Position numbers and translations under genes: made by a program
From: an uncultured Nitrososphaerales archaeon
Lineage (GTDB): Archaea; Thermoproteota; Nitrososphaeria; Nitrososphaerales; Nitrososphaeraceae
Direction: 5' to 3'
NCBI GenBank assembly: GCA_963709405.1
Contig: CAVPXM010000018.1
Location: forward strand, 1-38,335
Length of the DNA stretch: 38,335 nt
The notes under the pieces: generated by a model
Database searches by the model: none
The model's input: the letters and a program-made list of their open reading frames with translations, nothing else
Told to the model about the DNA's origin: nothing
Shown: positions 1-38,335 of the stretch, one piece after another
Numbering within the stretch: the stretch's first letter is position 1
Layout: the number at the start of each line of letters is the position of its first letter

Positions 1-194
1 GATTGGAAGCACATCTTGAAAGCACAAAGTTGTCGTGACGTGAACTTAGTTTTGTTGTCGATAGTAGTAGAGTATTTTGATATAATTGATCCTAAGTGGC
101 CTACTCTCAAAATATGTAATATTGTTTGTAATCTAATTATTATAACTTGGGGTCAAAAAAAGACATTTGATTTAGTCCTGTAGTATATAATAAT

Positions 195-359
195 GTGAAG
201 ACCAGAGAGTATCAAAAGAAAAAACAAAACATCGAGAAATTCATAAAGAAATTTGGTAAAGTGGACCATTCTATTATTTTAAACGAGGTAAATATAGATT
301 ATGATACTTTGATGAGCATATTAGCAGAATTGCGTAAAGAAGGATTTATTAAAAAATAA
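195..359 (+). CDS. Small basic protein, possible winged-helix DNA-binding protein (54 aa)
   Basis: Read manually, below the ORF-track cutoff: GTG start, MKTREYQKKKQNIEKFIKKFGKVDHSIILNEVNIDYDTLMSILAELRKEGFIKK*. The C-terminal 'LxELxxEGxI' pattern resembles wHTH proteins. Confidence 0.5.
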   Translation: MKTREYQKKKQNIEKFIKKFGKVDHSIILNEVNIDYDTLMSILAELRKEGFIKK

Positions 360-720
360 ACACACATTATCTGTTAAGATCCTGCAAAAATCGTAACACC
401 AAAGCGGAATATTCAACATTTATTCAAAACCTATATTCAAAAAGGGGAGTTAAAGATGATTACCTATGATAGTAGGAAAAGCGATTGAAGACATGATTAT
501 TGTCTTTAGCATTGAGATATGAAATACAATATTGTGATCTACATTTTCATGAGATAGAATGAAACATAAAACATAAATCATAATTACGTACTTAATCCAA
601 ATCTTAAAATCTAAATTTCGACTTATAGAAAATTCGTAATATTGAATCATTAATAATAAATACCCAAAACTATAAGACCGTAACTATTTGTATCTAAGCC
701 CGTTAAGTAGTATATATCAT

Positions 721-864
721 ATGAAAAAAACTAAGAAAAAACAGGAGCAGAAAAAGAAAATAGTCATTAAATTGGAAAAGATTGTGGGAAAAAGTGGTAA
801 AGACGGTCGCATCTATCTTCCAGGAAAATGGATTGGAAAAAGGGTTAAAGTGACTTTATTATAG
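721..864 (+). CDS. DUF2080-like / AbrB-like small protein (47 aa)
   Basis: MKKTKKKQEQKKKIVIKLEKIVGKSGKDGRIYLPGKWIGKRVKVTLL*. The 'GxxGRIYLPxxWIGKRVKV' pattern is typical of archaeal DUF2080 swapped-hairpin proteins. Confidence 0.65.
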   Translation: MKKTKKKQEQKKKIVIKLEKIVGKSGKDGRIYLPGKWIGKRVKVTLL

Positions 865-1131
865 TGTTTGAATATTTATTATTTGTAGGTGATCATCGCC
901 TATCTTCTTAAGCTTGCTTATTAGTACCATTGGAAAATTCATCATGAGTATTTTTGTATTTGTCGGCACTAAATTTTGACACCAAATATTGTCCTTTTTT
1001 ATCAATTAACCAAATCCTTACAAATTTTGAATCAATTTTAGAAGTTTTCTATGATCATTTGAAGTTTATTATAAGAATGACATTTTCTCTGCTCTGTTGA
1101 AAGACATGTAAAAGTCGCCCTCTATAATCCA

Positions 1132-1263
1132 TATGGTTAGCTGACCCCTTATCATGCATGACCACATAGGTCTAGTCTGTTGAATGGGGCATATTCTCGA
1201 AGCTGCTGTCAAAGTGAGCCTCGAGCTCTGATAGATGTATGCAGCTTAGTCCAGCTATCCATA
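1132..1263 (+). ncRNA. Candidate IS110 bridge RNA with target-binding and donor-binding loops
   Basis: Outer stem TATGGTTAGCTG (1132-1143) / CAGCTATCCATA (1252-1263). Loop 1: CCCC/GGGG stem (1145-1148/1186-1189) with apical GACC-ACATA-GGTC. Loop 2: AAGCTGC/GCAGCTT stem (1200-1206/1241-1247) with apical GAGC-CTCGA-GCTC. Loop 1 unpaired segments match the element flanks. Confidence 0.75.
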
Positions 1264-1304
1264 CTGAAAAAAAGAGAAGGAGGTGAGAAAAGAGGATACC
1301 AAAT

Positions 1305-2377
1305 ATGAAAAAGAAAGGATTGCTGAACTATATAGGAGTAGATATTGGAAAACGGAATTGTGTAGTTTGTATAATGGATTCGAATGGTTCTATAATCAAA
1401 GAAACTAATTACAGTAATACGTTGGAACAAGCTGAATCCTTTGCTTCGTCCATTAAGAGGAAGCATGTTGGTAAATCCACAGCAGTCTGTGAATCTACAG
1501 GTAACCTTTGGCTAAAGACATACCAGGCATTTGAGAAACATAACATTGATGTTAAACTGGCTAATCCTTTGAAAACTAAGGCCATTGCTGAGGCAAGAAT
1601 AAAGACCGATAAACTTGATGCTAGAACACTTGCACATCTACTTAGATCAGATCTTGTAGCTGAATGTTACATTGCAGACAGAGAGACTAGAGAAGATAGG
1701 TCATTACTTAGACTAAGAACAAATTTGGTACAGGATAGAACCAGAGTAATTAATAGGGTACATTCATTACTTGATAAATATGACATGAACTTTAATTATT
1801 CCAAGATTTTTGGCATAAAGGGATTACAATGGCTAAGGGATCTAAAAGTAACTGGCAATGACCAGATTTTGCTACATGAGTAATTCAGCAGATTGAATTT
1901 CTCACTAGAGGGATCAAAAATATTGAATCGAAGATAAGGATAGACGCATCGAATAATGAATCAGTTAAAATATTGATGAGTATGACAGGAATAAATTATT
2001 TCTCTGCAATGATGATATCATCTGAAATTGGCGATATTAGCAGATTTAGTTCACCTCAAAAACTTGTATCATGGGCTGGATTATGATGTCCATCAGTACA
2101 TCAATCTGGAAACTCATTGTATATGGGAAGGATGAAAGATGGTAATAAAAAGGTAAGATGGATATTAATTGAAGCAGCTAATACTGCATCTAGAACTGAC
2201 GGTAGATTAAGGAAATTCTATCTAAGACTGGCCAAAAGACATGGGCGTCACATTGCAATAACACATGTTGCAAATAAGATATGCACTATAATGTGGCATA
2301 TGCTAACATACAAGAGACTATACAATGAAAGAAAGATTGGCCTATATGAAACAAAACTTAAGAGGATCCAACTCTAA
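1305..2377 (+). pseudogene. IS110 recombinase/transposase, disrupted
   Basis: N-terminal DEDD motifs YIGVDIGK, CESTG and KTDKLDA. C-terminal Tnp20-like SEIGDISRF...WAGL*CPSVHQSG and LIEAA. Frameshift at ~1881 and in-frame TGA at 2084-2086. Confidence 0.9.
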
Positions 2378-2459
2378 GATAATAAAGACTGGTCTAAGCA
2401 GCATTAGATAATAGTAGGATATGCTAGCCATAGAGGGACTTTTACATAGATGCATGATC

Positions 2460-3275
2460 CATTAGGAAATTTTCTAGCTGTTAGATGTTCACCGAACAGT
2501 CTTTTAATAGAAGAGATTACTGTTTCTACCATCCACCTGCGCCCATAGCTCACGCTATGCTTCCATCTTTTGATGTTTGATTGCTGTTGTTTTACTACAG
2601 ACATGTCTCTAGCTTGACAGTTAGTTGACTTGACCTTGGAATTAATTACTTCAGGTCTTTATACGAGGTTTAATGTGGTTCTTTGATAGATATCTAAAAT
2701 TGTTATTGCTGTCGCACATACCATCTTCTAATACACCCTTAGATTATTATTTTCAGAAGCATTATCCATTAACTTACTTAACATCATGCCATCATCATGT
2801 ACCTCTTCACTTGTTACCTCCAAAGATAGGATTCTTTTCTTCTTGGTGTCAACTGCTACATGTATCTTTAGATATCCTTTTCTAACATGCCATTTATGCC
2901 GCATCCATTCTCCACGATTAGCTACTTTAATACCTGTGATCTCTAAAGCAATCATAATATCATTTCCTAATTTTTCATTGATTGTGATGTCCAGTCTGTT
3001 TGTACGTCTACTAATGGTCCTATAATGCGGTATGCCTGGTACCTCTTTACTCGCATGAGCTATAACTACACCTTGTGTTTGTCTATATGGTAGATGGAAA
3101 TAAGCTCTCATGTAACCTAGGATCTTAATAAAGGAATCTGGGCAGTTGTAGAGTTCACCAACTTTCCAAGATTCATTTGAGATAATTCGTGATCCCATCC
3201 ATCAAGTACATCAAAATCCAACAGTACCTGACCCCGCCTGACTGGTGATTCATTATAGGAATGACAGTCAATCAT
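2460..3275 (-). pseudogene. IS5-family transposase remnant
   Basis: Fragments in several frames: MIDCHSYNESPVRRGQVLLDF..., FHLPYRQTQG, TGIKVANRGEWMRHKW, LKIHVAVD, YGRRWMVETVISSIKRLFGE. Multiple frameshifts; 3' end truncated next to the IS110. Confidence 0.85.
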
Positions 3276-3470
3276 GTCAAATAGTTATTATATGTAAGCT
3301 AAATACAGATTGGTCAAATAATTTTGTTGACATTGAACGTTCTGGAAGTATGATTTATACTTAAATGTTTAAATAGTTCTACAATTATATAATAATTATA
3401 TTATGATTTCGCCGTGGAAAACATTATCCAATTTTTATAGAAGACAGATTAATGAGAGGATGACGAAATA

Positions 3471-4190
3471 ATGACTGAACCCTTAGAAGATCACAAGATT
3501 GTTTCCGAGAACGAGTGGGTTGAGTCTCGCAAGGCCCTGCTCAAGAATGAAAAGGAGTTCACAATCTTGCGTGACAAACTTAGCCAGCAACGACGCGATC
3601 TGCCCTGGGTAGCCGTTAATAAAGAATATATCTTTGAGGGACCGAATGGGAAACAAACTCTGTCAGAACTTTTTGATGGAAGAAGCCAATTAATAGTATA
3701 TCACTTTATGTTCGATCCAAGCTGGGAAGTAGGATGTTTGCATTGTTCCTTTTGGGCCGACAATTTCAATGGTATAATCGTGCATATGAACCAAAGAGAT
3801 GTGACCATGATCGCTGTTTCTCGGGCGCCATACAGGAAACTAGCCGCATACCGGAAGCGGATGGGCTGGGATTTCAAGTGGATGTCTTCTTACAACACAG
3901 ATTTTAATTTCGATTACGACGTGTCATTCACACCCAAAGAATTGGCCGAGAAAGAGGCCCTTTACAACTTCATTACACAAGATCCGCATAGTTCGGAGCG
4001 GGAAGGAGTCAGCGTATTTTACAAAGATCCTGCAGGTCGCGTATTTCATACCTATTCTGCTTACGCACGTGGCATTGATATGTTGAATGTGGCGTATCAA
4101 TATCTTGACCTGGTTCCCAAGGGGCGTGATGAAGATGGTCATGAATTCCCTCAATTCTGGGTGCGCCGTCATGATGAGTACAGTAAATAA
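3471..4190 (+). CDS. DUF899-family thioredoxin-like protein
   Basis: Motifs RRDLPWV, LFDGRSQLIVYHFMF, GCLHCS, FHTYS, YLDLVPKGRDE and WVRRHDEY. Confidence 0.9.
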   Translation: MTEPLEDHKIVSENEWVESRKALLKNEKEFTILRDKLSQQRRDLPWVAVNKEYIFEGPNGKQTLSELFDGRSQLIVYHFMFDPSWEVGCLHCSFWADNFNGIIVHMNQRDVTMIAVSRAPYRKLAAYRKRMGWDFKWMSSYNTDFNFDYDVSFTPKELAEKEALYNFITQDPHSSEREGVSVFYKDPAGRVFHTYSAYARGIDMLNVAYQYLDLVPKGRDEDGHEFPQFWVRRHDEYSK

Positions 4191-4487
4191 ATGTTAGTAC
4201 AGAATCTTATCAGATCAGATAAATGCTATTCCTCCCAAATCTTTATTCCAAAAATATAATCTATCCAAGTTTGATGAATTAGTCACTTTTACAGTTTCTT
4301 GACAAAAATGAAAAATAAATCCTCATCTAACAAGAGCATTTAATCCATTCTCGGCTTTTGCTACCATCATTCATATAGATAGAATTGGTTCATATTATGC
4401 TCGTACAGTTTACATTATTCATATTCATATGCTACCCTTTTATCCATGTTCATATGACTATTATTGCCGTCAGTATTATTCAAATCA

Positions 4488-4972
4488 GCTCTGTAAAGTT
4501 AAGATATTTTCTCCTTGTTATAATAATATGCAAATAGATTTAACCATTTTTGTACGTGCCTCAGCTTGCAATTTTTCTTTCTAAATGGAAAATAGTCATC
4601 AAAACATTCGGTTCTATCCTTTATGTACTGTATGGTCCTTTCTATGATACTTTTATCATATGAAGAATGGATGTGATGATTTAGTTTCAAGAATCTGTAA
4701 GCTTGTGTATACTACGTACCACCATCTGTAGATATTGAATACTTACCATATTCCTTTATCAATGATGAAATAAAACGTTCTGCAATGAACATATTTCGTT
4801 CTTTTGATATACTAATTCCAAGAATTTCCTTGGATTCAGACTCTATTGCAACCCAAATCCATATGTAATTAGAACCAATCTTTTTTCTATCATAGTTTCA
4901 TGAATGATAAATTCCGTTGTCCTTTTCTATTTCACTTGATTCTTTTAGGTCTGTACTTTTGAATCCCACTCA
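4488..4972 (-). pseudogene. IS6-family transposase remnant (5'-truncated)
   Basis: IWVAIES...ILGISISKERNMFIAERF...STDGG...IIERTIQYIKDRTECFDDYFP. Terminal sequence GCTCTGTAAAGTTAAG at 4488-4503 resembles the end at 21475. Confidence 0.8.
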
Positions 4973-5146
4973 TCTTGAAGATATATAAACATGTACCTTG
5001 CCTGGGCTGTTATCGGAGAGTGATTCCGTTTTGTAAGCTGTTTTAATTTAGCCATTCCAAAGGCCTATCAAGTTTATGACAATTCTATCAAAAATATACA
5101 GCATACTTAATCGATATAGATTAACATGTTATTGCAAAACGTCTTA

Positions 5147-6005
5147 GAACCCATCCCAAAAATAGATAGACATATAGCTTGTGACTTTCCTGCTCATAAG
5201 TGTGGCTTACAATAGAGTCAAGTATCTTCCAACTGTCAAAAGAATCCCTGATGAGTTATGGGATGAGATAAGGTTTATACTTCCACCAGAAAAACCAAAT
5301 AATACCATAGGACGTCCAGCAGTACCATTTAGGAAAGTATTGGATGGTATTCTATATGTCTTAAGAACTGGATGTCAATGGAAGATGTTGCCAAAGGAAT
5401 TTGGTTCGGGTTCGACATGTCATAGACGATTCCAACAGTGGTCTACATCTAAGGTATTTCAAAGACTATGGATTAGACTGCTAAAAGTGTATGATGGTAT
5501 AGTAGGCATCCAATGGAGATGGCAATCTCTTGATAGTATATCTATAAATGCACCTTTAGGGGGAAATGACTGGACCTAATCCTACGGATAGAGGTAAGTT
5601 AGGAACAAAACGTCATGTATTAACTGATGGACAAGGTATTCCATTATCTGTTGTTATAACTGCGGCTAATACGCATGATATGAAGGCTGCTATAAACACA
5701 CTGGATAATATCGTAGTTAAAAGACCGTCTTATAAGATTAATAAAGAGAAACAGAACCTCTGTCTTGATAAAGGATATGACTTTCTAGAGATTGAGAATG
5801 GTGTTATCAAGAAAGGATACCTACCACATATTCGACATAGAGGAGAACAATCAGTAATAAATGGTAGTAATCATCATCATCATGCTAGAAGATGGGTTGT
5901 AGAAAGAACTAACTCCTGGCATAACAAGTTCAGAAAACTATTTTGCGTTAGTATGTTTCGGCTGTTGCATTGTTATCTACAGGTGGATAATTTTGGGATA
6001 GGCTC
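5147..6005 (+). mobile_element. IS5-family element (IS427-like, two overlapping ORFs 5181-5579 and 5566-6009)
   Basis: IRs GAACCCATCCCAAAA / revcomp GAGCCTATCCCAAAA, with TTA on both sides (5144-5146, 6006-6008). Motifs ILYVLRTGCQW, LDS, GPNPTDRGK, DKGYD, RWVVERT. Slippery GGGGGAAA at the ORF overlap. A small deletion near the C-terminus moves the native tail LVCFGCCIVIYRWIILG* out of frame. Confidence 0.9.
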
Positions 6006-6712
6006 TTAGATGAAGACAACAATAGCCGTAACTCGCCATATATTCATTATATCTTTTAATATAGTCCATTCTTCACCATGATGATGATCATAAAGTTATC
6101 CAACACCCATGACGAATCATACATTAACATAATTAGAGCTACAGTATTTTTAGGCTTGAATACCATCATGTATTTCAACACATATGTCTGGGAACAAAGT
6201 GTCATACAAGATTTTATATTTATCATTCATAAAATTTTTTAAAATAAATACATTTATCTGATAATAGATCACCATTAGAATTCATCCAATGTTTTGCATA
6301 TATTTGATGTAACTGAACTACTGTAGCGAAGCCTAATTTCATCACTATTGATGTTCGATTCTTTTCTTTTTCATACAAATTGCTTTTTGTCCATAATTTA
6401 GATGACTACGACTCGAGATAGTTGAATACATCAATAATGGATCTTTAGAAGAAATATGCCTTCTTGTGAATTATATAACATTTTCCAGAAAATGTGTTTA
6501 ATCTGTATGTAAGAAGATAACATGCGGCGCAGAATAAAATTATACTCGTACATAGGTATAATTAAATAGTCATATACAAAAATCCGACTCATTGAAAACG
6601 CAGGATTTAAATAATCACTTTATATTTGAATGAAATATGTTATTTAATCAACATTTTGAATATATCTATATCCCAATACAGACAATTACATAACAATAAA
6701 AAATGGGAAGGA

Positions 6713-6850
6713 TCACTTACCTATCTTAAACATCTTCGTTCCACAGACAGTACAAATTCCCTGTGTTGCAGGCTTGCCGTTTTTCATTGTGATCTTTTTT
6801 TCATCATTCATTGACCTTTTTGACTTGCATTTAACGCAATATGCTTCCAT
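6713..6850 (-). CDS. DUF5679-like small zinc-binding protein (45 aa)
   Basis: Read manually: MEAYCVKCKSKRSMNDEKKITMKNGKPATQGICTVCGTKMFKIGK*, with two CxxC motifs. Confidence 0.8.
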   Translation of the reverse strand: MEAYCVKCKSKRSMNDEKKITMKNGKPATQGICTVCGTKMFKIGK

Positions 6851-7144
6851 GACAATGCAAGTGATTAAGCGAGATAAAAAAGAAGCGGTGTATAAAATGA
6901 TTGTCTGAAAGAATAGCGATGCTTACTCATCATAATTGCTTTTGTACGTGATTAATCACATTAATTATAAAGTATATAACGTAAAGATAAATAATTTCGT
7001 AACTAAATGATGCTACTTATAAAATATAGAATAAAAATGACTGTAAATAGATTTAAAAGATGATTAGAGACATATTTCGAATATTTACCACAATAAGAAG
7101 ATCGTCTAGTATGCATTCTTTATTTTTTATCAACATATGACTAA

Positions 7145-7501
7145 TTATCTGCTTCCCACCACTTTAAACTTATAATGTTTAAAGATTTCGCGATAATGAC
7201 GAACGTAACTCTCTGCTACGTCATGAGTTGAAAAGGTACATCTAATACCATCAATTGCGATCTTTTTATCATACAAATCTACAACCTCGATCACATAAGA
7301 TTTGGGCAATTTTTTGGCATTTCTTAAGGTGATGGATACGCTAATTAATAAGAACAAGATAGTAGACAGAATAATTAAAGCATATTCGAATCCCTTACTG
7401 AAGTTTATGAAATAAGTAATTAGATTATTATCCAGCCATTTATAAACAATATTTAGAACTTCGAATAGAGCAGTTATAATAAAATCTAATGTCATTATCA
7501 C
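7145..7501 (-). CDS. Hypothetical membrane protein
   Basis: 118-aa ORF with one hydrophobic helix (ALIILSTILFLLISVSI) and a soluble C-terminal part. Confidence 0.55.
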   Translation of the reverse strand: MIMTLDFIITALFEVLNIVYKWLDNNLITYFINFSKGFEYALIILSTILFLLISVSITLRNAKKLPKSYVIEVVDLYDKKIAIDGIRCTFSTHDVAESYVRHYREIFKHYKFKVVGSR

Positions 7502-7976
7502 ATCATAAGAAATACTTACTTATTACTATACTTTCCTTTTATATAGCTAATTAAATAAGTATTCTATTTAAAAACGTAAAATATATTATAATATATATAA
7601 AATCTTGTGTATTTTCTTATTATTAGTGTCAAAAGTCACAATCCTACCTGTCATAGTAGCTAAGTGTTGGTCTTTCCAGATAACTTACTAGATCATATCA
7701 TATACTACATGTCCAAATAGACTCAGATTAATTAATTATATATTCTTGAATATTTATCAATAATTTTCTCATGTTTAGTACTATTCCTTTCTTATTGATG
7801 TATAATAACGTAGATGTAACAAGTTAGAAATGATAACCTCTTAGCGAATTGTTTTATCCATATGTAATGGTACAGATCTATATGATAAAGCGTTCATGCC
7901 ATTTCTCATTTCCTGGAAGTTTTGAATGCTAGTACTTTCAGCATCATTCATTACTTCGTTTAACTATATCCAACAG

Positions 7977-8750
7977 CTAAGCCATTCGAATTATTTGAAC
8001 AAGACGATCAAAGTTATCCCTTGTTGGTTCTTGTTTATATAACCTCAATATTTGAATAACTTCATTTTTTGATATGTTTAGTAAACCATTTATTCGTTTA
8101 GCAATTACACCACTTAATAGTAACGCCTGAGATGCTGAGGTTACGTTAGACATCTTTCTGAGATTGCTAGAGCTCTCAAAATCAATAACATTCACATTAT
8201 TATATTTGGAAATGAGTATGTGACGATCAAGGCGACTCAGCTCTCCATGATCCAAATGTATTTTATCGAGATTATAACAATTCTTTAAGACAGTAACGAC
8301 TATGCCACGAACTTTATCTGCGGAAAGATTCTGTTGTCGAATCCAGTCTATTATAGTCAAGCCATCTATAAATTCCATAATGATAAAGTTCTCTGTATAT
8401 GCGAATAAACTAGGGCCAACATCAATTGAATTTGCTAGTGCATGTAATAATACTTCTCTTCTCATATTCTTTCTGTTAGCATCGGTTCTTCTTATCTTGC
8501 AAGCATAGATCTTATCTTCTATTTCTACCTTGACTACAAGGCCTACGCAACCTTTACCCACAATATTCAGTCTACCAATTTTAGTCCTCCCGCCAAATAA
8601 GATGGCTTCAATTCCAAGGGAGTGTATTTCGTTCAAACGAGTAGCATAATCTTCAGTACTAAAATTAGGATAACAAATAATTGTAGCTAGCTCTGACGAA
8701 TCTATGCTAATTTTATTAGAATGCGAGTCCTTCTGTAGTGGTAAGTTCAT
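7977..8750 (-). CDS. Archaeal RIO-like Ser/Thr protein kinase
   Basis: GKGCVGLV Gly-loop, ACKIRR lysine, MEFIDG hinge, HGELS catalytic loop and IDFE. Overlaps the cca 3' end. Confidence 0.85.
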   Translation of the reverse strand: MNLPLQKDSHSNKISIDSSELATIICYPNFSTEDYATRLNEIHSLGIEAILFGGRTKIGRLNIVGKGCVGLVVKVEIEDKIYACKIRRTDANRKNMRREVLLHALANSIDVGPSLFAYTENFIIMEFIDGLTIIDWIRQQNLSADKVRGIVVTVLKNCYNLDKIHLDHGELSRLDRHILISKYNNVNVIDFESSSNLRKMSNVTSASQALLLSGVIAKRINGLLNISKNEVIQILRLYKQEPTRDNFDRLVQIIRMA

Positions 8751-10071
8751 TAATTGCTTCCTTTATTATTCTTTTTAATCTAAATTCATTAGCGGTATAT
8801 ACACACAGTGTTTGTTGAATATCTTCTTTTAATCCGCTACTAATTCCGGTGTTTTCAATTTTTTTAGAAACCAGCATTTTTATAAAGTCTTTTGCGTTTA
8901 TTAGATTTCTTTTAACTAATGCTGATACTCTCATCTGTCTATTAATCCATATAAGATTGCTTATTTTGCGATTCTTTGAAATAAAGTTGGTAGTTTCTTT
9001 TTTTCTAAAAATCTCTGGACCGATCTTCTCAATGTATAACGATAAGAATATAGATTCTAATAAGAATATAAATGCAGCAGATCTTTTTTCATCAGTAATA
9101 CAGGCACTCCTTATTACTATAAAACCAGCAAGTTCTAATTGTTTGGACAGCGCGTCAAGACTTCTCTTTAATTGGCCCCAAATAATATCTGGACTTCTAG
9201 GAGTGTGTCCAAATTCTATCACCAATAAATTTGGGTAAATCTCTTCATAAGGTCTGGCATATCTTTCTCTTTTTATGAAATAATTTAAAGATGGTTTTTG
9301 CAAAAATCTTCTGGCAACAAGTACGAATTTTCCAACACTCTCGGTAGAAATTGCTGTTCCTAAGTTTCTCCTAGAATCAATCGGATCAATTATAACAAGA
9401 GGACTTGCAAAGGTCTTTATCACATCTTCATCTACACTATTAATGGAAAATACATTCCCTTCTTTCTTAATATCAGAAATAACTTGTAACAATGATGGAA
9501 GTGAGCCATATTTTAAAATTAGCACTTCAATGGCATATCCACTAAAACCATTCCTCGCAATTTCCGCTCCATAGACATTGATAGATTTTAGCATTCTTTT
9601 TAAAAGTCTAACGTGTCTTATCATTTCATTATTTAGATTGTGCTTAATGTATTCTGTATGAAAGGGAGATCTGTCAGCAGCACTTTTCCAATTTCCCACC
9701 TTTACGTTATAACAAGGTACAACATTAATCCTAATTCCTTTAATGAAAGCTTCAACGTACGGATGATCAGAATATCGCAGGTACGGTCGGTATCTTTTCA
9801 GAGATTCTATGCCTATTTGTTTGCCCAATCTTTCAAATTCTTCATTATCAACTGATTCATCAATTCTTACGAAAATATCTATATCTGTATCTCCCTTTAA
9901 CCATGTTCCTTTTGCAAAAGATCCGCCAAATGTTACTTCGATTATTTTTGAAGATCGATAATTGCTAACAAGATCTCTTGCTTCATTAGCTATTCCAGAT
10001 ATTCTTTTTACTTCTGCTAACGATGGTTCACAATATTGTAGTGCCTTTTGGAGGATAGGGTTAATGTTCAT
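8716..10071 (-). CDS. cca: Archaeal class I CCA tRNA nucleotidyltransferase
   Basis: GGSFAKGTWLKGDTDIDIF, YSDHPYV, SAADRSPFH, VYGAE...GFSGY and DPID..RNL. Confidence 0.95.
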   Translation of the reverse strand: MNINPILQKALQYCEPSLAEVKRISGIANEARDLVSNYRSSKIIEVTFGGSFAKGTWLKGDTDIDIFVRIDESVDNEEFERLGKQIGIESLKRYRPYLRYSDHPYVEAFIKGIRINVVPCYNVKVGNWKSAADRSPFHTEYIKHNLNNEMIRHVRLLKRMLKSINVYGAEIARNGFSGYAIEVLILKYGSLPSLLQVISDIKKEGNVFSINSVDEDVIKTFASPLVIIDPIDSRRNLGTAISTESVGKFVLVARRFLQKPSLNYFIKRERYARPYEEIYPNLLVIEFGHTPRSPDIIWGQLKRSLDALSKQLELAGFIVIRSACITDEKRSAAFIFLLESIFLSLYIEKIGPEIFRKKETTNFISKNRKISNLIWINRQMRVSALVKRNLINAKDFIKMLVSKKIENTGISSGLKEDIQQTLCVYTANEFRLKRIIKEAINELTTTEGLAF

Positions 10072-10646
10072 TTTGCATCTACTGTAAAGATGTTTGAATA
10101 AATTGGGCCGGATTGGCTAATAATACTTTGTTTTAATTGCAATCTTGTAATAATGTCAGATCCAAATGTGCTTCCATTGTACTTGGATAATGTATTTTTT
10201 AGATCTAGTTCTCTGTTTCTAATTCGAAACAATGTTAAATGTGGGATAAACGCTTTATCTGGTTTAAAACCGATGTCCGATATTTTTGATATTACCTTAG
10301 CACTAAGGCTAATGAGTTGTTGCCCACCTATTTTATCCACACCTACCCATACAACTCTAGGAGAATACAAATTTGGAAATACTCCGATGTTTAGATATGT
10401 TATATTAATAGGTTTGAACTGTAACTCTGCTAACTTAGTTTTGATTCTTTCGATGTTTTCTGAATCTATGTCTCCCAAGAAAATGATGGTAAAATGGAAG
10501 TTATCATTTCTTACTGGCTTGATTATCTGTTGATTCCATTTATTTTCAGTGACTAATTCATTTTGCAACCCTTCAAGCAGAGAAGTATTAGATATATCTA
10601 ATGCAATAAATGTACGCATATTATTAGTTATCTGAGAGTACATCAA
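10068..10646 (-). CDS. thpR: RNA 2',3'-cyclic phosphodiesterase (2H phosphoesterase / 2'-5' RNA ligase family)
   Basis: MRTFIALD start (probable true start ~10619), HFTIIFLG and PHLTLFR 2H motifs, PRVVWVG and GPIY. ATGA overlap with cca. Confidence 0.9.
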   Translation of the reverse strand: MMYSQITNNMRTFIALDISNTSLLEGLQNELVTENKWNQQIIKPVRNDNFHFTIIFLGDIDSENIERIKTKLAELQFKPINITYLNIGVFPNLYSPRVVWVGVDKIGGQQLISLSAKVISKISDIGFKPDKAFIPHLTLFRIRNRELDLKNTLSKYNGSTFGSDIITRLQLKQSIISQSGPIYSNIFTVDAK

Positions 10647-10796
10647 TCAGAATTGAATTAAAACCTTATTCCAATTTTTATTCAAATTATATGGCTATAT
10701 GTAATTTCGAAAAGCGTTTCCGCTACTTAGAATATTTAGTCAGGCATTCTTAAAGTGACACTATTCTTATTATTTATTATTAAATTATGAATAAAA

Positions 10797-11750
10797 TTAA
10801 GAGAAGATTTTGATTACATCTACAAATCTCTTTCTTAGACTCACTATGCTCGTATTTCCGGCTACTGCCATACGTCCTTGACTTACTTTTTCTCCTTCTC
10901 TGATACAGGCGGCATACAATACCGCAACGGCTAATGCACTAGGATCCTTGCCAAAAGATATAGGATCTTTTTTTACCCTAATCAACATTTCAAGGGCCCT
11001 TCTATATGACTTCTCGGAGACGTTTGCATTATTTGCTGTCCTTGACAAATAGTTACCACAATCTACTAAAGGCAGATTTTGGATCTTAAGATGTCTCAAA
11101 AGTAAACGATAACACTTACCTGCAAATACCTTATCAGTATTTGCAGCTTTAGATATCTCGTCAAGTGTTCTTAATATACTAAGTTCTCTGCAGGCTGCAT
11201 ATATACAAGCAACAATCATAGCTTCTATAGATCTTCCTTTAATCAGTTTTTTAGTAAGAGCCTTACGATAATAATATGCTGCCTTTTCTGTTACTGCGTC
11301 AGTTAGAGAGAGTTTATCTTTAATTCTTGACAATAACGCAAATGCATTTTTTAGATTTCTCGTATAAGCTCTACTATTAAAGTTGGAAATCTTATTCCAT
11401 TTCTGTAATCTACGTATTTTGCTCATCTGTTCTGGACTTATGATAACACCAGCTGCATCCACATGTGAATCAGATATGTAAGTGGATAAACCTCTATCAT
11501 GGATAGCAAGCGAAGTAGGCATTCCGCTTCTCTCTTTACCTCTTAATGCTTCAGCTGTATAAGCGCGCCATTCTTTTTCTAATGATTCGATATTATCTTG
11601 TATTACTACGCCGCAGTTACTACAAACAATTTCTCCAGCCTCTGCATCAAAAATAGTTAAGGTGCTATTGCATAGAGAACATTCGATATCATTACGTTGT
11701 ACTTCCTCTTCGTTCTGATAATCTCTTTGTACATAATTTGGAGATAACAT
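10797..11750 (-). CDS. tfb: Transcription initiation factor IIB paralogue
   Basis: Zn ribbon CSLC...GEIVCSNCG, EWRAY, SLAIHDRGLST, and cyclin repeats (KGRSI, IYAACR, GKDP..LA). Confidence 0.92.
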   Translation of the reverse strand: MLSPNYVQRDYQNEEEVQRNDIECSLCNSTLTIFDAEAGEIVCSNCGVVIQDNIESLEKEWRAYTAEALRGKERSGMPTSLAIHDRGLSTYISDSHVDAAGVIISPEQMSKIRRLQKWNKISNFNSRAYTRNLKNAFALLSRIKDKLSLTDAVTEKAAYYYRKALTKKLIKGRSIEAMIVACIYAACRELSILRTLDEISKAANTDKVFAGKCYRLLLRHLKIQNLPLVDCGNYLSRTANNANVSEKSYRRALEMLIRVKKDPISFGKDPSALAVAVLYAACIREGEKVSQGRMAVAGNTSIVSLRKRFVDVIKIFS

Positions 11751-11950
11751 AAAGATATGAAGATATAGGAATTCCTATAAAAAGCATGTTTATTTATGGT
11801 TAAAAAAACACCAATTGTACACTTCACAATATTGAAGTCCCCTAAATGGTTTATTACGGGATGTAACTAACAAAACAGTTTGTTAATCGTATTATAAGTA
11901 AAAAAGAAATAGAGACATTTTATATCAAATTATCTATTTTTTCATCCTTG

Positions 11951-12091
11951 TTATGTAGCAATCATTTCTATAGGCTGCTCTCTACGTTGTTGCGTCTCTT
12001 CCTCTACAAATAAGCCTTCATCTTCCAGCTCTGCAATTTTGTTCCTTGTTCTAAGATTATATCTCATATCATAGTCTACGAAGTCACACAT
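11951..12091 (-). CDS. Small acidic hypothetical protein (46 aa)
   Basis: MCDFVDYDMRYNLRTRNKIAELEDEGLFVEEETQQRREQPIEMIAT*. A TTTATA box lies ~30 nt upstream on the minus strand. Confidence 0.5.
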   Translation of the reverse strand: MCDFVDYDMRYNLRTRNKIAELEDEGLFVEEETQQRREQPIEMIAT

Positions 12092-12218
12092 AACCGTAAG
12101 TTATTTATCAACCTTAAACTATAAATGAGTTTCATTGCGAAATTTGCAAAATATAGAAATTTAGCCGTGAGACAATCAAAATGATTAAAGACAAGTATTT
12201 AACTCTTAAGAGATGATA

Positions 12219-13170
12219 GGCTCTGTAGAAACCATGTTTTGAACACCGTTAGAGCTTTGTAGGAGCACAATGCAATATGGATGTTGAAAGAATCAAGATA
12301 TGTTAGGCTGAGCAAATACTATGTACCGTGTTTTGAGAAATTCAAGGATACCATTGTTTCTTCACAGGAAGAGTAACCATGTCTTTACGATGTGGCAGCA
12401 TTTAGTATTGCTCACAATAAGACAGTACGAAGGTAAGAGTTATAGGATGTTTGTCGAGTGGTTAATCGAAGCCTATTACCTAAGATTATTTTTAGGATTA
12501 TCACGTATTCCTCATTTTACAACATTGCAGAAATTTACAGAAAGAATTAACAATGCATTGCTTGAAAAGATAATTTCGTCATTCATTGTAATTAGCGGTA
12601 CCAAGCATATCTTTGTAGGAATAGATTCGACAGGATTCAACATGACTCATGCATCCCAGTACTATACTGATCGAACAGGGTTGAGAAGAAAATATGCGAA
12701 ATTATCTATTGGAGCCGATGTATTACAACAAATCATATGTACAATTAAGATAAGACGAGCTCCTACAAGACATGATAATATAGATTTCAAGCCAATCCTA
12801 ACAAGAATAGCTGAAATTCTACCATTATCTGTAGTTACAGCTGATAAGGGTTACGATAGTGAAGAGAATCACCTTTTAGTGAGGGCTTGCATGCATTCAG
12901 TATAATCCCAGCTAGATACGAACACGTGCCAATATGGAGGACATATGGTAAATACAGAAAAGAGATGAAACGTGGCTATTCCAAATTGCTGTACAATCAA
13001 CGAAACAAGAAGGATGAAACCATAATGTCTGTCATAAAACGACTGTTTGGAGAGCATCTGATGTCTAGACTGACTAGAACACAGAACAGAGAATTGTCAT
13101 TCAAATGCATAACCTACAACATGCATAGACTGACTAATCTGATAATATTGATGATGCTTTCTACAAAGCC
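12219..13170 (+). mobile_element. IS5-family element with frameshifted transposase (~12281-13170)
   Basis: 17-bp IRs GGCTCTGTAGAAACCAT / revcomp GGCTTTGTAGAAAGCAT. Exact 9-bp TSD GAGATGATA (12210-12218, 13171-13179). DDE motifs IDSTGF, ADKGYDSE and ETIMSVIKRLFGE. Frameshifts near 12310 and 12890. Confidence 0.92.
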
Positions 13171-13304
13171 GAGATGATACAATTTAAATTAAGGTCTTTT
13201 ACAATGGATATATTTCAGATTGCATAAGTTTATTTGAAATTAATTGTCAATTTAACGATATGTAGATAAAGGATCATAATTAGACTCAATATATATATTG
13301 ATTT

Positions 13305-15029
13305 ATGTCTAAGGGGACTATGAACAAAGACATTTCATATGCTACTAATTATCATGAGGCAACAAATCATTCCGAAATCAGCATGATGGCTTCAAGACAT
13401 TACTTAGATTGGGATAATCGTCCAATGCCTTTTAAAGTGTATACTGATAATTTATCTACATACATTCTTCCAACAGATTTTCCTATTCCAACCATGGACG
13501 CCATTACATCCATTAGCAATAGATACTACAATCACAATTCTGAAATTACAGTCGACTCAAATATGTTTTGTAATAATATGACTTTAAAAGACTTATCGGA
13601 AATCCTATTTTTTTCAGCTGGAATTACTAGAGAGATGAGGTATAATTATGGCACATACTATATGCGTGCAGCTTCAGCCACCGGTGCACTTTATCCCATA
13701 GAATTGTATCTTGTTTGTCGGGATCTGTCACCAAATTTAAAAGCTGGAGTCTATCATTTTTGTCCTGCAGAATTTAACCTCACTGAAATTCGTAGCGGCG
13801 ACTATCTAACTCAATTATCAGCAGCTACTGGAAATAATTCAAACATTTTGAATTCTCCAATTACCATTATATTTACATCGCTCGCCTGGAGGAACGCATG
13901 GAAATATCAAGCAAGATCATATCGTCATTGGTATTGGGATTCTGGCGTAATAGCTGCAAATCTTCTTGCAATAACCACTTCATTGAAGTTTTCTGCAGAA
14001 TTAGTAATGGGATTTGTAGATGATACACTCAATGACCTTCTTCGATTGGAAAAACAAAAAGAAGCAACAATAGTGATGGCTGCCATTAACACAAGATCAT
14101 TGTTAAAGAAAGATCAAATTATCAGAGATAGCAAAAAAGTGGAAGAAATACAGAATATTCCTAATTTGCCTTTCTTAAAGATCGTTCCATTATCAAAGAG
14201 AGGTGAAATAGATTATTTTGAAATTTGGAGGCTACATCAGGCCTCTAAACTAGACAGCGAAGATGAAGTAAAAGAATGGATTAACAGTTATAGGCGCAAT
14301 AGAGACAAAACAATAAGGAAAACATCGAATACGGAACATGAATCATCACATAATACTATCAAGATTTTGAGTGAACATTCATTGTTAAAGGAATCTACAT
14401 CGCCTAATACCGGTATATCAAGTTTAGGCGAAGCCATACTAATAAGAGGTTCAACACGCAGGTTTGCTGTAGTTCCTATTCCCTTCTCTATTTTATCTGT
14501 CATACTATCCTGTGTAACTAGAGGTTCGCCTATGGATTTTCTTGGAAAAGGAGACACATTAATAGACATCTATCTAATAGCTAATGAGATAGATGACTTA
14601 CCACGAGGAGGATATTTTTTTAACAGTAAATTGAATAGTTTGGAACTACTGAAAAGAAATGTGTCAAGAGAGATGTCTGGATATCTTTGTCTTGGCCAAT
14701 CCCTTTTTAGCGATGCTAGCACAGTTCTATTTCTGATGTGCGATTTAAAAAATATACTTGGCATTTTAGGTAATAGAGGATATAGGGCCGCACAATTTGA
14801 AGCTGGAGTAATAGCTGGAAAGATATATCTTTCGGCATATGCTCAATGTATAGGAGCATCAGGATCAACATTTTTTGATGAAGCAGTAACCGAATTTTTC
14901 TCTCCGCATGCAGAAAATAAGAATACAATGATTGCAATCGGAATTGGCAGGCCAGGTTATAAAGCGAAGGCAGGAAAAGTATTGCCTGTTAAGTTAACTA
15001 GAGAACAATTATTGACTGGTAATATATAA
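13305..15029 (+). CDS. SagB/ThcOx-family dehydrogenase (tandem nitroreductase domains)
   Basis: YH..T, LDWDNRP.PFKVY, RAASATGALYPIELY, WKYQARSYRH..WDSG. Second domain R.STRRF, RGYRAAQFEAG and GASGSTFFD. Confidence 0.85.
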   Translation: MSKGTMNKDISYATNYHEATNHSEISMMASRHYLDWDNRPMPFKVYTDNLSTYILPTDFPIPTMDAITSISNRYYNHNSEITVDSNMFCNNMTLKDLSEILFFSAGITREMRYNYGTYYMRAASATGALYPIELYLVCRDLSPNLKAGVYHFCPAEFNLTEIRSGDYLTQLSAATGNNSNILNSPITIIFTSLAWRNAWKYQARSYRHWYWDSGVIAANLLAITTSLKFSAELVMGFVDDTLNDLLRLEKQKEATIVMAAINTRSLLKKDQIIRDSKKVEEIQNIPNLPFLKIVPLSKRGEIDYFEIWRLHQASKLDSEDEVKEWINSYRRNRDKTIRKTSNTEHESSHNTIKILSEHSLLKESTSPNTGISSLGEAILIRGSTRRFAVVPIPFSILSVILSCVTRGSPMDFLGKGDTLIDIYLIANEIDDLPRGGYFFNSKLNSLELLKRNVSREMSGYLCLGQSLFSDASTVLFLMCDLKNILGILGNRGYRAAQFEAGVIAGKIYLSAYAQCIGASGSTFFDEAVTEFFSPHAENKNTMIAIGIGRPGYKAKAGKVLPVKLTREQLLTGNI

Positions 15030-15213
15030 TTCTAATATGCTAAGAAGAGATTCTATCAAATATTAACATTTGACTATCACTAGGACAATCTAAAATTGGT
15101 CTAAAGATGGGTTTATCAACTATGACCAATCTTTTTTACAAGTAAAATCCTTTTCTTGTACATTAATATCGCACTCACCTGCGCTTTTTGGCCTCTCGAA
15201 TTACTAAAAAGAA

Positions 15214-16142
15214 GGTAATACCTAAGAAGTTGGAACAGTTCTTACCATTATTTTAGCTAGTAACCGGAAGATATCTTCGTTCCTATGGTTGAATCTAAAT
15301 TCTATTTCTTTAAGGTACAGGTGAAAGTACTGTTTGGGTACTCCTCGATAATGATACAACCAGGTCTTTGCATAACTCCAGAATCCTTCAATACCATTGA
15401 TATGACTAGTATCTTCACGTACATATTCTTCCATTCGATGAGCAATTATCTGATGTTTTCCGATTAGATCTAATGAAGCATATGCAGTATGGTCATCGGT
15501 ATAATACAAGGAACCCTTCTTAGTATGGAGTTTAATTAATGGAATTAATGTATCATGTATTCTGTCAGATACAGGAAATGTGATGACCTTGCCATTTCTT
15601 TGATATATTCCAAATACCAGGCTTTTACCTTCTGCACCCCATCCGCGTTTTCCTTTCCTATGTCCACCAAATAATGCTTCGTCTATTTCTATTTCTCCTG
15701 ACAGCTTCTTCAGCTCCTTTAATTTCTGAAGTGATTCATTGTAGATTGATTGTCTGAATACTCTGAATGTTCTCTCTATTGTGGCCAAGCTAAGTGGAAC
15801 ATAAAATCGGATTCTGTACGCTGGTACTCCAAGAGCATAGAGATAGAGGAGGTGCACTAGTATATCAAGTGGGAAATAAAACTCTCCAAGATAAGTTCCT
15901 GTCAACTCTCCAAATTTGTATCTGCAACGTTTGCATCCAAACCTCTTATCTTTAAGATGGTACAACAATCGATATCCACATCTTGGACATCGTCTCCTTC
16001 CTTTCCATCTAGCATGACGAAAATATATACGGCTTTTTGTCACACTTCCAGCGAGTTCTATAGGACTAGATTCACGCACGCATCACGAATAGGGCACTAG
16101 AAATTATCCCTTATTTTCTGTTCCAAGTTCTTGGGTATTACC
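15214..16142 (-). mobile_element. IS1595-family element, apparently intact
   Basis: 25-bp IRs GGTAATACCTAAGAAGTTGGAACAG / revcomp GGTAATACCCAAGAACTTGGAACAG. AAAAGAA direct repeat on both sides (15207-15213, 16143-16149). Confidence 0.92.
15222..16079 (-). CDS. IS1595-family transposase
   Basis: N-terminal zinc ribbon CPRC/CKRC, EIDEALFGG, YYTDD, HINGIEGFWS and YLKEIEFRFNHR. Uninterrupted 285-aa ORF. Confidence 0.92.
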   Translation of the reverse strand: MRESSPIELAGSVTKSRIYFRHARWKGRRRCPRCGYRLLYHLKDKRFGCKRCRYKFGELTGTYLGEFYFPLDILVHLLYLYALGVPAYRIRFYVPLSLATIERTFRVFRQSIYNESLQKLKELKKLSGEIEIDEALFGGHRKGKRGWGAEGKSLVFGIYQRNGKVITFPVSDRIHDTLIPLIKLHTKKGSLYYTDDHTAYASLDLIGKHQIIAHRMEEYVREDTSHINGIEGFWSYAKTWLYHYRGVPKQYFHLYLKEIEFRFNHRNEDIFRLLAKIMVRTVPTS

Positions 16143-16149
16143 AAAAGAA

Positions 16150-16509
16150 TTACATGGCCTCGGAGCGTATTAAATTAAATAATCTAAATATATAATCAAT
16201 GAACAAAAAGTGACTACTATGCATAATTTTGCTAGTGAGTATAATCACTATAATCGTACAGATGCCTATCTTGTTGTAATTCGATTTTTTCAAAATTTCG
16301 TTTTTATGATTATTCAAAATATGTTTGTCTGCACAGTTATTATGAATTATTCCTATTTCGCAAAATTCACAAGATGTTACAAAATCAAGGTCATCAAACC
16401 TCCGCTCACATAAGTTACAGAAATCAGATCCAAAGTCCGAGTGATAGAGTGGTTTTAACCATACTTCACGCCAAAGAACTATCAAATTTTTATCAATCAT
16501 AATATACAA
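16150..16509 (-). CDS. Small Cys/His-rich hypothetical protein, possibly frameshifted near 16285
   Basis: CNLC, CEFC and HNNC motifs. An alternative-frame tail KIELQQDRHLYDYSDYTH* follows an A6 run. Confidence 0.55.
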   Translation of the reverse strand: MYIMIDKNLIVLWREVWLKPLYHSDFGSDFCNLCERRFDDLDFVTSCEFCEIGIIHNNCADKHILNNHKNEILKKSNYNKIGICTIIVIILTSKIMHSSHFLFIDYIFRLFNLIRSEAM

Positions 16510-16722
16510 TGGTATAAGAAGGAATTACAATTAAGTCCATTTCTTAATATAAACATAAGCCTGACATTTAGTCTAACCATCTTGCATTCGGTCGAGAAGA
16601 TATATTAATGTTGGTTCGAATTGAAAATAATATGCTTCGATTGTGTTAAATTGAGAAATTGATATTGTTAGGAAATATTTGTAAAGCAGATTTCCTTTTA
16701 TAGTATAGTTCTTCTACATAAT

Positions 16723-17292
16723 TTGATGTATTTGAAATTTCATGGGGTTATAATGACTAAACAAATTTACTTGATTTTGATTACGGCATCATTAATGGCC
16801 TTGATAGTAGTGGTAGCTACAAGCACGGTAGCGATGAGTAAAGTCGTGGCACAAGATCAGCAACAACAACCAATCAAATTCTCAATAAAAAATATTGCTG
16901 TAAAGCCAATAAGCAATACATCTGCTGATGTTCAAGTAGCTTTTTCTGCATATAACCCCAGCAAAGGAACCGTGATTATAGAGGAAATTCAGTACGATGT
17001 GTCACTAGATGGAATGCGAATTGTATCAGGAAGTATCGGGGAAAGGTTAGAAGGCTTTGTAACGTCATCAGCAACCATTTATCCCATTGTAAGCGGCAGT
17101 GAAGTAGTATTAAAGGATAAACAAATAGCACATAGAAGTAACATAAATCAGGGCGTTTGGAATAAGGTTATGGAAGGCATAAATAAGAATACCAAATCTA
17201 AATATCTAGTTACTGGAACAATAGCCTATAAGCAAGGATCAGTTTTAGAAAGAAATGGAGGAGACAATAGTTTCAAACTAATCTATCCATAA
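16723..17292 (+). CDS. Secreted/membrane-anchored LEA_2 (WHy)-like protein
   Basis: N-terminal hydrophobic signal (probable start 16753). 'F.AYNPS...I...IQYDV.LDG....SG' pattern. Confidence 0.6.
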   Translation: MMYLKFHGVIMTKQIYLILITASLMALIVVVATSTVAMSKVVAQDQQQQPIKFSIKNIAVKPISNTSADVQVAFSAYNPSKGTVIIEEIQYDVSLDGMRIVSGSIGERLEGFVTSSATIYPIVSGSEVVLKDKQIAHRSNINQGVWNKVMEGINKNTKSKYLVTGTIAYKQGSVLERNGGDNSFKLIYP

Positions 17293-17377
17293 GCTAAATT
17301 CATTTGTAATGCGAGATTAAAATATTAGAAACCGGCGAGAAGCAGGGTTTTGAATGTTGTTGTCATACGACATTAAA

Positions 17378-17580
17378 GGCTGTCTTAACTTAAAGAAAAT
17401 CCTATAGCTGAAGATGAAGTCCTATCTCTTTAACATGGTTGTTAAAAGAAATAGGATGCCCTCAAAGTACGTTGGCTATGGATTGTACTTGCACTTTCTA
17501 GGTTTATCATATATAGGAATACTTCAAAGGCATATCTAGATTCGTCAAAAGAAGTAATGTATTCAGCTAGAAATGGATGT
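17378..17580 (+). pseudogene. IS6-family 5' remnant
   Basis: MVVKRNRMPSKYVGYGLYLHFLGLSYRNTSK...RFVKRS, homologous to the IS6 N-terminus at ~21530. Confidence 0.65.
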
Positions 17581-17935
17581 GATTTGTAATTGGTGGTAAC
17601 ATGTTTGCATGTAATAAAAGATATAGTTGAAAAACCACAACTTAGGATTGTTACTCCGATACATGAAGATTCACGATAATAGTCTAATCGATTTCAGTAA
17701 TCAAATATTACGATGATAAGTCACAATACGTATTATTGCTGTGACGGAATAATGCTATTTGTTGACTAATAGTATGTGTTCATCGCGCATCCCATTACCA
17801 TTCAAAAATGAAAAAACTTCCTATTGTATAATAGAATATGCAGAGATCAATTTGTAGAGCATGCCAAAAATAGAAGTATATTGACAGTCTTCTAAATAAT
17901 AATGTATATATTGTTTCAAATATTCACACTTACCA

Positions 17936-19231
17936 ATGAACGTATCCAAACAAGAGTCAAATAAATTTCCATTGTTTGTGAGTATGATTTTCTTAACCGC
18001 AGGTATAGTATTGACAATGCTATTGCAACACTCATCTTCTGTATTTCAGATCGCTACTGCATCATCAATATCGAATCAATCTAATCTTCAAATTAATACT
18101 ACGAATACCAATAATGCTAATTTCACTTCTAATATCAAAGATATTTTCAAAAAAGTAGAAGGATCGGTCGTTCAAGTTACCAGCAAAATACCTATAACAA
18201 ATCCAAATGCCTCACAACAACCTGGAGGAGAAAACCAAACAGCGTTAGGCTCAGGTTTTGTTTATGATAGACACGGACATATAGTTACCAATAGTCATGT
18301 TGTGGGAAATTCAAAAGTAGTTGATGTCACATCTATTGATGGAAATAGATATACTGCCAATGTAACGGGCCGAGACCCTTATAGCGATCTGGCCGTGCTA
18401 AAGATCTTAAATCCAGACAGCAATAGTAGTCAAAAGTCATCACCATTTCTCTTTAAACCAATCGTATTAGGTAATTCATCAGAACTTGAAGTTGGTGACC
18501 AAGTGATAGCTATCGGTAATCCATATGGTCTAGATAATACTATGACAACAGGTATTGTGAGCCAGATAGGCCGTTTATTTCCAGATCCTAGTTACGGATA
18601 TTCTATACCAGACATAATTCAAACAGACGCGGCTATAAATCCAGGTAATTCCGGCGGCCCTCTACTGAATATGCAGGGTCAGGTTATTGGATTAAATACC
18701 GGTATTCTTTCATCTACAGGTGGATTTTCTGGAATCGGATTTGCAATTTCGTCCAACACAGTAAAAAAAATAGTTCCAGTTTTGATTGAAAGGGGAACTT
18801 ATACTCATCCTTATCTTGGACTCACAGGTACATCGCTTACGTCTGACTTGGCTCAAAGATTCAAAAATCTACCATCTGATCTCAAAGGAGTGGTTGTCGA
18901 CAGCATAATGAAGAATGGTTCTGCTGACAAATCTGGTATTAAAGGATCTACTGCAGATCAGTATGGTCAAAAACATGGTGGAGACATAATAACATCTGTC
19001 GATGGGAAAAACATTACACGATTTGATGATCTAGTGTCATACCTTGAACAGCATAAATCCCAGGGCAATAATATTACTTTAACAGTATATAGAGAAGGTA
19101 AATTTGTACACGTGAATATTGTGCTTGCAGGACGTCCAACATTATTTCTAACCCAGCCCATTCCATATCAGTCACCAAATCAACCCTCAATACCTCCAAA
19201 ACCGCCTAATCGGGTACCATCTACGCCATAG
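17936..19231 (+). CDS. HtrA/DegP-family serine protease with PDZ domain
   Basis: N-terminal TM helix, GSGFV, VTNSHVV (His), DLAVL (Asp), IQTDAAINPGNSGGPL (Ser), PDZ GDIITSVDG, and a Pro-rich tail. Confidence 0.93.
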   Translation: MNVSKQESNKFPLFVSMIFLTAGIVLTMLLQHSSSVFQIATASSISNQSNLQINTTNTNNANFTSNIKDIFKKVEGSVVQVTSKIPITNPNASQQPGGENQTALGSGFVYDRHGHIVTNSHVVGNSKVVDVTSIDGNRYTANVTGRDPYSDLAVLKILNPDSNSSQKSSPFLFKPIVLGNSSELEVGDQVIAIGNPYGLDNTMTTGIVSQIGRLFPDPSYGYSIPDIIQTDAAINPGNSGGPLLNMQGQVIGLNTGILSSTGGFSGIGFAISSNTVKKIVPVLIERGTYTHPYLGLTGTSLTSDLAQRFKNLPSDLKGVVVDSIMKNGSADKSGIKGSTADQYGQKHGGDIITSVDGKNITRFDDLVSYLEQHKSQGNNITLTVYREGKFVHVNIVLAGRPTLFLTQPIPYQSPNQPSIPPKPPNRVPSTP

Positions 19232-20184
19232 TATAGATAGATAGCTATGCTCAGTTATTGAAGATAGCTGATCGCTAAGTTTACTTATTAACTATCTCCT
19301 TATTTTTATATGATAATTTTGCAATATTTTTAGGAAATGGTATTATTCTAATTTATAACATTTAATGATATTCATATTATGCAGTCAACTAAAAACTTCC
19401 TTATTTGGGACTTGATCTCGATTAACATTGCGATAATCATCTAATGCTTGATAAATTTTCTTAGCATTGATACAAAAGTATATGTCATGATATGCAAGAA
19501 AGTTTTAATGTAACCATATATTTTCATAGGAAAAGGATCGGAAATCATCATAAATAATATCCCGAGTTGATATCCCTTCGTGGCTAGTCTTATTTACTGT
19601 TTGTTAGTAATATGAAATTGTAGTTTGCATACTTTAAATGAAAAATTATTGCAATTTCAAACCAACTAATGCAATAACATTCCATAGATTTTCGTCATTA
19701 TATCTAGATAGCTATTATTTCGTAAATTGTTACGTCAATGGTCATAATATACAAATATCTGTGAAGAAATTGGTAAATCTAATTAGAATCCGTTATTAAA
19801 TATTTTTGAAGATATAAAAAGCATAGATTCATACTGTAATTTAATTATCATACAAACTTTACCGTGTCCAGTAAAACCATCTTTCATATTAAGCCTGGCA
19901 AAGCCTTATAATAACATAGCATGATGAATTATATTATCTTCTGTAAAGATTTTTTGTATAAAATGTTATCTTGATGACAGATCTAATCAATATTCATAAT
20001 ATACCATAGTTAAACTCAACTTTAGTTGTATTTTAAACACAATAAATAAAGCTTGTAAAAATTCGCTAAACAATAAAATCTAACAGATTACATATCGTAT
20101 TTACTTATAGCGACAACAGATTCAATTTGCTTAAACAATCTATAAAAGCAGATAAAAATATTCTAACCTAAAGCATCTTAATAG

Positions 20185-21000
20185 ATGCAGTTGATCAAAA
20201 ATAAATCAATCAATTCCGTAATCCTTCTGCTTCAACTAGTGGTATTACTTATCCTTCCACTATTTATCACAATGGATCAAAGTCATGAGGTAAATGCTAA
20301 AAATAATAATAAGAGGTTAGAGCTGGCATGTCTTACAACTAATCCATGTCTTGGAGGATTATGTCTGGGAGAACATTGTAGCACTAACATTTCGACTCAA
20401 CACAAGAATAATAATGATGGGAATGATATTAATGAGATAATAGATAACCAATTGCCTGCTACTACTAATTTACCTTCAACTGAAGGACAAATGACATTCA
20501 GCAATCCTGTTATGGCGTATTATGGCAACAATAGTAATTGTGAGGTAACACCTATTGCATCTGTAACTATTAGTACACCTACAATAAATGACAATAATAA
20601 AAACATGCCTGTCAATACCATAGATAATAATCTAGATACAAAGTGGAGTGCAAAAGGCTTCGGGACCTATCTTCAACTCAATCTACATAGTATAAAGAAA
20701 CTATGTAGCATAGACGTTGCCTGGGATAAAGGTGATAAACATGAGAATAATTTTATGATTTCAACTTCAAAAGATGGTAAAACATTCACTGATGTTCTTA
20801 AAGGAACTAGTTCTGGTTCTAACAAAGGATTTGAAAATTATGGTATTATTCCCCAAGTAGATGCTAAATATGTCAAGATTACATTATATGGTAAATCCGA
20901 ACAAGATAACAATGGTAATAATAATAATGACAATTCTGTAAAAGTTTCAGAAGTGAGAATAAATACCGCAAATACCGCAAATACCGCAGCACCAATATGA
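20185..21000 (+). CDS. Secreted discoidin (F5/8 type C, CBM32-like) domain protein
   Basis: Signal peptide and Asn-rich linker, then NTIDNNLDTKWS...LQLNL...F.ISTS.DG..F...AKYVKI...SEVRI. AATACCGCA x3 near the 3' end. Confidence 0.8.
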   Translation: MQLIKNKSINSVILLLQLVVLLILPLFITMDQSHEVNAKNNNKRLELACLTTNPCLGGLCLGEHCSTNISTQHKNNNDGNDINEIIDNQLPATTNLPSTEGQMTFSNPVMAYYGNNSNCEVTPIASVTISTPTINDNNKNMPVNTIDNNLDTKWSAKGFGTYLQLNLHSIKKLCSIDVAWDKGDKHENNFMISTSKDGKTFTDVLKGTSSGSNKGFENYGIIPQVDAKYVKITLYGKSEQDNNGNNNNDNSVKVSEVRINTANTANTAAPI

Positions 21001-21207
21001 TATCTTGGGAGCCGTACTTGATGGGATAAATTATACAATAGGACTTAATCTTTAAACTTATTTTTAATAAAAATAAAGAACATCCACCAATTAGCTACAT
21101 TAAGAAAATTAGATATCAAATTCATATTAAACTAAAATGAGGGTTGTGTTCATGGCTTTGACTTGCAGCGATTAGCCCTTTAAAATAGATAGATCAACCC
21201 ACTATGA

Positions 21208-21474
21208 TCATAACTTCTTGTCTATTAATGACTCGGGCTTAACTTGCACCAGCTTAGGATATGCTGTATCATTGAGATGATCTGTTCATCTGGTCGCGCA
21301 TAGCCTTTATCTCTTGATTATATATGATTTCCATAGTTTCAATTTCATACTTCTTTTGAGTTAGTCTATCTATTTTCATACGGAAGTGGTATTCCTCATT
21401 TACTGTCAGATCATTTATTGCTGAAATATAGCCCAGTGCCTTATCGTTACCTTCTAGTAGTTCTGTGTCAGATG
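21208..21474 (-). pseudogene. Probable C-terminal remnant of a tyrosine recombinase/integrase, cut by IS6
   Basis: PSDTELLEGNDKALGYISAINDLTVNEE...IETM...AMRDQMN...PKLVQVKPESL resembles, from recollection, the coiled-coil tail of Nitrososphaeraceae integrases. The catalytic part is absent. Confidence 0.5.
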
Positions 21475-22160
21475 GGCTCTAAAGTTAAGGAAAAATCTGT
21501 AGATATGTCTCCAATATAGTTTATGAAATGTTAAATAAGAAAGAGAACATAACCTGAGAATATAGCATATTCTCTGTATCTTTATTTCTTTGGTCTTTCA
21601 CTAAGAAATACATCCAAAGCTGTGTCCAGATTTGTTAAAAGGAGCCATACTGCAATAAGAGACTGGATTCAAAAATACAAACCCGAGATATTAGGCTCTA
21701 AAAAGTTACGTATTACTGAATTTATAATTGATGAAACTATCATTAAAGTTGGTTCCGAATATATCTGGTTATGGATAGCCATTGAAAATGAATGATACCG
21801 AGAAATCCTTCAAATAAGCATGTCTAAAGAGAGAAAGAAACATGTTTGTTGCAGAACGTTTTATATCAAACCTTGTGGAAAGATATGGAGAACAGCCTGT
21901 TTCAACAGATAAAGGTACGTGGTATCAACCACAGGCATGTAAATTCTTAAGAATAAAGCACCATCTTCATCATTCTGCATTTGAGGAGAAAAGCATAATC
22001 AAGAGAGAGATAACGATACAATAATACATCAAAGATAGAATGGAAAGTTTCGATGATTATTTTCCTTGTAGAAAAATAAATGTAAATTGCAACACATACA
22101 TACATACATACATACATACATACATACATACATACATACATACATACATACAGAAATGAT
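21475..22160 (+). pseudogene. IS6-family element, degenerate
   Basis: Starts GGCTCTAAAGTTAAG. Motifs LYLYFFGLSLRNTSKAV, IRDWIQKY, FIIDET, MFVAERF, STDKGTWY and IKDRMESFDDYFPCRK. Several stops and frameshifts. Confidence 0.85.
22094..22152. repeat. Tetranucleotide microsatellite (ACAT)14 + ACA
   Basis: Perfect repeat seen directly in the sequence. Confidence 0.97.
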
Positions 22161-22264
22161 CGAACTCACCAGTAACACTCATAATACTATTGCTAGTTTC
22201 TTGATACTATATTACTAGTTTTAATCATGACCGACATCCAATTTTCATAAAACTGATTTTTAAT

Positions 22265-22453
22265 TTAATTGGTAAAAACGTTACTATTGCCGTAAGTGCC
22301 CTCTAATCGCTTATATATCAATGCACAATCAATACTATGAAAGAGCTGTATGTCATTCTTTTTCCCTATGATTTCTAATATATTATCATTCCCATCATTT
22401 TTCATCGTAATTGGTTTACCACATATACAGTAAGCCTGATCTGACTTATACAT
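22265..22453 (-). CDS. Small TRASH/YHS-like metal-binding protein
   Basis: YCICGKPI...LFHSIDCALIYK. Confidence 0.55.
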   Translation of the reverse strand: MYKSDQAYCICGKPITMKNDGNDNILEIIGKKNDIQLFHSIDCALIYKRLEGTYGNSNVFTN

Positions 22454-22818
22454 TAAGGCACTCTAGACAATATATTATATAAAGACCGATATTGCGATAT
22501 AACACAGTGTAGTCATATAGGTTAACTTTTGCTAATTATGATAATTCTGTTAGTAAATCTTGTATGTCTCCAAAAGTTTATAGTTTGTTATTATTACTAG
22601 AACAGAATTTGTAGTGCCTAATATTAAGTTTATCGAAGCTATGTATTATGTATAGTTCTATCAAATAACCTTGATCCTGTGTTTACGCATTTGATTATTG
22701 ATTAATTTATTCAAAAATTATCTATCAAAAGATATTATAATATAAGGTGAATACGACAATTAACTTCTAATATTATTATTGACCATCTCTTCCTTCCAAA
22801 TTCATAAACAATATGGAG

Positions 22819-24397
22819 TCAGAGTGCTGATGATGTTAATTGATCGTTATTATTATTATGATTTGTACGTTTTCTTCTTTTGTTATTCCTAATCGCATCT
22901 ACAAACCAATCTGGCAACATATCGATACTCTTTCTTACAAAGTATTCAAAGGCAGAGTCTAAAACATATGTTTTCGCCCAATCATCTTTAGACCTTATTG
23001 ATCTGCCATAAGCTTGGACTAATCTTACTGCTGTTTGCCAATAATACCATTCTTGATCTTTCTCTCTCTTTGCATTAGTCCATCTATCATTCTTGTTAGG
23101 ATATGGAACCTTGGTTATTATCTGGAATCTTGATAATTCGTCTTTTAGATCAAGACCGGTGTTTAAAGAAGGTGATATTAAAACAGTGGGTTTTTCTTCG
23201 CTTTAATAATATGCTCTTCAATGATTTCTTCTCTTTGTATTTCTGGATCTGTAATAATAAGTCTTCTTGAATTTTCATTCGATAAGTTACCTTTGATAAA
23301 GTTTAATTGTTCATATGACGTTATATTTCTTAGATATTTCCTCATCACTATCAAATAAATCTGGTGCAGAGACTATTCTTTTTGATGTTCTATTATTCTT
23401 ATTCTTTTTTTGCTTGCTACTTGATATGTCAAATTGGTATTTGACCTTACGTTCTAATGCTAATGTTTCTGTCAGCGATTCTTCTCCGGGCAGCTTTAGC
23501 ATGTTAGTTTCAATATCGATCAGAAATTCAATCCATTTTCCGATATCATTGTAACCATAGTCCGTCATCTTAAAATTTTGGATGTACTTTTTCCATCTTT
23601 TATTGTAAATCGATAAACCTCTAAATTTGATAATTTCAGTCTCTAACAAGTGTCCTTCATTAGTAACTGTCTTGCAGGTAGTACTTTTTTGTTTGGCAAA
23701 AGTGCCAAAAAATTGGAATAGTTAAATATAGAATGACTGGCAGTTAAAGCGATATTAAGCTGGTCAAAATATCCACATGGTCTCCATTGTGTATTTGCCG
23801 GAATAGTTTGAAAGTTCTTAATATGTAGCCATTCTGGGTAGTCATTCTGATAATGTAGTGTGGTATCATATGAAATCGATATTTTTTCTTCCCTAGTTCA
23901 TTTTTCAGAAATTTCATAATCTCTTAAAAAAGTTCTATATTTACAACCTACATCTTTGAAATTCTTGTTTGTCATACAAGGACCATATTCAACAGAGCGA
24001 TGACTACACTCACTGTTTGTGCTAATATTGCCTATTCTCGAACATATTCCGCATTTGTAGATCTGATTTGTAACAAAATCTTCCTTTACCAAGCAACGAA
24101 AGTTGTTCTTTCCTTTCACTAGCTTCAAATAAGGAAAATCGTTGGAATATTGTCTTTGCAGATCTTTGGTGGAAGTGCAGATATAGCTCGAGCCCATCGT
24201 AGGGCTACAGCCACAGCTACTGCACTTTTACCAAACCCAGTGGGAGCTTCAAGGATTATGTATTTGTACCCTGAGTTATACGCTTCAGATATCTCATTCA
24301 ATACATAAGGTTGATTCTTTCTCTTATCGGAGTATGGAAAATTATGCATAAGGTCAGATAAATGCGTAATTGTTAATTCAGGACGTTTTGTACTCAA
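22819..24397 (-). pseudogene. DinG/XPD-like SF2 helicase, disrupted
   Basis: Walker A ILEAPTGFGKS, Cys-rich Fe-S-like region, NEGH (degenerate DEAH-type motif II), TGLDLKDELSRFQIITKVPYP and QAYGRSIRSKDD. Several frameshifts, plus an apparent large internal deletion at ~23320. Confidence 0.85.
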
Positions 24398-24789
24398 AAC
24401 CTAGATCAAATCGTCTAGTGGGTAATAATTATCTTTAGTTCTAGAAAATAGTTCAATTTAGATCTTGTATGATTGGTAAAGATTGTTTTCCTTACTCTTA
24501 TCCTCTATTCTTAGATACGATTAAATTGAATATGATTTTAGGGATATCTAACAATGCTATGTAGAAATTTTATCGAATTTTGAGTTTATGGTTCTCTAAA
24601 CTAATAATCAAGAATCCGTGTTGAAATATTATGTTAAATTACTACTAAAACGTATTTGTAACCTGGAAGATAATTATACATAATGCAAATATGTTTGAGA
24701 AAAGAATTAAATGTAATTGGATTGACAAAAAAATAGGATCTGAGCATTATAATATCTCTAAAGTGCTAGTTAAGTTCCATTTATATAAT

Positions 24790-24963
24790 ATGACAGAAAC
24801 AATTTGCAGACGATGTGGTTTGGAACTGGACACTATTATATCAACTTGTAAATTATGTAATCAACCCTTAAAATTTGGTTGTCTGTCCTGTGGACATATA
24901 GAAGATGAAAAAGTTCATTTAGATTGCAGAAATGCAGAGTATTTGTTACCGGCTAACAAATAA
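24790..24963 (+). CDS. Small multi-CxxC zinc-finger protein
   Basis: MTETICRRCG...CKLC...CLSCGH...HLDC. The ATG at 24790 is more plausible than the ORF-track start at 24691. Confidence 0.65.
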   Translation: MTETICRRCGLELDTIISTCKLCNQPLKFGCLSCGHIEDEKVHLDCRNAEYLLPANK

Positions 24964-25055
24964 CTAACAGCCGTACTTACACTGATAGTCAAATTATTTT
25001 TGATTATTTACATAGATTGTAGTTGCTACTTTTTCCCGTTGTATGTTGCATGTAA

Positions 25056-25381
25056 TTATTGAGTATTGATTTCAACAATTGCGTTGTTATCCTCATTATC
25101 ATCGCTACCACCAGTGCCACCAGTACCGTGCTCATGATGCTGATTGTTAGTGCTAGTGCTACTGCTACTACTGTGGTGTTGGGGCTGATTATCACCACTA
25201 TCAGATGATGTTATGAGGTCGGTGTAATCGGAGGATAAGAAGTTGGAGAGTGACTCGCGCCATTTACTACACTCTTTGCATACAGAGGAGCAGCGAAACT
25301 ATGTGGTAACAAAGATGTTGCAAAAGATAATACCACTAACGTTAGTATAAACCATTTTCTATTTGTAGAGATATAAGTCAT
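25056..25381 (-). pseudogene. Secreted low-complexity protein, frameshifted
   Basis: Signal peptide MTYISTNRKWFILTLVVLSFATSLLPHSFA, then in another frame SSDSGDNQPQHHSSSSSTSTNNQHHEHGTGGTGGSDDNEDNN. Confidence 0.5.
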
Positions 25382-25665
25382 ATTCTATATCCTTGAGTTA
25401 GTATTATTATATGTGTATTAAGACACTTAAGTAGACCATAATAAACCTGTTATTTATTACAAAAGAGACTTTAATAAAAATATTATTCGATTTAGAAGAT
25501 AGTGTGAAGTATATCATAGTCAATTAGATATCAGAGTTTGATTCATAAATATGACCATGGTTTGTTTATATATAATATACCAACACTGAGTACTTGATAC
25601 CAATTATCTACTTTTTTCATATTGTACATGTATTTTTATAGAATAGTATAATCAAAATTATAAAT

Positions 25666-26559
25666 TTATTGAAAATTTTGATAATGATATAAGATATAAT
25701 TTCCGGATATCAATATCTTTAAGTTTGGCCAGACACCTTCTCTTCTTTCAATGAGACTGTTGCTTGAGTTCTTATCTGCGATATCTGTTGCTGTAACAAT
25801 GACAGAATAGTCCGTGTTATGAATTGTTTTGTACCTTTTCGCTTTGTCTATATCGTCTTTTTCCACTTTTTCTTTGACCTTGTTATCCCATGCTATAGGG
25901 GGTGCAACCTTTTCTCCATTTTCCGTTACGATAGTTTATACTACATCCGCCATTTCAATCCCAACTCTTTTTGGTATGATTTCGTCTTTTGGAAATGCTT
26001 TATGGAGATCGTCGAACAAATTTATTTCTCCTGATGTGCCTCTTAATTCTGGAGAGATATTCTCTATAATTTTTTTCTGTTTTTCATTTATTTGCTTTAT
26101 TCGGAAATTTTCTTTTTCTATTCGACTAATGTGTTCTTTGTACTGCGTCTCTATTTGTCTATGTGTTTGTTCGTTATCTCTTATAGCTTGTTTAATTTTG
26201 TCGGCTGCTTCTATTTCTTCATCTTTCTTTCTGAGCTTCTCTTCATATGTCTGTCTCACAATTGCACGTTCATTTTCTGCTTTTTTCTCATATTCTTTTA
26301 ATTGCAATTGCACTTGTTGACTAACCTTTGTTTCAACTTCTTGATTGTGTAATTTTTCTCGTTTTTGAATTTCTTGTTGGTGCTCCTTGTCTCTTTCTTG
26401 AATTATGTGATTATATTCTTTTTTGAGCTTTTCGACCTGTGTATCAGCCGTAGTTTCTATTAGCTTGCCAATTTTTTCACATACGTGTTTGTATTCTTCT
26501 TGACCCATTGGATGCCCGCAAGCTGGGCATCTGAATTCCTGAATTGTGGTGACTGTCAT
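25666..26559 (-). pseudogene. DUF2130-like coiled-coil protein with premature stop
   Basis: CPAC, a long coiled coil, then RGTSGE...FP.DEI...G...ADVV*TIVTENG.... In-frame TAA at 25936-25938; the frame continues WDNK...KAK. Confidence 0.65.
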
Positions 26560-27043
26560 GCTACATCCATCTCCAATTGTGTTGCTGGCTTTATCACAGA
26601 ATCAAATATGTCCTTATTTGCCAGCTCTAATTGTTCTGCTGTTGCCTCAACTGATCCAGCGCCATGTATCCGGATCGTTGTCTGATTTGTTGTAACAATC
26701 GCTATAAAATAGGGACACTATTACTGCAGATTGCCTCCCGATGTACAGAACGTACGTCTAGAATCGATAGGGCATCATGTTAAGCACAAGATCCAGAGAA
26801 TCATAAGTTTGAGTTATTAGAATCGCTGAATATTCCTAAGCTTACTGATATGGCTCATATGATTAGCTGGTTCTATGATAGGTAAACCATTTAGGTCTTG
26901 TGATAAACTCAAAAACATATCTATCTACTCAATGGGTTTATTGAACGTGAGTCACTAGTAAGTAGGACTCAATTCGTGGAAACGTATTCTAAAATTCATT
27001 AGGAACTCTGAATTCTAGACTAAACTACTCTTCGTCTTGTATG

Positions 27044-27997
27044 TTACGAGAGTATCCTTTTAGCAACAAAGGAATGCAATTCAGAATCATTCATCTTCTT
27101 TTTTGCTTCTGAATACAATTTTGCGTCTTCACCTACAGGATATCTAAAGAAATTAACTCCTTTACTAACGTAGACTGCTGCTGACATCTCAATGCTCTCA
27201 AGTACTATTCTAGCAACTTGCTTAGGATCTGGTGCATTTCTCATGGCACGATAGTAATGAGATAGAAAGCTTTCCACTACATCAGCATACTTGGTAATTT
27301 CTCTCTGAGATTTAGTATTGTCTGAATTTGTAGTACTGATTGTCGGTGATGAAGGAGATGAAGATGCCAACAGGGATGACGAAATCGATAGAGTATTATC
27401 TGGGATTATAATATTCTCTACGAATTTGGTATTAATTACGCCAGGCTCGACGAGTACTACTTTTATTCCGTACTGTTCTACCTCGTAAGCTAAAGATTCA
27501 CTTAATCCTTCTAATGCAAACTTTGTACTAACATATACGGATTGTGCTGGAAAGCCGACATAACCTGATAGTGAGGAAATATTCACTATAATCCCACTTC
27601 TTTGAATTCTCATTATAGGAAGTACTTGCTGTATTGTTCTAACTGCTCCGAAGAAATTGGTTTCAAATTGCTTCTTAATATCCTCAAGAAGTAGATCTTC
27701 TAGGGCACCAAATAGGCCAAAGCCAGCGTTATTCACCAAAATATCAATGCTCTTGTCTTCGTCACGTATTTTTTCAAAGGCCTCTACTACGGAATCGTCT
27801 TTATTCACGTTCATATGGATGATCTTCAGGGGAAGCTCTTCCTTTTCAGTAATCTTTTTAATTAAATCAGCCTTACTCAAATCTCTCATCGTCGCATAAG
27901 TGCGAATTCCATTACGTGCAAAGAGTAGACATGTCTCTAGTCCAATACCTGATGAGCTACCAGTAACAACAGCGACCTTTTGATCTTTTAGTACCAA
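27044..27997 (-). CDS. SDR family oxidoreductase
   Basis: TGSSSGIG, LVNNAGFG, NISS, YVSTK and VEPG. Ser/Thr-rich insertion after the catalytic core. Confidence 0.93.
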   Translation of the reverse strand: MVLKDQKVAVVTGSSSGIGLETCLLFARNGIRTYATMRDLSKADLIKKITEKEELPLKIIHMNVNKDDSVVEAFEKIRDEDKSIDILVNNAGFGLFGALEDLLLEDIKKQFETNFFGAVRTIQQVLPIMRIQRSGIIVNISSLSGYVGFPAQSVYVSTKFALEGLSESLAYEVEQYGIKVVLVEPGVINTKFVENIIIPDNTLSISSSLLASSSPSSPTISTTNSDNTKSQREITKYADVVESFLSHYYRAMRNAPDPKQVARIVLESIEMSAAVYVSKGVNFFRYPVGEDAKLYSEAKKKMNDSELHSFVAKRILS

Positions 27998-28314
27998 ATT
28001 TTCGTTCTAGTGTAATAAAACCCTCATTTATATTGTAACTATTCTTTATTATCCTGGGCCTAAATATAGAGTCAAATTTGATGACCGAGAGTAGAGTCAT
28101 CAAATAGTTAACAATATGTGACAACGAATTCGAGGAGTTTTAAATTCTGATATTGGAGATTTATATAGGACTATAGAATTATTGAAATGATTTAACAAAG
28201 TATTCGTTAAGAGGACTAGTAATTTTAGACACCTCGGACAACACTGGATTTTTCATCAGATCCGGAATAATATCGGAAAATGTGTCTTCTAATACGATGT
28301 GCGGCATCCCAGGT

Positions 28315-28601
28315 TATAAACATTCTCTAAAATGAGACATCTAGTGTATAGAGTGACGCCTTGGTACGATGATAAGAGTTTATACATGTCTATCATTAGG
28401 CGCGCCATATGTCGCGTATTATAGATAAGAATTCATTAATATACAATGACATTTTCAAAAGAACTCACCGATAAAGAATCTCTTGCAATATTTCAGCAAG
28501 TCAGAAAGAAACGTAGTATTTGCCCCATGACGTATTCAGAATGAATCCAAAATAACTAACCTTTGTGTGGCAGAGTATAAACATTCTCTAAAATGAGACA
28601 T
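28315..28601. repeat. Exact 26-bp direct repeat TATAAACATTCTCTAAAATGAGACAT (28315-28340 and 28576-28601)
   Basis: Seen directly. The flanks are also similar (TGTG[C/T]GGCA upstream, GTATAGA downstream). Confidence 0.9.
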
Positions 28602-28947
28602 TATAAGTATAGACGGACTGTTCGATATACATTGAGATTGATCAGATAACGCTTCATTTTAAGTCTAAGTCAGTTGGTGCATTCGTCAAGGCACTTGACA
28701 AGAATGCGTAACAAGAGGTGAACTATGCTAAGACACAGAATAGCACTCCTTAAGAATGATTCACATGGATTACAGACATAGGTAACCAAATATGCTTATT
28801 ACATGTACGACAAAACCTTCTCTTGTAAGACGTAACTAGACTTCATCTTCGAGATTGTCCGCGTTCTCTTAATGAAACAAAACAAGCAAATATTTAATAT
28901 CCATTGTACTGATTGATTTAACTGAATTGAATGATTCTAAGCTGTCA

Positions 28948-29270
28948 ATGAATCTTATCAGTAGAGAAGAATTAAAAGAGAGGTTAGATCGTGGAGATAA
29001 GTTTAAACTAATAAACGCTTTAGGAGAATGGGCATTTGAAGCTAAACGAATACCTGGTTCCATCAACATCAGTAGTATGCGAGACGTAAAAAAAAGCTTG
29101 ATCCTAGCGATGATATTGTCATACATTGTTCTAATCCATCATGCCCTGCGAGTATAATAGGATATCAAATCTTGGAACGTAACGGTTACAAGAAAGTAAG
29201 GCGTTATGCAGGTGGATTGCAAGATTGGGAGGAAGCAGGATATCCATTAGAAGGTAATCTAGTTGACTAG
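28948..29270 (+). pseudogene. Rhodanese-like protein with an A8-run frameshift (~29088-29095)
   Basis: MNLISREELKE...IPGSINI, then in the shifted frame LDPSDDIVIHCSNPSCPAS...GYKKVRRYAGGLQDWEEAGYPLEG*. Confidence 0.85.
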
Positions 29271-30170
29271 CCCAAGAAATGCTTTAGGTTATATCGTTAG
29301 GATATATTTCATGATTACGTTAACAGATTTCTATGGCAATAATGGTTTATTATTCTGGTTTGGTCCATTGAATCGGGTTTATAATACTCCTTTGTGATCT
29401 GAAAGGATTCCACTAGATGTTGTACTTCCAGACATAGGTGACAATATAGCTACCTATAGCTACCGACATCCTGAGACGCATAAATCAGAGTTATTAAAAT
29501 TCTCCAAACTTACCCATGACTAGCTGATCCTATTAATAGGTAAAACTATCATGGAATCGTGATGAACTTAATATCTGTCGACTCTGCCAATTGATGATAT
29601 CTATAGATAGTAGCATATGTCGATGGGAATCTGAATTGAAAGATGTGTGAATACAAATGGGCACGTCGATTCATACTAACAATGAGAAATGACGTTCTTT
29701 CTTGATAACTAAGGAGGTCCTGGATGAACACAGTGAGCCATATCTTTACCAGAATAAAATTTATGGCAATTTGGTCGTCCACCATTATTATTTGCATATA
29801 CTTGATGTGCAAGTGGTATGGTAGTAATATAATGGAAATAATACGCAAGCGCTTGCGGGTTTTTGTGTTAAGACTATGATATGGTGGGATTAGTACAAAA
29901 CATTTTTTGGTTGAAGTTATCCATTACTTAGAACGGACGTATATTAATATTAAACCCAGGCCGAAGGCGACCAAACCAACGATTAAAAAGGCCATCGCGA
30001 AAACAGAAACCATAGCAACAACAAGAACCGGACGATACCAGTTTAAAAAGGTGTCTCAGGATAAGGCTAGTGAAGTTAGCAAGACTAGTGTGCTAAGGAT
30101 CCTATCCAGATAGATAGTTGGTTCATTTACTGGTGCTAAATTTACAAAATCGACAATAGTTCCTAATATA

Positions 30171-30410
30171 CTATAGTAAAGGCACTTCTGCTAATGGTTG
30201 AGTATTATCTGATCCTGTAGGTTCGGTTATTTCAGGTGTTTGTTGTTCGGTTGGTGTTTGCGTAGGAGTTTGCTTACTGTCACTGCTATCATTGCTGCCA
30301 CTGCTATTGCTGTCAGTACTCTTCGAATGTTTGGCATATGATATTACTGGAATAGTACATGTTATTATTAGCAGCGTCGATAAAATGAGGGCAATTGAAA
30401 ACCAACTCAT
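30171..30410 (-). CDS. Secreted Ser/Thr/Pro-rich protein, probably truncated
   Basis: Signal peptide MSWFSIALILSTLLIITCTIPVISYA followed by a low-complexity tail. Confidence 0.45.
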   Translation of the reverse strand: MSWFSIALILSTLLIITCTIPVISYAKHSKSTDSNSSGSNDSSDSKQTPTQTPTEQQTPEITEPTGSDNTQPLAEVPLL

Positions 30411-30736
30411 TTCTTCATCATACCACCAATGGGATAGAATCACTGACGACTGATCGATTGGCAAACATTCACGGCTTGTACTGGAAATCCACATGATCGA
30501 GATTCTGGACCAACTGGCAACCCACATGACTCAGGTGGTGTGGACATCACCGTGAAGGCGATAACTGTAACGGAGCACAATAACTAAATAAAATGGTAAA
30601 GAGTAGTTCAAAAAAGGTTCTGGAAAGAAATCTTTCCATATTTTGCTATGATTTGAAGGTATGAATATTCATGTTTTTGAAGGATATTAACGGGCCTTTT
30701 GTAGGACATTTCCACTGGAATCACTTCACTTCATTT

Positions 30737-31033
30737 CATTTTTTTATTGCTGCCATCTCTGCATCTGTCCAATTCATCACACGCTGTACACATTTGGTGA
30801 CATTAGCAGATTTCAAGTCGCTTGATAATGCATGACACATTTCTAATTTGATAGTTTGATCATGTGCCTCTTAACCTATCTTTTTTGCTTCCCGTGTTAG
30901 CTGGTCGATCTCTTCTTGTTGTGAAGATTTAGCTCGAGCTTGATCTTGATCTGGAGCATTGATAAACAAGCTCAGAACCATGGCCGCAACAGCGACCACA
31001 TAAACGACTGACGATGACGATAGTCTTCTCACG
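30737..31033 (-). pseudogene. Membrane-anchored helical hypothetical protein with an internal stop
   Basis: GTG start, ...VVYVVAVAAMVLSLFI...EAKKIG*EAHDQTIKLEMCHAL...IKK*. Directly adjacent to the IS5. Confidence 0.35.
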
Positions 31034-31047
31034 ATAATATCAACTTA

Positions 31048-31990
31048 GAGCCTATGCGAAAAGTCCACTTCTTCTATAGGTGATCCATGCACATGCAAAA
31101 TGTAACATTCCAATATAGTTTTCAATCCTCTTTTCCCATCTTACCAGCAATCGTCTGAATCTGTTCATCCAAGAATGGGTTCTTTCAACAACCCATCGTC
31201 TAGCTCTGTATTTTGGTATTCCTTCTTTAATGCTGCTTCTTTCCTTTCCTTTTAATCTGATGTGAATTGTATAGCCATACTCTTCCAGTAATTCGTATAC
31301 CTCTGGAAACGCGTAGCCTTTGTCCATGCACATGTGCTGCTTTGATCTGATTGTTGGTTCAGGTCTATAGATGACTATGCTTTGCAATGTTGCTTTGGTC
31401 ATCTTCATGTCATGCCTGTTAACTCCATCTACACATACACCAAGTGGTACTCCTTTACCATCTACCAGAATACTACGTTTTGTACCTGATTTAGCTCTGT
31501 CCGTGGGATTTGGTCCTGTGCTTTTTTCCCCCAAGAGGCGCTTTTGTAATAACGCCATCCATAGCCTGCCATTTCCAATCGATCCCAGTTTTTTTATCAT
31601 ATACCGACAATCCATCGATCCACATTCGCTTGAAAACACCAGCCTTTCTCCATTCCTGGAATCTGTCATGTACTGTACTTTGAAGCACCAAGACTTCTAG
31701 GTAGAGCATTCCACTGACAGCCTGTACGTAGGACGTAGAAAATAGCACTCATGGCCTTCCTGTCATCCATTCTTGGACGACCAGCCTTTTTCTTCTTTCT
31801 CCTACGTATTGATGGAGATAGCAATGTAATGATTCTATCCCATACAACATCAGGTATGCAGTACGATGAATCAACTCCAGTAACCTCTGATATCAATACA
31901 GCTTAAAAGAAAGTGTAGTACCACTTCAGCTTTATCGATCAAACACAGTTTGCTTATAACTCAATAAAACTCTACTTTTCGGATGGGTTC
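31048..31990 (-). mobile_element. IS5-family element (IS427-like), related to the 5147-6005 element
   Basis: IRs GAACCCATCCGAAAAGT / GAGCCTATGCGAAAAGT, with TTA at 31045-31047 and 31991-31993. Motifs IFYVLRTGCQW, APLGGK slippery G/A run, GPNPTDRAK, DKGY and RWVVERTHSW. Extra frameshift at ~31680. Confidence 0.92.
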
Positions 31991-32003
31991 TTAGTCTCTT
32001 GTT

Positions 32004-32412
32004 TTAAACCTGCCTAGATACCTCGATAAAGTCCTTTTCATCTATCTCAATCGAACCATAGATCCCCGACGTAGATATCGAGCCGCACGCGTCAACCACC
32101 TGCTTAGCCTTCTGCAATGCTCTACCTTTCAACGACTCCATAATTCGCTTATTCAATCTATCACTAGGACAGCTATTGAAAAAAAGGAGCTTGCCGGCGT
32201 CGTCAACAGGCATAGGACTGCCACTAATCATTTTTGATTATGCATTCACTCATAGCTGGGGTGTTTACCTTTACCTTTTCGTGCTTTAGACACCATATTC
32301 CAGTAAACACGTCGTTATAGACCGTTAATGGTAGATTCAGATGTGTCTCAAAGCCGTGAACATGCGCGCCCCAGATTGCTAACCATCCGTCAACGTACCT
32401 TATGTCTTTCAC
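32004..32412 (-). CDS. Hypothetical protein(s): two overlapping ORFs, possibly one gene split at an A5 run
   Basis: ORFs 32224-32412 and 32004-32231 join in frame if one A is removed from ATCAAAAATGATT. Confidence 0.45.
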
Positions 32413-32636
32413 TTGTTCGTCTTTCCAGTTGATGGATATTTAAGTACGTCAGATAAGGCTCGTGGTCATTTAGATGAGGTTAAATAAGATAATAATATAT
32501 TGTGTTTGTTTAATAATTAATATAATTATATTGAAAATACGAATTGATTGGCAGGAGTCCTGTGTAGATAGATTGAAATATATACTAATTTGGTATCTAT
32601 TCTACATGAAATAGTACTTAATGTTGCTTAAAGTAT

Positions 32637-32936
32637 ATGAAAGTGAGAATCTTTTTCTGTAATGAGCCTGATCCAGAAATCATTCTAAGAACTGACAACC
32701 TTAGCAGACAGGCTTTAGATACAATTTATGATTTAGTCTGGGAATGCGAGTTTAAGAATATACTTAACGTGGGTAGAATATGGATAAAGTTTAGACAAGA
32801 AGAAAGACCATTTGGAATACCATTGAGGAAAAAGAGAAGTCATCATAAAATATCAATTGGCGACGTTATTCAACTTGCCAGTAATTTTTATATGGTCGAT
32901 CAGGTTGGCGCCAGACAAATTAGAATCATTGATTAA
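32637..32936 (+). CDS. YodL-like domain protein (tentative)
   Basis: C-terminal HKISIGDVIQL...YMVDQVG resembles the YodL-type 'HSLSVSDV...YYVD..G' pattern. Confidence 0.5.
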   Translation: MKVRIFFCNEPDPEIILRTDNLSRQALDTIYDLVWECEFKNILNVGRIWIKFRQEERPFGIPLRKKRSHHKISIGDVIQLASNFYMVDQVGARQIRIID

Positions 32937-33183
32937 GATCGCCATTAAATTTATCTATTTTATTATACGGTTCTAATATAGTGGACAATTATTAAGATAC
33001 CAGAATTAAATCATAAGAAACAAGATCCACTGTACCGAACTCAGTTAACGTAAAGATATTTTAAAGTGACGTACGAATTGGTTTTAAGTAATGCAATCTC
33101 TTTCTTTGTATGCATGTTTTTATCCTATTACCAAAGTTAAATCAAATTATATAGAATCGTACAAATAGGTAAAAAATGTAGTC

Positions 33184-34419
33184 TCATCCGAATGTAAATG
33201 TATACAACTGAAATCCTGTTCCTTCCACATTAATAATTATAGAATGTCACTCCATAGCTATCATGCAAAGCCAGATTATACAATCTCTGTCCGTCCAATA
33301 TGAATTTGCCATCTTTGTTTAAATCGGTACCAATTGACTTTGCTGAGATCTTTGCATTACCATCTTCAGTAACTATTCCAGTTTGACCTTTTCCTGACGC
33401 TACTATATTGATAGCCTTTGCATAATATGTTAGTATAATGCTTCCCCTATTACCTTGAAGTTCTATATTGTCACGATTGTTCTTCCATTGACCGTCTAAA
33501 TATACAATATTAGGCTGTAAGTTGGTATTTGAAGGTATAGTGTATGTTACAATTTGTTCTGGCTCAAAGTTTTGAGGGTTTCCTAGAGGAGATCTTGCAT
33601 AATTATATCCTAGATATATTTCAGGGGTAGTTTGCTTTGATAAATCTATGTATTGAAGACTCTTTGAATCGATTGTGGGGGCTGTTTTTGTGCTAAAGCT
33701 TATTTGTTTGAAACCATCAAGGGCGGCTACTTTCTGCGAGCAGAGATTGAATTGTCTTCTCCGTCTCAGCATAACCTCCTTCACCTATGTGATCTTCTCT
33801 TATGTATCCCTGTGCATCTATGAGGTAATGTCTTGGCCAATATTGGTTTCCATACGCATTCCACGTGCCAAGACTGTTATCTAACACAACAGGATACGTG
33901 ATTCCAAACTTTTGAACTGCCGTTTTTACGTTGTCATAAATCTTTTCAAATTCAAACTCTGGTGAATGTACTCCAATTACTACAAATCCTTGGTCAGCAT
34001 ATTTTGCGTACCAGTCATTTAGATAAGGCACCGTTCTAATACAATTGATACAACTATATGTCCAAAAATCTACTAATACTACTTTGCCCTTATAATCTGC
34101 AAGATGTATTGGTTGATTATTGTTAGGAGTGTTGATATAACCAGCGATCTGAGCCAGATCGGGCGCTTTTTGAAACTGCGATTTATCAATATTCGTAAAT
34201 TTACTTTTATCAAGAGTTATTGTTATCGTGTTTCCGCTCTTTGAGGTTGCTGCAGAAATGGTTTTCTCTATTTTTTGCTGCCTGCATTAAAGATGAGGAT
34301 TTGTTAAATGATGGATTGTTAAAATAGATAGCAAAACCCACGATTAAGGTCACAACAGCAACGGCCATTATCGCCGCACTAATGTTATCCTTATTTTTGA
34401 AAAAAGTCTGTTTTGTCAT
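33184..34419 (-). pseudogene. Membrane-anchored redoxin (DipZ C-terminal-like), frameshifted
   Basis: TM anchor, GKVVLVDFWTYSCINCIRT, IGVHSPEF, YWPRHYLID..G, GEGGY, TPEIYLGY, and tail FQLYTFTFG*. About three frameshifts. Confidence 0.85.
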
Positions 34420-34497
34420 ATTATTCTGAACTTCTCTCCAAATACACGTGCTGTAACCTATCTTTGATTGTGATCGATTGTATCCTCATCATCATCG

Positions 34498-35361
34498 TCA
34501 TCCCTCTAATTTAATTAACTGATCTGCAAGTGGTATATTGGATAGCAATGTCAATTGATTTGTAAATAGCAGGATGCCGACTATTATCAATATACTGCCC
34601 ATAACTAAATTAAAGTATTTCAAATGTTTTACCATTTTTCTGATTATTCCTGTAACTTGAGAGAAAAACGCTCCAGTAATTAAAAATGGTATTCCTAAAC
34701 CCATAGAATATGCTAATAATGAATTATATGCCGCTCCTGGTTGTGTGGCAGCTAATGCAAAAGTACTCCCTAATATAGGACCTACACATGGAGTCCATCC
34801 TGCTGCAAATGCAACTCCAAATACGAATGACGTGATATAGCTTGTCTTAAATCTAGGTAATTTGGTCATCTTCTTTTCAAAGTTTAGGTTTCTTAGTTTT
34901 GTTGAAAGTATTAGATATGCTCCAAATCCTACAATTACGACTCCTCCAATGAATGTTAATGAGTGCTGAAAACCATTGGCCCCAACAGTTGATACAAGTA
35001 CACTACTTTAGAATTACCCCTAGTACTGCAAATATCAAAGAAAAACCAAGGACGAAATAAACCGTATTAAGAAATATGTTAAGTCTGGTTCGTCTTCCAA
35101 GTGTTAGCGATGGTGATTTTACTGCACTACTCTTGGTAGTTGTTGCCGTAATTCTTGCGGTCCCTTCAATTCTATTTTCGTCAATATTTGCAATAGTAGG
35201 AGTAAGGTTATCGTTACCATTCGTTTCTAATCCTTTCACTTCATTAGCGGCTGAACCTGAGAGGTACGATATAAATCCAGGTAATATAGGAAGTATGCAT
35301 GGAGAGAGAAATGATGCTAAACCGGCACTACGGATACGATTATGTTTGCTTCATTTATCAT
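34498..35361 (-). pseudogene. ccdA: Cytochrome c biogenesis / disulfide transporter CcdA, frameshifted
   Basis: AGLASFLSPCILPILPGFISYLSG, FVLGFS..F, GWTPCVGPILG and YSMGLGIPF. Frameshifts near 35325 and 35003. Confidence 0.88.
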
Positions 35362-35795
35362 TTCTACTTATTAATCAACTCCTGATATGATGATCTTAAA
35401 CATAAAGAAACAACAACTGGCCTGATATCCATTGAAGTAAAATTAACTTTATTAATATTAATACTTATTTCCAATTTTGTTCCAAATCCCTTCCGGATGG
35501 TGATAGATCAAATTGCACAACATCCTATCAAAATTATAAAAATGATCTAGATGTTAGATAATATATCAATGACACAATAAGTGAATGAGAACAAAGTAAA
35601 ATACGGAGAAGATAATGAAAGTCCGGATCAGTTATTAAAACTCAATTTAAGTATTACAGGAGAATTTCTTGATGCGACATAGAAAATATTTCATTTCCAT
35701 TTACTTTTCTGCTTTTAATAATGAATAGGTCAAGGCAGTTGAAGATACAACAATAAACGAGATGAATATGACAAGAACTGAATCCAATAATCAGA

Positions 35796-36368
35796 TCACC
35801 TCCGTTGCAACTTACTTAAGAATTCTTGGTAATGCTCAGGGTACTGTTTCATCAATTCAAGATTCACTTCCAACACATTGACATATTGTGGAGCAAAGAA
35901 CAAACCATTGGTTATTTTATTTCTTTCTATATTAAGTTGAATCAATGTTTCTAGAACGTTTTGCGATATTCCAGTTGCTTTACTTACATTAGAAACTTGT
36001 GCAAAAGCGTTTTCAGGAGTAATATCCGGATCTACTGTTGACGCTGAATCTGCCGAAGGTCGTGAATGAAAGAATTTTGCAGATTTAAATTCTTGAGCAA
36101 TCAGTTTTGATCCTACAATTTTCCCATCTAGGGTAAGAAGGCTGCCAGTAGATTGGTATGGCAATGTATATTCTCCTATCAACACTAAGACAATGGGATA
36201 TGCTATACCAGCTATTAAGATCATTAATAGTACAACTCTTAGCGACGGCCGTATATTTTGAGCAAATAATTCTTTTAGTGAAGATCCAGTCGCAATTTGA
36301 GTTAGTAGGCGCTTAATCATACCACCATCATCTTTAGTACTTTTTGTCATATCGCTCACTAACCTCAT
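35796..36368 (-). CDS. kdpC: K+-transporting ATPase subunit C
   Basis: GIAYP, GSKLIAQEF...FHSRPSA, VDPDIT and VNVLEVN. Overlaps the kdpB stop (ATGA). Confidence 0.88.
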   Translation of the reverse strand: MRLVSDMTKSTKDDGGMIKRLLTQIATGSSLKELFAQNIRPSLRVVLLMILIAGIAYPIVLVLIGEYTLPYQSTGSLLTLDGKIVGSKLIAQEFKSAKFFHSRPSADSASTVDPDITPENAFAQVSNVSKATGISQNVLETLIQLNIERNKITNGLFFAPQYVNVLEVNLELMKQYPEHYQEFLSKLQRR

Positions 36369-38335
36369 CTCATAAACGTAGATAGAATCATATCAATTGC
36401 CTTTATGCCCACAAATGGTAAAGCAGCTTCCACCTAAACCATAAATTAACATATTTCTAATAAATGTCTTTTGTGGCGGTTCAGCTTTGAACTTGACTCC
36501 TCGTAATGATAATGGGATAAGAGCTGGTATGGTTATTGCATTAAATATCAGAGTTGAAAGTATTGCTGTTTCAGGACTGTGAAGATGCATTATATTTAGG
36601 ATTTGCAATTTGGGATTATTGCTCGCTCCAAACATAGCTGGAAGAATTGCAAAGTATTTGGCGGCATCATTAGCAATGCTAAATGTGGTAATGGCACCAC
36701 GTGTCATAAGCAGCTGTTTACCTAGTTTTACGACTTTCATTATATTGGAAGGGTCAGAGTCCAAGTCAACCATATTTGCAGACTTCTTTACCTGCCTGCG
36801 GTTCCACTATTCATTGCTAGTCCTACATCAGCTTTGGCAAGTGCCGGAGCATCATTCGTTCCATCCCCTACCATTCCAATAACATGTCCTTTCAATTGCT
36901 CTTGTTCAACTCTGATTAGTTTGTCTGTTGGTTTTGCCTCTGCTATTACTTCATCAACATCGGCTTCTTTGGCAATAACTTGAGCTGTCAATTGATTATC
37001 TCCTGTAATCATTACCGTAGTTATGCCAGTAGTACAAGCTTCATTTAGCTTTTCTCGTATATTCTCTTTTAAATTATCTTTAAGAACTACAAGACCAATT
37101 ACTTCATTATTTATAGACACAGCTAATGGTGTTGCACCATTCTTGGATACTTCTTGTGCTTTCCATTTTATTTCCGCCTGATTTACATTCGGTCCTGCTA
37201 AATCAATTATCATATCTATCGCACCTTTAAGAATCTTTACTTCGCTTTTTGTTTCTTCTAATTTTAGAAGCAGATCATGGACTCTACTTTTACTAGCACG
37301 ATCGACATCTCTTTCAATTTCTTCTATCGTTGGATTAACTGCTGCCTGTTCCGGCCTCGTCAGTGCTGCTAACAGTCTTACTACTACTACCACCTATAAA
37401 ACCTCTTGCTAATAATTTGAATTCTTCTTCTTGTTCCTTATTTAGTATTGCTTCTTTACTTGCAATAAATTCAATACCACTACATCTAGTTTCAGCTGTA
37501 AATTCAATAAATCTAGCTGGTATTACTTTCTCCAAAAGTGGTGGAACAAATTTCTTCTTTCTGCAGAATCGACTATTGACTTGCCTTCATGTGTAGTATC
37601 ATGAATAGATGCTGCAAAAGCTGCTTGTCCTACATCTTTTTCAGTGTATTCACTCATAGGTATGAATTCTACAGCACTTCTACTACCTTCTGTAATTGTT
37701 CCAGTTTTATCTAATATCAAAACATCACAATCTCCAGCAGCTTCGATTCCTTTGCCAGATTTTGCTACAATGCTGTCCCTTCCTAATCTCGTTATGCCTG
37801 CAACACCTATTGCTGGGAGTAAAGCTCCGATTGTTGTTGGCATCAGTGCGACCAATAGAGCTACCTGTGTAGCAATATCAGCCTTAAGTCCAAGAAAATC
37901 TGTAAAGAATAAAAGTGTTCCAATTACCATTATGAAAATTAAAGATAATCCTGCAAGTAACATAGATAAAGCAATTTCATTTTTGGTCTTTGGTCTTGTT
38001 GAACTCTGTATCAGACTAATCATCTCATCTAGAAAGCTTCTACCAGCCTCAGAGGTAATTTCTACCACTAACTTATCACTTGCTACTCTGGTCCCGCCTA
38101 TTACATGATTCCCTTCTTCTTTGAACACAGGATTTGATTCTCCTGTCATCATTGATTCGTCCACGAATGCTTTGCCATCATTTACAAGACCATCTCTCGG
38201 TATTATTTCACCAACATATACCATTACTTCGTCGCCTGGTTTAAGGCTAGTCGATGTTACCGTGACCTCTTTCTCATCATGTACCATCTTGTGTGCTGAT
38301 ACTTCTTTTTCTAAACTACGAAGCGAGTCCACTCT
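36365..38335 (-). pseudogene. kdpB: K+-transporting ATPase subunit B, 5' end outside the window, several indels
   Basis: [43 protein letters not shown] and [13 protein letters not shown]. Frame breaks at ~37555, ~37390, ~36790 and ~36420. Confidence 0.92.

What the first reader, a model, noticed from the sequence alone, without database searches (positions are those of the whole stretch)
1093..2458. Archaeal IS110 with a readable bridge RNA whose guides match both flanks of its own insertion site
Seen: the non-coding left end forms a 12-bp outer stem (1132-1143/1252-1263, one mismatch) enclosing two stem/internal-loop/hairpin modules. In module 1, the 5' unpaired strand ATCATGCAT (1151-1159) is the exact reverse complement of the right junction and flank ATGCATGAT (2450-2458). 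The 3' strand TCTGTTGAAT (1176-1185) matches the left flank TCTGTTGAA (1093-1101). The two guides overlap on AT, giving an empty site TCTGTTGA-AT-GCATGAT. Established: IS110 elements such as IS621 use a bridge RNA with target- and donor-binding loops. Inference: this is an archaeal, potentially reprogrammable RNA-guided recombinase system with a ~17-nt target. The characterised examples I know of are bacterial.
Basis: partly seen in the sequence, partly recalled or inferred. Interest (0 to 1): 0.92.

Follow-up and report, generated by a model that had tools for sequence, protein, structure and literature searches.

The report
Archaeal insertion sequence with guide RNA
This is a broken copy of a jumping gene from a soil ammonia-oxidising archaeon whose own small folded RNA spells out the 13-letter site where it landed, as in the bacterial "bridge RNA" elements, so it is a new archaeal member of a known kind.

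Summary
Window 1100-2450 is an IS110-family element (DEDD_Tnp_IS110). Its 205-nt non-coding left end folds into a closing stem around two stem/internal-loop/hairpin modules.

Twelve uninterrupted sites in the same genome correct the details:
- The empty site is TCTGT-TG-CATGAT, 13 nt.
- It lies 10 nt inside the terminal repeat of an IS5-like element.
- The duplicated core is TG, not AT.

Across 79 related archaeal loci a covariance model finds the same RNA just upstream of the transposase (87 matches in 90 sources). Loop-1 guides track the flanks:
- Right side: 31 of 39 junctions match at 5 or more of 6 positions.
- Left side: 59 of 66 match at 4 or more of 5.
- Non-cognate means are 1.97 and 1.44, and 0 of 10000 permutations reach the observed totals.

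The loop-2 3' strand equals the right end plus core.

The guide order and the long subterminal inverted repeats are IS1111-like. The upstream position of the RNA is IS110-like.

The window copy is dead (one frameshift and one in-frame stop). Intact orthologues exist in relatives. RNA dependence is inferred, not shown.

The parts
1090..1097 (+). Tip of the IS5-like terminal repeat (TGC) followed by the left target half (TCTGT, 1093-1097)
   Evidence: The 12 uninterrupted copies read tgcTCTGTTGCATGAT with unrelated DNA before tgc. The 5 nt equal the loop-1 3' guide at 1176-1180.
1098..1099 (+). Left copy of the core dinucleotide TG
   Evidence: TG occurs once in empty sites and at both junctions of filled sites.
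1100..2450 (+). IS110-family element between the two core copies (1351 bp), a decayed copy
   Evidence: The own genome holds 13 further matches at 70-100% identity. The ends are fixed by the empty sites.
1106..1125 (+). Left subterminal inverted repeat
   Evidence: Reverse complement of 2430-2447 with a one-base indel (read). The same repeat is present in relatives.
1130..1263 (+). Bridge/seek-RNA-like structured RNA: closing stem 1132-1143/1252-1263 around two modules
   Evidence: Fold. Model R1 scores 140.7 bits here and gives 87 matches in 90 sources. Base pairs are kept in 90.4% of cells, and 21 of 26 pairs show changes on both sides.
1149..1159 (+). Loop 1 (target loop) 5' strand: guide ATCATG 1151-1156, core complement CA 1157-1158, U 1159. 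[quoted passage not shown]
   Evidence: Exact reverse complement of 2451-2458. Cognate match at 5 or more of 6 positions in 31 of 39 related junctions.
1173..1185 (+). Loop 1 3' strand: guide TCTGT 1176-1180, core TG 1181-1182, then AAT 1183-1185, of which AA matches the first bases of the element. [quoted passage not shown]
   Evidence: Identical to 1093-1101. Cognate match at 4 or more of 5 positions in 59 of 66 related junctions.
1207..1215 (+). Loop 2 (donor loop) 5' strand UGUCAAAGU. Its UGUC can pair with GACA at 1103-1106 of the left end. The pairing is weak and not contiguous with the core.
   Evidence: GACA/UGUC becomes TACA/UGUA and GATA/UAUC in relatives. The longest cognate helix averages 4.45 against 3.17 for non-cognate pairs, and 0 of 5000 permutations reach the observed total.
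1229..1240 (+). Loop 2 3' strand: ATAGA 1231-1235 equals the last 5 nt of the right end, TG 1236-1237 is the core, and UAU 1238-1240 can pair with the bottom strand opposite CAT, the start of the right flank, allowing one G-U
   Evidence: Identical to 2446-2452. In all 16 rows with an exact right-guide match, that match starts exactly 5 nt after the match of this 7-mer. Five distinct 7-mers are involved.
1305..2377 (+). Transposase pseudogene: open 1305-1883, 1-nt deletion near 1882, 3-nt insertion that makes an in-frame TGA at 2084-2086
   Evidence: ORFs. DEDD_Tnp_IS110, E 9e-31. Comparison with the C44 copy. Other copies in sequencing runs carry the extra C and lack the 3 nt (table 4).
2430..2447 (+). 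Right subterminal inverted repeat
   Evidence: Reverse complement of 1106-1125.
2451..2452 (+). Right copy of the core TG
2453..2458 (+). Right target half CATGAT, where the IS5-like terminal repeat continues
2459..3300 (-). IS5-like element (DDE transposase pieces on the minus strand) whose terminal repeat is the target. It extends beyond 3300.
   Evidence: More than 20 copies at 74-87% identity in the own genome. DDE_Tnp_1_5, E 5.7e-12.

Best explanation
Window 1100-2450 is a decayed copy of an IS110-family (DEDD recombinase) insertion sequence of a Nitrososphaeraceae archaeon. It moves by RNA-guided site-specific recombination of the bridge-RNA/seekRNA type.

The RNA and its guides:
- The non-coding left end encodes a ~135-nt RNA (1130-1263). 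A closing stem holds two internal loops.
- Loop 1 reads the target. [quoted passage not shown] - Loop 2 reads the element's joined ends. Its 3' strand equals right end plus core (ATAGA-TG). Its 5' strand pairs weakly and discontiguously with the start of the left end.

How it inserts:
- Recombination at the shared TG puts the circular element into a 13-nt site.
- For this subfamily that site lies 10 nt inside the terminal inverted repeat of an IS5-like element.

State of this copy: the transposase gene is broken, so the copy is not autonomous.

Shown here: the element borders, the empty site, the conserved RNA fold, guide-flank and guide-end covariation, and homology of the protein to IS621 and ISCro4.

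Inferred: that the region is made as RNA, that it binds the recombinase, that there is a circular intermediate, and that recombination depends on the RNA.
For: - Borders and empty site. There are 12 exact 13-mers in the own genome, all at IS5-like tips. About 0.14 would be expected by chance, by my arithmetic for 9.7 Mb of both strands.
- Protein. PF01548 plus PF02371. A profile of the family hits IS621 transposase (E 6.8e-18) and ISCro4 (7.2e-16) in the PDB, with the GxD, E-xTG, D-xx-D and SG motifs aligned.
- RNA. Model R1 matches directly upstream of the gene, on its strand, in all but one of the 87 matches in 90 sources; the one exception is a partial minus-strand match in L093. On the seed alignment 87.5% of cells pair and 13 of 26 pairs have changes on both sides. 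On the model-fitted alignment of 87 rows the figures are 90.4% and 21 of 26. No shuffle of 500 reaches the covariation score, and slid controls pair at 24-53%.
- Target loop, right side. 39 junctions were placed independently by the loop-2 7-mer plus an inverted-repeat check. They score 6/6 in 16, 5/6 in 15, 4/6 in 7 and 3/6 in 1. The non-cognate mean is 1.97.
- Target loop, left side. 66 junctions score 5/5 in 43, 4/5 in 16 and 3 or fewer in 7. The non-cognate mean is 1.44.
- Permutation. With one row per distinct guide (27 and 35 rows), 0 of 10000 permutations reach the observed totals.
- Own genome. Copies C44 and C61 carry guide TTTGT with flank TTTGT. C54 carries guide ATCGTG with flank CACGA.
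- Donor loop..
- The geometry fits published rules: both guides read towards the core and include it (Durrant 2024, passages). The order, with the top-strand complement first, is that of IS1111-type seekRNAs (Siddiquee 2024, passages).
Against: - No RNA ends, strand or level could be measured. RNA-library contigs cover 1090-1361 (X15) and 1141-1304 (X18, no differences), but such libraries can hold DNA and contigs show no ends.
- Rfam 15 gives no match.
- In this window alone the flank-only matches are weakly significant (63 of 3000 shuffles), and the fold is only z -1.95.
- Some junctions mismatch. 8 of 39 on the right score 4/6 or less. 7 of 66 on the left score 3/5 or less. Several of those left rows are truncated pieces or junctions misplaced by my rule.
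- The loop-2 5' strand pairs with only 4 nt in this subfamily.
- No intact transposase of this subfamily was found in the 91%-complete own assembly.
- The alignment used was fitted to the model and leans towards it.
Confidence: 0.9

Rival explanations
1. The window copy is still mobile as a non-autonomous element. Its ends and its guide RNA are intact, and a transposase supplied in trans by another copy moves it.
For: Both junctions, both inverted repeats and all four loop strands are intact, and the guides match the site perfectly. Copies 94-96% identical exist in the same genome.
Against: None of the own-genome copies examined has an evidently intact gene. C54 is frameshifted, C44 lacks a start codon, and the rest are fragments. 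The assembly is only 91% complete, so an intact copy may be unassembled.
Confidence: 0.15
2. The left-end structure is a cis-acting leader that regulates transposase expression. The protein alone recognises the target, and the guide-flank matches are side effects of a shared target.
For: The structure sits directly upstream of the gene and its ribosome-binding-like GGAGGTG. Small RNAs regulating IS110-family transposases have been proposed (mentioned in Durrant 2024, passage).
Against: The variable loop letters change together with the flanks over 27 and 35 distinct guide types, while the stems keep pairing. A leader has no reason to copy both flanks and the element's own right end in register with the core.
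Confidence: 0.03
3. The matches are chance or come from wrongly drawn borders. On this view the 'flanks' are part of the element and the loops merely repeat its ends.
For: Flank words are shared by several copies. A loose shuffle test on the window alone gives 2.1%.
Against: The 12 empty sites join the two flank halves exactly at TG. DNA beyond the IS5-like tip differs between copies. Relatives with other guides sit in other flanks.
Confidence: 0.01

Closest known systems
IS621 and other IS110-group bridge recombinases with a left-end-encoded bridge RNA (Durrant et al. 2024, PMC11208160; structures 8wt6 and others)
   Same: - DEDD/RuvC-like plus Tnp-domain recombinase.
- The RNA is encoded in the long left end, upstream of the gene.
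- The RNA has two simple internal loops, target loop first and donor loop second.
- Each loop has two guides that read towards a shared 2-nt core and include it.
- The guide for the left end is weak and discontiguous, as described for the IS621 right-donor guide (passage).
   Different: [quoted passage not shown] - The subterminal inverted repeats are long (18-20 bp), against 2-3 bp.
- The core is TG, or AG in some Bathyarchaeia copies (L059, L093, L080), not CT.
- A closing stem encloses both loops, where IS621 has a 5' stem-loop.
- The host is archaeal.
- Protein similarity is only remote (68 bits).
IS1111-group elements and their seekRNAs (ISEc11, ISPa11, ISKpn4; Siddiquee et al. 2024, PMC11187229)
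   Same: - Subterminal inverted repeats.
- The top-strand complement lies 5' of the bottom-strand match in the RNA (abstract and passages).
- The GL-P----SG motif and a transposase of about 350 aa (section 6; alignment).
   Different: - The non-coding region and RNA are upstream of the gene here. In IS1111-type elements they are downstream, with few exceptions such as ISMtsp17 (section 6).
- Here the donor guides sit in a simple internal loop. Many IS1111 predictions place them in a multi-loop (Durrant section 12).
- The protein is no closer to IS4321 (79 bits) than to IS621 (68 bits) or to an unnamed E. coli IS110-family protein (102 bits).
[quoted passage not shown]
   Same: Site-specific insertion at a fixed position inside the terminal inverted repeat of another mobile element.
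   Different: The target here is an IS5-like element of an archaeon. The RNA is on the other side of the gene (annotated IS4321 copy). Model R1 finds nothing credible in that IS4321 locus.

Membership tests
IS110 family (ISfinder sense; DEDD transposases) | Transposase with DEDD_Tnp_IS110 (PF01548) followed by Transposase_20 (PF02371) | tested here: met
   Window 1305-1880 matches PF01548 at E 9.2e-31. The sister copy L003 has both domains.
IS110 family (ISfinder sense; DEDD transposases) | Catalytic D, E, D, D and the SG serine are conserved and alignable to IS621 | tested here: met
   These are invariant columns in 7 family members. They align to IS621 and ISCro4 chains. The assignment of these residues as catalytic is recalled, not from a call. 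The window copy itself is truncated by a frameshift and a stop.
IS110 family (ISfinder sense; DEDD transposases) | Site-specific insertion with a short core at both junctions and no longer target duplication | tested here: met
   TG occurs at both junctions and once in 12 empty sites.
Bridge RNA / seekRNA-guided recombination | Conserved structured RNA with internal loops in a non-coding end, next to the recombinase gene | tested here: met
   87 matches in 90 sources, all but one (a partial minus-strand match in L093) directly upstream of the gene on its strand.
Bridge RNA / seekRNA-guided recombination | Two guides in one loop complementary to opposite strands of the two target halves, overlapping on the core, and co-varying with targets | tested here: met
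   (39 right and 66 left junctions; 0 of 10000 permutations reach the observed totals).
Bridge RNA / seekRNA-guided recombination | A second loop complementary to the element's joined ends (the donor) | tested here: met
   The 3' strand is in register in 16 of 16 rows, with 5 distinct 7-mers. The 5' strand is weak but above permutation controls.
Bridge RNA / seekRNA-guided recombination | The RNA is made, binds the recombinase and is required for recombination | not testable with these tools
   The only evidence is contigs from RNA libraries over 1090-1361 and 1141-1304. These do not prove transcription.
Bridge RNA / seekRNA-guided recombination | Match to a curated RNA family | tested here: not met
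   No Rfam 15 match at gathering score or at E up to 10. I did not establish whether Rfam 15 holds a bridge RNA family at all.
IS110 group (IS621-like) | RNA in the left end, which is longer than the right end | tested here: met
   The left end is 205 nt (1100-1304) and the right end 73 nt (2378-2450).
IS110 group (IS621-like) | [quoted passage not shown] | tested here: not met
   The order is reversed here (compared with Durrant 2024 passages).
IS110 group (IS621-like) | Only 2-3-bp subterminal inverted repeats | tested here: not met
   18-20 bp in the window. About 12 bp in relatives by my reading of the printed ends.
IS1111 group | Subterminal inverted repeats of 7-17 bp | tested here: met
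   1106-1125 against 2430-2447. Slightly longer than the quoted range.
IS1111 group | Long non-coding region and RNA downstream of the transposase gene | tested here: not met
   Upstream in all but one of the 87 matches, a partial minus-strand match in L093. The paper notes a few exceptions.
IS1111 group | [quoted passage not shown] | tested here: met
IS1111 group | Transposase related over its full length to that of IS1111 | tested here: inconclusive
   The family profile scores IS4321 at 79 bits (residues 65-332 only), IS621 at 68 bits and an unnamed E. coli IS110-family protein at 102 bits. No tree with ISfinder references was made.

The most novel reading that the evidence does not exclude
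This clade of Nitrososphaeria, Bathyarchaeia and perhaps haloarchaea may be an undescribed architectural variant of bridge recombinases. It combines:
- an RNA encoded in the left end, with simple target and donor loops, as in the IS110 group;
- the IS1111-type strand order and long subterminal repeats;
- one closing stem around both loops.

On this reading it is a living intermediate of the proposed move of the bridge RNA between element ends. Intact members would be active, naturally retargeted 13-nt-guided recombinases native to ammonia-oxidising archaea.
Probability: 0.35. Interest if true: 0.6.

Novelty: new member of a known kind. Interest (0 to 1): 0.5.

Why it matters
- RNA-guided recombination by IS110/IS1111 elements has been characterised in bacteria. 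This work shows, by sequence evidence only, that a widespread archaeal clade follows the same rules. It gives the readable code for that clade: 5+2+6 nt, core TG.
- The family mixes features used to separate the IS110 and IS1111 groups. That bears on how the guide RNA moved between element ends.
- To my knowledge (not from a call), ammonia-oxidising archaea lack genetic tools. Intact orthologues with known guides and targets (for example L017/L042, L018, L041) are natural candidates for a programmable integration tool that works in these hosts.
- It also explains a local pattern in this genome: one insertion sequence uses the terminal repeat of another as its landing pad.

Tried and rejected
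- Reading the IS5-like reading frame through the insertion, to use it as the empty site, was wrong. BLAST of the flanks showed that the IS5-like homology starts only at 2461, and that the window copy lacks about 90 bp. The motif scan then found the true tips.
- Rfam scans found nothing relevant.
- Folding the minus strand gave a similar energy (-46.3 kcal/mol, z -2.38). Energy therefore does not choose the strand. The strand was assigned from the position and direction of the model matches relative to the gene and from the published geometry.
- A contiguous match between the loop-2 5' strand and core plus left end (the IS621-style expectation) was sought and is absent in this subfamily. Only UGUC/GACA pairs here. 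Some Nitrosopumilaceae copies do have the contiguous form, GUGUU-CG against TG-AACAC.
- Placement in the IS1111 or IS110 group by profile score was inconclusive. No tree was built, for lack of named reference sequences.
- Read laying. Parts without cover in X16-X18 say nothing. RNA-library contigs cannot show ends, strand or level. No joints were found.
- Small word shares in runs X16-X20 are not used as evidence of habitat.
- Literature. Four searches found no paper in the held library that describes bridge or seek RNAs of Nitrososphaeria, or an experimentally tested archaeal bridge recombinase.
Full report
**What is in the window.**

The reported strings are there:
- 1151-1159 is the exact reverse complement of 2450-2458.
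- 1176-1185 matches 1093-1101 over 9 nt.
- 1132-1143 pairs with 1252-1263 with one mismatch.

RNAfold of the + strand gives a closing stem around two stem/internal-loop/hairpin modules (-44.1 kcal/mol, z -1.95). The minus strand folds about as well, so energy does not pick the strand.

The coding part is an IS110-family transposase (PF01548 at E 9e-31). It is broken:
- The frame is open only over 1305-1883.
- There is a 1-nt deletion near 1882.
- A 3-nt insertion makes an in-frame TGA at 2084-2086 (other copies in sequencing runs differ at exactly these places).

**Borders and empty site.**

The own genome (window = contig C18 of a 100-contig assembly, 91% complete) holds 13 further matches to the element. 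The right flank belongs to an IS5-like element present in more than 20 copies. Uninterrupted copies of that element end ...tgcTCTGTTGCATGAT..., with unrelated DNA before tgc.

Counts in the own genome:
- The 13-mer made of the window's left 7 nt and right 6 nt occurs 12 times, always at such a tip.

So the element is 1100-2450, the duplicated core is TG (1098-1099 and 2451-2452), and the target is TCTGT-TG-CATGAT. The site lies 10 nt inside the IS5-like terminal repeat.

Guide letters beyond the core thus match the partner DNA, as I recall for the 'handshake' positions of IS621. That is recall, not from a call.

**Is it more than chance?**

In the window alone, only weakly. In 63 of 3000 shuffles of the left end, a 7-nt and an 8-nt match to the two 20-nt flanks appear somewhere. 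The decisive evidence is comparative.

Within the same genome:
- Copies C44 and C61 have guide TTTGT and flank TTTGT.
- The window and C60 have TCTGT and TCTGT.
- C54 has guide ATCGTG and right flank CACGA.
- C54's left guide mismatches its flank by one letter.

Homologues at 65-68% and about 42% protein identity in other genera of the family (26 of 151 genomes searched, G000 included) have the same layout with other guides and other flanks.

**Family-wide test.**

A scan of one genome per species returned 79 loci. Their titles name Nitrososphaerales, Nitrososphaeraceae, Nitrosocosmicus, Nitrosopolaris, Nitrosopumilus, Nitrosotalea, Cenarchaeum and Bathyarchaeia. Three contigs are binned as bacteria.

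A covariance model built from 13 sequences matched 87 times in 90 sources. All but one match lie directly upstream of the transposase gene on its strand; the exception is a partial minus-strand match in L093.

The stems are supported:

| Alignment | Cells paired | Pairs changed on both sides | Shuffles reaching the covariation score |
|---|---|---|---|
| Seed, 13 rows | 87.5% | 13 of 26 | 0 of 500 |
| Model-fitted, 87 rows (leans to the model) | 90.4% | 21 of 26 | 0 of 500 |

Slid controls pair at 24-53%.

After removing duplicates, 85 of the 87 rows remained.

Right junctions were placed without using loop 1. The rule was an exact match of the loop-2 3' 7-mer downstream of the gene, next to an inverted repeat of the left end. 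This gave 39 of the 85 rows. The other rows lacked downstream sequence, lacked an exact hit or had gapped loop columns.

Left junctions were placed by the core plus the two following loop letters. This gave 66 of the 85 rows.

Results:

| Side | Junctions | Scores | Non-cognate mean | Distinct guides | Permutations reaching the observed total |
|---|---|---|---|---|---|
| Right (6 guide letters against the flank) | 39 | 6/6 in 16, 5/6 in 15, 4/6 in 7, 3/6 in 1 | 1.97 | 27 | 0 of 10000 |
| Left (5 guide letters) | 66 | 5/5 in 43, 4/5 in 16, 3 or fewer in 7 | 1.44 | 35 | 0 of 10000 |

The permutations used one row per distinct guide. Related copies are not independent, so these are not exact probabilities. 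Several single mismatches are G-U compatible.

**Donor loop.**

In all 16 rows where the right guide matched exactly, the match began exactly 5 nt after the match of the loop-2 3' 7-mer. Five different 7-mers are involved. So this strand equals right end plus core.

The loop-2 5' strand pairs with the start of the left end only in part:
- UGUC with GACA in the window.
- UGUA with TACA and UAUC with GATA in relatives.
- A contiguous GUGUU-CG against TG-AACAC in some Nitrosopumilaceae.

The longest cognate helix averages 4.45 against 3.17 for non-cognate pairs, and 0 of 5000 permutations reach the observed total. Durrant et al. describe a similarly discontiguous guide for the donor half, which I take to be the IS621 left end (passage).

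**Comparison with what is known.**

Durrant et al. 2024 (passages and section 12 read) state that:
[quoted passage not shown] - the core is included in both.

Here both guides also read towards the core and include it. [quoted passage not shown]

Siddiquee et al. 2024 (abstract, passages, sections 6 and 13 read) report exactly this reversed order for IS1111-type seekRNAs. Those elements also have subterminal inverted repeats, a GL-P----S(t)G motif and transposases of 330-350 aa. Their non-coding region lies downstream of the gene, with a few exceptions.

The present family has:
- 18-20-bp repeats in the window;
- GLCPSVHQSG;
- a transposase of about 350-378 aa;
- the RNA upstream of the gene, with simple internal loops.

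By profile score it is about equally far from IS4321 (79 bits), IS621 (68 bits) and an unnamed E. coli IS110-family protein (102 bits). Its group placement is therefore open. A haloarchaeal homologue (38% identity, 321 bits) has a weak model match at the same place.

Insertion into the terminal repeat of another mobile element recalls IS4321/IS5075. I saw that only as a reference title.

**Novelty.**

Archaeal IS110/IS1111 elements are on record:
- 662 archaeal recombinases in the bioRxiv 2024.06.21.599552 preprint (passages).
- 'Abundant in bacteria and archaea' in Siddiquee's discussion.

Bridge-RNA surveys also searched archaeal genomes (Durrant methods; the 2026 intergenic atlas preprint, passages). 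My four literature searches found no description of bridge RNAs in Nitrososphaeria and no tested archaeal system. Closed supplements may list this family.

I therefore file it as a new member of a known kind, with a mixed architecture that may prove to be a variant.

**Expression.**

Contigs from RNA libraries cover 1090-1361 (run X15) and 1141-1304 without a difference (run X18). This is a weak hint only.

**Verdict.**

The core, the empty site and the target length were wrong. The window copy is dead. The mechanism is inferred from strong covariation and homology, not from an assay.

Noticed in passing
G000 contigs C21:214031-214070 and C44:8074-8100 (loci L012, L013): These are 27-33-nt stubs of the element's left end, at the same kind of IS5-like tip. 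In C21 the stub runs straight into the right flank, so it looks like an internal deletion remnant rather than a clean excision.
   Followed up: partly
window 881-1066: The DNA left of the IS5-like tip is itself repeated in contigs C90 and C49. There the two halves lie about 1.1 kb apart, which suggests another mobile insertion.
   Followed up: no
window 2459-2480: The IS5-like copy next to the element lacks about 90 bp that full copies carry between two CATTAGGA-like words.
   Followed up: no
G000:C54:44222-45217: A second IS110-family reading frame, only 34% identical to this family, open over 354 aa. Its RNA and target were not examined.
   Followed up: no
L060 1367-1491 and its upstream flank: A Nitrosopumilus copy sits inside a (CTG)n(TTG)n microsatellite, with left guide GTTGT-TG matching the repeat.
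   Followed up: no
L056, L070, L099: Three of the 79 related loci lie on contigs binned as Gemmatimonadales, Kaiserbacteria and Poribacteria. This could be mis-binning or transfer to bacteria. It was not tested.
   Followed up: no
L126 1053-1183 (Natrinema plasmid record): A haloarchaeal homologue (38% identity) has a weak match of the RNA model just upstream of its gene (16.8 bits, E 0.007).
   Followed up: partly
window 1305; own-genome copies C54, C44, C60: Three sister copies have AGG where the window has the ATG start. Of the 15 related loci checked, six have an in-frame GTG that sits inside GGAGGTG (the EV in the printed translations).
   Followed up: partly
L059, L093, L080, L103 (Bathyarchaeia): These copies use AG instead of TG at the core positions of the loop strands. 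The junctions checked (L059, L093, L080) read AG as well.
   Followed up: partly

Follow-up and report, generated by a model that had tools for sequence, protein, structure and literature searches.

A probable donor-binding loop in the predicted bridge RNA of an archaeal IS110-family element inserted in an IS5-family terminus

Background

The window, the whole 38,335 nucleotide stretch of DNA that was analysed (contig CAVPXM010000018.1 of GenBank assembly GCA_963709405.1), comes from a soil ammonia-oxidising archaeon of the Nitrososphaeraceae. Near its left end is an IS110-family element with a non-coding region 5' of its recombinase gene. Two modules can be recognised in this region and the second of these, module 2, contains short matches to both ends of the element. 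Is module 2 the donor-binding loop of a bridge RNA? Or, are the matches coincidental and present in a leader sequence that has some other role?

A sequence-only reading of this locus had favoured the first of these answers. It had also proposed a core and a set of element ends, and a geometry reversed relative to that of IS621. Are the ends and the core located where that reading placed them? Do the strands of the loop change together with the ends of the element when it is compared with its relatives? In the present study both questions are addressed with other copies in the same genome, with related elements of the Nitrososphaeraceae and with two elements from haloarchaea.

Methods

A search of genome contigs identified 6 related loci, and a family-wide search covered 238 genomes, with matches in 33. 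From the family-wide search 20 further places were fetched before the elements were collected. The relatives compared are 33 Nitrososphaeraceae elements and two haloarchaeal elements. The 33 were gathered by the presence of two anchor sequences, one being the 3' strand of module 2 and the other the left subterminal repeat. These anchors include the motif of the 3' guide, so that its presence in the collected elements is partly by construction; the A or G state within the motif was left free. Copies without either anchor were left out of the 33-element tables, including C44, C60, C20, C80 and C61 of the window's own genome, and in the own-genome copies outside the tables module 2 was examined separately.

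Clade A is made up of 16 elements with recombinases 60–100% identical to the query and clade B of 17 elements at about 43% identity. The named relatives are from Nitrososphaeraceae MAGs, and the haloarchaeal L072 (Halanaeroarchaeum) and L073 (Natrinema) are plasmid elements with recombinases that are 36–37% identical. The same genomes also contain a third, more distant IS110-family group with 33–38% identity (G000:C54:44222-45217, L040, L041 and L042), in which a conserved structured region is present downstream of the gene, the classical IS1111 layout.

Results

Ends, core and insertion site of the element

The insertion site of the element is in an IS5-family terminal repeat (Table 1), and uninterrupted copies of this target define where it begins and ends. 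In 14 of the 15 IS5-family copies inspected, the 10-mer at 1090-1099 continues directly into the sequence that is found from 2453 onwards in the window; in the fifteenth (C79), the right end of the element studied here is present at the same point. The left junction is between 1099 and 1100 and the right junction is between 2450 and 2453, giving an element of 1351 bp excluding the core. The only bases common to both junctions and to the empty site are TG, which is not palindromic and is duplicated on the two sides of the element. This first type of terminus has 16 uninterrupted sites in the genome. The C54 copy is inserted in a second type of terminus, which has 13 uninterrupted occurrences. 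For clade B, at about 43% identity, uninterrupted targets with a TG core were recovered at other stored loci for 3 of 11 predicted patterns. The insertions are site-specific and the short core is present at each junction. In this genome only one orientation with respect to the targeted terminal repeat is found, at 8 of 8 readable left junctions and 3 of 3 readable right junctions.

Table 1. Features of the IS110-family element and its insertion site, in positions of the window
Feature	Position	Strand	Basis or remark
Left target and TG core (outer 10 bp of the IS5-family terminal inverted repeat)	1090..1099	+	14 of 15 copies; TG is 1098-1099
IS110-family element	1100..2450	+	Own-genome copies (91–96% identity); junctions
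Right donor AAAGACA, first element bases after the core	1100..1106	+	GACA (1103-1106) predicted to be read by the module 2 5' strand
Left subterminal inverted repeat	1106..1121	+	16 nt, 88% complementary to 2432-2447
Module 1, predicted target-binding loop	1145..1189	+	Blind k-mer scan; co-variation with flanks in 16 + 17 relatives
Module 1 stem	1145-1148 / 1186-1189	+	
Module 1 5' guide	1151-1158	+	Reverse complement of TG + 2453-2458
Module 1 inner hairpin	1160-1172	+	
Module 1 3' guide	1176-1182	+	Identical to 1093-1099
Module 1 AA	1183-1184	+	Identical to 1100-1101, handshake-like
Module 2, putative donor-binding loop; outer stem 1200-1206 / 1241-1247	1200..1247	+	Folds, stem co-variation
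Module 2 putative 5' donor guide TGTCAAAG	1207..1214	+	1207-1210 complementary to 1103-1106; 1211-1214 unpaired
Module 2 inner hairpin GAGC / GCTC	1216..1228	+	Helix 2 co-variation
Module 2 putative 3' donor guide ATAGATG	1231..1237	+	Same as 2446-2450 + core 2451-2452; complementary to the bottom strand
DEDD recombinase gene (a pseudogene in the window)	1305..2377	+	Lesions after 1882 and at 2083-2085
Right subterminal inverted repeat	2432..2447	+	16 nt, 88% complementary to 1106-1121
Left donor ATAGA (2446-2450) and right TG core copy (2451-2452)	2446..2452	+	Junctions, empty sites
Rest of the interrupted IS5-family element; right target from 2453	2453..3321	-	PF13737, NF033579

A different element had been drawn by the sequence-only reading, running from 1103 to 2449 with a core of AT on the right and AA on the left, which as a palindrome could allow insertion in either orientation or inversion. 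The ATAGAT and TGTC matches on which it was built are present at the positions named. However, there is almost no chance that this version is correct. The uninterrupted targets set the boundaries at 1099/1100 and 2450/2453 with TG common to both, every readable junction is in the same orientation, and the 3' guide of module 2 spans ATAGA and TG together in 26 of the 28 relatives that have a readable right junction. The circle junction that was predicted from it is displaced from the mapped ends by 1 nt on the right and by 3 nt on the left.

Some individual loci have features of their own. In two clade A elements, L023 and L054, the right core is AG rather than TG and the donor guide still has TG. 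L022 (G213:C237) has a second complete copy of the target 6 bp downstream of its right junction. At L012 (G000:C21:214028-214070) and L013 (G000:C44:8071-8100), an IS5-type terminus is followed by just the first 20–36 bases of the left end, and at L012 the IS5-family interior resumes after this remnant. These solo remnants look like the footprints of deletion or imprecise loss.

The IS5-family repeat to the right of the element (about 2453-3321) is present in more than 15 copies in the genome. It encodes transposase fragments, which match PF13737 with 46.5 bits and NF033579 with 99 bits, under the cutoff of 140 for the latter. Compared with other copies, the interrupted copy lacks about 90 bp near its terminus (at 2453-2470), and this gap is between two similar short repeats. 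On the other side of the element, window positions 600-1066 are duplicated at 98–99% identity in contigs C90 and C49, where a relative of the IS5-family element with 75% identity is inserted and has the sequence of 959-966 on both its sides. The haloarchaeal L072 (plasmid NZ_CP008875.1, 52290-54664) has, directly beside it and oppositely oriented, a gene annotated as an IS5-family transposase, an arrangement that is also seen in the window.

Copies of the element and decay of its recombinase gene

Three near-full copies of the element (C18, C54 and C44) and several partial copies are present in the genome, with 81–96% identity. The left end has 205 nt of non-coding sequence upstream of the gene and the right end has 73 nt. 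The copy in the window is a pseudogene. One base has been lost after 1882, which creates a TAA at 1881-1883, and three bases have been gained at 2083-2085, which introduces an in-frame TGA. The C54 copy is frameshifted and the C44 copy has no start codon and no right end, so that all three of the near-full copies of this genome are defective. Neither of the two window lesions is present in other soil metagenome contigs and intact versions of the element therefore probably exist. In itself the window copy is ordinary, being a dead insertion sequence that lies within a second one.

As the gene in the window is broken, the open frame of C44 was used in the domain tests. It contains both of the domains that define the IS110 family in the wide ISfinder sense, DEDD_Tnp_IS110 (PF01548, 86.9 bits) and Transposase_20 (PF02371, 80 bits). 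In addition, it scores 226 bits against NF033542, 'IS110 family RNA-guided transposase', for which the cutoff is 140. In an alignment with IS621, candidates for the catalytic D, E, D and D and for the Ser of the SG motif (the D of GQDIG, the E of ESTG, the D..D of KTDNLDA and the SG of HQSG) face the matching IS621 motifs.

Module 1 and the flanks of the element

Module 1 contains two guides separated by a hairpin (Table 1), with 25 nt from the first base of one to the first base of the other. Across the relatives, the 5' strand carries 8–9 nt that are the reverse complement of TG and the right flank, and the 3' strand carries 7 nt that are identical to the left flank and TG. How closely do these guides follow the flanks? 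Identical positions were counted with the core left out and were compared with 10,000 permutations; the elements are related to one another, so the resulting figures are not probabilities. The 5' guide of clade A is identical to the right flank at 66 of 78 positions (permutation mean 46.4) and the 3' guide of clade B is identical to the left flank at 47 of 50 (mean 31.8), values reached in 0 of the 10,000 permutations in both cases. For the 3' guide of clade A and the left flank the count is 40 of 45 (mean 33.9, reached by 113 of 10,000), and for the 5' guide of clade B and the right flank it is 47 of 56 (mean 41.9, reached by 63 of 10,000). Since its guides co-vary with the flanks, module 1 is taken to be the target loop.

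In most relatives the element begins with the same two bases that are found 3' of the target 3' guide. With the frame flipped, these bases of the loop may correspond to the position of the handshake guide of IS621.

Module 2 and the ends of the element

Several details of module 2 noted in the sequence-only reading were confirmed. The 7-bp stem of AAGCTGC (1200-1206) and GCAGCTT (1241-1247) is present in both the MFE and centroid folds. The distance between the two guides is 24 nt (1207 to 1231) and is close to that of module 1 (1151 to 1176). ATAGATG is present both at 1231-1237 and at 2446-2452, and GACA at 1103-1106 has its reverse complement, TGTC, at 1207-1210. What has changed is the interpretation of these matches: the former is the right end followed by a TG core, not by AT, and the latter begins inside an element that starts at 1100, not at 1103.

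The caution expressed over the shortness of the donor matches was justified. ATAGATG occurs 13 times in the window, compared with 11.5 times expected from shuffles, and in a blind scan of the left end there were seven 4-mer matches like that of TGTC. Folding of the entire left end is not better than that of shuffled sequences (z = -1.06). A search of 900-2700 against Rfam, with E values up to 10, returned three chance-level matches only and no bridge-RNA family. The donor matches alone are non-significant and the matter could be settled only by comparison with the copies and relatives.

Both donor guides are kept in all 6 own-genome copies that hold module 2. Where the right junction of a relative is readable, the 3' guide is identical to the right end and core, except in the two relatives that have AG at the core. 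One position of this guide is variable. It is A in both the guide and the end of 15 clade A elements, and it is G in both for 13 clade B elements. A third state, ATAGGTG, is present in both the guide and the right end of the two haloarchaeal relatives. In 32 of the 33 elements, L039 being the exception, bases one to four of the 5' guide are complementary to the donor tetramer adjoining the left subterminal repeat. The tetramer is TACA in 13 elements, GATA in 11 and GACA in 8, and two of its positions change on both sides, G/T with C/A and C/T with G/A. The sequence-only reading had named an absence of co-variation between module 2 and the element ends as an observation that would count against a donor loop, and across the relatives co-variation was found. 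It represents few independent events, with three to five haplotypes among related elements.

The structure of module 2 is also conserved. Base pairing accounts for 90.2% of the cells in an alignment of 26 distinct sequences, and changes on both sides have occurred at 5 of the 11 pairs. No shuffle out of 500 scored as highly, and controls slid along the sequence pair in at most 44.4%. For helix 2, the inner hairpin, 96.1% of cells are paired and 3 of 4 pairs have changed on both sides. In L032 (G197:C127) a (GA)n run has expanded in the loop of this hairpin, which suggests that the length of the loop is free to vary.

Could module 2 be no more than a structured leader in the mRNA of the recombinase, perhaps an element affecting translation or stability, that matches the ends by chance? 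A Shine-Dalgarno-like sequence, GGAGGTGA, is present at 1281-1288, a 7-mer and a 4-mer are not rare in this AT-rich window, and the unremarkable folding of the whole left end is in keeping with such a leader. However, three states of the 3' strand and three states of the 5' strand match the ends of their own elements, in two archaeal phyla, and the layout is the same as that of module 1, the guides of which track the flanks. We therefore consider a leader with chance matches to be very improbable.

A second alternative assigns to the RNA only half of the recognition. In this case loop 2 would base-pair with the right end, recognition of the left end would fall largely to the protein, acting through the long subterminal repeat, and the pairing of TGTC with GACA would be incidental or auxiliary. 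The 16-nt subterminal repeats that it calls for are present, and just 4 to 6 bases of the 5' guide are complementary to the donor. The four core-proximal bases of this guide are A-rich and are complementary in no clade. In addition, the lineage of the window element has 6 bases between the core and the repeat, rather than the 5 of other clades, and its 4-bp match is consequently one base out of register, a shift that appears to be tolerated. Against this are the near-universal complementarity of the tetramer, the two positions at which it changes together with the guide, and the L026 type, in which all 6 of 6 donor bases are complementary to the 5' guide. This division of recognition is unlikely, although it is less so than the mRNA leader.

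Two further sequences in module 2 were considered. GCTCTG at 1225-1230 is identical to part of the left flank, but it is invariant while the flanks vary and is either structural or a chance match. The two bases that follow the 3' donor guide were considered for a handshake role; in clade B they vary with the right flank, completely so in 12 of 13 elements, and in clade A they do not.

A model for movement of the element

The two loops share a geometry. Relative to the ORF-sense strand, the 5' strand of each loop is the complement of sequence on the right of the core and the 3' strand is identical to sequence on its left, so that the loops of the predicted non-coding RNA are complementary to both strands of the target and of the donor. 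The element may leave its site as a circle, with one TG linking 2450 to 1100. A left-end RNA would fold into two internal loops. Loop 1 (1145-1189) would base-pair on both strands with the target, which consists of the outermost IS5-family terminal-repeat bases around TG, and loop 2 would pair with the circle junction. The DEDD recombinase would then exchange strands at TG, giving one fixed orientation.

A circle or tandem junction had 0 matches in the assembly and none in contigs of two DNA and two RNA-library public runs, a result with which rare circles are compatible. From two RNA libraries, both of the same study, there are contigs that include 1090-1361 and further portions of the element together with flank sequence, and as such they are no evidence for a transcript or for its strand and ends. 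An archaeal TATA-like box may be present in the right subterminal repeat, from which transcription across the circle junction can be imagined; this box is not conserved in clade B.

Discussion

From the comparison of sequences, it is highly likely that module 2 (1200-1247) forms the loop that binds the donor in an IS110-family bridge (seek) RNA produced from the upstream non-coding end of the element. This was the main proposal of the sequence-only reading, and it is supported by both strands tracking the element ends across the relatives and by the co-variation of the stems. If so, donor and target loops of bridge RNAs are readable from sequence in ammonia-oxidising archaea and in haloarchaea. 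The relatives also provide a natural series of retargeted guides with matching insertion sites, which are the termini of IS5-family elements. For engineering, they offer compact archaeal recombinases with a TG core, with intact orthologues at G213, G212, G190, G194, G046 and G049.

How does this element relate to known systems? According to the portions of the published accounts consulted, IS621 has the opposite order of guides (PMC11208160, PMC11208158), the 5' strand of its loops pairing with the left bottom strand and the 3' strand with the right top strand (PMC11208160). The predicted geometry here is indeed flipped relative to IS621, as the sequence-only reading had stated. It is not new, since the flipped order has already been published for seekRNAs of the IS1111 type, described as having the complement of the top strand 5' of the match to the bottom strand, with the reverse in the IS110 type (Siddiquee et al., PMC11187229).

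In other respects the likeness to IS621, as described in those sources, is extensive. The predicted non-coding RNA is upstream of the recombinase, with the target loop followed by the donor loop. Each loop is an internal loop made up of outer stem, guide, inner hairpin and guide. The guides overlap a 2-nt core, one of the donor guides pairs incompletely, and a handshake-like match to the donor is made by the dinucleotide that follows the 3' target guide. The differences from IS621 are the core, which is TG rather than the CT described there, the reversed order of the guides, the 16-nt subterminal repeats, the archaeal host and a recombinase that is only distantly related (35.4 bits, E 6.8e-8, in two pieces).

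The IS1111 group is similar on other points. Its seekRNA elements, such as ISEc11, ISKpn4 and ISPa11 (as described in PMC11187229), and IS4321 and IS5075 share with the window element the long subterminal inverted repeats and the guide order. In pairwise comparison the window-type recombinase also scores higher against IS4321, in a full-length match of 62.1 bits, than against IS621. IS4321 and IS5075, like the window element, are reported to target the terminal repeats of another mobile element (PMC11208160). In the IS4321 copy that we examined as a positive control, the non-coding region contains a 9-mer complementary to the right flank; for the match to the bottom strand, no exact run of at least 6 bases was found. 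Against these likenesses, the non-coding region of the IS1111 group is described as downstream of the gene, and many IS1111 RNAs are reported to have the donor nucleotides in a multi-loop rather than in a simple internal loop (PMC11208160). The account in PMC11187229 includes a few IS1111-type exceptions with an upstream non-coding region, such as ISMtsp17. This member of the IS1111 cluster resembles the window element in its long upstream non-coding region, as compared by description only.

The arrangement thus fits neither described subgroup cleanly. Of the features of the IS621-like IS110 group, the element has the long upstream non-coding region; it does not have the guide order, and it has 16-nt arms where that group has no subterminal repeats or only 2–3 bp. 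Of those described for the IS1111 group, it has subterminal inverted repeats in the range of 7–17 bp or more and the guide order, and its long non-coding region is upstream rather than downstream of the gene. The haloarchaeal L072 and L073 likewise have an upstream RNA region, subterminal repeats and a 3' donor guide equal to their own right end and TG. They differ from the window element in the lengths of the loop strands, and in L073 no right-flank guide of at least 6 nt was found.

Among the papers listed by a full-text search on bridge RNA or IS110 in archaea, none was specific to these organisms, and the supplements of two 2024 papers may list such elements. Do the Nitrososphaeraceae and haloarchaeal elements form a distinct archaeal branch of bridge-RNA elements, with mixed IS1111 and IS621 features, a donor guide of 4–6 bases, a core unpaired on that strand and a register that can shift by one base? 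This is a tentative suggestion and we lean towards the view that they do not. Were it true, donor recognition would be divided between RNA and protein, which has not been described for IS621. What is unusual in the element is that it combines the guide order and long subterminal repeats of IS1111 with an upstream RNA region and two internal loops like those of IS621. Its kind is known, and this combination of features, together with its archaeal hosts, makes it a variant of that kind.
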